A stretch of 64,000 bases of DNA from Klebsormidium nitens (lineage: Eukaryota > Plantae > Klebsormidiophyceae), in the NCBI GenBank assembly GCA_000708835.1, contig DF236995.1:218551-282550 (forward strand). Direction: 5' to 3'. The notes under the pieces were generated by a model. The model saw nothing but the letters and a program-made list of their open reading frames with translations, ran no database searches and was not told where the DNA came from. Positions 1 through 64,000 of the stretch are shown piece by piece; positions within the stretch are counted from its first letter, which is position 1; each line of letters starts with the position of its first letter. The translations under genes were made by a program, and so were the position numbers.

Positions 1-3000
1 CGGTGCTGATTTATATGTGGACCTCGCTGAACTGGACGTCATCTTAAAGTTTCACGTCCCATTGGCAGCGATGGATTGGCTGCCAGCGTACTAGTCGACG
101 CAATGCATGCCACTAGTAGAAGCGGAGCCAAAACCCCAAGTTTCAATTGACTGCCTTCTACCAATTCACGAATTGGTCGCTTCCACCCACTATTCCTACT
201 TGCCTTCCGTCTTTGGAAGCACCTTTATACGGTTCTCAAGACTTTTCTCGGAGACGTCCCCATCTTGGTCCTGGAGCAGAGATGCGAGCGCTGCGCAAAG
301 CAGAAAGCTAGTACCTAAACACATAAGGAGCTTATTTATGGTTTGAGCAGTAACCAACTGGACGATTAATGGCATGAACGCCAGATGTGCAGTGCTCATG
401 ATGGGACCTTGGTTTGGCTGTCACGCTATGCCGGGCTCGTGGGTACTGTAGCCTCAGAAGCACTTACAAATAAATCGGAGTCTTTCACTTGCTTGCTTTT
501 ATCCGCTTAGCAGATAGTTGGAGAAATGAAATCGGGTGTTCAGCCTGGCTCTGAAGTCAACCTGACTTCTGCTGCCATGCCGTCGGGCTGTGAAAACGTC
601 CCAACAAAGGGACACTGGGTTCCTCTCAAACGTCCGTCTTGCTTCATTCGCTTCCATGTTGGAGTTTTGTTGACCAACGAAACCGAAACGGAGTGTTTTC
701 TAAAAACGGAAGGACAGCTTGCTCGCGTAAGGCGGACTTTGCGGTTATCTTTGGGACACGACATTGACCACTCATTTGATGAAGACGTGATCAATACCTC
801 TTCAACAGTCAGACTGCTTTGCTCAGACTTTTGCGCTTGAACTTTGTTCTCTAGTGAAAAGAAGTGTGCTTTTTGTGCTCAACTTTAGATGGCAGAAAGT
901 GACCATGCCCATCCAAAAATGCGCTAACTTTGCGTAGACAACCGCAACCTCCAGTTATGCCCTTCCTCATCAGCGTCACATTATCGACCTATGATGGGAC
1001 ATCGTTGCTGGCGCGAATTACCGGGGAACTCAGACCTGTCGCCTGATGGCCGCTCAGCGATTTTCACATCGGATCCCTTTGATGGCTTTTGCCGCTTGCT
1101 GCGTGGACAGCCGCATGAAGGATGCAAGAAAGTTCATCTGCTACAATTGCCTGTAGCGGGCCAAAAGAGTGGATCAAAATTGCTATCCACCCGCACCCTC
1201 TAGAGCATTGCTGCAATGCTGGTACAGTGAAGCCGCGCGTGTCTGTCAAATCAGCAGAGCAGAAATGCTGCAGTCCGCTGGCCATTATTAGCCGGACGGT
1301 TGGTGTACCAATCGCCAACTGATTTCGTCCCAATTTACACAAGGCCTCTTTTTCAGAAGCAAAGGGGCTTTTATTTCACGTCGCGGATGCATCTTTCTAA
1401 TCTATACTGTTGAGGGCCGCGGCTGTATCCGTCACAGGATCCATTGATTACGGGGCCATTTGTCCATTACGTTTTGAATTGACATGATGTGGTAATCCAT
1501 CGTGGAGATGCGTAATGTCTGGAGCTGTTTCAGCTCAGCGCTTATGATAGGCGGTTGTCCTGGCTGTTCTCTCCTAGGGCAGTCTCCCTTCGCCGCTTGA
1601 TAGCCCTTCTGTGCCTTCTACCGGTTGTGGCTCGTGATTCCTTGCACCGGCAAACCAGAGGAGGATAACGTCAACTGATCGTGTCTCCTCGCACGCCAGG
1701 TTAGGCAATGGCCTTGACGTGCTTTGTGCCTTACTTGCTTCGTTTTTGATGACGGAAACCGTACCTTGGACTTGTGCTTACTTGTCCAGATTGCAGTCCG
1801 AAGGGTTCCTCAAAAGGGGCACACTCGTCCTTTAGGAGACTACTGCTAAAGAAGACTCGCCAACGCACGCAGATGTGTACGATAACTCTTAAAGAGGGCT
1901 TGTTGCTTCGTTGTTTTGCGCTATGTGTACCGCCTCCGATTCCTTGAGGCGTGGCGCTGCTATTACTCCATGAGGTTGATAGCAGAGGTAACCTGCAGCC
2001 CTGTGGCGTTTGGGCAACGATAAGAGCGGGTGTTGGCAGCGACTTGGCCACGAACGGCCCCAAATTCTGTATGAAGCCCAACTTTCAGCACTCTGAAAAG
2101 GCTCCCGCGGGTTCCATTTTTCAGAAGGACTCCGTCTCTATCTGCAAACTGAACAGGGCATCTTCTGGACAAGGGGAGCGTTGGCTGGCTAGCTCTTTTG
2201 GTTGAATCGACGTTGGTCTGTTCAATAAGATAACTTCCTCGCCAAGGGAGTCGCTGACAGGGCTGAGGCGTACCCTGAAATCTGCCCAAACCAATGTTCC
2301 GGCATCAAGGGCTGGTTTCAAGGTTTTTCCATGAGCTATAGGTATCTGTCGGGCTGTAACCAAGTACAAGACAACGATAGCGCTGACAACTCGGCGGACC
2401 AGAATTGCAAGTTCTTGAGTTGCGTCCCAGTCCCCTTTCAGCAACCCGAGTTGTCAAGGCAAAGATGGACGGGAATCCGGCCAACAGAGCTTGTTCTTCT
2501 TTTCTTCTTTCTGTTTTCGCTTCACTCTTAGCAAGGTCATCATTCTCCTGAACACATTCACGTCATTTGGGCCGAGGCCTTCCTGTTGGTCGGTCTTAGA
2601 AAGCATTTGTCCGTTGCTGCTTTTACTGTCGTTGTGGCAGAACCTCTACCTTTCAAAGGAATGCAATCAGGTCGCAAACCCCCGTATAACGTTGTTTTGA
2701 TTTGATGCGGGTAATGTTGTGATGATTTGAAACGTGGCCAAGCAGATGTGACTCATTTGACGCCGCACCTTGGAGTTTCCAAGCCTTGCCACCCGTGTGA
2801 CTGAGGATCTTTGGAGATTGGGACACCACAGCGTTAAGCTCGAAACGCGCCCGCTGATCACTTGATATTACGATGGCAGACTCCGTTACAATCCTGATGA
2901 ACCTTTCTCTGAAATAGGTTCAGAAAGCTCAACTTTTAGTACTGGGACGGGTAGGGTTAGTATGGTGGTTAGGGTGGGTGCGGGTGCGGAGCGGGTGAAT

Positions 3001-4612
3001 TAACTGGGTTTGGGTTTTTAGTGTTAGCTCGTTCTTACTAGAACCTTGTACTTACTAAACCTATTTTAGAGAAGTAATCCTGATGAGGCCAGGAAATAAG
3101 CTCTTCACGGGGTGCATGCCAAGCGTGAACTTTCCTCTGACGGGGGAAATATCGGAGCTGCCAGGAATCCTGGCTCAGTACGGACTTTCATCGTGCTCTT
3201 TCTCAGGTCTCTTTCGACCTACTTTTGCACGCACAGGTACTTGCCACGTTACTTGTGGTCTTATTTTTTGTCCGCTGACATTTGTCAATCGGTGAGATCA
3301 ACAGAATGGAAGTCTTCGAACGCTGTGACGACTCTCGTGAGAGCGAGGAATCCCTGGTCAATGCAAAGGACGCTGATTTCGAGGCGGCGCTCCTCTAGCG
3401 CATTGTGCACTTTGCAATAACGAGGTTGCTTTCCTGCTGATCGAATCCCCTGCACCCGTCCAGCCCTGCTGGCAATGACGATGTTTTGATGGCGTTAAAG
3501 ACGTCATATCTTGTGCAATCGGAAGCCAATCAGCTGACCATTTCAACAGCTGACAAGCTGGTTATCTACGATCTACAAACTATCCTTTCTCCCAGATTTC
3601 CAAACTAATATAGCTTTCGAAGGCTCTTCGGTGGTCCATCGGGCAGAGCTCCTCAGCGGATTCTGAGACGAGTGCGCCCATCAGCCCCAGAAACTTTCTT
3701 CCTGTGGGATGGATCGGCGCCTAAATCGGCACTAAGACAGACACCGTTCTTGTGCAGAGCCATTAATGGAAGGGTAGTCTTTACCGTCAGGCTACGGCAG
3801 ATCTTGCAGCATCCTTCGCCTTTGAAAGCACTTGGGCGTTGAGAATTGGATATCTAACTTGCTGTGGTATGGTCAGCAGATAAAGTAGGGGCAATGATGC
3901 GTGTCTCTGCTTTGCTGTGAGGTCGTTTTGTCGGCTTGTCACGAGTTTGCTGCATTCTTCGTGTCGGGAACCGCTGCTCAGAGGTTCCTCCTGAATCTTC
4001 TTTCTCGTGAGCCACTGATTTTTGTGAATTGCGTCAGTGGCCTAACTCAACTCTGTGCTAAGTATGTCTACCCCCTATATGGGCCTTCCCTGTAGTCATT
4101 AAGCCGTGAGCTCCGCTTCTGCATCGCAAGGATTACTTGCTGGTCTGACTGCATCCGATGTCAGATCCGGTTCTTTCGTGGTGCTGAACATGATGCGAAG
4201 TTAAAATATCGTCAATTCCTTTTTCCAAATGTGGAATTCGGTCATGATGTGGTCACAATCGGTTGGCAAGGGCGGCCAAAGGCTGCGGAACGGCATACCA
4301 CTGATGCCGCAAATCAGGAACGCTTGACCTTCTTCCCTTGGCCGTCATTTTTAATCTTTTTCAATCCTTCGACAGTTACCCAGCTACCCCATCCACCCCA
4401 GTCACTCAGCTACCTTGCTCAAATCAAGGAATGTTATCGGAGACCTCAGCGGAGATTCAACAAGGGTTAGAATTTTCTTACTGAACCGACGCGTGCGCCT
4501 CAGCAAATCTCTGAAAGCAACCAGGGGCGTTCATCGTAGTGTGAAAACGCCGAGTGGAGCCCATCCTCTCCGTATCGAATCGTTACCAACGGAACCTTAC
4601 CCGTGTGCGCAG

Positions 4613-7600
4613 GGCCGTACTACCAGGCGGCCGCACGCCGGGGTGACGTCATCCACACGAGCTGGGTGTTCGACTGCATCGAAGCGCGGGAACTACTACA
4701 CGTGCGCCCCAAGTAAGTTTACAATCATCGTAGTTTCTCCTTCGTTCGGGATGACCCATCTTGACCACCCCACTACAACGTATTCCTAAAGGCCCATTTT
4801 GTGGATTCTGCAGTCACGTCGATTTCCAGGCGGGGAGAGCATGCCTTATTTGGCGATCAGCTCGGTCTGTTTAGGCACAAGTCCACCGTTCGGATAATAC
4901 CCCCGTCAAGATGCGGGCAACAAGAGCCGGTTGCGCATTCCGTTCGCCGGAGCTTCGACGTGAATCAATCGCAGATGTGTTCCGGGCGCGGGCAGGTTAC
5001 TAATGTCCATTTCTCCCGTGCTTGCTGACTCGATTAGATTTCAAATCCACGCATTGCCACGCCGTAATAGAGTTGTCAGGCGGGGCACTTTTCGCCAAGG
5101 TTCTCCTGAAAGATCAAGCTCAAGACATCGGTCGAAGACTTTCCTGCCTCATGGAACGAGCCATCTGACGGAACCGTACCGCTGATCCACGCGGAGATTG
5201 GCGCCCGGCTGCTGACATGGGCACACCTCGACTGTTCCTGTGTGTTGTTGCAGTAGCGCTTGACTGCGGATATCCCTCTCGTGTTCCCTCATCCAGCTTT
5301 GTTTTGATGAAGTGAGGGCCGAAACCGGCATACCTGCCGATTGAGACAATCCTTGGGAGAGTTGTTTAACATTAGTATTAGCTTATTAGGTTGCGNNNNN
5401 NNNNNNNNNNNNNNNCCACTATTACTCCTTTGGTATGCACCTCGGCATACCACGTGGATCCGAAAAGCCATCCGATTGGCTAAGAAATCTGGAAAGCTTT
5501 GTGCAGCTTTTCGGTCGACGCGCACCCTTAAGACTTGGAAACACGTTTTGTCCAGGTACTATCTGCACCTGTCGGAGGTCACCCGGCAGGACCTGCGCAG
5601 CCAGATTGACGAGTACGGGGACAGCTACTGCGACGACCTTGACACCGGCGATCTGGCCCAGGTGAGGCGTTGCACTGTCTGCGAAAACAGTGTCAAGCTA
5701 TCAAGCCCGTTGAAGCTGTGACGTCAACGGGTGGCAGTCCTTTCCTCAGGGAAGCAAGTCCATGCATGTCTTGTCAGGCTGCAATATAAAAGTTGCGAAC
5801 ATAGCTCTACACGGGCGCGAAGCGTTCTTTCGGAAGTTTCTGAAGGCCTCACATGCCGCTTGTTGATTCTTGAAAGTTAAGGGACTCTTAAGAGAAAAGC
5901 AGGTACGAAGGTCTAAGCTTCCAGTCTCAGCAGACTCAAAAGGCAAACGCTTTCAATCGCAGCGGATTGTCGTTGGGTTCCTTAAGGTAACTCCAGTGCC
6001 TCCCAAACACACAATCTTGGCCCTTCCCTGCAACCCCAACATGACGTCACTCGTCCGCCGTTTCCAGCTCTTCTGTAACATGGACCCCAGCCGGTTGCAC
6101 CTCCCGGCCCACAGCATCACCCAGCTGGAGGACAAGTACGACCGGGGCACGCACTGGGGCGTCTTCAGGGGCTGCCACGTGTACATGCACCGGCCCATCC
6201 ACTCCAGGTGCGCGCGTGTTTTTGCGCTCTGCTTTTCTCCGGATACTGTAAGTTCTTACTGTGAGATGCTCTTGCATACTGGGGTAAGAGCATCCGAAAC
6301 CCGCTTCTCTTTGCGACCCTCCTTTGCTAGAGAAGCAGCAAGGTCGACACACGTACCGTTCAAATCATTGGTGCTTACTTTGATGGTGGCTGGCCCCTTT
6401 TGGCGCCAAGTTTCTAAAATCCCGTTCAGACTCAGTCCCTGCTCAACGGCCCCTTCTGCGATACCCAATCTCTCCAAGTAGCAAGATTGTATTTTAGAGA
6501 CCCTTCTCTGTCTTTGAATATCTATCTCATGCAATAAGTAGACTTTCGTGCATTGTCGACCCCTGCCCTGACACCTGTCGTCGTATCCCTACATTCCTAC
6601 CCTCCTGGACCCTGCTAATCTTCAATTCAGCCCTCTGATTCTGGAATGTCAATTCTTCTGACCAATCATCTTATCTAGTGCCTTTAGTACAAAGCGCTAA
6701 GCCTGCTCACGAAACTCCGTTGTAGCAACAAGGACCCCACGACGCTCACGACCCTATGGCCCTTAGCGTTTATCCTTCGTAGTATTCAATCTTCTGAATC
6801 AATATCTGTCCTAGTTACTCACGACAAAGTGCTAACCTGCCCACTAAATACCGGTTAAAGCCCACAACCAAATTCCTAACCCACACACCAAAACCCCGTT
6901 GCAGCAACGAGGACTCCCAGGCGGTCGCGGCCGCTGCCCTCCGGCGGCTGGCGCTGGACGTCCGCATGTACGGCGGGACGGTTTTGGACCAGCTCACGGA
7001 TGACGTCACGCACATGGTGGTGTTCGCGACGGCGGACTACCCGGTGACGCACGACATGGTCGTCAGGAGGTGAGAATCAGCGTCCCTCAGAATCGATCCG
7101 ATTCGCTCCCCATGGTTTGCCCCTTTCGGCCCTTTCGGCGCTGATATCCAGTCAAGCGTCCCTGATCGTCGGCGAAAGGTGTGAATATGGAGAGCGGCTC
7201 GAGCAACGATAGCGGGTGTAGTCAAGCAAGTAATGGTGTTTGCAACGAGCAGCTCCTGGCGACGCACAACATGGTCGCTAGAGGTGAACTATCCCATCAT
7301 AATTCACCTCTAGCGATGACGGGGTGGTGACGGACGAGTTGAGCAACGACATATGAGTGACGTCGGCTTTGAGCAGCGGAGGCAAAGAGTACGTCAAGGT
7401 TGACACCGAAGCGAAGTCAGACACGAGCAGCGAAGGCGGGAGAAGAATGAACGGTTCAAGAAACGCCAGGCATGACGTCAGCGATGACATCAGCAGAAAA
7501 GGACGACGTCGGGTGGTTTTGAAGATTATGGAAAAGGGCCCGGTAATCCTTATTGTTCTTCTACTATCCGTTTTTGCAGTCTGACTGCGAGGGAGCGGAC

Positions 7601-9858
7601 CTTGCTGCGCGAGCGGAGGATCAGGATCGTGGGCCACTTTTGGGTGGAGGCGTGCCGGGACATTCAGCGACCGGTGAAGGAGACCGAGTACCTCATCAGG
7701 TGGGCAATAGGAAGACCGCTTTTTACATTTCTGCTCTTCACCCGGGCTGACTTGGTGAATGCTTTGCTATGACCTGATCCGCTTTTGATTTAACCTCTTT
7801 TTGCTCATCTACCGGAGCGATATTGTTTGTGAAGTTGCAGCGGTGCTCCTTGTTTATCGAGGCTTGGGCGAGCGCCCATTTCCGCACTTCGGCGTTCCAA
7901 ATCTTCCACTTTTCAAATCGTGAGAAGCTTTCTTGGCGGATGCGTTCGCAAGCCCACCATCATCTGCGATTTTCTTTGCAGCAGTCAAAGTAGGAGCGCA
8001 GTTTCAGCCGACCCAATGCGTATTAGCCTCTTTACAGCTACGAACCACTCGCGGTGTCCAAAGACTGTTTTCACTTTTCCGTCGTCTCGTTTTCCTCCTA
8101 TGGATATACCATTCACGTTCCTTGAAAAAGTCGCTTTGGTTCCGCTCCGTTTCCATCGCTGATTCTCTTTCGTTGACGGGGCTTCTCGTCGGAGAGCCTT
8201 GCTTCCGCTTTTGTTCCAATTCATCGAGGTTCAGTTGTCTGTTGTCGTTGATTAGCCCTCTTGTTGTTGACCGCAGGTCTGAAGACGGAGATTCCGTTGA
8301 CCCCATAATGGAAGAAGTGCCGAGCCCCCAGCCGGAAATGAGCAGCGACGACGAAGCCCTGGGGAACCCGTCACCGGTCCCCACCCCAGCCAAGCCCAGC
8401 ATCTACGAACTCAACACGCGCCCCCCTGCTCCAAGAAGCGCCAAAAAGGCCCCCCCCAGCGTGATCAAAGTCCGAAGCCGCCGAGATTCAATCGGGCAGA
8501 AACTGCCAGAATCCGAAGTGGGGGGTTCCATCCAAGTGGAGAATGAGCGGGAGGACGGGACAGGGAGTGAGGTGACGTCAGCGAAGCCCGACATTTACGC
8601 GCTGAACATGAAGCCCCCGCCGAAAGGGGGGCGGAAAAAGGCCGGTGGCACAGGAGGGGGAAGGGGAACTAGACGCGGCGTGAAAACAGAGGAGGAGGTG
8701 CTCATGCTCCGCGTGAAGAGGAGCCGGGCGGCCAAGACGAAGCTGACGTCAGCCGAGGGCGATGATGACGTCAGCGGGGAGAGCGAGGGGGCGGGGGTAT
8801 CGGAACCGGCGCTGGCTCTGGCGCTGCGTCCCAGGAGGGCGGCGGCGGTCGCGGCCCGAGGGCGGCTGACGTCACGGGACGAGGGGAGTGACGTCAGCCT
8901 GGAGGAGAGCGAATCAAAGCCCGGGGAATTGGATTTGGAGACGCGGCAGAGACAAGAGAAGGGGAGAGGAAGGGGCCGGTTGCGAAAGGTTGGTGAGGAA
9001 AATTCGGAAGGAGAGGATCACGAAGGAAGGGCGAAAACGGAGGCGAGAGCAGAGGTCAAAGCAGAGGTGAAGGAGGAAGCGCTGAGTCTCGAGGACCGAG
9101 GGAATGCTGAAGGTGCGGACGGACTGGGTTTGGATAAGGAACCGAAACCGGAACCGGACGGTGACGTCAGACCTGACGTGGGCGGATTTACCGGGGAAGG
9201 AATCAGGCAGCGACGGAAAGGCAGGAGGGAAACAGTTGCGGTGAAAGAGGAAGTGAAAGAAGAGGAAGCGGAAGATCCGGGACCGGTAGGTATTTGGAGA
9301 GAAGGGGATGCCGAAACGAAGGGTTTGGACCGGTACGTCACGAATCGAACCGGGGCTGAGGACGAGAGAAAAGTTCGAACGAGGGCTCTATTCACTCGGA
9401 AACGAGACGCCGGGAATGTAAATACAAGTCGAGAGCCGGATAGCGTCTTTGGGGTGAAGGTGAAGGACGAACCCGTTAGCCAGATCGAGGGACCCGAGTC
9501 ACAGGTGGGTCCTGGGGAACGCTTCGATGGGGGACACGTGGCGGAGCCGGAGTGGGGGAGAGAAGACGGGGAGGGGGACGCGGCGAGTGACCCAGGAAAG
9601 GTCAAGGGGGAACTGGGACATGCATCGGCGGAAAGGGCCTCTGTTGTTGTTGATGAAACGAGAATGTCAGCTCCGCATTTCCCGGACACGACTTCAGCAG
9701 ACGACAGGAGGGGAGGGTTAGGGGCGGTTGACCCGCCCTCTGGCGCTCGGTTAGCGGAGGATGCGTCTCGGGCGGAAGCTGGTTCCGTGAGCGAGGCAAC
9801 CCCGAAGAAGAAACGCAAGGTCAACTTCCGGGAGCAGATGAAAGCGATGGGCCTTTGA
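4613..9858 (+). CDS. LIG4: DNA ligase IV, 3' part (end of BRCT1, linker, BRCT2, long disordered tail); 5' exons not found in window
   Basis: In-phase GT-AG exons 4613-4712, 5556-5661, 6068-6207, 6905-7069, 7580-7699, 8277-9858 splice to ...YYQAAARRGDVIHTSWVFDCIEARELLHVRPKYYLHLSEVTRQDLRSQIDEYGDSYCDDLD...VTHMVVFAT...RIRIVGHFWVEAC...KKKRKVNFREQMKAMGL*. This matches plant LIG4 as recalled (YQAAKRQRDVIHFSWVLDC; PKYFLHL..IDEFSDSY; C-terminal KKKKVSY). Confidence 0.93.
5396..5415. other. Assembly gap (20 N) inside a LIG4 intron
   Basis: Run of n in the sequence. Confidence 0.99.
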
Positions 9859-11982
9859 GAGGAACACATGCAAGTAGACACTGCCTTTGATGGTGACTTG
9901 TGCTTAGGAATCGCGACGAAGACCATAGTTGCTAGTTGAGCACAGAGGCTCCCCGGTGCTTGGCCACGTTTTCGGGATGCAATCTGTCGGGCCGTCACGC
10001 ACTGACTCGGAGAAACAACGCTGGCAGCCTCGCTACATTTCAGCTGTCAACTGCGCCAGGCGTGGCATGACGGTGCGGATCGTGCTAATATATATTCGAC
10101 GATGGTTCATTGTCAACAAGTTCAACGACGTGTACTAAGCAGTGCCGCCCCGTTATATCCGTTTTAGGTGGCCGAACCAATCTGAGTCGACTCTGGGACG
10201 GTCCACCGTCTGGAGATATACTACCTGAGTGCCATCCATTGTGAATCAGGATGCGTGCATGTACGGGGCTGCCATCGAGTCAGATTGGCCAGCTAGGCGC
10301 CGGTGCCGCTTTTGCCTAATGCGTTAAAATACTGTGCATGTGTCGGCATGCATCATGTATTTAATGCATGCCAGCGTTTCATGTGCAATAGGCTATGGCC
10401 TGCCTTCGGACTTGGCACTCTGATCGAATGCCGAGGACGATTGAACATGCGGCCAAGCTAGCGGCCGCCTACACAAACTCGTAATTATTTCAAATTCGAT
10501 AGTGTGCAATCGTCTGCCATGCGGCATGCCGCATGTCCATTCTCCGAAGCATTCAACGCCGTTAATACACCGACACTTAGAGCTGCCTATTGCTGATCGA
10601 CCGTACTGAGCTAAAAGCTTACTTGTTGTGTCCAGTTCCCGAATTCATGATCGATGCGGATTTTATAGTGAAGGCAAATTCAATTACCAGGAACGAGCGG
10701 CTTCAACGTATACATATAATATCTATAGACGTCTTTGACGGCACTTGTGGATTGAAAAAAGCCCTTCTTATTAACGTCTATATGCCCGGCCGAACTTAAC
10801 GTTCTGCAAGCCGAACTCGAACAATCAGTTCTGGTCGGACTTTCCGGCCCTGAGAACGTTCTAAGACGTGGTCCACTATCGGTGTCAGCACCGGCACCCA
10901 ACCGTCGCTTGACCGGCGTGCCTACTCATGTCATCATCAACGAAAGACTTGTCATCTTCATACGGCCCGTTGTCATGCCGATAGTGTGAGTCCAAGCCAG
11001 GCCAGGCTCACTGGCACGTGATACGCGTCTAGATAGGCACCCTCCCCCGGAGGGGCTTCCTCATAGTCCTGTTGACAAAAGTGGAGCCAACAAGTTCTGA
11101 CTCTCATTGGATTGACTATCAATTTTACATCCCAATGATAGTCTCGCTCCCATGTCGTTTCTCTCACGTACAAGCCGCTTTCCAATCTGCATTAAAGGGC
11201 TACTCTTATTTGTTTCGGCTCCAAACATGAAGCGGTTAAGCTTAAGCGCAGCAGCATGCTGAAACAATTGACATGCCGCGTGCTGCGTCTATGAAGTGCC
11301 TACTTGCCGCTATCTTTCTATAGCTACGTAGTCTAGAAGACAAATGACGTTAACAGCTGGTGCCAATGGCGCCGCTTTCAAAGCAGAAAGTTTCACAAAA
11401 GGTTGGCCTCTGTTGTATCCTAGGTTCGAGTATCCTAGAGACTCAAAGCATCTTCTCTTTTTGTTAAGCGCAGATTGCGAGTTCCATTCTTCGAGGAAGG
11501 ACACTGACATCACTGTCAATGTCGGTGTACAGAGTAGATGCTGTATTAGACGTCACACAATTAGTTACTTTAAATATGAAAATGCCCTTTATGTATCAGT
11601 ATCAGACGTCAGTATCAGTATAAAACGTCCGAGTGTAAGATCGAGAAATTGTACCGTTCATACCTTTTGACACCGCCTCGTCTTTCGCGTTCACAGTCTG
11701 CGGGATCGCTTTCTGCTCCTCTTGAGTCCTAGGGCGTAACGCCAGTCTCAGACCTTCAGCATGTAATTGTGTATACTCACAGAAAAGAGGCGGGACGATC
11801 CATCACCCCTCACTATGTACCTACACACTGGCACTGTGGTAGTACATTACCTGCGGACCAGGACCCCGGGCCACAGGGATATTATATTGGCCTCTTCCTC
11901 GTCTTCTTTGACAGTTCAGCGTACACTGATGTAGCTAGGGCGCTGCCATTTGCGGCGCAGAAGTCCCGCTGTTGCATCAAAG

Positions 11983-13934
11983 ATGAATCGAGCAGCACTC
12001 GCAGCAGCCATGGATTCATCTTGCCGACCACGCCGCATTGTGCCTGTCTCGCTCGTTTTGTCTATTCTTCTGTCCGTAGCCTACATAGGCTCCATCATGA
12101 AAGAAGAAACCGTGGCCTCCGGGATCAGAGCACTTGATGAAAGCGCACTAGAAGCGTGGCACCAGCCTGGGAGCCTCCCTTCTGAATTGCTATTGGCACA
12201 GATTAACCATCCTAGAGTCGAAGAACAGCAGCAGCCCTCAAACCTTTCCAAAGCAGCTTTGCGCCGGTCGTTCCCCAATCGATGTCAAGCAGCGTCTTCG
12301 GGTGGCACCGCGGAGGACTTCTTTGTGCACTGCTCCGTGCCACACCAGAAAGGAGTCCAGGCTCTGGAGGCGTACCTTGACAAGAGGCTAGCGAATTACT
12401 CTGGGAATCCGGAGTGCATGGGGGAGGTGTTAGAGTTCCACTGCCTCGAGTTTGCCAGCAGGCGAAAGGGCTGGTGTGACTGGACGCTGGCGCCAACAGT
12501 TCAGTCTCCGCTAGACAAGGACTTCCTCGTGCGACCATCAAGAGACTTTGCTTCAGGTTTAGACGAGCCACCAAGTCGAGCGGACCACAAGCTGATCTTT
12601 TTCTACCCCTCTTATGCGTTTGTGTCGACGCTAGAGAGGTCACTTGTCGCTCTACAGCACCCCAATCACATCTTCCTCATAAACGTAGACGCTCAAGAGT
12701 ATGCTGATCCAGTGTTGGTCTCCGCCGCGCAAGAGCTCGCGACAAAGCTGAATAGTGCGTACCATGACAATGTGTTCTTGGTTCAGCTAGGCCGCGTTGT
12801 CTATGAGACTTCATCGCAGGTTCTAGCAGCTTGGCCGTTCATGAGGTGGTGTCTAGACCACGTCGGGGGGTGGACGCACTTCATTCTGACGGATGCGCAG
12901 ACTTATCCCCTGCTCTCAAACACAAAGCTGAGGGAGACGCTCTGGGACAGGCGGGACAAGATTTTCTTCAAACAGTTTCCGTACAAGATCAGCCCTGTGG
13001 GTGCAGACAAAGGAGGTACGCAAGTTGACTCCCCCCGATCCTCTAACCTGCCTTTCAAAGTTAGATGAAGTCTTCAGAGTTCAAGTCGAATGCCTTAACG
13101 TCAGTCATGGATTCAGGAACAAGCCCTTCAACAGGAATACAGGATGCTTCAGAGCAATATTGAATAAGCCGCGCAATGGCTGTACTGCGCAAGTGCATAT
13201 AGTGCATGCTTACAATTGGCCCCGGGAGTTGGTTAGGGTCTGGTTTGCATCGGGATGTCTCTGTGGAAGATCGGCTGTGGTACCGTGACAGTAGTATTCT
13301 GTAGAGCCACTTTTCTAAAAGACCTGCATGTTTGCTTGCCGCTCCTCATCTCTAAACTTGTGCAATCCACGTTTCAGCTGAGCTACGGCGGTATAAGGAG
13401 ATTTTGCCATACTGCGAAGGGTATCGAAACGAGCGGCATGTCTACTACCAGCAGGCCTCGGCACTGGGGAGCTGGACGGATGACAATGGGCAGCTTCGAG
13501 ACGGGTATAAGCGCGTAGATTGGCTTGAAGTCCAGTTGCAGATTGGCTGGCAGTTTGGGAAGGCGGGGGGAAACATGGTCATTGTACCTAGAGACCTTGC
13601 ACAGTACTTAATTCACTCGCCGGAAGCCAAGATGTGGACACAATACTTCAAGTACACGCATAACGCGTGCGAGCATCTTATCGTTTCGCTTGTCCAATAC
13701 TACTTCAAAGATAAAGTGGTGCAGGACTATGGATCTTGTTTCATGCTGTGGGGGACAGGACCAGAAAACATCATACTTGGTGAGACAAACATACAAAACA
13801 TGCGAGACGGAGACATGCGGTGTTTGTTTGCTAGGAAGCTTAGGGTCCCAGAATCCTTAGAGATTTTAAGCAAGATTGACAAGGAGCTTCGTGTTGACGT
13901 AAGTCCAGTTCCCGAGGCCAACGAAGACCAATAA
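11983..13934 (+). CDS. GT14 (Core-2/I-branching, xylosyltransferase/GlcAT14-like) type II membrane glycosyltransferase
   Basis: N-terminal TM segment (IVPVSLVLSILLSVAYIGSIM). Motifs LERSLVALQHPNHIFLINVDA, WTHFILTDAQTYPL and CLFARKL..ILSKIDKEL align with GT14 motifs LYHPxNxYxxHLD, WDWFINLSASDYPL and FARKF..VLDKIDKEL. Exon 1 11983-13015, probable exon from 13065, last exon ~13378-13934; the internal splice pattern is uncertain. Confidence 0.82.
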
Positions 13935-14021
13935 TAACTCCAGTCGCAAAATTTACATCGCAGAGTCGCGAACTCATGGTGCTTCTTGTTCATTTGACCT
14001 TCCGCATACAGAGAGGGCTCC

Positions 14022-17000
14022 TCAAACCCTGTCCCTAACGGTAGATAGCAACTTGTTGAAGGCTCCGTCTAGAACTGGTATTGTCTTTTCAAGACCTGCA
14101 CAAAATAAATACACCCAAGTTTTTAGGAAAGCTCCTGATCACGGGCTTCTATTATCGTGATGATCCTCCTTCTACCAGATTGATTCACATGGCCTCTCCA
14201 TATTTGTGGAGGTACCCCTTTGACATATAAGGGCTTGTCGCAATCAGCAAAGTCAAAGTTCGGCCAATGATTGGGCTGAGCTTGCTCGGCGGCACCAGGC
14301 GACGGCCTCTGCCTTGCACACGAACAACAACGCTTCACGAGAACCCGTCTCTTTGTCACAGCATGTATGGCCGTTCTAAACGCACAAACATAACTCCTCA
14401 AGCAAACAACGAAGCCCGCTGAATCGGGTGGGGTTGAATTGGCCAATGCCGACCCACAACCTGCACGTTTTGGACCCCGAAGGAGTCGTTCAAGTCCTTT
14501 CTTCGGCCCCTATCCTACCCATGCGTGCAATCACCTTTTATAAAAGCTGCACTCGTAAACGGCCACATTCTCTGCCGCGCTTTGCCCAAGAGAATCTGCC
14601 AACTCTCTTCGGAATAGAAACGGGCCAATTACCGGTTCGCAGAGAACGATATTTTAGCGTTCGGCGCTTCTCACCAATATCTGCGGCAACGCGGTGCGCA
14701 CACGCCATGCCCGAAAAGGCGACCGCGTTCACCCCTTGCCCCGGGAAGCAGCTGTCGCCGACGCAGTAGAGACCCTTGAGCGCCTGCGCATAGAAAGAAC
14801 CGGGGATGTCTTCCCGTACTTTTCTTTGTTGTATGCAGAACTTTCCGTCCTCTTCCTTGTTGTTTGCAGTACTTAAACACGCGTGGTACTTGTTTTGTTC
14901 TCCGAATCGCACTTGACTAGCCTGCTTGACTTACGTACTATTTCGCGACCTTTCTCGCCCTCCCGTCTACTAGTAAGGGGTACTTCCTGCTGATTGTTTG
15001 CTTTGAGCGTCCTGATTGAGCTCCGATGCCGTTTTGCAAAGTGCAAACTCTCAAACTCCTTGTCGCCAGCTCAGCACCGAATTGCTGGCAACAACACATT
15101 GCAGAGCCCAGGATCGCGTACGGATATCACAGGGGACCATCGACGACTTTAATTACGTTTTATGCGCAAGCAGCACACACCCGTGGTTCAGCACTAACCC
15201 CTGGTTAATAATGGCTTACCGTGGTGTTGAACGGCATGCCCAAGAGCCCCAGCGGTCGCCGAGAGGGAACCGGTCCGTAGGTACCGTCCTCCCGCGCCAG
15301 GAACTTTCGGTGCGTTCGCGGGGTGCCCACTTCCCGAAAGACGGTTGCTTGTCTCAGACCCTTGAACCCTAACCCCTTTTCTAGCCGATCGACGATCTCG
15401 TCGGCTACTTGTTCTTTCTTTTGTCGGTAGTCGGCGGGCGAGAGGCCCTGCACAGAAGGTAAGAACAACAATTCAGAAAATTCAACAGGCAGTCGGATTG
15501 TCTATCCTTAACAAAGGACTTTGCGCTCAAGTGGTTGGCTAGAAGTTCAGGATTGGGTACCGTTCAGCGCTTTAGCCAGAATGAGGCCAGCAACGTTGCT
15601 TGACTTCGTAGGAATACCTCTCAGATGGTCGTACAAAAGAATGACCGGAGAAGCTTTCGAAGAGCCCACATCGGTCAAGTGCGATCGAGTGCAGTCCCTC
15701 AGCTAGGACCTGCGCTTTCCTTTTCATAGCCTACCAGCCCATAGCAGAGGCAATTGTCAATCATGCCGTCAGTTCAACGTTCCAGACTGCCATCGTGCAT
15801 GCTCTCTGCCGTCAAAGAGGCATAAATAGAGCGGAACGGAGTGCATCGAGCACACATCCGAAATCTTCAAGGATAGTTTCGGACATCCTCACTGCAAGAA
15901 CTCTTCGCTCCCTCACGAGTTCTGCTGACACATAAACGAGCACAACCCTCGAAGCACGAACGGGAGTCTCGGACGCCGCCAGGCTGCAAGCCGTTCTAAA
16001 AAATCACGCTCTCCCGATTTCTACGAAAACAGCCACCTCATCACACCCTTTGCAAATGCGAGACCGATTTTAAAGCGAAGGGCAAGGTTTGTTTTGCGGA
16101 GATTCACCTCCCATTCTTCGATCCAGCACGGCGTGAAGGCGTGCACTATGTGGCGGTCTTTCGGCGCCACCGACTTGTCCAGCATCGTGGGCATGCTCAC
16201 GAAAATGGTCCCGTATGACTCCTCCATTTTCGACCAGTCCTGCACAGGGTTTGGAATCTCAAGAATTGGTCACCTTTCTTTTCAGAACTGGAAATTGAGT
16301 CGACCGATTTGATGACCGATTCGATTGGGGTCCAGCATCGTGGGCATGCTCACAAAGATAGTCCGGTAGGACTCCTCCATCTTCGACCAGTCCTGCACGA
16401 AAGTGGGGCGCTCCTTCGGCTTTTTGGTTGCTTTTCGTTTCAGAGGTAGGGTTTAAGCTCGACGACTTTGAGGATGCTTATGCAAATGGTCCCAAACGAC
16501 TCCTCCATCTTCGACCAGTCCTGCACAGGGTTGGAATCTCAAGAATTGGTCACCTTTCTGTTCAGAAGTGGAAATTGAGTCGACCGATTTGATGACCGAT
16601 TCGATTGGGGTCCAGCATCGTGGGCATGCTCACAAAGATAGTCCGGTAGGACTCCTCCATCTTCGACCAGTCCTGCACGGAAGTGGGGCGCTCTGTAGGT
16701 TTTGCTCGCTTTTCTTTTCAAACTTAGGGTTTCAGCTCAACCAATTCGAGAATGCTTACAAAGATAGTCGCGTAAGAGTTCTCCATCTTCGACCAGTCCT
16801 GCACGGAAGTGGGGCGCTCCTTCAGCTTTTTAGTCGCTTTTCTTTTCAAATCTGGGGTTTTAAGCTCGCCGACTTCGAGGATGCTTATGAACATGGTCCC
16901 TTACGACTCCTTCATCTTCGACCAGTCCTGGACAGGGTTTGAGCAATTTCAGGTTTTGGTCACCTTTCTTGTCAAAAGATGGAACTGAGCTCGACAGCTC

Positions 17001-20000
17001 AAAAAACTGCTTCATCATCGGGGCTTGCTCACGGGAATGGTCCCGTACGACTCCTCCATTTTCGACCAGTCCTGCAAAGAGTAAGGGACTCCTTCATGGC
17101 CTTGGCCGCTTTCTTCTCAAGAGTAGGATTCGAGCTCGAAGAACTTGAGGGTAGGAACTAAAGGTCTCGAGGGCATGCTCACGAAAATGCTTCCACACGC
17201 ATCCTCCATCTTCGACCAGCCCTGTACCAGTTCTCGATATCCGTCAAATCTAGTGACTGCCTTTTTCACGCCGACTTTTGAGCTCGTCACCCTTGAGTAT
17301 CGGGTCGCATCGGACTCGCCATACTTGAGGAAGGCGGTTTCGAGGTCAAAATTCCGGAGATTGGATCACGACGAAGAGGGCGTTGAACCTTCTAAAGCGT
17401 CGCTAACAGGCAAACCTAGGCATGAACTCCGGTTGCCGCCAGAGCTACGTCGCAACGTGGATGGGGCGACTAGAACAGCTACTCGCGGGCTTCACAGTCG
17501 CCGCACGTAGGACGTGACGCATGACGCCCTCCTTGAAAAACCCCTTGCTATTCAGAATGCAAATCTTGGATCTGTTCGATGGACGAACTTCTAGCTCTAA
17601 GAGATTATGATTCTCCAAGACAAAAGAGACTCTGGATCTTTCCAAGCAGTGATGTTGTAGCTCCTCGAGACTATTATCTGCCGTCAGATCTAACCTTTGG
17701 TGCCCAGGTCGAAACGGAAAGAACGTCAATTGCAGCGCCTCATCTCAAGCACCATGTGATGGACGTCTGAGTCGGTTCTAAGCGAGATCAGGTTGCAGGA
17801 TAAGACCGAACGTCCGGAAACCCGATTTAGTAGCTTCAGGAGATTGATATCTGCAGTAAATGGTGGCCAAGAAATTGCCATCCGCCGTTGATTGTTCAGC
17901 AACAGTTGCCAAGACGCAAGAAAGGTCTAAGAAACAGAGCGCCTCACCTCGAGCACCACGCAATGAACGTCTGAATCGACTAGCAGTGCGTCAGTGGAAA
18001 ACAAATCTCCCAAGCATCTTTAAGAGATAAGCGATAGTAAGGTAATACAATGTGCACCGCACCTCGAGCACCATGTGGTGGCGTCCGAGGATTGGTAGAT
18101 GCCCTCCTTGGGGAAAAAATTGCTGGAAACGTCCGAAACGTCCAACTCGTCCAAAGTGTGTAGCTTCTGGAATTGTATCTGCCATCAAACGGTGCTCAAG
18201 GAAGCGCCATCCGCTATCGAAATCAGCGGCTGGCGGTTTCAACAGCGCTCGTAACTCTGATCAACAGGTGCAAGTATATTGCCTCACCTCGAGCACCATG
18301 TGGTGGACGTCCGAATCGTCCGGCAGCGCGTCCGCTCGGACGCCCATGTGGATCGACAGGAACGACGGCGACTTGCGGTACCGCGTCTGGAACTTCTTCT
18401 CGGCGTCCGGCATGTTCTCTGGTTCTAGCAGCTTTTCTGCAGGAGCGAGAAAACGTGTACGGTGGGCTCGATCACGGCAACCAGACAGCATCCCTCCTGG
18501 AAGTAGTGCATCAGCGAGATGCAATGACATGGAATAAAGACGCATTGGACAAGAGTCACGGTCCTCGGACTGTGCATAAGACGGTCCAAAGAGAGCCAGA
18601 AGAAATGAGGGGAAGAGTAGCTCAAAGAAAACTCGCTTCTTTGAGTAAGGAACGCACCCCTTGGCCTCCCGTCTCTTGATAGCCAATCGGCTTGACTGTA
18701 TGGATCAAAAGCTGTCGGTTAGAAAAATCTCGACAGCCTGTGTCTGTAGAAGCGCGTCGTGTTTGTTTCGTTCGCGTGAAAGTCGGCAGAAAAAGAAGTA
18801 GAAAGCGAAAGAAGCGAGGCTCACCGAAAGTGTCCCATCTAGTAGCATTCGAAATGATGGTCTTGCCCTTGTACTCTCTCCCGTCCGTTAACCGCACCCC
18901 AGACTGCAAAGAAGATGCAAACAACTCAAACAAAATAGCTGCAAGGGGACGCCATTACGCATCGATGCAGTAGCAAATACCAGACACGAGATTACAAGCT
19001 CGTGCATGCCTCCAATCTAGCAGGCAAGCTCTACTCTTGACCGTTCAGTATCAGAAAGCAGAGCCGCTCCGCTCCAATCTGTTCGCTGAATTCGACTTCC
19101 TTTCTCGTAAACCCTTTTAGCACTGAACATTCAGATCCGTCTCTTAAAGGTGAAGGCCTGTCAAGAAAAATTGCAATTAAGCACTCTTAGCAATCTGTAG
19201 AGTTGCTATGCAGTATTGACATCCGCTGTGTTGACCTTCTCGAGAGCGTCGCCTCTTTCGGCAGATTCTAAGCACGCAGAAGACTAGAGATCGCTGCAAG
19301 AATATTTCAAGAAAGGATATCAGCCTTACCGCTTGACCATTTTCGACCAATATCCGCTTTACGTTGGCCTTGTACGCGATCTTGCCCCCTAGTTCCTCCA
19401 ATCCGTCTGCCAGTGTCTGTGCAATCCCGCCCACTCCCCCAATCGGATATCGGACGCCGCCGTAGTGCCGATCGCATAATACCTGGAGGCGGCAGCGTTT
19501 CTTGTTTGTTCGAGGCTCAATTTGAGCTGCGCCAGTGGATGCTGTCCGCTTGCAAACGTTGGAGAACCGATAAACGGCAGCTTTGAAGTGGGATACACAG
19601 TTCGCTGGGATCAACGTACTTGACGAAATAAGAGGTCAGAAGATGCATTTAAGACCAGGCCCAATTTGGCAGGAGGAATGTGATCCACTTCTCTTCTCGA
19701 TCATCACGACGCCGAGTTAATCAAGGCTTTGAGTGCTGCAACCACTGTTTCAACCGGTGTAAGCAGACAAGCATCTGGCAGCATTCGGATCGAGAGCCCC
19801 CGACGAACAGGGCAAAAAAACGAGCCAAACTTGTCGTCATTAAGCGCATCGTTTTTGGGACACGTGGGACGACCCGGTCTGTGCCACGGCCACGTGGCAT
19901 GCTCACCATGCCGGAGTTGATCATGGGAGTGAGGCTTGCCGGGACAGTGCTCCAGGCGTAGTCTTCGATGTCGATGAAGCGCAGAAGCGTTTCATCCTTG

Positions 20001-23000
20001 ATGTACTTGCGGGCGACGTCGCCAGTGTTCACCGGAAGGAAGTAAGCTGGGGGCGAATAGAGACGATCAAACGGGATGAGCGGGAGAACCGTGTGCTATG
20101 CAGAGAGAGCGAATACGGCTTTATGCGCAGTCGTCGAAGTCGATGGAACGGGGGAGCGTTTTGTCTTCGATGTACTTGCAGGCAAATTGGCCGGTATTAA
20201 CGGGGAGCAAGTAATTGAGGAGAGTGAGAGGGCGATCCGAAGGGGATGATGGGAAACACTGTGCTGTGCAAGAACAGCAAACTCCGCTCCTAGTACTTGA
20301 TGTAGACGAACCAGAGCAGTTCAGCTGGGATTAAAAGGACAATCAGGACGGGAACAAGCGGGAAGAAATGCGTGCTATCCAAGGAAGCGAGCATAAGGGA
20401 CGGGCGAGATACTGAATAAGCAGGGCCGCACTCTCTCGAATGAACACCATGAGTCGGTGTGATAGTCAAAGAAGAAGTTCTGGGGTTGTCTCAAGAGTTG
20501 GACAAGCGGACTTTTAGGGCGAGGGGAAAACAGTCTGCGCATACTTCGCAATCAGCAGGAGATGACAACTGAAGAAATTTGACGACGTCGTCAGATCCGT
20601 CAGGGGACTACGGCTTGTCTCCGAAGCTTGCCACTTGTAGAAAGAGGTGCTGGAGATCTTTGATGAATCCATAACCCAAAGACAATAAAGAGCAAAGGCT
20701 ACTGCAGTGAGCAGACTGGCGTGACTCGAAGAGGTTCTGCGAATGAAGGGCAAGAGAAACGCTAAGAAATGCCGGAGAAACGCTCACCTAAGGTTAGGCA
20801 GGCTAGGGGCTGCTTCACAAACTCGCCGAGCAGATACCGAGGCTCCTCGAGGGACTTCAGGTCTAGAGAGTTCAGAGCGTTGAAGATCTGCGCGTTGAAC
20901 GGGCAAGAATTATAAGCAGCAGACCTCAAGCTCACATTTTTGGATACTAAGACACTGTTTTAAAAAGTAGAGAAACCAAAGACTTCAATGGAAGCTGACT
21001 CTCAAGTCCGCAACAGCTGCTCGAGAAGAGAGTAGAAGCGACACATCCAAGCTTCACGTGGCTGTCTGCAACATTACGAAGTGTGAGAGCGTTCCAGTTG
21101 TTTTCACCTTGATGCGGACGACATCGTTTGTTTGCTTGCAGGATTTTATTGAGCCACCTCAGTGGTCTTCCAACGTCCATGAGAAGGGTAATGGTATGAA
21201 GGAGGAGGGGCACTCCATGCCAAACAATGGTAGACTCGAGGGCGTGCAATGAGACCCCGGAGGCAGCCAAGACCAACACACGGACAATACGTCCAAACAT
21301 GCTCACCATCTTTGGTCTGAGCACGGCAAACTGATTACTGTAACTGTCCATTATTCAACACCGCTTGCAGGAATAAAGCACAATCACACACAAAGTACTA
21401 GATTGAAGAAAGAGAGCTACTTGTACAACAGGTTGTTTACCCTAGACAAGGTCTGCAAAGCAATATCGTATATTATGGACAAACAGCAACAGCCAGAGAC
21501 CCGAAGTGGTCTCTACATTGGCTTTCAAAACGCAGCGAAGCATCTTGCGAACAGGCTCAAGACTGGCCCACCTTCCAACAGTCGTCGTAGAATTTGCGGA
21601 TGCCCTCCTTTTCGTGCGGGAACTTCGACGTCAGCTCCGCAATGAACTCCTCGTAGTCTCGGTGTACGCGCACGCTGAGGCCGTCTGGCAGGTGGTAGTG
21701 CACCATTGCGGGGTCGGGGATCGTCTCCATTTTCTTCCCAACCGCAGCGAGCGCGCGTGTCAGCAGGTTCGTTGTGCCCTGAAGAACGTAAAGAGCGGAA
21801 CTTATTGATTATACGAGCTTCTAATAAACTGCGGAAAGAATGGTTCAAAGACGTTCAAAAGGTGGAAATGCACCATCGCGGGGTCGGGATGGTCTTCCAT
21901 CTTCTTCCCCATCACAGCGAGCGCGCGTGTCAGCAGATTCGTCACGCCCTGGAGAACGTTCAGAGCGCAAAATAAACATCATCAAACTCCTCATATCTTT
22001 CTACAAAAAATGGTTCAAGACGTGCAAAAGGTGGTAATGCACCATTGCGGCGTTGGGGAGGGTCTCCATCCTTTTCCCAACCGCCGCGAGCGAAGGTGTC
22101 AGCAGATTCATCGTACCCTGCAGGACGGCAAAGCGCAAAAACCAACGTTCTGGTTCTCTGAACGCTGATACGTTGGCGGCGCCTGAAATAGATTTCCAGG
22201 AAAGCAAGAAAAACAGAGACATCCAAAAGGTAGTAGTGCACCATCGCAGAGACCTGGTTGGTCTACATCGTTTTCCAATGGCAGCGAGCACGCGTGTCAG
22301 CAGATTCGTTGTGCCCTGCAGGTGCAGGAAACGCAACAATTGTCCCTCGAACTCCTTGAGAAAGAATCATCTGGTTAGGCGGAAAGTGAGGAAAAGTCAA
22401 AGAGGAGGGGGAAAGTAAGGTATACGAAAATGTTGATAAGGTGGTGGTGCACGACCGTGGGGCAGGGAATGGTCTCCATCTTCATCCCAACCTCAACCTC
22501 AACGCGGGTGTCAGCGGATTCACTGTCCCCTGGAGGACGCAGGAGGCCAACAAACAGTCATTCAGGCTCCTCAACGAAGAACCTGCATTCTGACTCTCAA
22601 AAAAGTTCATCTGGTAGGGGGGAAAATACACGTATCAAAAGGAGGGGGAAACGGAGAATAAAGAGATCATAAGGCGGCGGTTGGCCATGGTGGGGTTGAG
22701 TTGCGTCTCCAATATCTTCCCAACTGCAGCGAGAGCCCTTGTAAGCAGGGTTGTTGTGCCCAGGACGCAGAAAGCACAACAGTCGTTGTAGTGACTTGGT
22801 AAGAGATGAGATCCATCGGGGCAAACGAAGAAAAATCGAAATGGAAGGTGGGGGGACTGCATTTGCGCCCATTTGTATATGTATCTCAGTTAGGCCATGG
22901 TGCTCTGCCAGACTTTGAGGGAGGTTCTTGCAGGATCATAGGGCATTTTCATAACCTGTCTGTGGGGCAGTGTAGACACTCTTTGAAGCAGGAAAAAGGT

Positions 23001-23954
23001 GTGATTCCAGCAGTGCCATGTAACCTGAAACTCTGTAGGGGAAACTTCTAAGCAGGCGCCAGCTACCGTGCTCTTTCAAAAAAGCTGCCAAACAAGAAGC
23101 TTGGCCCCCTCTCTTTCGATGGTTCCAAGCGTGATGGCAGTGCTTAACGTGGTGCGTCGAGTGGCAAAGAAGCATATGACATTCTGATGGCAGCATTGCT
23201 TTTATCAGCACTTCATCAGCAAGTTGGGGGGGCGAAATGGTGGACAGGAGGGGCAGCATCAGACACTAAGAGCAACTCCAACTTTGAGTCCTTATGGCAC
23301 AGGCTGCACTCGCACTCCTGCTGACATTGAAGGAAGTGTTGCTCAAGGTGCTTCGATTGTGCTTGAAAACCCTAATCGTGCGATGCAACCAGCTAGTGAT
23401 TGCAAAGAAGATTCCACAGATATGGAATGATACAACACATGACTGCGCACCTGATCTCCAAACCCGAACATCATGGAGGAGCCAACGTCGAACGTGTACC
23501 CCTCCCTCTCAAAGTAGGCTGCGCTGCCCCCCGGAACAATGTACTTCTCCAGCAGCAGCACTTTGGCCCCCTTGGCTGCAAGCTGTGTTGCTGTCACTAG
23601 GCCCCCCATACCACTACCAATGATGACTGCATCGTACAACACGTTTTCTTCTGGGGCGTCCACATCTTGGACAGGTTTGGATGGGGCCGCCACAGCCATA
23701 CGTGCAACATCATTTCGCCGTTTTGATGACTGCTTTGGGAGCTTTTGTCGAAGGCCAATGGCATTTGTCAGAAACGTATTCAAAGGCAAAAGCTTGACCC
23801 CGGTCACATTGGACACGCCAGCCTGAGTCCAATCTGATAGACATGGCTTTGCGCATCCTGCTTCAACAGACCTTTGAGACTTTGTACTCCTGCGGGAGCT
23901 GAAAGTGGCTACGCTGAAAGGGTCTTTAGCCAGTCTTGTCCAAGACGTCGCCAT
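14022..23954 (-). CDS. CRTISO: Prolycopene (carotenoid) isomerase, 11 exons, N-terminal transit peptide
   Basis: Exons 23954-23451, 21778-21572, 20887-20788, 20046-19907, 19482-19330, 18903-18825, 18436-18288, 16239-16108, 15447-15220, 14783-14675, 14095-14022 splice in frame. Motifs: [23 protein letters not shown] (FAD fold), [63 protein letters not shown], ending [24 protein letters not shown]. Confidence 0.97.
16108..17230 (-). repeat. Tandem array of 8 units (functional CRTISO exon 8 start plus 7 decayed acceptor+exon-start copies), period ~125-155 bp
   Basis: CGACCAG(T/C)CCTG core at 16231 (real), 16384, 16512, 16664, 16790, 16919, 17063, 17213. A higher-order ~281 bp duplication covers 16231-16400 vs 16512-16690. 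Confidence 0.95.
17735..18310 (-). repeat. Three decayed copies of the CRTISO exon 7 end plus donor
   Basis: Real GCCTCACCTCGAGCACCATGTGGTGGACGTCCGAATC at 18281; copies near 18058, 17941 and 17736. Confidence 0.85.
19995..20400 (-). repeat. Three-unit ~145 bp repeat of the CRTISO exon 4 acceptor region
   Basis: GATGTACTTGC...AAGTAA...GGGATGA..GGGA.AAC..TGTGCT.TGCA recurs at ~20000, ~20170 and (more decayed) ~20293. Confidence 0.75.
21690..22775 (-). repeat. Functional CRTISO exon 2 start plus five decayed acceptor+exon-start copies
   Basis: Copies at ~21859-21951, 22029-22123, 22227-22321, 22438-22535 and 22680-22770. ORF 22001..22339 even translates to [17 protein letters not shown] and [32 protein letters not shown], echoing the real [30 protein letters not shown]. 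Confidence 0.95.
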
Positions 23955-24734
23955 GGCTGAAAGCAAACGCTCCGTCCAATCTAGAACGTGTTTATCGGTG
24001 GCCAGAACCTTTCTCAACCCAAGACTGCCAAGAAGTTCCTTCCTGGCAACTTGCCAGGCAAGGATTCGTGCAGAGAAGTGATTGCACTTAAATTCAATTG
24101 CTTGTTGTCAAAAATGGGAAGCTTCACAAGTACCGGAGAACTCTGACCGGTCATCCTCAAAGTTCCATTCCTGCCTCGAGGCTGTCCCCAGGAGGAGTAG
24201 ACCTGCCCGGTGTATCAGGAATTTTCAATAGAAAGTTGAAAAGTATTCCTGTGAATCAGAGTGATTCAATTGGTTCATTTGGTTCCAAGAATCGTGATTG
24301 CGTCAGCATATCCAAGCAAGTCATATCGTCCATCTAGGAGGGAACTCCCTCTCGATCATGTGGACGTTAGTGCGCGTTTTGCGCGATCAGATCCGCAATC
24401 CCCGACACTGGGCCACAGAGAGGAAGGTGCAGTGTAACAAAGCTGTTTGAAAGGATTGCCTGCGCAGGCATTGGGCAAGCGCCGTGGTGGCAAGCCACAG
24501 CAGCAGCGGGCGGAAGGAAGGTCTTAGCTCCACGAGGAGATTTCCCATTTGGCGCTGCCCCACGTTTGTAACACTTGGGGTTTGCGGCGCCTTTCAGAGC
24601 CGCTTTTCTTTCTATGGCTTGTTGAGGCCATTGACCACCCAGTGAAGACAGAAAGAAGGACACAGCAAAGAGCTGCAGAACAGTACTGTGGTGAGCAAGA
24701 AGCGATCTACTGCTGTGTTCAGAGTCGAGAAAGC

Positions 24735-26972
24735 ATGGCGCACCATTCCCCGGTTGACCAGTATAACTACGCTCCTCCTAACCAACCGTACTTAGGCACT
24801 CCCCCACATGGCATACCGCAAGCTCAGCCAGTTTATGTTCCTCCAGGAGAACAGGGGAACTCCGGCAGGTGGGCTGCAGGGTTGCTGGGTTGCTTTGGAG
24901 ATTGCGGCATATGTGAGTTATTGGGATTGTAGCTTTGCCGTTATGCAGATGATACACCGGTAGATTGCCTCAATCGTTCCATTGTGTCTCTTCATGTGCC
25001 GGCATTGGGGTTTGAATTTGAAAGTTCCTTGTTGCGTGCGTGGATCTTAGTGTGAGAAACTAGACACGAAGAGGTATGTTGCAAACTTGTTTAACATCAG
25101 TCTTCTTACCCTGCTTTGCGTCCAGCTTGTCGGAAACTATTAGCGGGAGTCACTGAGGGAGTTCTTAAGAGGATTGATCTAAACAGAGTTTAAAGAACGT
25201 TCCTCATAATGTGACTGACTGTCGATGCCAAGCTTACTTGGAATCTGATGATAGTCCTTTCGTTCTCAAATCACTTCGATTGTCTCAATGTTGTCTGGTT
25301 AAAATAGCAGGATTCTTTTGAGTGGACGCCAAGGTTGCTCAGGCTTCTATTTTCGATTTTCAAAAGTCGGTGGTGCAGACCAACGCTTTGGTTCTGAGAT
25401 TCGACCCTACCACACTTCACCAGCCTGAGTCGAAAACAGGACTTGAGGCCAATCTCTTTCCTGGTCAATATCTTCTATCCCCATCGGTGCCTTCTTGTGC
25501 CCCTCACTCACAACATTCTGCGGGACCTGGCAGCCAATGTTTCACGTGTATCAGAAGTCTCAGAAATAGAGAGTTTCATAGACTGACCTTCGCTCCATTC
25601 TGGCGTCCAGGTTGCTTGGGTTACCTTCTTCCCTGCGTCCTTTATGGACAGGTAAGGCAGCATGATCCTGGACCCACTTTTTTTAGGACTTCCGTGTACT
25701 TGCAATCATTCAGGACCCCACTAGATGATTGTGAAATATGCTTTGAAGTGCTTCCTCTTCAGGCCTCTCAGTCTCCTTAGAATTTATGGGCGTCCCGTCT
25801 GCTTGTCACACAAAAGTTGCAGTCACAAAACCCTGCTTGAAGGTCTTGAAACTCAAAGCTCAGCATTCCCGTCCAGCCCCTTCACCTTTTCTTAGTTGTG
25901 TAATATGACTAGCAAGTAGCTTCAGTACATTACCTCACTTCTGGGTCTTTCAGACACCGATTTCAAGCGCTGAGCGCAACCTGGACTTACAACAAGCACA
26001 TGTTCAGTGCATCTGTTCTTGTCTGACTTTCCTTCTCTGCTGATCACCTCGCAGAACGTTGAGATGCTGACGGGCGAGAGCTGCTGCACCCCTTGCTGCC
26101 TCTACTTCCTGCTCTCCGCTGTGGGTTGCTGCGCCTGCTATGCGTGCGGTGAGGCGTCAAAAGTGGACAAGAACTTGCAGAAGCTGCGGTTATCCGTAAA
26201 GAGCGAATTGATTGTCAATTCACAGGTTAGAAAGTCCAGAGGTTCCAACGCTGACCTGTCCATGAAAACCTGGGCAAGGAAAGCTGTTGTTGCGAGCGCC
26301 GGTGTTTGTGTGCAAGCGGATGCTGTTAGACCCTCGCCAAGGTAGACTTCATGTGACTTCATGTGCTGCACTTGAAACCTCAAGGCGATCTTTCTGCTCT
26401 CTGCATAATTCCATGATTGGGATAATTGAAATGGAAGCCTGCTTAAAACACCAGTCGAAGAGGTCGAGGAACTCTTTATGCCAGACAGCTTTCCATTTCA
26501 ATCTTTGTGAACTGATAAGAATTCGTACACACTGTCTCTTACGCCGTTTCAACAACATGGTGTACGAGAAGTCAACGCCTCTGAGTTGAGCAAGAAGAGA
26601 ACGAGATGCTCAGGTGCAGGAAGACAAGATGACTTTGCCAAGAGGAAGTTCAAGATGATCCATGTTTTTTTCGTGCTTGCCAGGACAAGAGAGCGGTTGC
26701 GGAAGAAATACGGCCTGCCAGCGCTTCCCTGCAATGATTGCTGCATCCACTGCTTCTGCTGCGTGTGGTGAGTTGTCCTCCTGCTTGCTTATGAAACGGA
26801 GTCCCGCAATTCTTTCAGACTCGGCCGTTTGCTTTGCAATCAGCTCGAACTCACTGCATTCGAGTTGTTGCAGATGGGTTCGATTTCTTCTCTGTGCAAA
26901 TCCGTTCCACTAAAGTGTCGATGTGACCGCAGTATTCAGGAGATCGTCCAAACAAAGAGTCTGAGATGCTGA
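24735..26972 (+). CDS. PLAC8 / plant cadmium resistance-like cysteine-rich protein, ~5 exons
   Basis: Exons give MAHHSP...WAAGLLGCFGDCGIC / CLGYLLPCVLYGQ / NVEMLTGESCCTPCCLYFLL..CCACYAC / TRERLRKKYGLPALPCNDCCIHCFCCV / CIQEIVQTK, which is the PLAC8 pattern. Confidence 0.88.
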
Positions 26973-28208
26973 AATCAGATCCATGCACCGGTTGGTTCAT
27001 TTGCAGCGCTTTATGCCAAGAGGCACGGGAGATGAGGATTCAAGCGGACAGGCAGAAGCACATAAAAGCATACATCACACCCCATATGCCTCCGCCCCAG
27101 CAGGCAATGCATCACTGAAGGCGCTAGTAAATGCTCTCTTTCAGAATCATGAATTGGAAAGCGACGTATAAGTAGTCCTCCTCTCCATGAGAATATGCAA
27201 GCGCAGCATCAACCGGTACAAAGAAGTTGCCTGCTACACATGGTTTCCAGCTCAGTATTGACTGGCCGGATGTGGAAAAGTTGGCACCAATCTAAGTAAC
27301 TTAAGCGGAAGCTCATGCACCAAGACGAAGCTGCTTAAAATTTTACTGCAGATTCTCCTTAGGTACAGGGCCATTTTCAGGTAAGCTCTTTAGTATCAAC
27401 AAAGAATATGAAAATGGTAGCAGCCTGTTGATGACTTGCGTTCTAAATTGGATCTTGAAGGTGCTGAACTATAGACCATCGAGGACAATTGTCAACGGTT
27501 TCAATGACGGATGAAATAGATTGTAATTTGAATTCAGAGTTATATTGCTATATAGGCGGCCAGCTTATAGTCCAGCTTGACAGCTATACCTTAAATTACC
27601 CATTTTGGCAACGTGTTATATAATGAGTCCAGTACGCGACCATACAGAGCATACTTGATCTGAGTCGTCGACCGGATTGCGGCCGACTGACGGCAAGGAC
27701 CTAGGATCGAGCTAGCAAGAGCAACATGGTTCCTCGTGGAAATATATGGCTGTACGTTTATCACATGTACATGCATCAGATGCAATGCATGACTCATCAG
27801 ATCATGAGCCGTGATCATATCCACGTTGATGAGTCGCATATTGATAGGATTTCAATTCAGTACTGTTGATTACATAGCTCGAACACATGATCATACCTGA
27901 CACTGATGTCAAAGAAAACACAGCCCAAGATATTCAAAAAGCGCCCGTGTGCCACACGTACGAGCAACGTAGGCTTGCTATGCCTGCTTGCCAATGGAAG
28001 TTAGCAAAGGGCAATCAGAAACACTACAGCAGGTCTGCTTTTACTACAAATGTGCAGTGGCCTTTCCTCCAAGCAACTTGCAAGAGTGAACTTTTGTGGA
28101 GCCCGCTTCTACCATTTATACTCTCTGGCTCTCCATCAACCCTCCAATGTCTCCCTATGTTACATTCTGTAATAGCAAAGTGCTTGCTCTCTAAAGAAAG
28201 TGGTGATC

Positions 28209-29208
28209 CTAGTACTGCGCTATGCTCTGTTGAACTGGGGGCTCTAACGGAGTCCCAGAGTAAGGGCCTGCTCCAGCCCCAGCTTCCCTTAGCTCCCGAA
28301 ACTCCTGGCAGAGCGCACAGAAATGACAGCAGTAGTGCAGCATAACATCATTGCATGGCGCCTCCTCTAGGCCATACTTTCCACGAATCTGCTTTCTGTA
28401 CATTGACGCGTAACACGACGCGCAACTACAGAGAAGGCCAAAGGGCCCAAAGAAGAAGATCATGACGGAGGCCACTGCAGCCCCCACCCCAGAGTGCAGT
28501 ATGCAGGGTCCAATGCTTGGGTTCCCAGTCAGCATCTCCACGTTCTTGGCAAAGAGAAGGCACGGGCACCACAGTCCAAGACAACCTGCAGCAGCAGAGG
28601 GTATTCTGCTGAAGCTGTGCATACACCAGGGCTCGCAGAGTCAAACGTTGTTTGGAATGGGGGGGGTTTCAAGGAGGACCGTGATGCTTCGAACTTCTGG
28701 GCTTCAACTAAGGGCGTGAAGTCCTTGCGATGAAGGTGATTGTGCTGACATAGCCAGGGTGATTCCAACATCTGAGCAACAGCAACACGACACTTGAAAC
28801 ATCAACAACAGGTTTTTCTCCGTCACACTACCAGCATCGTTTGACAAGTTTTGAACAACGGACTGTCTGGGGCGCAGCGTGAAGCCCCTACTGTACCTTA
28901 TTGCCCTTGGCTGCCTGAGTCATTAAAGTGCTTTGATTCAAATTCTTCAATCATGTGACTCATTGTGAGAAGTGAACAATCCTAACTCTCTCATCATTTG
29001 CCTACACAACCTTATACTCACAGGTTTGAAGGTCGCTGAAGCAGCCGCAAATGCCCGTAGTCCATTGCTTAGGCCTCTCTGCTGACCTCCTAGGCTGCAA
29101 GCTCTCCTCACCAGCTTCAGCCAAGTCTCGAAGGGGCTCATAATCTGGACCCGCTACATCATCATACTTTGGCGGTTGATATCCTCCACCATCCTGACGC
29201 GAAGCCAT
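28209..29208 (-). CDS. PLAC8 / CNR-PCR-like cysteine-rich protein, 2 exons
   Basis: Exon 29208-29022 (..WTTGICGCFSDLQT) plus exon 28585-28209 (CCLGLWCPCLLFAKNVEMLTG..YRKQIRGKYGLEEAPCNDVMLHYCCHFCALCQEFREL..). Confidence 0.92.
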
Positions 29209-29937
29209 TGCAAAATTACCGCATGCACACTAGGTTTCGTAATGCTAATACGGGCTTGTCATAGAAAAACAGAGTTATCTGGTCAAAGAAGAGCTTTCTG
29301 TCAAGGTTGCTTTTGGAATTGTGCTCGAGCCAGGAGACACCAGAACATTGAAGTACGAAATAGGAACTTCCCAGGCACGTGCCTTGCAAAACCTTCAAAA
29401 GTAAAGCTCTTGCAGCTTTGCTTCAGGCCAAAACCCCCTGCAAGCGTTCGGGCTTTTGTAACATCCCTGACGAGTCCTCCTCGCGGGCGTCTGAAACTGA
29501 AGACCGACAGTGAAGTGGTCTGTGATTCTGAAGACTGAATTGTGGAACAATGAACATGACTCCGAGTCTGACGAGTCTGAGCAGCTCAAGTGACGAGACC
29601 CATTGCACAATTGGGGTTTGCTAATCTCGGTCATGCACACGCTATGATTGGATGTCGTACTCCCATCCCTGAACTGACCTGGGAGTGTCAAGTTGATACT
29701 GTGTCAAGAATCAGGATGGGTTTATGGGTGGTTATGCAGCGGGGTTACAAGCATCAAGCTCGGATTGAAGTGGGCGCAGAAATCAGTTTGCAGCCTGCAG
29801 GGCCTAGCAGCATCATGGCGCTGAAGGCAGCTTCCTCAATAGTTGAGCATCATGGCTTCTTTCCCGTCCCAGCTGCCAAGCTCGGGACAGATACACGGCA
29901 CAACTCATCTGGAGCACGTTTAGGCTGCAGCCACAAA

Positions 29938-32900
29938 ATGGCTTCTGCACTTCCATTGCGGCATTGCAAGTTCTTCGGAGTCGACAGTGGGGGTGTATGT
30001 CATTGGCACAGACGGTGCAAAAAGAGGCAGGGTTTGGCAGTCAGGAACGAGGTTGCTCGCGTTGATAAGAAGCCTGTACCACCAACAGCTCCACCAGTAA
30101 ATGAGCCCCTGCATGCAAAGGAGAAGCAGCTGGTCCTAGACGAGAGACTACTGGACGGGCAGATACGAAGGTATGGGTTGTAAGAAGGTGGTCTTGTGTG
30201 AGTTGGCAGTCGCATAAGGATGCATCATTCGATGTACCACTCCCAAATTTTGGGGTGTGTCATCAAGTAGTGTTTTCCTGAAAAGGTGGCGTTGTTGAAT
30301 TGGAAGGTGTGAAGAGTTTGCAGAAGTACGGTGTAAGGCACGCTTTTGCAAGGCAGCTTGACCCATTCGCGCTGCTAGCTTGTGCTCCATATACTAGCTC
30401 TTAGGCTATCAAAGCTGGTCGTCTTTCGTCATCTTTTCTTTCACGTCTGGGGGATTGGAGGTGAAAGTTGCCGGTGAATGCTGGAGAAAGATGGTTGAAG
30501 TATGACTTTGAAGACTCCCCACTGCAAGTTTTCAGGATGTCACAGTCTGCCTACTCCATATGCAAAAGTGGATTGCCAGACTTGGTCCAGAAGTTTTTGG
30601 CCAGGAGTAGTGGGTATCAGAATTGCTCTCTACAGATTACGTCTCCTGCGTCGTCAAATATCCTCAGTGCCCTTGCCAAATCAAGCCCTGGCCATGTTTT
30701 ATGATGACCGTAAGTCAGTATAGTCAACAGGAGCTACAAGAAGGTCTACACACGCAGAATCTGCCTTCAAACCGAGCTTGGGATATAGTCTTGGGGGAAA
30801 AATGCTCAGGTTTATGCAGGTACACTTTACGAGGATCGCAATCTTCAGTGGACATTCTGAAAGGGCGCACCCAGTCTGACAGTGGCGAGAATGGAGCATC
30901 CGCTTCTTCCTCCACAGCTAGCAGTGGCAGTTCCTCGCTACCAAGGGCGCTGAGAGATACGTTCCTTCCAGCAGGCTACCCAGGTTGGTCCCAAACTCCG
31001 TTTTTGACTACTTTCGACTCCAGGCAGGTCGACCTGCAGTTGACTGGTGGCTTTCTTCCCAATCTGCCTGCTTTGGGCTCTGCAAATGACGTTTGCTCGT
31101 TCAGCGTGCTCTGCTGGCTTTGAAACCCAAAAGTTTGAATTGATGCGGCCAAGACAAGGTCACCAATGTGATTCCTTCATATGCAGACAGTGTGACCGAG
31201 GATTATCTGCCGTACATGCTGTGGAGCATTCCAGTGCACATAACCGGCCACGCTTGCAACACCCTTGTAACGAGCTCACTCCTCAAGGTGAGATCAGGTC
31301 CAAGATTTTTCAGTTCGTAACGGTCTCAAAGTCTTGCGTAAGACGACCGTCGTGGTGAGGTGTCTATCTACGACAGGACAAAACGTGGACAAAGGGGTAC
31401 GTACGGGCATGGATCCGCCAAGCAGGGCAGATCGTTGCGCCTCCAAACGTCGCTTCTTACTGGCTCTGCTTCTTGTGTAGACAGAGCTGCCTTTCGCTAA
31501 GTATTCATTTGCCTGCTGGCCTGCCAGTTCACAAATCTAGTGCTTTTTGCTGACTGAGGAACGGCTTTTCCATTAGAAAGGTGGGGATCCTAAAAGTTGC
31601 ACAAAAGAGGTTCAAAAACTCGTTTTATACAGGCGGTTGGAATTGGCGCCAACGGGCTAAGCGTCGGAGCTGCCACCGCTGCCATAAGGTGACGCTCTGG
31701 CTTCGCTTTTGTATCGCTTGTACCAATTTGCTAGGGCTCATGTAATCCGTTCGAGCCGGCTTGACAACTAGGCTGAGTAAGGTTTGGCATTCTAGGAGAA
31801 AGATGACTTGGGGCCGATGTCAAAATGACTAGACCCAGTGTCTTTCTGCGAGACACCGCTTTTCTCTGCGACTGGTTGGGAACGGTTTTCTCAATCTCGG
31901 CAGCTGTCAACTTACTGCACGTGCTCAACTCGGGACGAAGATTTTAATCCTTGCAAAGTTTCAATGCCCGGCTTTCTTTGGGCGCTCCCTACTCATTTCC
32001 GAAGAGGTCGAAGGTGTGGATCTCCTACAGTTGGCAATAATATCGGAGTATTCAGTCCCTGGCATCTGGGAGTTCAGGAATCTTTCGCCCGTCCACTCTA
32101 CGGTTTTGTGCGCTCCCTTGCAGATGGGTAACGAAAGACGGGGTAGGCGCTCTCGGTCGAGCTGCCGTGGGTGAGTAGGTCAGCACTCCTGACGCTGACG
32201 ACGTCTTTTGTGTTCCTTCCTTCGCAAAGGCTCGACTTCATCGATGAGCCGAAGAGTGTGAATAAATGCAGTTCAGCCCGCTGAGAGTCAAGCAACGACG
32301 CCGGTTGTCAGCTGGATTCAGGGTTGTCGGAGATTGCAAGAAACGAACGTCGTTCTACAGTAAGGTGCACTTAACCGAGGTTTTAAGTAGCGTTCGAACG
32401 TTACTTGGCCCGTCTATTGGATGCGATGGTGGGCTGAAGATGGGGTGCCGTGTTCGAGGCAAGGTCGTGCACCGGAGATATCCGACGGCTCATATTTAAG
32501 CCGTCAGGGCTGCTTCGAGCGGCAGGTCAGCCCTTTCGGCACTGATTCCGTCGGCGGAGGGATTCAGCCCAGACACCCTCTCTGATCGAGGGCGCAACAG
32601 CACTTTTGCCGGCGATCTCTCTGCAGGGGTCCCAGTCAAAAGGAAAAATGATGTTAAGCTCAAGAAACCTCACAATTACCGCACTGGGATGGGTAAGGTG
32701 AGAGGGAGTCTTTATAATGGTGCAAAAACATTCCTCCGTTGAGGTTGTCCGTGATAACTGAGGTTTTCGATTTAGCTTATTTCGAACTTCATGAGACGAA
32801 TTTTGCAGGCGGGCGGTTTGGAAACCTGCCGGACGAGGACCCTCGCCAATGGCGCATGTATGCAGACTTCATCACGACCTTCGGCGGGTGAGCCTCGTCG

Positions 32901-35900
32901 TGCGAACCAACCAGATCTGTCGTCAGCATTCGAAGGAATCTGGTGAAAGTTCCGATCAACCCAAAGGTCCATGCGACACTCGATGTTCTTTTCATTGAGC
33001 GCCGTCATCTCCTTCTTTTCATCTGGGCTTTCCGCCTACGAGATACTGCCGATAGTGCAGTCTGAATTCTAATCCGGGTTTCCGCACTTTGGATTTTTTC
33101 CCTCTCCTCCAGGCGCAGCGGTCCAAGAAAACTATCCTCGGCCTTTGTCGCTTTTCCGTCTCTCTGACGGTTTGAATTCGTCCTGCGTTCCATTACGTTT
33201 TTCGTCAAGCTGTCCCTTTGCGCACCAATTAGTCTTGCATCCTCCTAAGCTTTTGTCAACGTACACTGGTGAATTTGCCGATACAGCAGAAACTCTCTCA
33301 TATCTGTACCTTCTTGTTTTGACCAGAGTCCCAGATTCAGCCTGCTGCTCGTAGAAGGCCAGATTGTTTACCCTTTGACAAAAGGTGTAACACTAAGTGG
33401 AAGATCCTCGACCCCCCTTTCAGGTGCCTCAAGGGGTTGGAACCTCTGATAAAATCTTGGATCCTCAACCTCCCTTTCAGGTGCCTCAAGGGGTTGGAAC
33501 CTCTGAAAAGAACTTGGATCCTCAACCCCACTTTCAGGTGCCTCGAGAAATTGTAACCTCTGAACAAAAAGCTTATTGCTAACCGCAACATCCTAACCCC
33601 CATTTTTCAGGTGCCTCGAGTTGCTGACCCCCCTCGCCCCGGGCAACTTCCTCCTCCTCGCGTCGGTCGGTCACTTGTGCCGGGCCGTGGGGCGGGGCAT
33701 GAAAAACCCGTGCTTCCGGGTTATCCAGAACCACTTCGCGGTTAGCAGTAACTTGGGCAACATCGCAGCGAAAGAGGACGTCTGGGAAGTGCCCGCCGAA
33801 CTTCTGGGGCTGGCCACAGGGGTCGCACTCCTGGTGAGTCATGGTCAGCCGATTTGTTAACCCGCTAATTACCGTCAGGAGAAGAATTCGAAATTCAGTG
33901 GTGAAGATGGCAATTGGAATGTCGTATTGGACTGCGGACTTTGAAATCCATTTCCGGACACTGTCTACCATCTATGGAACGATTGTCGGGTGCGGCCCGA
34001 TACGACTTACACGCTATTGGTGACTTGGAGTATGGTCCTGTCAAGCTCCGGTCTGATTGAGGGAGGCGCAATGGTGACTCTTATGTTCGCCGCTAGCCTG
34101 CTTCCTTCTAAATCTTGTTGATTATAGACCTTGGTTCGGCCAGTCCAAGGTGGCACTAACACTGTAGGTAATAGTGTGGCATTCAGCGCTTTGTCGGTAA
34201 AGCTCTGTTAACTTGCCGCTCGTTCTGCTCCTTCGCAGAACTATTTTGCGAAGGACTATTGGAGCATCGTGGGCTGCTGGGGCGTGTGCATGGTGGCGCA
34301 CCTTGCGCTGCGGTACAAATCGATGCAAGTGCTGCAATTTAACCAGGTGAGAGCGCTTTGGGTTTTCCCTTAAGGTATCGATAATCAATTGAGTGGCTGA
34401 AGAGGGTTGAGCAGTAACTAAAGTTGAGCGCTGTGGTTACGCCAGGTGAATCTTCTCCGGAGTGTTTTCCGCGGGACGTATCTGAAGCCTTCTTGCATAT
34501 GTTCAGGGTCGCACGACCGCCCACTCTCGAGAGTCTAGTATTGAAACTGAGGATTTTTTACTGTGTCGAATGGAGTTCAAAACGGCGGCATACGTTGCAG
34601 TGCAAGCACTGAACGTCGATGCAAAGGAACCATCAGTTTATCTCCCTCACGGTATCGCCTGTGCTAGATCCTGTCCGTCTCGCAAATAGTCTGCTTCACA
34701 GCTCTCATGTCCCCATCTGGATCGTTCTGAACCTTGTTACATCCTGGCCCTTGTGAGCGAGACCTTGACTGAGAAGGCTTACACATTTTAGCACACTGAA
34801 TGGTTTCTAAACTACTACCTTACCTCTATTTGATCTCGGCGAAAATAAAATAATTACACGCCCTGCCGAAATTCGCTGGAAAATGGTTTGAAGCGATAAT
34901 GGTCGATGACGGTGTTTTTGAGCAGGTAATGCTAGGTCTGCCGAAAGGATTGAAAATTTCATAATCAGCTCATCGGCGTCGAACCTGCCGAATTCAAATC
35001 TAGGTACGGTAATTGATTTCTTAAATGAGAGGAACTGGTAGCGGTCACCGAACACATGACCCTACCCATCTTTGCCAATCATAAGCAGAACGCAGCGATT
35101 TTTATTTTGAGCACACCCGTATCGTCTTCAAATCTAAATTCCTCCTGACGTTCGCATATCCTGACGCTCGCAGTTGAATTACAAGCGTGCCGCAGCGCTG
35201 GTGAGAGCACACGTGGCCGGCGAGCAACTTCCAGGTACGTCACTCCGCTTTCGCAGGGGGGGAATAGCTTCAGCTACTGGTCGTGATCGCACGTCTCAAA
35301 TCAAGTCGACTGGACAGTGGAAGCCGAGTGTGTCGATAGTGAAATCCTACAACGTCCTAGGTCTGCAGTTTCCCAGAGGGTTTTCATTGTAGAATCTTGA
35401 GGAACTTGGCGAGTTATATGTGGAAGGAGCGGAAGGTTTCGACTGCAAAAGAGCGCTTTCAGCAAAAGTGCCCATTCGGGGTTTGTTCTCGTGCGCTTCA
35501 GCCCGCGTCAGCGTTGCGGAGTTTCTACCTGCGCTTTGTTACCCCTCATCACCTATCTCTGTGGGTGTCTCATACCTGAGCCGTTGCCTCCTACCAGAAA
35601 GGGAGCGAACAGAAGTGAGTACGCTTGGGAAAGCGTGCATCTAGGAAACACCCGGAGAAAAGAAGCAGAGAAAAAGCAGAGAAACGATCCTACAAGACGA
35701 GAGACGGAGTTTCGTTCTTGGCCTCTGCAGATGTGCCCTCGCTCAGTTCCTCCGAGAACCTGCTCTTGCCCCGGTCGCTCTGTCAGCCGCAGCTGCAATA
35801 CGGGGCCACTGTCGGAGACCTCATCCAGTCTCTCGGGGGACCGGAGCAGGTAAACCTACGTCGTTTGCGCGCTTTTACGTTGCTGAGACGAGCTAAAGCA

Positions 35901-37191
35901 TTTACAATGTTCATACATCAGATTGGTGGTTTGCGTTCATAACGTTGCCAAATTTGTGGCGGCCCGAGAGATTAAACAGACATCCGCTTCTATAATGGTG
36001 CGCTGTCTGGAGGCCTTCCTTCTGGCGGCTCTTCACTATTATGAGAGCGAGAAGGGCACCTTGAAATACTGCCCAAGCTTTCTTCTGGGTAGCTTTCCCT
36101 CTCTGACGCCGCACCCATTGGAGAAAGCGTTACCGCGGAGCCGTTTCTGCTTCTCGGAAACAAGTGATGAGTGTATTGTCCCCGCACACCTGTCACGAGA
36201 CATTTTTACAAGTATAGGTTTCCTTTTTCAGGTGGGCGAGCTTTTGGAGGCGTATGGGGAGGAGGACTACGTGCTGCTCTGCTCAGACGCGGCTTTGCCG
36301 GCGCCCAACCTGATGCAATTCCAGGTTGTGTTGAAGGTCCGTTCCGCCCTCGTTCCGTTACGCTTCCGCTTCCGTCCAATCTGCTTTCATCATCGTCCAT
36401 TTTGGTCCCTGTGGTGATCAAATTTCAGTTCCGTTCCGCTCTCTCCGTCTGGTTCCATTCGTGTCCGTTCTTGTTCCGCTGTCCTCGGCTCTGAACCACT
36501 TACGTCCGGTCGTGTTCGCTCTTGTCCTTCTCTTGTCCATCCTTACTTTTTGTGCTATTTCTATCGTTGTCCTGATTTTGACAATCTGATTGAGAGCCTG
36601 CTCGTGTAAGCGCTTCGATTTCGCTCCAGGGATGTCATGCGGTAGTTGATTTGTGATCAAGGGGACGGCCACTCAGGCGGCGCTTTTCTCGCCGCCTCGT
36701 AGCAGGGCATGGTTGAAACGCTGAGAACGCGCTGCACTTCCCGTAAGCTGGAAGCAATCCAGCCCCTGGATTGTGCTGCTTGGAAGCTGCGAAGCTGCGT
36801 ACTCAGTCGCAAAGATTGCTCAATTGCACTAGTCTTTTGCTGGGCTCGTCTATGTCGGATAAGTCTGCACCATTGGATTTGAGAGAACGCTCCAAACGCG
36901 GCGCTTACGAGAGCTTACCGGGTTTCGTTAATTCTGTGACAGGAGGGAGCCGGGAGCCAGGCGTTCTTGCGCAGTCTGTACCAGGCTGCATGGTTGCAGA
37001 GAACAGACGCGTCGGATGGGCTCCCGCGTCATAGAAGTGACGAGAAGCTCCAGTCGTCCATCCAGTCGCTGCAAGCCATGCAAGCGGGGTTCGTTTCTTT
37101 TAGAGAGGAAGCACAAGGAAAGGGATGGGATGTAGATAAGGTGTTGTACCAGCTTCCGCCTAGCAGCGCGCTGGTAGGTAGTGCGAACTAG
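29938..37191 (+). CDS. RUS5: ROOT UVB SENSITIVE / DUF647 protein, RUS5-like
   Basis: Exon peptides LRDTFLPAGYP, SVTEDYLPYMLW..LVTSSLLK, AVGIG..AATAAI, WVTKDGVGALGR, GGRFGNLPDEDPRQWRMYADFI, FRVIQNHFAVSSNLGNIAAKEDVWEV, LRYKSMQVLQFNQ, LNYKRA and FLRSLYQAAWL match Arabidopsis RUS5 as recalled. The exon structure near the 5' end is approximate. Confidence 0.9.
33403..33620 (+). repeat. 57-bp tandem repeat containing copies of the RUS5 acceptor TTTCAG|GTGCCTC
   Basis: AG ends at 33423, 33480, 33537 and (real) 33610; units read GATCCTC(G/A)ACC..CTTTCAGGTGCCTC(A/G)AG..AACCTCTGA. Confidence 0.95.
36338..36500 (+). repeat. Degenerate (TTCCG)-rich low-complexity tract at the 5' end of the last RUS5 intron
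   Basis: GTCCGTTCCGCCCTCGTTCCGTTACGCTTCCGCTTCCGTCC...GTTCCGTTCCGCTCTCTCCGTC. Confidence 0.6.
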
Positions 37192-38524
37192 TGCGACTTG
37201 CATTCGTGTTGTGCTCGCGGATTTAGTTGGACGCTGTAGTTCAGCAAGTCAATTCAACCGAAGTCTTCTGTATAAGTCTGGAACAACATTCTCGAGTGAA
37301 ACTGATTTAGGTGCCCATTGTTGGCTGGGAGCGGCGAAAAAGCTTGAGTTTATAGGTGAGCGTAGATCTCGATTGCGGACAGTTGTTGGTACTTGAACGA
37401 TTATTTTAATGTATATGACCATGTACATAACGACTCGGTGCAGCTAAGCTTCTGACGAAGCGTTGATTTGACGTAATCATGCATCGAGGTATCAATAGAA
37501 TTGAATCCTAGTGATACCTCGACGTGTGCTCCTGCGGCGGAAAGGTGATAATGGGGCACTAGCTATTTGCTGCTTGTATGGTGCTACTTTGATGCCTGAC
37601 AAATTCGGAATTGATCGGGCGGAGCTGGGCCGCCCGCGTGATTGCGGCAGTTTACTGCCAATCGGCGTACGCAACGTACGTATACCGTCCGGCATGACAG
37701 TTTGCACCGGGGGGCGGCCCCGCGGATCTAAAGGCCAATGATTGCATGCGCCGCGCGTCTGCAAGCGGCAATTCGAACGCGAGCGCACTCATGCATTGCA
37801 ACTGGCATATATGTATGATACACGGCAACTTACTTACGGACCGTACTCAGACTCAGCTTAAGTGAGTCCGACATGGGATCGCGCCGCGGGACTCACGAAT
37901 ATTTGGTAGAACGCATAGGCCTACTAAGCCTGCAAGGCGCATTCCCAGGCTAACCGTCGTCAATGACAGTGCATATATGGCTAGCACCAAGTGACCATGA
38001 GACGGTTGCGGGCTCGATAGCTGGCCAGTGGCTGCATGGCTAACGTTGATTCAGAAAATTCAAATTAATTATGCCATGTACGTGCACACCTTGGGCTGAT
38101 CATTCAGTGCAATGGCCGCCAGCATGACCGCTTAACGGTCGTCGCAAGATCGGATGCCAGTCCGCCGATGGCACATGGTCCGGTCGATCAGGCTGCAGTG
38201 ACTGTGGTCGAACACTGCATAGTGACCCAGCGCCAAAAAGATATGTATAGCTTGTGCACTGAATGCACCATATAAGACAACTTGCCTGGTTTGCGCGCGA
38301 CGATCACGTCACTCTAGCTTAGCCATCTTGGATGCATCGCTGACTCAATTTACAAGAATCGCTTTGTCGACCAAGTGTGTGATGGTGCACAATCAACTTT
38401 GGACTCACTAACTGTAGTACTCGATTGTGTTGGCTAGCCCCTTGACAACGGCATTTGCAAGGCCAGCTAGCAGGTCACACGAGCCGATTGAAGAAGACAG
38501 GTTTCAAAAGATGCGGGTCGGTGT

Positions 38525-41500
38525 TTATAGTACGATCTCGTCCATGCTTTTCAATCTCGATGATGAAAGCAAATGTTCTAGCTTCGCTCGAACGGCCTTC
38601 ATGACGACCTGCATCGGAGCAAGTTATTTTCAGATGGGGTAATGGCTGTGCCACGGACTTTCGATCATCAAAGAACTCAAAGGTCGGCTATTCGGGTACA
38701 GTAGTAGCTGAAGAAGACTCAAGTCGACAAAAACCGTTTCGTTCGCATCAAAACTCTCGAAGCGTTTGATAAACCTTATTTCATAAGTAACAATCACAGC
38801 AATGAAGGAGATCGATTTTTGAGTCCGTTTGTGAGAACGATTTTTGAGTCCGTTTGTGAGAACCTTTGGTCAAATCGGAAACCCTGCCTTGGTAGAGTCT
38901 GTGCGACTTGAAAAGCAAAGCAACTTCTGCTCCAAGTCTTCGTGGCCATATCAGATCGAACTAAAATTCTGATTCAGGCCATAGCCTTTGCTTCCCTCTT
39001 GTTGATAATAGAACGCCTAATTGAAAATTTTCTCGAATGTGCCAAGAAATTTTGGAAGAACTCACATTGAACTCCATGTAAGACGCCCGCATCCTGAGCC
39101 ACTCGGCATCCAGCAGCAGGAAAGCCCTCACGTAAAGAGCGTCGAAAGCCGAGTCATCGTCTGCATAGCGAGAGACGACGAGAGTCCGTGAGTTCCTTGC
39201 AATCTGACAAACGACCGACTCTGCTTGGAGAACAGTAGTGGAAGCGGTCCATGAGCCGTCTCCTTATCTCGAGTCGACATCGACAGGGCTTACACGAGTA
39301 GTGAGGGCTTCAACGTGTGAGGGCTTCCTACGACTGAGCGGTTTTGTTGTTTCTTAGCGGACTTTTGCGCTGGTAAGCAATGGCCGTGCCGGACGAAAGG
39401 ACCTGAAGGGCGGAACATATTGCAATCGTTCCGCCATATGGTTACTTCAAATTACGGAGTGCCACGAGATGGCCAAAAAGCTGGTGATTAGACGCCAACT
39501 CAAGAAGAGAGCTCCTCGACAGATCAGCGCTTGTTCGACATGCCCAAAGGGAAGCAAACAGGCCCCCTGCTTTCTGTGCTGAGAGAATCGGAAGCCAATG
39601 ACCATGGAAAAGAGCAGCAAGCTGGCTTGCTTCTAAGCTTGCCCCTGTCCACATCTGTGACAATACATGCAACACTGACCTTCAAGAAAGCGCAAGAAGC
39701 CCCGCCCTGGCGCGCTCCTGGGAACTCCGTCCTCTGCAGAATAAAGGAAACGCCAATCATGCACTGCGAAGGACACGGCAATGAAGGCAAAGCGGGTCCT
39801 AATGCCTGCCGCATTTTAACCGCCTGTTCAAAGTAGTAGGCCCCTCTCTGCCTTAGCTTCTTGTGCAACGTGTCGGAAAATCATACTGCTTGTGATATTC
39901 TGATCTTGTGTTGTGATACCTTTTATCCTGAGAGCCGGATTGAAGACGTTCCGAGGCAGAAACACGTTCAAAGCTGACCTCGTATTTCAAGCAGCAAAAC
40001 CGAGAAAGGGCGGTTCTCGTCTTCTCGTATCGACCGAGCTCTATCGAGGCGGGAGCGAAAGTCACATGGGACTGGTGTGAAGCCTTTTCGTCAAGAGCGC
40101 AGAAAATCAATTCGAAAACGCTCGTGGCTTCGTCACACGCGTTGTGAGGACTCCCGCAACGTAGCCAACCTCCAATCCATTTCTGCTCACTTCGGAGGAG
40201 CCCGACGATAAAATCTCCATAATAATTCAACCACCGAGCAAACCAAGAAAGTCACTGGGGCTGTTCACAGTCCGACAACAGAAAGGCAGGACGCTAGTGC
40301 AAAGCATCCGTTCATGGCACAAGCCAATCACGGACCTGCTTTCAAGTCGAGGAGATCGACCAGCATGAAGGAGAGGTTCAAGCCCGCCACGGCGAAAGGG
40401 TACTCCCACTGCGCACGCTCCCCGTCCTCCTTCTTCAGCAAGCGTTGAAAGTCCCTCTGCAAAAAAAAGAGGCCACCCTGAGCAAGTGGACTAAGAAAAA
40501 CATCGATTGAAGGGTCATCTGGTGCCAGAAGCTTCCCGGACCATTCGACTACAATCTCGGAGAAGTTTCCAAGCCCCAATTCAACCCCTGCTTCTGCCGG
40601 CTTGCGCTTGCCACCCAAGAATCAGCTGATTGGCTCGTAGTGGCCTTGAAACCGCTCACTGAACACCACTCAAACGAATCACCGTACCCCCGTATCACTG
40701 ATCAGTGGCCCTCTACCAAAGGTGAGGAATTTCAGAGAGGCGGACCCGAGGACCGGGAACTCACCGGGTGCTTCTCCGCGAAGTACAGCAGGTTCTCCAA
40801 CGAGATGAATCCTCCGCCCCTGCAAATGGAGAGCCGGACGTGAGCCTTCCAAACATTTGTCGTAAGCCATCCGAACACATTTTGAGATCGAAGCTGTCTC
40901 AACGGGAACTCGTTCCTTTTGTTGATAAAGTGCGGCACTTAGCTTTCCATTTTTCTAAGGACCAGGGTATTCCGGCAATCGACCGCCTCCCGTCCTACAC
41001 TGTACAAGGTCCACCCATTCGTGCGTTCACATTTCCAAGCCAGAAAAAGATGTCGCATATCTTGTGCCAGTGCCCAAGGCTTGGCCAAATTAGACTCCAC
41101 TCTCCATAGCGTTCCACTCACGGGACATAATATGAAGATCGGTAAGGGGTTCGAGGGAATTACATCGAACTCAAAAAGCAATCACAGAGAACGAAAAAAC
41201 GATCGAATAAGGGGTTCCAGGAATTAAATCAATCTCAAAAACCAAGGACAGAACGAACAGACAATCTGCTCACCGGAAGTCGGTCGAAGGGTCCGTCCCC
41301 TGCCACCCCATCTCCTTCCACTGCTCTGACACCATGCCCGTCAGCTGCTGATGCGGGTATGCTAACCGCCACAGCTTTTGAAGGGCCTCTTGGTGTGACG
41401 GACTTGTGCTGCTGAATGGAACGCTCGCCCGTGCTCGCAACCGCTCAAACCTCTCAACCTGCGGCCATTCAGTGCCTGCTCAGTTCTGACGTATCGTGAA

Positions 41501-42989
41501 GCGTTGACAAGCTTGGAGAGCCCCTACCTCAGTTGCTCGTCATACCGTTCGAAGGGGGTCAACGGGATCGATACATCAAGCCTCCCAAAGAAGGCTTAAT
41601 TACATGTCACGATTCTTGGACTTTCCTACACAGGCTGCAAAGTCTTAGAGGAGTGGAAGGAGGCCCAGACATGCAGAATTGGCATTTGTCAGATTGGTTT
41701 AAGAGAGAGCTGTCAGGCAAACTGCCAAGGCACAAGGGCTTTTGAAAGTCGTGGTGGTGGTTCGACTCAGGTAGAGATTCTCTGACCTGAATGGGCGATA
41801 GTTTTGGAGGCGGCAATTGGCCACTGGTTGATGACGGCTGGAACAGACCAAACAACTTCCTTCCGATGTAGTTCAAGAAGCTTCCGAAGGCCCCAGGCAA
41901 CATCTCTGCAAGGCAATCAGACTCGGAATCATCCGTATGAATTGATGTAGGCAGAGCATGAGAATGAGAATGAGCACTGGACAATCTTTGACGTCTTACA
42001 GTCCATTCAGTTGTTGACCTTTGAAACAACCCCGAAAAGTGGCCCAATAGCTCTGACTCGCAACAATACATACTGCGATGATGCTCACCTATCCATGTTA
42101 TCCACTTGAGTAGGACTGTCGCAAAGTTGTCCTGCCACCACCGGCTTGCGGCTGCATGTTCCCTTGATGTCTTGTGGGTATCATCTTCTTCGGCGTCCGC
42201 ACTCCTCGTCGAGACTGGCTCATACGCCTGTCAGAAACCAACGAAGATCTTCTGAGCAATGTCTTCCGACCAGGTTGAGTTTCTCGTCGCCCTCAAGTTC
42301 AGCAGGCCAATGTGTTATAAGTGCGCGGACAATCTTCAGTCTCAAGCTGGTCCAGAGGTCCAAGATGCAACATGTGTCAACACATTGAAGCTCTACTGAT
42401 GAAAGGTTATCAATGTTGTATCAAGCCTGTGCGGACTAGAAGCAATGCAGCGAGCGGTCGGCAATAGAACCCACGAGAAACTAACGCGTTCTGACGCCCA
42501 ATTGCCCAAAACTTGCACTCCTTTCCCTGACTGAAAACATTGTGATGTTGAAGCTGTAAACAGAACAAATGAGTCATGCTGGAAGATTTTCAGAATGAGA
42601 TCCATCTAGAATTAGGGGTTCGAAAATTGAGAGGCTTTTCTTGATTGCGAAGCAATCGCTGCGATACCCAGTCAGAATTGCATCCATCAGTGCTAGTCAC
42701 TGGGGCACTCCCATGGTCAACCGCTCGCCCTCTGAAGCAAGTAGCTGGATAAGAGTGTACAAAGTGACAGCAATCACAGTTTGTCAAATGGAGTAGAACC
42801 AGCAGCACTTTCTAGGATTAGAAACTTGAGGATTTTGCTGCGCCTTGCGTGCCAGAACCTCACCCTTCTTGCTGAGCCATACCAAACGTCCTCTCCAAGG
42901 TCTGCATCTTCTTCTTCTGACAGCAGAGGCTTCCTAAGCTGGGAGGCCTCATCCTCGTGCCGTCCGCGCCTCCGCATGTTTGCACTCAT
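38525..42989 (-). CDS. ELMO/CED-12 domain protein (plant ELMOD-like Arf GAP)
   Basis: Exons encode HQEALQKLWRLAYP..WKEMGWQGTDPSTDFR (41458-41274), GGGFISLENLLYFAEKHP, FQRLLKKEDGERAQWEYPFAVAGLNLSFML, GRGFLRFLE, DDSAFDALYVRAFLLLDAEWLRMRASYMEFN and VVMKAVRAKLEHLL..* (38608-38525). Confidence 0.93.
38813..38863. repeat. Perfect 25-bp tandem duplication in the last ELMO intron
   Basis: CGATTTTTGAGTCCGTTTGTGAGAA x2. Confidence 0.95.
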
Positions 42990-43337
42990 TGCTGCCCCTA
43001 CTAGATCGTCCTGCTTCTGGCCGAGAGTGCTTGTGCGTCAATTGCTTTGAAAGGAAGGCCAGCTAAGCTTTTAGTCCAGACGGGCCGTATTAATCAGCTG
43101 CACCTTGAAAGAGACGTGGCCGAACCAGAGAGAATCAACTTCATACCACAATTAATCAACCAGCGCAAGACCCACCTGCTTGACAGATGTGGAAAGCAGT
43201 GAGGGAAGCGACAATCTTCAAACCACCTAAGGACGCCTTGCTCTTCTCTTCTGGCCCAACTCCTCCTGTTCTGCTGCTCACAACGACACTGTGGAATTTT
43301 GACTCTGGAGCAGTGGAGGACTCCTGAGCAGTGAGGA

Positions 43338-43917
43338 CCCCTTGCATGAATAGGTATCAAGTTTACGACGCCCAAGGCTACGACGCCCAAACTTGGTCAC
43401 GATTTGGTACAGGCTGACGTGCCACTGCTTTTGCCAGCATGGCCCACTTGAACCCTCCGATCGATAATGGATGTCATCTGACGGTTGAAGGCTGGACCCT
43501 CACCGCGCGCTGTTCTGTACCGGGGGGAGCAACAATTTCAAGGCAAAATCGCTAAACACTACGGCCCGGTGAATTCGGCAGTACTTACCGCGGTTGACTC
43601 AAGCGCCTGGTACGCAATCCTCCAGGCTCGGTGGACACCTCCAATCTCCCGGGATGTTTGTTTTTGGCCCGCAACTCGTGTACGTTGTACGACCGGCGCC
43701 ACTTTGCGGAGCACCAACTACTGGTCGGATGACTGGCCTCTGCCAAGACCGGCCACCGCTGAAACGCTGCGACCTCCACCCGAGTGCCCCAATTTGATGT
43801 CCACGGAGAGAGGGGGGATCCTTCGCCCAATCGCAGCAGATTTTCAAAATCGTACCTACTTTTGGGCAACGTAGCCTTGGGCGTCGTAAACTTGCATGAT
43901 ATCTATTTGCATGAGGG
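43338..43917. mobile_element. Putative MITE / foldback element (~580 bp) with terminal inverted repeats
   Basis: 43359-43391 is the reverse complement of 43861-43893 at 31/33 nt, and weaker similarity extends outward ~20 nt. No clear target-site duplication. Confidence 0.55.
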
Positions 43918-44626
43918 AGTGACGAACCCACGGAAGTTTGGACTCTCGGAAGCAATCGAAGCCGTCGATCTTTATTTTTAGACAATCGAAGCCGTCGAAG
44001 TTCGGGAGCTTCGACCCTGTGCAGTTACTGGTCCCATCGCCTGCTGTGGTCCTCAAAATGCCTCTCCGCTTGAGCTCAGGCTTCTGGTCATCTGCTTGAA
44101 AGTCCTGTCCGGTAGACTGGACGGATTATCATGCTTCGAGATTGTTCAACGCTTTTCAAGGCGAACGCTCAAATGCTAGGCCGGTATTCTGACGTCTTGA
44201 AAGGTTGTGACACGTCCTTTATGCCGGTCATTTTCCTCTTTCTTGAACCTTGTATTGAGCTCCTGCAGGAGCGGGCTGTATGATTGCAACAATACAAGCT
44301 GTTTGACTCATTTTTCGAGGAGTTAGTCAGTTTAAGTTGATGTTTTGGGACTAATCCAGGACTAATCCTTGAGCAAGCTGCATATTCGGTCTGCGAATGC
44401 AGAGCAACAGGCTGCCGGTCAAGCACCATCTTCTCACCAGATATATAAGGCTTGATAGCTACGAGCATCAGAACACTTCATGACGGAATGTCTCATGACA
44501 AGGCCCGGGGGTGTGGTGTTTCTTGGTCCAAGAGAAAACTGCTGAGCAAGTCAGATTCGGGCTGCATGCCAGACTGTATTCTCTTCTGCTCGGTATGGTC
44601 GAAGTTATCTGCAATTGAAGGGCACA

Positions 44627-47571
44627 ATGTCCGGTAGAAGTGCGCATCTGCATCATAAGATGCTCCGTGCAATCAGAGAAAAGGTGAGCTTTTTAGCACG
44701 CTACCAATCTCATGTAGATGTGGACCATTCCAATTGAGGTAGTTTCGAGGCCACGATATAGACAATACTTCCCAATTGATGCTTGAGATTTGAATGTTTG
44801 AGATTGTTTGACTTCAAACTGGTTTTTCAACGTTTACTTGGACCTTCCACCATAAGCGGAGGGACTCCATGCCTGTTTCACCAACACAGCTCGACCACGA
44901 AGTAGAACCTTTTGACAAACTCTTGTGCAGGTCCGCATCAAAGAATGGCTGAATATGTTCCTTCGATTGAAACGAAGAAGCACTGCTGTCAGGGCAGAGA
45001 GGCGGACTGAGCTGCTGTACCAAAAGCTAGCCTTTTTCAAGCCTATTGTTGATGCTGTGGAGCAGGCGGTCTTAGGACTGCGCGACGCATCTGATGGTAA
45101 TTTGCAGCCTTCTTTGCACACGTGGTCGTCTGGCACCTGCAGACAAGGTGATTTGGACTTGGCCTACCGTCCGAGCTGTCAAGAAAGTGATGCGGACAAA
45201 GTGTGCAGCTTAAAAAAGTAATTGCTTGCAGGGGGTATATTTTGGTCCCTGTTTCTGTTAACCTCTTAGCTTGCTTAGTGAGCCAAAATTGCTGTCCTAG
45301 TTGACTTGCTGGGAAAGAACCATTTTAGTGCTCTCAAACAAGCTTATAGGACGAAGCAGAATGCAGACTACTTGGACCAGATCAATCAACTTTTATGGAG
45401 CATACGTCCATAGGAACAAAAGAGAATCAGTCGAGTGAATGAGGTTCTGCTAATCCCTCGTGCAGACTTTCTGAACTGCACGCACAAAACGCTGAATTCA
45501 GTGAGGTTTGTTGATTCAACAAACGACGAGGCTGCAGCCGACGCAGTTTACGGGGAGCCAGTTGGCAAAGCAAACGCTGATGACGACCAAGAAGATGCCC
45601 TCCCTGAAGCAGAAGGACATGGACAAGGGAGGTCGACTGTTTCAAAGACGGAAAATGACAACAGAGCCCGAAGTCCGACAGGACCACCTCCTTCCTTCGG
45701 TTCACAGATGGATCTGGTACGGTCTTTACCGACATTTGGCGCGTTCTTCCCTTCCGAGCACGCTGCCCTCGATTGTACCAAACGGCTAACACTCAAACAA
45801 CCTTGTCTCTCAACGTCAGCATACACTAGTAATCCTAGATTCTTGTTTAAAGGACTTGTTGCGTCGTACAGGACCTTGTCCGGTGGGAGCTGGATTCAGC
45901 CACCATGAGAAGTGTGATCATCCCAATTGCAAGATGGAAAGGCTCATTCGAAGACCTTCAGGTGAGGAGATGGATCCGTTCTCATTGAATTTAACCTTCA
46001 AGGGGCACCATCAATTATGTTCCGTGGTTCTCTTTCTGTAGAATCCGTTACTGGCTGTCAATTGTGAATCACATGGAAACTAGCAGCCAGATGCTGAGTC
46101 TCTCATCCGGGGCGCACGTTCAAATGACATGTGATTTAGAGACTTTCTTCTCGGACAGGATCGCATGGCAAGTCTTTTGCGCTACGAGAAAGAGTTCGAG
46201 ATGCGAAGAACGCAAGTCCGACGCTACGACACGCTGGTAGAGAACGCAAGGAAACGGTACCTAGATACGGAAAAGGACAGCGACGGACGAAAGCTCCAAC
46301 AAGTGGCCAAGGTATGGAAGCACGGTTTTTCCCGATCTCGAGTCCCATGAACGGTGGAAATTTCCTGCTTGATCAAATACCGAAGATATCTCGTCGGCCG
46401 GTGGTCACAAATGTCCTTCCCTGCTTGTACTGATATGTCTTCTCATCACAGATCATGCGGCGCAAGGAGATCAAGTTCGAAGCTAGCAAAGTGGTAAGCT
46501 GATCAACAGTCAAAGGAACGCTCACCTCTCGGGAAGCGGTCGGCAGGGGCCAGCTCAGCTGTCTTGTTGATTGAGGGAGGTTTCAGCAGAAAATGTCCTG
46601 CCAATCTGGTTTTTAGGAAGCCCACGGATTCCTTCTCATTCTCGAGTCAATCGTTGCTCTCCAATGCTTAATATTACATACAAACAGCTTATCGGTGCTC
46701 GTGTTATCAGCTAAGATTTCTGTATTGTAGCCTTTCATATTTGAGTTGGCCATGTCATCCGATCTACCGGGATTCATTTGCGCAGGCTTTCGAGATCATG
46801 GAGCAGGACCTCTTTGACACCCAACAGCAGCTTCTTGGCGACTGCAGAGAGTTTCGCACGTACCTCGAGAAAGTGAGTTTTGTAGGCCATTCCGACATCA
46901 AGCACTGTCAGACGCTTCGCTTTGAAGAAGATGCCTTCGCTTCATTCGAAACTTCAACGGGTTTTGTGGACACTTCAGCCGAACAGACGGGTTGACTGGT
47001 GCTGATGGAGGTCGCGGTTCGCTTGCAGATGGTCACTCTGCAACGCGAGGCCTTCTGCGCCGCTGCCACGTCTCTCGGCATCGCTCCCGCTGCTTCGGCC
47101 TCCCCTTCCCATGCGAGTGGAGGCCACACCGACGGTCCCGCAACCGATTCCTCACTCGACATTACCAGAACGCCCTCCTCGCGTGCATCCCTTCCGCCGC
47201 TGCCCCCGACGTCGGCAGCTTCTGCAACCAGAAAGGCATCTTTCCGCGCCGCGTTCGAGGATCTGGAGAAGAGTGAGTCATCTTCAGGGCACGTGATTGT
47301 CGGAGGCAGAGTGCTGATTCTTCACGAGGAGCGACATCGGGAGGCGGAGTCCGCGGCGTCTTGCGCGAACGAGCTTCCAGCTAAGCCAGATGCTGAGGGA
47401 TCCCCCGTCCTCTCGAGAGGGTCCCCGTCTCAAACTAGCCGCAAGGACGGGACGCTGCCTCGATCACCCCTGTCAGAAGTAAAGGGTGGCCGCGAGGGGA
47501 CCAGAAAGAAGCAGATGCCCGCTGCGGACGGCAAGGAGAATGTGGAGAGGATTGTTGACGGAAAAGCTTAG
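44627..47571 (+). CDS. Multi-exon coiled-coil protein, possibly BAR/AH-like, with disordered C-terminus
   Basis: Spliceable exons MSGRSAHLHHKMLRAIREK / VRIKEWLNMFLRLKRR.. / ..LLRYEKEFEMRRTQVRRYDTLVENARKRYLDTEK.. / IMRRKEIKFEASKV / AFEIMEQDLFDTQQQLL.. / MVTLQREAF..DGKA*. The fold assignment and start codon are inferred. Confidence 0.6.
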
Positions 47572-48430
47572 AGGCGCGGAAGAGAGGACGCAGTTGTCAT
47601 TGTTGATTGGAAGAATTTTGGAGACAAGAGAACGTGCTGATAATGTTTGGCAGTCCTTCTATTAAGTGGTATGCAATATCGTGAAGAATTTGCCGTTCAA
47701 TCACGTCACATTGTTTCTGCTCAGGGGTCTGGATGATTTGGAACCAGTATTATCCCGCATAAATACGCGGTTCATCAACTCAGCTCGCAGGAGTTGATGC
47801 CTGAAACTCGTGCCGTGCTCATTTGATTCATTGCGTGCAAACTAACGCGACGCCGAAACAGTACACAAAGCCCTTCCGCTTCCCAGGTTTAACAAGCTTG
47901 CGCTAAGGGCATATAATAAAGCTGCAGATTGAATTATTTTCATGCCGTCGGAATAATTGTTGGCCGTGCAATGTCCTCGTCCACGAAGTTTCACGACGTG
48001 CTTTGCTTGCAGAGTGCCATCTTAGTGACGTGCTTGAGAATTGAATTTCATATGTATTTCTTTTCCTATCCAGAATTCCTGTGGGCCGTTGCACCGCATG
48101 CTATCCTGCAATGATCCAATGATTCGTCCCAATTATTGCTCAAAGAATCCTTCTCTTTGGCCTGCCGCTCGACCGCAGCGGCCTCTGCTCAACTTGCCGT
48201 GCTTGACAGCCGCGGCCCCTCTTTTTACAACCATATTTTACTGAATGCAGATGTGCCTTTCAAGGCGCCAAACCGTTTCGTAACATGGATAGATAAAAGG
48301 GCATTTATATCAGCTCTGCGTGGTGCACAGCCACTGCACTTTAAAGGAGCTAATAATAGTTTGCAATACTCGAATGTATCTTCTGTGCCAGGCACTTCGA
48401 AAAGGGACTCTGGAACTAAGCTCCTGGTTC

Positions 48431-50231
48431 CTATTCGCATTTGCTACATACGGCAATCATATTCACGTATGCCCCAATGTTCTCTGTTAAGAATCTTCCG
48501 ACGGTCATCTTGCCACTTCTATCGACTGACTTGGTGTCATACTTGCAGTGCTTCTTGTGGGTCTTCCAGTGCAGCTTCTGATGTTCTTTGCTGCATCAAG
48601 AGATTACAACTCATAAGCGACAGGAGTCGCGAAATATGAGAATGGACATGGGAAAGAAATAGTTACTCATAGCAACTTTCCGGTGTCAGTACTATTAGAA
48701 CGTGGAGAAAACAGGGAGGGTCGAGATGTTATGGTAGGCCTGAAAGGCTCTCAGCGACGTTCCAAATACTCTTCTCGTAAGATAATCCTTTACCAGAAAC
48801 GATAAAGAGCGATCTCAAAACATCATCAACATAGAACATTGAGTGGTACATGCAGGCCGTTTCCAGAAATTAAATACAGCCCTAGTAGAAGCCCAGAAGC
48901 GAACGAATGGAATGCTAATGTTTCCTTCAGCATTGTTATTTCATATTTCAACAAGAGAGCGCGCGCTTGAGAAAAGGTTTCCGATGAAAACCTTGTCCAG
49001 TATCTGAGATAAAGACAAATCGCTTTTACATTCGAAGTTGCCTGTAAACAAATTTTCAACTATATTGGGTCACATAAGATCGATTTTGACAATGAAAGCA
49101 CGTTAAGCATTTGTTAAGCATTGATCAGGTAGTTTCTTACCAGCAGTAGAGAGCGAGTGAGCAGTCAGCGCACTTGCTAAAGGGCCTGCCAGCATTCAGG
49201 GCCGGACCAACGTCGCACAGCTCCCAGGAGCAAACCAAAGGCGTGTCAATGCGACCGGTTGCCCAAGATTTGGCAGATGGTTTTTGTAGACTCTTGCCAT
49301 GGAGGAATACCGCTTTCTTCATAAGCTTCAGATACTTATCTCGCAACTCTTTTGCTGTCTCCTTATCAGTCTCGGGGCTCCTCATCTGTTTGTCATTTGC
49401 AAGGAGTTGCTGTGCATGACCTGCAAGTATACTTCGGGACCGTGCTGATCCAGCATGATCGGGATTGCTGACTTTTGAACCTTGCAGCCCTTCCTGGAGA
49501 GAAACATCTCTCATAAGCAGTGTGTCAACAGCTGCGTGAACTCTCATCAAACCCTGGTCAAGAGCCCACTGTTGAGTTTCCTCCGAGAGTATGAATATGT
49601 TTATCAGCTGGATGATGTCAGGCAGAACACTTGAGAGAATCTTTGCTGGACACGAACCTGCAATGCCTATTGAAAGAAGGTGCTCAATGGCGGGGAACAG
49701 ATCCTGAAGCTCCTGCACTCCTCTACGAAATGCCTTCGAAGTTCTAGAAAGATTTACGAAGCCCCTGATCAGAGCGCTGGACAAAAGAGGGCCTCTCTTG
49801 TCGGTCTCCTCCACTTCCACTAGAGTCTTATAGGTGTTCATGAGTAAACCAGCAAGTTTTCTTGCTCTCTCCTCGTCTTGGACGCAGAAGCGTGCAACTA
49901 GTTGGTTCTCTGTAAGCGCCACCAAGGACAGGCAGGAAACCAGATCAAGCCAGAATTCTGTTGCTGAGCATTCTCTATGGTAACTCATACCAAGCACAAC
50001 TTCCAGTACTCTTGCCACAATCGCGCCGCGCTTGAACGCTAGGAGCTCCTGGAGCAATCTCGAGTGCTCAACCCTTGCAGAGGGGCTGTAATCTGTGGTC
50101 AGAAGGATCAGACGCTGGTCCAGCAGCCGTTTGGTTGCCGTCCAGACTACAACAGGATCATCGGAAAGTAGCTCCGAAGCGTATTCGTCTACAAGGTGCT
50201 CCATGCTTACAGTGTCTCTTTCTGAATCCAT
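48431..50231 (-). CDS. MYND-type zinc finger protein (copy 1)
   Basis: Exon 50231-49141 ends VCSWELC..FSKCADCSLALYC and splices to exon 48590-48431 CKEHQKLHWKTHKKHC, completing a MYND finger after a ~330 aa helical region. Confidence 0.88.
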
Positions 50232-51524
50232 CTGCGTGTCATCATGAGTTCTTCGCTTGCATGTCAGTCTAGACTGCAGACTTGTTCAGCAAGGGCTACC
50301 TAAGCGCAGCATCTACTTTCAGCAAGAGAAGAAAGATGTAGCGGACAGCGTACAAGAAGCTGGAAGAAGGCTGCCCGAGCAGCAGTCTGGCGCATCGCGC
50401 ATGCCACCTTCAAACGCTCTGGAAATTGCAGGCTGCAAACTCAGCCTCATGTCTCAGGATGAAGGCCTCAGAAAATTTCCGGTGCGCGGCGCGCAAGATA
50501 AGGCGTACCGCCTCGAAACGTCAGTCTTCCAGATTTCGATCAAGAAGTGCTCTGTAGAGGACTCCTCCCGGGCACTGTTCCTACCCGATCTTTCAAGCGC
50601 AGTGACCGGGGTTTGCTGCCCGGCAGAACCCCCAGGTGTGCTTCCTCTTCGAGATAGTGGCCCAAGTCACCCGAGGGATCCGTTCAGCTCAGTTGGTCAG
50701 AAAAGGTACTTCCAGACACTTCCAGACCACTGGTAGATTGGGCGGAAAACTCACTATCATGTGAATTTCGAAGGCCAGGACCGCTTCATTGTCGAACTCA
50801 GGTGTAGAAGCTGCGCAAAGACCCCACGCTTCGCCCCGGACATTTCAGCTCACATGCACTTGAGCGAGACCCCATTGGAAAATTCAAGTACGCCACACGC
50901 GGTTTCCGCTATTTACTAGCTGTTCCGCATCTGCTGTTGACTGCTGTCTGAGATCGCTTGTGGGATCGGAACATCATAAGTATCGCGGACTTATATCATG
51001 AAAACCAGGATACAAGAGAGCTTTCTTTCCACTACCCTTCATAATGGATAAAACGTAGGTTTAGATTCACTACGTACGTGCAGGGTAAGTTCAAGAGGCT
51101 TATCAAGTTTCAGCCAGTAACATGCATTGCCGCGAAAGCAGTCATGAGGACCGGATACCACAAACCTTCGATCCGTGGTCCGTCCAGCGGCGTGATTCTT
51201 CTGCAGATAAGTCTTCATAACGAGGCATGCGCATTTCTTCCAAGAATGATTCAAAGAGTCTCAGCCTGTCGGGACAATAAGAGCCTAACTCTGAGAGGCT
51301 CAGGCTCTTACGTAGCAGACAGCTTTGCACCTCTTGATTGAACTCCTTACCAGAAAGCCGCAAAACCCTTCATGGGCGCTATGGCAATATCCAATTTATT
51401 GACTTCGTCTTTCGCGCGCTTACACGTATGAGATGTCGAGATCAATATGACAGTTTCACAGGACTGATCTGGGCGCACTTCCGCTCCTGGATCCTACGCC
51501 CACTGAAAGCTGACTGAAAGGTTC

Positions 51525-53776
51525 TCAGTCCTCTGCACTGAGAACTTCCGGAGCGTGCGTGTTCAAGCGGTCGTCGTCGGTAATGCTCGCAGAGTTCAGC
51601 GTCTGCTGGACACGTGTCCTCACGGCGGCCTCGAGGAAGCGCGGAGAGGAAGCGTCGGCGGCCGCAGCAGGCTGCAAGCACCAGAGCGGTTTTCTTCATG
51701 AAGGAGAAGCACCACATGAATGAGTCAAAATATTGGGGCAAGGTCGGCTTCTTTTGACGAGAAGCAGGACCTGGCTGACACCAAGCTTGATACCGGATGG
51801 ATATTTATTTTGGATTCAGAATACTGACACGCGTCCTTCTCCGTAACTACGATCGACCAGGTGACGGTTCTCTGAAAGGTGGTCGAGAAGACCCGTCTCG
51901 TAACCTCAGATAAATCAGCATTTATTGGAGGAAAGCGGAAAATTTTCTTCTTCGAAAGGCAACGATTGAGAGAACCAATCTGACTTCCTTGCGACAGACC
52001 TCAAAGATGCGCAAGCAGGTTTTCAAAAGATTCAAATTAATGTTCAGAAAGGAAAGGAACGATTAAATTTACCCGCTGCCTTTGTGAGTAGGCTGTGCGC
52101 TCATTCGCAGCGGCGGTTTTGGTAGGGGCGACGACAAGATCACTCTCTCCTCGATTCTTGGCCTGCTTGCAGTGCTTCTTGTGGGTTTTCCAGTGCATCT
52201 TCTGATGTTCTTTGCTGCAGCAATCAGGGGAAGGATGTGAATGCTCCGCCTCAGAAAGAAGCGCGCTTTGAAGTCTGAAGTGGATATTTAAAAGCGAAGG
52301 CGGCCTGTATATGAACAAACTGAACTAGATGCAGTCCGCAACAATGCAAGATAGAGCTAAAGAAAGAGTTGAAGGGGGTTCTAAGTGTAGCACAAGCGGC
52401 TCACGAACAGAGTGACAGCAATTTTCGGAATCCTAAGAGACGCATCAACCAGAGCAACGCTCGCGGATCCTCGCATGAACTGGTGCTTATTAATTGAGAA
52501 GATAGAAAGAAAAGGCACGGTCGCAAAGTCAGCAGCATCTTGCAACTTCGTTTTGTCCAAGATAACACCACATACTTCGAAGACGTGGTTTTGACCAACA
52601 GACTTTGCCCTTACAGCTTGCCTGGAAAGATGGCAGACATTCTTGCAAACATTCTTACTGGTATCAGGCTGTAAAGAAGCTGGTCCTGACAAGCGTAAGT
52701 CACTTGCAGTAGATAGCGAGTGAGCAGTTCGCGCATTTTCTGTAAGGCTTGCCGGCGTCCAACGCCGTCCCTGCATCGCACAGGTCCCAAGAACACACAA
52801 CAGGAGCGTCAATGCGACCGTTTGCCCGTGCTGCCAAAAACTTTGCGGAAAGATCCTTCGCATCGTCGCTCAAGCACATCTTCTCCCTGATGTTCCTAAG
52901 AAAGCCAGCTCGGAGCTTCTTCGATCTTTTCTTCTCCGTCTTGGGATCCTGGATCTGTCTGTCGATCTCAAGAATTCCCTGCGCCGACTTTTCAAGATAA
53001 GCACGAATCTCTGCGGGTTGCTTCACATTCTGGCGAGATCCCGCCTTAATTCTGTCCTTGAAACGCTGCTCGATGGCGTCGCCTTTCAAAGCCAACTTCA
53101 TCGTCGCTGCTCGAAGTCTGATCAAACCCCGATCGATTGCCCAATCCTGGCATCCTTCTGAGAGTGCGAAGGTAACTATTAGCCTCATGGTATCATCTGC
53201 AGCCCCGTCTAGCACCCTTGACGGGACTGACTCCATCGTCGCAATTCTATCAAGGAGCTGCTCGAATGCTGGGAACAGATTGTGGGCTGCCTGCAAAGTG
53301 CGGCAGAAAGCTTTTGAAGCTCTGGCAAAGTTGACGATGCCCCTCAGCGCAAGTAGTGCAAAGTAAAGCTCGATGCAGCTGGAATCTTCTGATGACTCCA
53401 TGAAAGCTTTATGCGCGCCCATGAGTGCTGCAACAAGCAAGAGCTTATCCTCCACTTCTTGCAAGCAAAATCTTGCAATCAATTGACTGTCGCTTAGAGC
53501 CACCAGCTTCAGGCAAGCGTCTAAATCGATTGTAAGACTCCCGGAAGAAGTGTCTGTTGAGGCCGTGAAGTTAACGGCCTTCCGCAGAATGCTCTTCACA
53601 AGTGCGCCGCCCTTGTAGGCCAAAATCTCTTGAAGCAGCCTTGAGTACTTAACCCTTGCAACAATGTTCTCTTCACCTTGCGGCTTGAGCTCCTCCAAGC
53701 CTTTAATGGTTTCACATATCGTAGCTGGTTCATCTGACATGAGAATTGCAGCGTACTGCTCGACAAGCTGTTCCAT
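51525..53776 (-). CDS. MYND-type zinc finger protein (copy 2), probably with a C-terminus borrowed from the neighbouring hydrophilin gene
   Basis: Exon 53776-52704 (..VCSWDLC..YRKCANCSLAIYC), exon 52214-52073 (KEHQKMHWKTHKKHCK..) and probable exon 51671-51525. Paralogous to copy 1 along its length, with the same intron position inside MYND. Confidence 0.8.
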
Positions 53777-55443
53777 GACTGCACCTTTCCTCCTTACAGC
53801 GTAACTTCTGTGACTTCTCCTCCTAACGCGCCATTTCGGTGCATGAAAGATCAACGCTCATCTTCTACGCCTGCTTGAGCTTTGACGGCAGGCACACAAT
53901 CACTTGCTTTCGAAGTGGATGGAAAAAGCGTCATCTACAATAGCAGGCTCATCCCTACCAAAGGTCCTTGGAAGGCTGAAAAAGGAATACCAAAAGGAAG
54001 CGCTGGGGAAGGAGGAGCAGCAACGACATGCAGCCTTGACCGCAAGCAGCTGCCTGACAACTGCAGCATTCATGCGTTCACAAGCCATGGCGCTCAGCTT
54101 CTCTATGTGCATCCGCTATTCAAGTGACGAGTCGCTTGCATTCTGTACAGACCTGCCGATACTCAGTCGCTGACATACCGCGCGCGCAGCTGATCTTCGT
54201 TACAGCCTGCGGCGACGCGACCCCTTTGAATCTAGTAATGTTGATCAAATGTAGCACACCTGAGATACGGCCTAGGGTAAGTTAGCTAGGCATTCGCACC
54301 TCAGACATTGATCCCCATGTATGTCAGGGAAGCCTATAGACCATGTGGCTACGACGTTTTGGAAAAAAGATCATCACGAGGATTCAGCCAGACCTTGCGC
54401 TGCAAGAAGCTAGCTAGCGCGTTTCAGCATGTGATCCGAATCCCGAGTGCAACGATCAAACGCTTATATGCATGAGAATGCGCAATCTGCAGTCAACGCA
54501 CGCTGAAGGTCACACAAGCCTGCATGCACGGGCCGGCCACATGGCTCAAGGAAGATGCCATTCGACATGATTTTGGCCAGCATGTCTGCTCAGGGGCCCA
54601 GCCTCCCGGTGATGCGTCCTATCGAAGGTACAGACCTGACAAGATCGATGCCAATGGCAAAAGTTTTGGAGCAGACGTTCTGCATTTTCAAATTCCATTG
54701 AAGAACCATGTTCAGGAGAGTCGGGACATCAGTGACCAAAACCTCATGAAGTTATTTGGCACGAATCGGGAGATTAGGCTCCGAGGAATCTCAAAATGAG
54801 GTCTGGCATCATGGCATGCATATGATCGAGATCCTTGCATGGTAAGCTGTACTAGAGTACCGATAATGTGTACTGCGATGATTGTTGCTATGAAGAATTG
54901 CCTAGCAGGCACATCAACAATCGGGGAACTCGCTACTAATCACACAGATGAATTGGCCAGTGCTCGCCTGAGCTTATCTTGAATGGTTAACGAAGTGTGC
55001 AGGAAACTACTGCTACTCGCAGCTAAGTTAGACCTTTCTTAGACCCTTCTGACGGAAATGGGGGCAAACTTGGGACTAAGAGTATCAACATCCGTTGAGC
55101 ACAATGGTCAGCCCACCACCGCTCTGCCCCCACACGTCTGCAAAAGGACGCCCAGAATTTACAACGCCTTGGAAGGATCCCGATCGAGAGTGTTCGTCAC
55201 CTTCCAAATCCATCTGTGCGGCTTTCATGCCCGTGGGAGTAAACGCGAATTCAGATGTCCTGTCAGAAATTTGTCTTTGTCCAAGTTATCAGTGAACAAA
55301 AATGATATTCCGAAAATGCAGCGTTGGAGAATCCAAACACGGGTCAAAATCTGCTTCTCCTCCTACGCTTGCTATTTTATTCAGATAAGGACTCATCACT
55401 CGATGCAAACCCTAATCCGCTTCCCTCATTCAACCAAACGGGA

Positions 55444-58400
55444 TCATTTGTACTGGTTCCCGCTGCTCTTCTGCACCCTCTCTTTCGCCTCGCCCTCGAA
55501 CACCGCTGCCGCGTGCCGGCCGACCGACTTCGCCTCCTCTAGTTTCTTGGACGCCTCGTTCGTAGCCGTCCGTTCCTTGGTCTCCTTCTGGAATCCAACG
55601 GCTCCGGGCCGTCCCAACTTCTGCCCGTCCTTGAGTTTCTCATGCGCTTCGATAACCTCTAGAGTGTGCTTGTTGGAGCCGATCTCATCGGTGGTGCTCG
55701 TGGGGCCCAGCTTCTGCTGGACGCGTGTCTTCACGGCGTCCTCGCGCGAAGACGGGGAGGTATCGACGGCCGCCGCGCCGGACTGCAGCCGCGGTGAGAT
55801 GCACTTGGGATTCCACGACTGAATTGATTTCATGATGCGAGCATTTTGTGAGGAACAGGTTTTCAGTGCTTTGAAAACGGGCTGTACGCAGACCGATCAT
55901 ACATTAAGCAGCACAGATGAAAACGCAGACGCTGCAAAGATGTCCCCAAAATCATGATCATCAACCCCACCCAACACCCTGCCAAGTTCTCTGGAGCTCA
56001 TCCATAAAGTGAGGCCAAAGACCGTCTACATGCTTGGTATTCATGAAAATCGGGTGAATCCTGTCAACAGGCTACAATTGAGCAAAAGATGTAGCAGCCA
56101 ACAACTTCGTGTTCGACTTCGTCAGCTCAGCATATATTTTCCTTTTAAACAAAGAGAAATCAACAATCAGATCAGGAAATGTACTAGCGGTTGAAGCAAC
56201 CGACAGTGGCCGCCTACCTGCTGCGTGTGCGCGAGCGAGTCGGCGGTGCGCTCAACCGCCGCGCTTTGTGCGGGTGCCACGTCAGACTCCGCCAGATAAC
56301 CTTCCTGAGAGGTGGAGTGTCCGTTCGTCCGCTCGTTGCCCTGCGAGCACCGGAAATGCCTATTATAACGTATCAACATCGAAAAGGTATTACCTTTGCA
56401 ATACTGAAGATTTTAATCGTGATGAAGAAGACTACAATGGACTACAATAAGAGATTTCTGTCTTCAAACCAAGACAGAACACCGTTGGGTGATTATCTTG
56501 CCAGTTCAGCGATGAAGATGGGTTGCTTACCTGCTGCTTGTGCGCGAGTGAGTCGGCGGTGCGCTCCACCGCGTCGCTCTGCGCGGGTGCCACGTCAGAC
56601 TCTGCCAGGTTGCCTTCCTGGGACGTGGAGTGCCCGTTAGATCGCTCGTTCCCCTGCGAGCACCGATTTGTAAGGATTATGCTTAATTTCAAAGTATCAC
56701 CTTTTCAACAGCCAGAACATGAGTACCTTAATCGCCATGAGGAGGACTACGATGGACTCCCGTGCTCGAAAATAAAACCGAGGTGTAAGCTTTTGAGAGA
56801 AGTCAACAGCTCTGGAAGAAGCAGCTCTTGAAAGACGTACTGATACTTCTGATGCGCTGCGTGCAACGCTGCCCCTGCGGACGACTGAATCGAGACTACC
56901 CTTGCGAGCGCGAGCGGTTTGAGAGGGAACGAGTTCGTGCTTTCCAAGGCTGGGCTGTACGCGGCCCGATCATACGTAAACAGAACAGGCAAAAACGGCA
57001 GACGCTGAAAAGATATCCCTAGAATCATGACCATCAATTCCACCCACACCCTGCCACTTCCTGTGGAGCCGATCCATGGGAATTCGGTCAAAAACCGTCT
57101 ACAAGCTGAGAATCAAGAGAAACGATGTAGCAGATAACATCTTCATGTTTGACTTCGTCGCCTCCTTACATTAGGTCTGTTCTCGAACCAAGATCACGCT
57201 CCATAGTAAGGAACCTACTAGCCTTTTGAAGCGACGAACATGGGTTGCCTACCTGCTGCTTGTGCGCGAGTGAGTCGGCGGTGCGCTCCACCGCGTCGCT
57301 CTGCGCGGGTGCCACATCAGACTCCGCCAAGTTGCCTTCCTGGGACGTGGAGTGCCCGTTGGTCCGCTCGTTCCCCTGCGAGCACCGGAAACGGACTTTT
57401 GTAAGTGCATGCTTGTTTTGAAACGTTCCACCTTTTCAATACCCAAACCATAAAAAGTGAGAATTAATCATCATGAAGAGGACTACAATGGGGTCCCGTC
57501 CTCAAATAAAAGCACAGTGTAATTCTTCGAAAGCAGAAAGCGCTCTGGAAAAAGCAGCTCTCGAAAAGGTTCCCGATAAAGCTGCCCTGCGGACGACCTT
57601 CTTCAGACTAATTACTCTTCAAATGACTCTTATCCTTCTCGAGACCACGGCTGTGGCTCGCTCGTAACTTGCAACTTCCGAAACGCAATAACCCAGAAGG
57701 GGGTGATGCCGTACTCGCTCCTTGTGCGACAAGGCGTCAGCAGTCCGCTCGATGGCGTCACTCTCAGCCGGAGCAATATCGGACTCGGCTAAGTTACCCT
57801 CCTGAGAAGTGTGGTACCGATCCGACGACTCTCCCTGCAGACGTTCAACCGTTGTAGTTGCTCACGCGAAAGATGGCCCTTACCGAAACTACTATATCAT
57901 AGTAATTCGCTCTCGCATGCACCAACTTTGAGACGCCAGCCCTGATTCTCGCACTGCCTTTATGCTGCAATTGCGAGCTTGCATGTACGATTGCAAAGCA
58001 CAGTCGTCGAGCTGAAACTCAACTTTCGACACGATCTGAAAGTTTTCCGCATTAAAGATCAGCGCACCGGTGTCTTCTGCACAATATACCGACGCCTTCA
58101 AGGAAATTTCTTGAAAACTTCGCGACCATTCACACTCCGCACCTTCAAAGAGTCAGAGGCCCCTCCCACAGCTTGCTTCGCCTCCTGAATCACCTCCTTC
58201 GCCTTATCGTCGACCTTAGCCTCATCCACCTGACCCTTGAACTCGTGGACCAGGTTCCCGGTCTTCTCCTGCACGTACTCCTTCAGCAGCGTGGCGTCCA
58301 GCAGCCCCTCCTATAAAGCCGAAGTCGCAAAGGTCACCCTTTTGATTCCATTTGTTTTTCGGCACGCAATTCTTGGACCCGTTCAAAGCCCGCAATCTCG

Positions 58401-61366
58401 ATTCTGCTCAAGGTTACAAAGCGAACGGGAAAGGTTGCAGGCGAAATTGAACCAATACAGCATTGTCTGTGCTGCCAGACGGAACGTCCAGACAGAAGCC
58501 AAGCGCGTGGCAATTGTCTGGCAATGCACTGCGAAAAAGTTCATCCTTTAGGTGTCCACTTTCACAATCATTTCAAAGCAGCAATCATCTGCCTTCTTTA
58601 TGGAGGCTCAGCATCAACGTGAGACGAAAGTGAAGGGTTCGCTAACACGGTTCCATTTTAAAGACATCCGACCAACAAACCAGAAAGAGGTAGTAAGACT
58701 AGGAAAACAGCGGCTTTCATCCTACACCCTGATTTTGCAAGGCCTCTTCTTGATGTCTTAGCTCACCTTGACAGGTTCCGGGATCTTCTTGGCCAGCTTC
58801 TCCGGGTCGTCCAGGTCCCTCACCGCTTCCGCTACACCGCTGGCTGCTTCCTTGATCTTTGCAAAAGCCCCCTTGGCGGCCTCCTCGCCCTTCTGCGCTC
58901 CCTCCTTCACTGCTCTTTCGCCCTTCTCAAGCCCCTCCTTCGCAGTGTTCTTAGCATCTTCAGCGCCCCTCTCAAGCCCCTCCTTCGCAGTTTTCTTGGC
59001 ATCTTCAGCGCCCCCCGCCGCTCTGTCGGCCGCTCTCTGCACTGCCTCTGTCTCCGCTGGTTCGACATCCGACTGCGCCAGGTTCCCCTCTGATGACATA
59101 TCGGCCGCACGATCTGCTGCTCTTTGGACGGCCTCCGACTCTGCTGGCTCGACATCGGACTGTGCAAGGTTGCCTTCGGATGACATGTCAGCCGCACGAT
59201 CTGCAGCTTTTTGGACGGCCTCCGACTCTGCTGGCTCGACATCGGACTGTGCAAGGTTGCCTTCGGAAGACATGTCAGCCGCACGATCTGCAGCTCCTTG
59301 GACGGCCTCCGACTCTGCTCGCTCGACATCGGACTGGGCTAGGTTGCCTTCTGATGACATGTTTGCCGCGCTGTCTGTGGCCCTCTGCACAGCGGGGCTC
59401 TCTGCTGGCTCCATGCCGCCTTGGCTGGGTTCGTCGTCAGTGGAAATCAGCTTGCTGCCACGGAAAAGGTCCTGCAAGCAAGCAGGCAGAACGGTCATGA
59501 GAGGCTGCAACACTGCAAGCTCCTTCACCCAACATCAACATCATCATTGTGCGCGACTGCGAGCAAGCTCAGAACTTGCAATGCTGGCTCACTGTCCTCC
59601 AGCATTGACCTGAGCCAGGATGTCTTTGGGCTGAGGTAACCGCTTGCCAGATCAAGTCCCATTTTAGCGACTATTGAAGCAGATTATGCTCAACACAATG
59701 AGCCTAGTGAAACGACGTGACTTGACCTTATCGAGTGAGCTAATGCACAATGACTACTTTTAGAAGGGGCATAGGGATCGCAGACAGTTCACATAGGCCA
59801 TAAAGCTAGATGCAACACACCCCTTTTTTTTCAGCGTCCACATCGACGACCTTCTCGGTGGCTGCCGTGTAAGCTGGCTCATCTGATGGTTGCGGCCCAT
59901 CGGCTGCTGAAATGAGCCTACTCCCCTTGAATGTATCCTGCAAACCAAAGGATGACCTCTTTTGATTAAGAATCATTGGCAACTAACGCCTTGTCGTGTA
60001 AAAGGACCATGGCAGAGAACCAGTGCCTTGCAAGAACAGCAGATCCCTTTCAACACCTGCCTGTGAACTATGATTTGAGTTATCCTGCAGCCTCCACATC
60101 AACCTTTTACAAATGCAGCACATCTTATTTCCCAAGGTTTCCCTATGAGGAATAAGCTCAATCCCCTCTGACATTTTCATATGGCATGGGAACCATTTGC
60201 ATACCGGTGGTCGAGAAACGGAGTCCCTGTTGATGAATCCATTGGTTTGGTCATAAACTTACAAGTCCTAAAGAGCTCACCCCAGTGCTGCTCGCAGCAT
60301 TGTCTGCTGCCTTTTGAACTGCAGGGCTCTCTGCTGGCTCGACATCAGACTGAGCAAGATTGCCCTCAGACGACACGCTCCCTGCAGCGAGGTACTTCTG
60401 TTCAGCTTTCCGAAAATCCATGATGAAAGTAAACATATTCAAGCATGTCCATCATCCTGAATCTCAAGAACGTGATCTGCAACGTCAGGGACACGGGTGA
60501 GATTGTCCAGATTCGACCAACATCTTGAAACATCTAAATGGCATCATCTCAGATGCAAGGACACAATCTGGGGCTGACCTTCTTCTGCCATTTGATCTAT
60601 CTCCTCAGCCATGGAAGACTGAAGAATTCCTGGTTGTGTCAATGTGGAGTCTCCAGCTGCGAAAGAAATGTTTACATAAAATGTCATCCAAAGGACACGA
60701 CAAGCAGGTCTCGTCACATGCGGTGACCGATGAGACCTCAAAATTATGCACTTCAACCACTTGGTTTGTTTCTGCTGCATAGATTGATCAGACCATGGTT
60801 ATTTTCTATCTCAGCAAACGAAACACAACCCCTCCGGAAACAACAAGCTAAGCCCTGTCAACAAGCACAAGTGCTGGGACCATAGCAATCTCAGAATCTG
60901 AACCTGGACCAGCATGCAAAGGGTTTATCCATAAGAGTGGGCGAAGACCAGAACCAGACTCCTAAGAATGCACTGATTGCATTGCAATCTCACAAGATAT
61001 CCAGGTACCACCACCCCTCTTGCTTCTTGACCATGTGAAGAAACAGAGAAGATCTTCAATGGCTATGCACTTACCCCCAACAAGCTCCTTCCCTCTGCCT
61101 GTAGGCCGCGACTGCTGGATGTCTGCAGCCAGCTTTACTGGATCAATGCTGGCCCTGGCACCCCTCGCACCCAAGCTTCGTGTTGCACCAGCCCTTTTGC
61201 AAGGTGCATTGATCCACAGCTTGCTGCCAGCTGAGAAAGTGGCGGCAGCATGCGCCGCATTTGAAACCCTTCGGCCAGACCCATCAGTACGGCTTCCTTG
61301 AGAAGAAGAGAAGCAAAGATTCGGGGAAACAATTGATTCCAGCCTGCTTGCAGCTGAAAACGCCAT
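55444..61366 (-). CDS. Repeat-rich hydrophilic (LEA/hydrophilin-like) protein; 5' exon structure and transit peptide uncertain
   Basis: Phase-0 exons 59471-58767, 58310-58143, 57834-57715, 57375-57253, 56653-56531, 56340-56218 and 55782-55444 all splice in frame. A/E/K/S/D-rich, with AKEGLEKGERAVKEGAQKGEEAAK-type LEA-like helices. Candidate upstream exons at 61366-61074 (transit-peptide-like), 60658-60581, 60383-60281 and ~59894-59821. Confidence 0.75.
55880..57840 (-). repeat. Tandem exon+intron duplication units of the hydrophilin gene
   Basis: Three near-identical 123-nt exons plus a diverged 120-nt one. The introns are also homologous (55890-56020 vs 56930-57070; 56370-56450 vs 56690-56770 vs 57415-57500). 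Confidence 0.95.
59025..59420 (-). repeat. 87-bp (29-aa) coding tandem repeat, ~4.5 copies
   Basis: MSSEGNLAQSDVEPAESEAVQRAADRAAD repeated in ORF 58758..59528. Confidence 0.97.
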
Positions 61367-61837
61367 AACTGCTGACTAACCGGGTCACAGGGTCGAATGC
61401 TCAGTATAGGGATGAGCAGAAGCAAGACTTAAGAAACTGGTCAACTTGTTTCGCAAGGAACAAGGTGAAACTGTCTAGCAGGTGGTGGTCGCCTGTTGTG
61501 CTGTTCTGAGCTGAATCTTTTCGCAATTGCGAAATGCAGCAGCAACGTTCGCTAGGAAGGAGAAAGGAGGAAGGAAAGGAGCCGAAAGAAGATCAGCTTC
61601 AGCGGCCAGCCCAGCTCCAGCTGTTGAGGGACAACTGGGTTTGCTGACGTGCATGTCACAGAAGGGCTCCGCAATTGACGGGTTACAGATCAGAGTGCCA
61701 AGTAAGCAGTTGACGTCAGATCTCGGACGGCAGACGGCATTATACCCTACCATCCGAAGCACTGCGTCCAAATTGGTGCAATTGGGAAATCAAACGTCCG
61801 ACAGTTCCAAGGACGCCACTTGTCAGACCCTGTAGAG

Positions 61838-61888
61838 CCGCCCACCTGAACGGGCCAGCGTGATGTTCAAACCCGCCCAGACCCGCCC
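61838..61888. promoter_or_regulatory. Three CCGCCC GC boxes in the divergent hydrophilin/SWIM intergenic region
   Basis: CCGCCC at 61838, 61873 and 61883; any promoter role is inferred from position only. Confidence 0.3.
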
Positions 61889-62572
61889 CAGGTTAACCAG
61901 CTAACCCCGAGTTGACCATATGACCAGAAAACGTCGATAAACGTCTGCTGCTCTAGAACGTCCATCCTCGCTCTTCTTAGCGCAGGCGGCAAATGCAGGT
62001 ATGCAGGCTGCAATGTATGTAGTTGCCTCACACGTGACTTTCGTTAATACTACTCGGGATTGACATTCTTGTCATGCAGGAGACTTGAAGTGGGAACGTC
62101 CCTGCCGGGGAACAGAAGGCGGCAGACGATCATTCACTCCGCAACAGCCATGACAGCCAGCTGGGCTTCAAGTTGGGCCTACCAAATAGAGTTCAGCATT
62201 ATCTGAACGGTCTAGAATGATCCATGCAGATCGGATGGTGCAGATGCATCAACGATTGTGACGGATTCCCACTGCCGGTAAATAATACTGGAGAGGATTG
62301 CCACGTCACCACCCCCGTCGAGATGTATCGTCAAATTCGAGGCCCGAGCGTCGAATCGCACGAACTTAGGGACTTGCGACCGGGCATCGGAGGGTATTCT
62401 CCGAGTAGAGGTCGGTTGACGAACTTAGGGAGTTGAATCGAGCATCTGAGGGCATATTCGTAGACCTAGAGGGCCCGGGAAATTCGGACCGAGGAGCAAG
62501 GTAGAATGTGCCAAGGAGAGAGTGTCTCATTGACTTAGGGGGAAGCTTCTGCCCTAGGATCAAGCAAGGGGG

Positions 62573-64000
62573 GTGGCAATGAACTCTAAGGTAGTTGATA
62601 GTGCATGTAGTGTGCAGCCCACTAAGGTAAAGCTGGAGCCAGCTACTTTTGATCACATAGCATCAGGTGAGATTAGGGTTCATTATCGAAGTTGTCAAGA
62701 ACGTGTTGCTGTCAAGTGTCTCACTTGTCAACAACAGCTTTGGGTCAAGGATAAGGAAGGTTGCCTACGGTTGAGTTTTCGGAAGGGACAGGAGAGCAAC
62801 GGCCTCTACAGAGGCTATTTGATTAGTGCAGAGGTGCCAAAGTCGAAGCAAACAAAGCAAGTTGTTTGCCTAAGCTGCATCAATAGGCTGCTGGGCACTA
62901 TTGCGGAGAGTGAAGACGGGCTCAGCCTCACTATCAGGAGCAGACGGGATGGTGGTGGTGATGGACTCATCATGCAGCGTCATGGAGCGGGGACCTTCTG
63001 GACCCAAAGTCTGGAGCTCTCAAATGAGCTAATCACCTTTTTGACGGGCCAAAATGAAAAAACGGTGGTGCGCAAGAAGCCGCGCTTGAATGCAGCGGAG
63101 CAAGCTATCAACAAGGGAGCTGCAAAGGGCGAGCGGGCGAGAATTGGTGGTGTGCCGGGGACCGCGGTGAGCTGCCACTTTGTGCCATCATTATTTTCTT
63201 GATATGATATCAGAACATTTTAGCTATGGCAGAGAGTGGCACGCAGCGATTGCGTTGTAAGGCACGTGAGAATTGTTTGAGATGCAAGCGCGAATTGAAT
63301 CGTGAAAAGAAGCGGGCTTTTAGAGACTTTTATATGGTGCTCAAGCTAGTCGAAAACAATGCAGATTGTGAATTGATGGGCTACAAATTAAAGACCCTCT
63401 TTAGAAACCATGACTTTGATAGCCTTGGCAGCATCGTCTTTCACATCCCTGGTGGCAAAGAGAAGCGGCTTATCGACCTCGTCGGCCCTTGCAGGAAGCG
63501 AACGACGGAGAGGAGCCCACTCCCACAAACAGCATAAAGGCCCAGGCCTCACGCTACCTTGGTCTGATTCGAGAGGGAGCTTGCCGTGTGATGCTGCCAG
63601 CCGAGAGTGGTTCCCTACCGTTGAGGGCGTACTTGACGGCATGGGACCACAACGGTTTCGGCCGGGCAAAGCCGTTGGGAAAGCCGGACAAGACCCGCGC
63701 GCTACTCGAGCAGGTTTGGTGGAACACCTTGGGCAAGCTCAGCTGCACTTGCCATCGGGGGCGGCTGACCGAGGACGCACCTTGTGTTCACAAACTCACC
63801 ATGGCTGCGCTGAGTGATACCTGGTTGAGGGAGGCAAATTTGCCTACGGCGCATGAGCTCAAGCAAGGCGTGAGGGTCGAGAGGGTTGGCTTGGACGAGG
63901 CGGGAGGCTACTTTGCGGTACTGGACAATCCTCATGGCGCGTTGAGTCCTCAAAGACGGATGCTGTTTCGGTCGAAAGTAGGTGCTTGGTTTTGCGAGGG
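62573..64000 (+). CDS. Cys-rich SWIM zinc finger protein, possibly transposon-derived; truncated by window end
   Basis: ORF 62573..63202 has CLTC and CLSC pairs. After acceptor CTTGCAG at 63494 an unlisted frame stays open to 64000: EANDGEE..WWNTLGKLSCTCHRGRLTEDAPCVHKL..AWFCE. CxC-x10-CxH at 63744-63791 is a SWIM motif. Confidence 0.65.

Follow-up and report, generated by a model that had tools for sequence, protein, structure and literature searches.

Three genes stand in a row on the minus strand of the window, by which we mean the whole 64,000-nucleotide stretch of nuclear DNA from the streptophyte alga Klebsormidium nitens analyzed here: a hydrophilic repeat gene (60.4->55.4 kb; the donor gene in what follows), a gene encoding a protein with a MYND finger (MYND-A, 53776->51525), and an intact paralogue of the latter (MYND-B, 50204->48431). 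A preliminary description of the locus had read MYND-A as a chimera, its MYND finger running in frame into the last modules of the upstream neighbor, which raises the questions of (i) whether the end of MYND-A is indeed derived from the donor gene; (ii) whether a single tandem duplication explains the order of the genes; and (iii) whether the acquired tail is a working part of the protein. We consider it probable that MYND-A is a chimera in which the last 79 codons, beginning with the codon after KHCK, come from the 3' end of the donor gene, and that it originated in a tandem duplication that was followed by shortening of the tail and by gene conversion.

MYND-A corresponds to KFL_000460355 (GAQ80125.1, 'hypothetical protein'), which was matched with 100% identity by the minus-strand ORF 53776-52703 in a word search. 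Its parts are as follows.

52704..53776, minus strand: MYND-A exon 1, 357 codons and 2 nt, armadillo-like helical domain and first half of the MYND finger
52215..52703, minus strand: MYND-A intron 1, phase 2, GTAACT...CTGCAG, inside the MYND finger (junction ...IYC/N/KEHQ in the public protein, P0003)
52214->52073, minus strand: MYND-A exon 2 as a whole, 142 nt, with the GT of its 5' splice site at 52072-52071
52166..52214, minus strand: MYND part of exon 2, (N)KEHQKMHWKTHKKHCK, which supplies the second half of the finger; its DNA is about 95% identical to 48542-48590 of MYND-B
52073..52165, minus strand: borrowed part of exon 2, QAKNRGESDLVVAPTKTAAANERTAYSQRQR, derived from the 3' two-thirds of one of the donor gene's repeat exons, phase-0 5' splice site kept
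51672..52072, minus strand: MYND-A intron 2, 401 nt, GTAAAT...CTTGCAG, positional counterpart of the last intron of the donor gene (435 nt)
51525..51671, minus strand: MYND-A exon 3, 48 codons and TGA (51527-51525), AG at 51673-51672, phase 0

The public protein ends in ...KHCKQAKNRGESDLVVAPTKTAAANERTAYSQRQR/PAAAADASS...PEVLSAED, with the same junction, residue for residue, as the predicted spliced model. Its end in full, ...CANCSLAIYC-N-KEHQKMHWKTHKKHCKQAKNRGESDLVVAPTKTAAANERTAYSQRQR-PAAAADASSPRFLEAAVRTRVQQTLNSASITDDDRLNTHAPEVLSAED, is exon 2 (52214->52073) followed by exon 3 (51671->51525), the latter supplying the last 48 residues. The exon joins of the chimera are already part of the public annotation, and the gene model is not new. 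The chimeric source of the tail is apparently undescribed: the gene identifier was found in no paper text searched, nor in the supplements of the K. nitens transcriptome papers PMC9121098 and PMC10272232.

The public model comprises 228 aa and starts at an internal methionine (MKLALKGD), while the ORF extends about 225 codons further upstream to MEQLVEQY (53102-53776, minus strand), a start conserved in MYND-B and in the relatives P0001 and P0002. The public protein is probably 5'-truncated, and the full coding sequence would be 453 codons; the internal start could mean that the model was built on a partial transcript, which we offer as a hint only. The exon 1 ORF is a 100% match to P0003 over the part that P0003 covers and is 54–60% identical to P0001 and P0002 over its full length. 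Although no Pfam family matched exon 1, its 357 residues gave an all-helical AlphaFold model (pLDDT 76.6) with weak Foldseek matches to armadillo repeats (E ~0.01–0.1). Pfam zf-MYND (PF01753) matched residues 120–148 of P0003 at 32.3 bits, against a gathering cut-off of 22.7 (E 1.1e-7). The 5' part of MYND-A belongs to a Klebsormidium-specific family that combines an armadillo-like helical domain with a MYND finger, and MYND fingers are protein-protein interaction modules.

The donor gene lies just upstream of MYND-A and spans ~60.4 kb to 55444 on the minus strand. The following exons were recognized.

59528-58762, minus strand: large exon with tandem 29-residue repeats
58268-, minus strand: short exon within ORF 58101-58274
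57834-57715, 57375-57253, 56653-56531 and 56340-56218, minus strand: four copies of a phase-0 repeat exon of 40/41 codons
56218..56340, minus strand: the last of these repeat exons, 41 codons, phase 0/0, by position the source homologue of the tail in MYND-A exon 2
55444..55782, minus strand: last exon, 112 codons and stop, of which codons 1–48 are the source homologue of chimera exon 3

The large exon ends at a possible 5' splice site (AAG/GTGAGC) just before an in-frame stop, and a further repeat-like exon lies at 60385-60293 on the minus strand; what had been described as a hydrophilin may be one long gene of nine or more exons instead of two genes. Three of the 41-codon exons are ~94% identical, whereas their introns are ~75% identical with indels (55783-57840), and a similarity of 76% links the last intron with that at 56910-57107. 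The donor gene has grown, on the minus strand of 55783-57840, by duplication of exon-plus-intron units, and the difference between exons and introns points to either strong exon-specific conservation or concerted evolution. A search of 1.84 billion representative proteins returned a single relative of its last exon (P0006, 96 aa, 72% identity, E 5e-33). The same search returned no 100% match to this exon (55444-55782); either the annotated K. nitens proteome lacks the exon or the protein is hidden behind another cluster representative.

The name hydrophilin, under which the donor gene had first been described, fits in part. Hydrophilins are said to have been defined by Garay-Arroyo and colleagues in 2000 by Gly above 6% together with a hydrophilicity index above 1. 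The donor gene encodes an acidic, repetitive sequence with few hydrophobic residues (A/E/K/S/T/D/Q 61–66%); exon by exon, Gly ranges from 4.9 to 9.8% and GRAVY from -0.67 to -1.21, so that some exons lie within both limits and others within neither. The borrowed tail itself falls outside them (exon 2 tail, Gly 3.2%, GRAVY -1.22; exon 3, Gly 0%, GRAVY -0.45). In Pfam, neither the large repeat exon nor the last exon matched a LEA family at E <= 1, and ORF 58101-58274 matched none at E <= 0.1; the only hits were sub-threshold DUF matches.

Both pieces of the MYND-A tail match the donor gene. Exon 3, which had been placed behind a phase-0 acceptor at 51672 and likened to the last donor exon, aligned with that exon by blastn at 71.7% identity over 159 nt (51676-51519 vs 55787-55634, E 3.6e-21) and by tblastx at 48% over 50 aa (E 4e-9); this exon was also its sole non-self tblastn match in the whole window (E 4e-8), and the alignment scored 27 SD above shuffles. 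For the exon 2 tail, an nhmmer profile of three repeat exons matched 52137-52070 in a search of the whole window (E 0.0042), spanning profile positions 52–122 and ending at the phase-0 GT; the shuffle z-scores against repeat exons were 6.9 and 4.1, and the best non-self tblastn match in the window lay at 56289-56236. This second homology is weaker than that of exon 3, yet real. The preliminary description thus had the coordinates and frames of the fusion right, its junction being identical to that of P0003, and both alignments that it proposed, including the continuation of exon 2 after KHCK in register with the phase-0 5' splice site of a repeat exon, are significant. Chance or low-complexity resemblance of the tail is ruled out by the DNA-level E-values and the shuffles.

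The switch from one ancestry to the other can be placed closely. DNA similarity between MYND-A and MYND-B stops at 52166, the last base of KHCK, and the next codons of MYND-A, QAKNRGESD, align with QEGNLAESD of a donor repeat exon; similarity to the hydrophilic gene plausibly begins at the codon right after KHCK. The composition of exon 3 is donor-like as well (GC 65%, GC3 0.73, vs a GC3 of 0.57 in MYND exon 1). Because the ESD..AP..ERTADS motif is native to the donor gene, where it recurs in four repeat exons and in tandem copies in the large exon, the transfer ran from the donor gene to the MYND gene. No other copy of the tail or of the MYND gene was found in the window.

The downstream paralogue supplies the second term of comparison.

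49141..50204, minus strand: MYND-B exon 1, intact, 39–41% aa identity to MYND-A (tblastn E 1e-74)
48431..48590, minus strand: MYND-B exon 2, the same MYND half followed by an unrelated tail (YDTKSVDRSGK...) to TAG 48433-48431 if no further intron is used

After KHCK, MYND-B exon 2 resembled neither the chimera tail nor the donor gene (z 0.9–2.6). A possible 5' splice site (AA/GTATGA, 48538-48545, minus strand) follows KHC-K in MYND-B, exactly where MYND-A switches to donor-derived sequence, and MYND-B may have one more intron and exon. In exon 1, the two copies are ~54% identical in DNA (dN 0.56, dS ~1.9, pS 0.69, dN/dS 0.29), and in a tree MYND-A grouped with P0001 and P0002 and MYND-B with P0005 (support 100/99), these relatives being ORFs from other assemblies, 55–70% identical. 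A dS of ~1.9 and separate relatives for the two copies show the MYND pair to be old. Given its intact 357-codon exon 1 and the dN/dS of 0.29 against MYND-B, MYND-A is a live gene. The second half of the MYND finger is 94.8% identical between the copies over 58 nt (blastn, 48542-48599 vs 52166-52223), with 2 differences in 48 coding nt; we did not count this as gene conversion in MYND exon 2, as the synonymous sites of the segment number only 6, each of them in a two-fold codon whose usage is biased.

This arrangement most likely originated when ~4 kb (roughly 56307 to 52166) were duplicated in tandem long ago, with the left breakpoint inside the last repeat exon of the donor gene and the right breakpoint in MYND exon 2, right after the finger. 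Such an event would leave three genes in the order intact donor gene, MYND 5'::donor 3', and intact MYND copy. Because the phase-0 5' splice site of the donor gene, its intron, and its phase-0 acceptor would have come along with the copied segment, the junction of the chimera would be in frame. Consistent with this, the chimera and the 3' end of the donor gene are collinear in the order of their pieces, in their phase-0 introns, and in intron length (401 vs 435 nt); comparable sizes are also seen for MYND exon 1, intron 1, and the spacers. A stop 48 codons into the borrowed last exon would later have shortened the tail.

The non-coding sequence between these pieces has diverged beyond recognition. 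Intron 2 retains no similarity to the last intron of the donor gene (local alignment z 0.2) and has no repeat elsewhere in the window; searches with intron 1, intron 2, the 3' flank, and the region downstream of MYND-B detected no homology (z -1.3 to 2.6), nor did the comparison of intron 1 between MYND-A and MYND-B (z 1.1). A single intergenic alignment (z 5.1) was gappy and out of register and was not counted as spacer homology. The lack of residual similarity in the introns, 3' flank, and spacers is what an old origin would leave. Homology that would prove the copying of one contiguous segment survives neither in intron 2 nor in the 3' flank or spacers.

Whether the tail is part of the mature message is a separate matter from where it came from. 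The preliminary description took the retention of frame and splice sites as a hint of expression and proposed dN/dS on the borrowed segment as a check. The retention itself holds, GT, AG, and frame being intact, but as a hint of expression it is weak: between exon 3 and the last donor exon, dN/dS is ~0.8, almost neutral, and differences are spread flatly over the codon positions (12/16/18); with P0006 as reference, 14 informative positions had changed on the chimera side, vs 4 and 0, so that 14 of the 18 informative changes are chimera-specific; and the ORF stops after 48 codons, with loss of the conserved K/E-rich remainder of the donor exon and no homology in the 3' flank beyond the stop. 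Judged from these substitution patterns, the tail appears to evolve almost neutrally, with little sign of protein-level constraint.

The same observations fit a history in which the duplication did carry the 3' end of the donor gene behind MYND-A but exon 3 is now a decaying pseudo-exon, the true message ending in exon 2 or in intron 2, and the junction being a gene finder's guess. Read-through past exon 2 into intron 2 would add VNLIVPFLSEH before a stop. The public models were made by mapping assembled transcripts to the scaffolds and predicting nuclear genes with Augustus, and the annotated 52073/51671 junction could be ab initio. Word searches of Logan proteins returned no transcript-derived protein with the tail; this is uninformative, however, as even the strain's exon 1 ORF is absent there. 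A word search with the P0003 tail returned only P0003 itself, one with the exon 2 ORF nothing, and metagenomes likewise yielded nothing when scanned with an alignment of the A clade and, at the DNA level, with a degenerate pattern for KEHQKxHWKTHKKHCK. We nevertheless regard such decay as rather unlikely. Had exon 3 drifted neutrally since the MYND pair arose, it should by now resist alignment as intron 2 does, whereas it keeps 72% identity; the homology is bounded, beginning ~5 nt inside the intron, ahead of the acceptor, and ending ~6 nt beyond the stop, and contains no indel in 144 nt, against 5 indel events per 44 substitutions in the local introns. Moreover, the borrowed part of exon 2 is in frame and would be translated even without splicing.

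On our preferred reading, the borrowed sequence would be translated without bringing a function with it, as a hydrophilic extension of the C-terminus that is probably tolerated and probably disordered; the single-sequence AlphaFold model of P0003 (pLDDT 40) is uninformative about the tail. We give little credence to the opposite view, that the tail is a module kept across Klebsormidium species since the duplication, translated, maintained by conversion, and common to a stress-type hydrophilic protein and an armadillo-MYND adaptor; if it were true, the two proteins would share a partner or a response to drying through the amphipathic RFLEAAVRTRVQQ segment.

The claim that one ~4 kb tandem duplication explains the order of the genes fares well in regard to layout, direction, phases, and intragenic breakpoints, but the ages of the parts seem to disagree. 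Exon 3 and the last donor exon differ at pS 0.36 (dS ~0.5), which is below both the codon-shuffled baseline (0.64 +- 0.07) and the 0.69 of the MYND pair. Where residues are identical, so are the codons in 16 of 22 cases (73%) for exon 3 and the donor exon, with 9.1 expected from codon usage, and in 66 of 135 cases (49%) for MYND-A and MYND-B, with 48.5 expected. Once codon bias is allowed for, the gap between the two pairs amounts to only ~2 SD on 48 codons by our own estimate from these counts, and the introns are saturated. One event alone would therefore not seem to fit cleanly, and later conversion or some other exon-confined constraint would have to be added to it. If the gap is real, exon 3 was homogenised after the duplication, because the adjoining intron is saturated; this hints at gene conversion, limited to the exon that was still similar, as the simplest supplement to the one-duplication model. 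Later conversion between the last donor exon and chimera exon 3 would probably be why the exon is 72% identical while the intron is unalignable.

The discordance could alternatively mean that the MYND pair stems from an old duplication of whole genes and that the donor-like 3' end reached MYND-A separately, either because a second copy of the donor gene, situated between A and B, was joined to MYND-A by a deletion, or through later ectopic copying or conversion of a short donor segment. This would account for a synonymous divergence between exon 3 and the donor exon below that of the MYND pair, and the repeat units of the donor gene show ongoing duplication or homogenisation, as seen in the identities of their exons (94%) and introns (75%) and by the 76% similarity of the last intron to another. 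Duplication of both whole genes with a fusing deletion, however, would leave the same final structure with the same expected ages, so that the discordance remains. A young copied segment would have brought an alignable intron with it, whereas intron 2 stands at z 0.2, and two separate patches arriving in the right order, phase, and spacing are unlikely. We accordingly hold this history to be improbable.

Tandem duplications spanning parts of two neighboring genes are known to generate chimeric genes in Drosophila yakuba and D. simulans (PMC5460883, PMC4069613) and in rice (PMC3673630). As in those cases, the arrangement proposed here comprises an intact gene 1, a chimera of the 5' part of gene 2 with the 3' part of gene 1, and an intact gene 2, with exon-intron structure reused and the frame kept. 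In contrast, the Drosophila and rice chimeras are mostly young and polymorphic, with breakpoints visible in the DNA, whereas the K. nitens chimera is old, with saturated flanks and introns; the two MYND copies have separate relatives, and the tail has been truncated and possibly patched by conversion. Compared with other MYND proteins (PF01753), P0003 scores above the cut-off and has the C..C...C..C...C...H...H...C pattern, here split by an intron, but it matches only profile positions 11–39 of 39, its N-terminal domain is lineage-specific and without a Pfam family, and its tail is foreign. The donor gene resembles the hydrophilins and LEA proteins of streptophyte algae (PMC7289719; Klebsormidium desiccation transcriptome, PMC4207709) in being acidic and repetitive, with GRAVY of -0.7 to -1.2 and Gly of 5–10%; unlike them it matches no Pfam LEA family, and the borrowed part has 0–3% Gly, a GRAVY of -0.45 in exon 3, and no K/E-rich segment.

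The kind of event is already well known, and KFL_000460355 is a real but ordinary chimera; with a well-known mechanism and a tail under little protein-level constraint, it opens no new question. For annotation, the public model is ~225 conserved codons short at the N-terminus and ends in sequence that is not native to the MYND family; it is therefore unsuitable for orthology or domain inference. The product of MYND-A is predicted to be an armadillo-like/MYND adaptor with a short, hydrophilic, and probably disordered foreign C-terminal extension, and the locus would represent a clean and datable case in which exons were shuffled through a tandem duplication, here in a streptophyte alga that stands near the origin of land plants.
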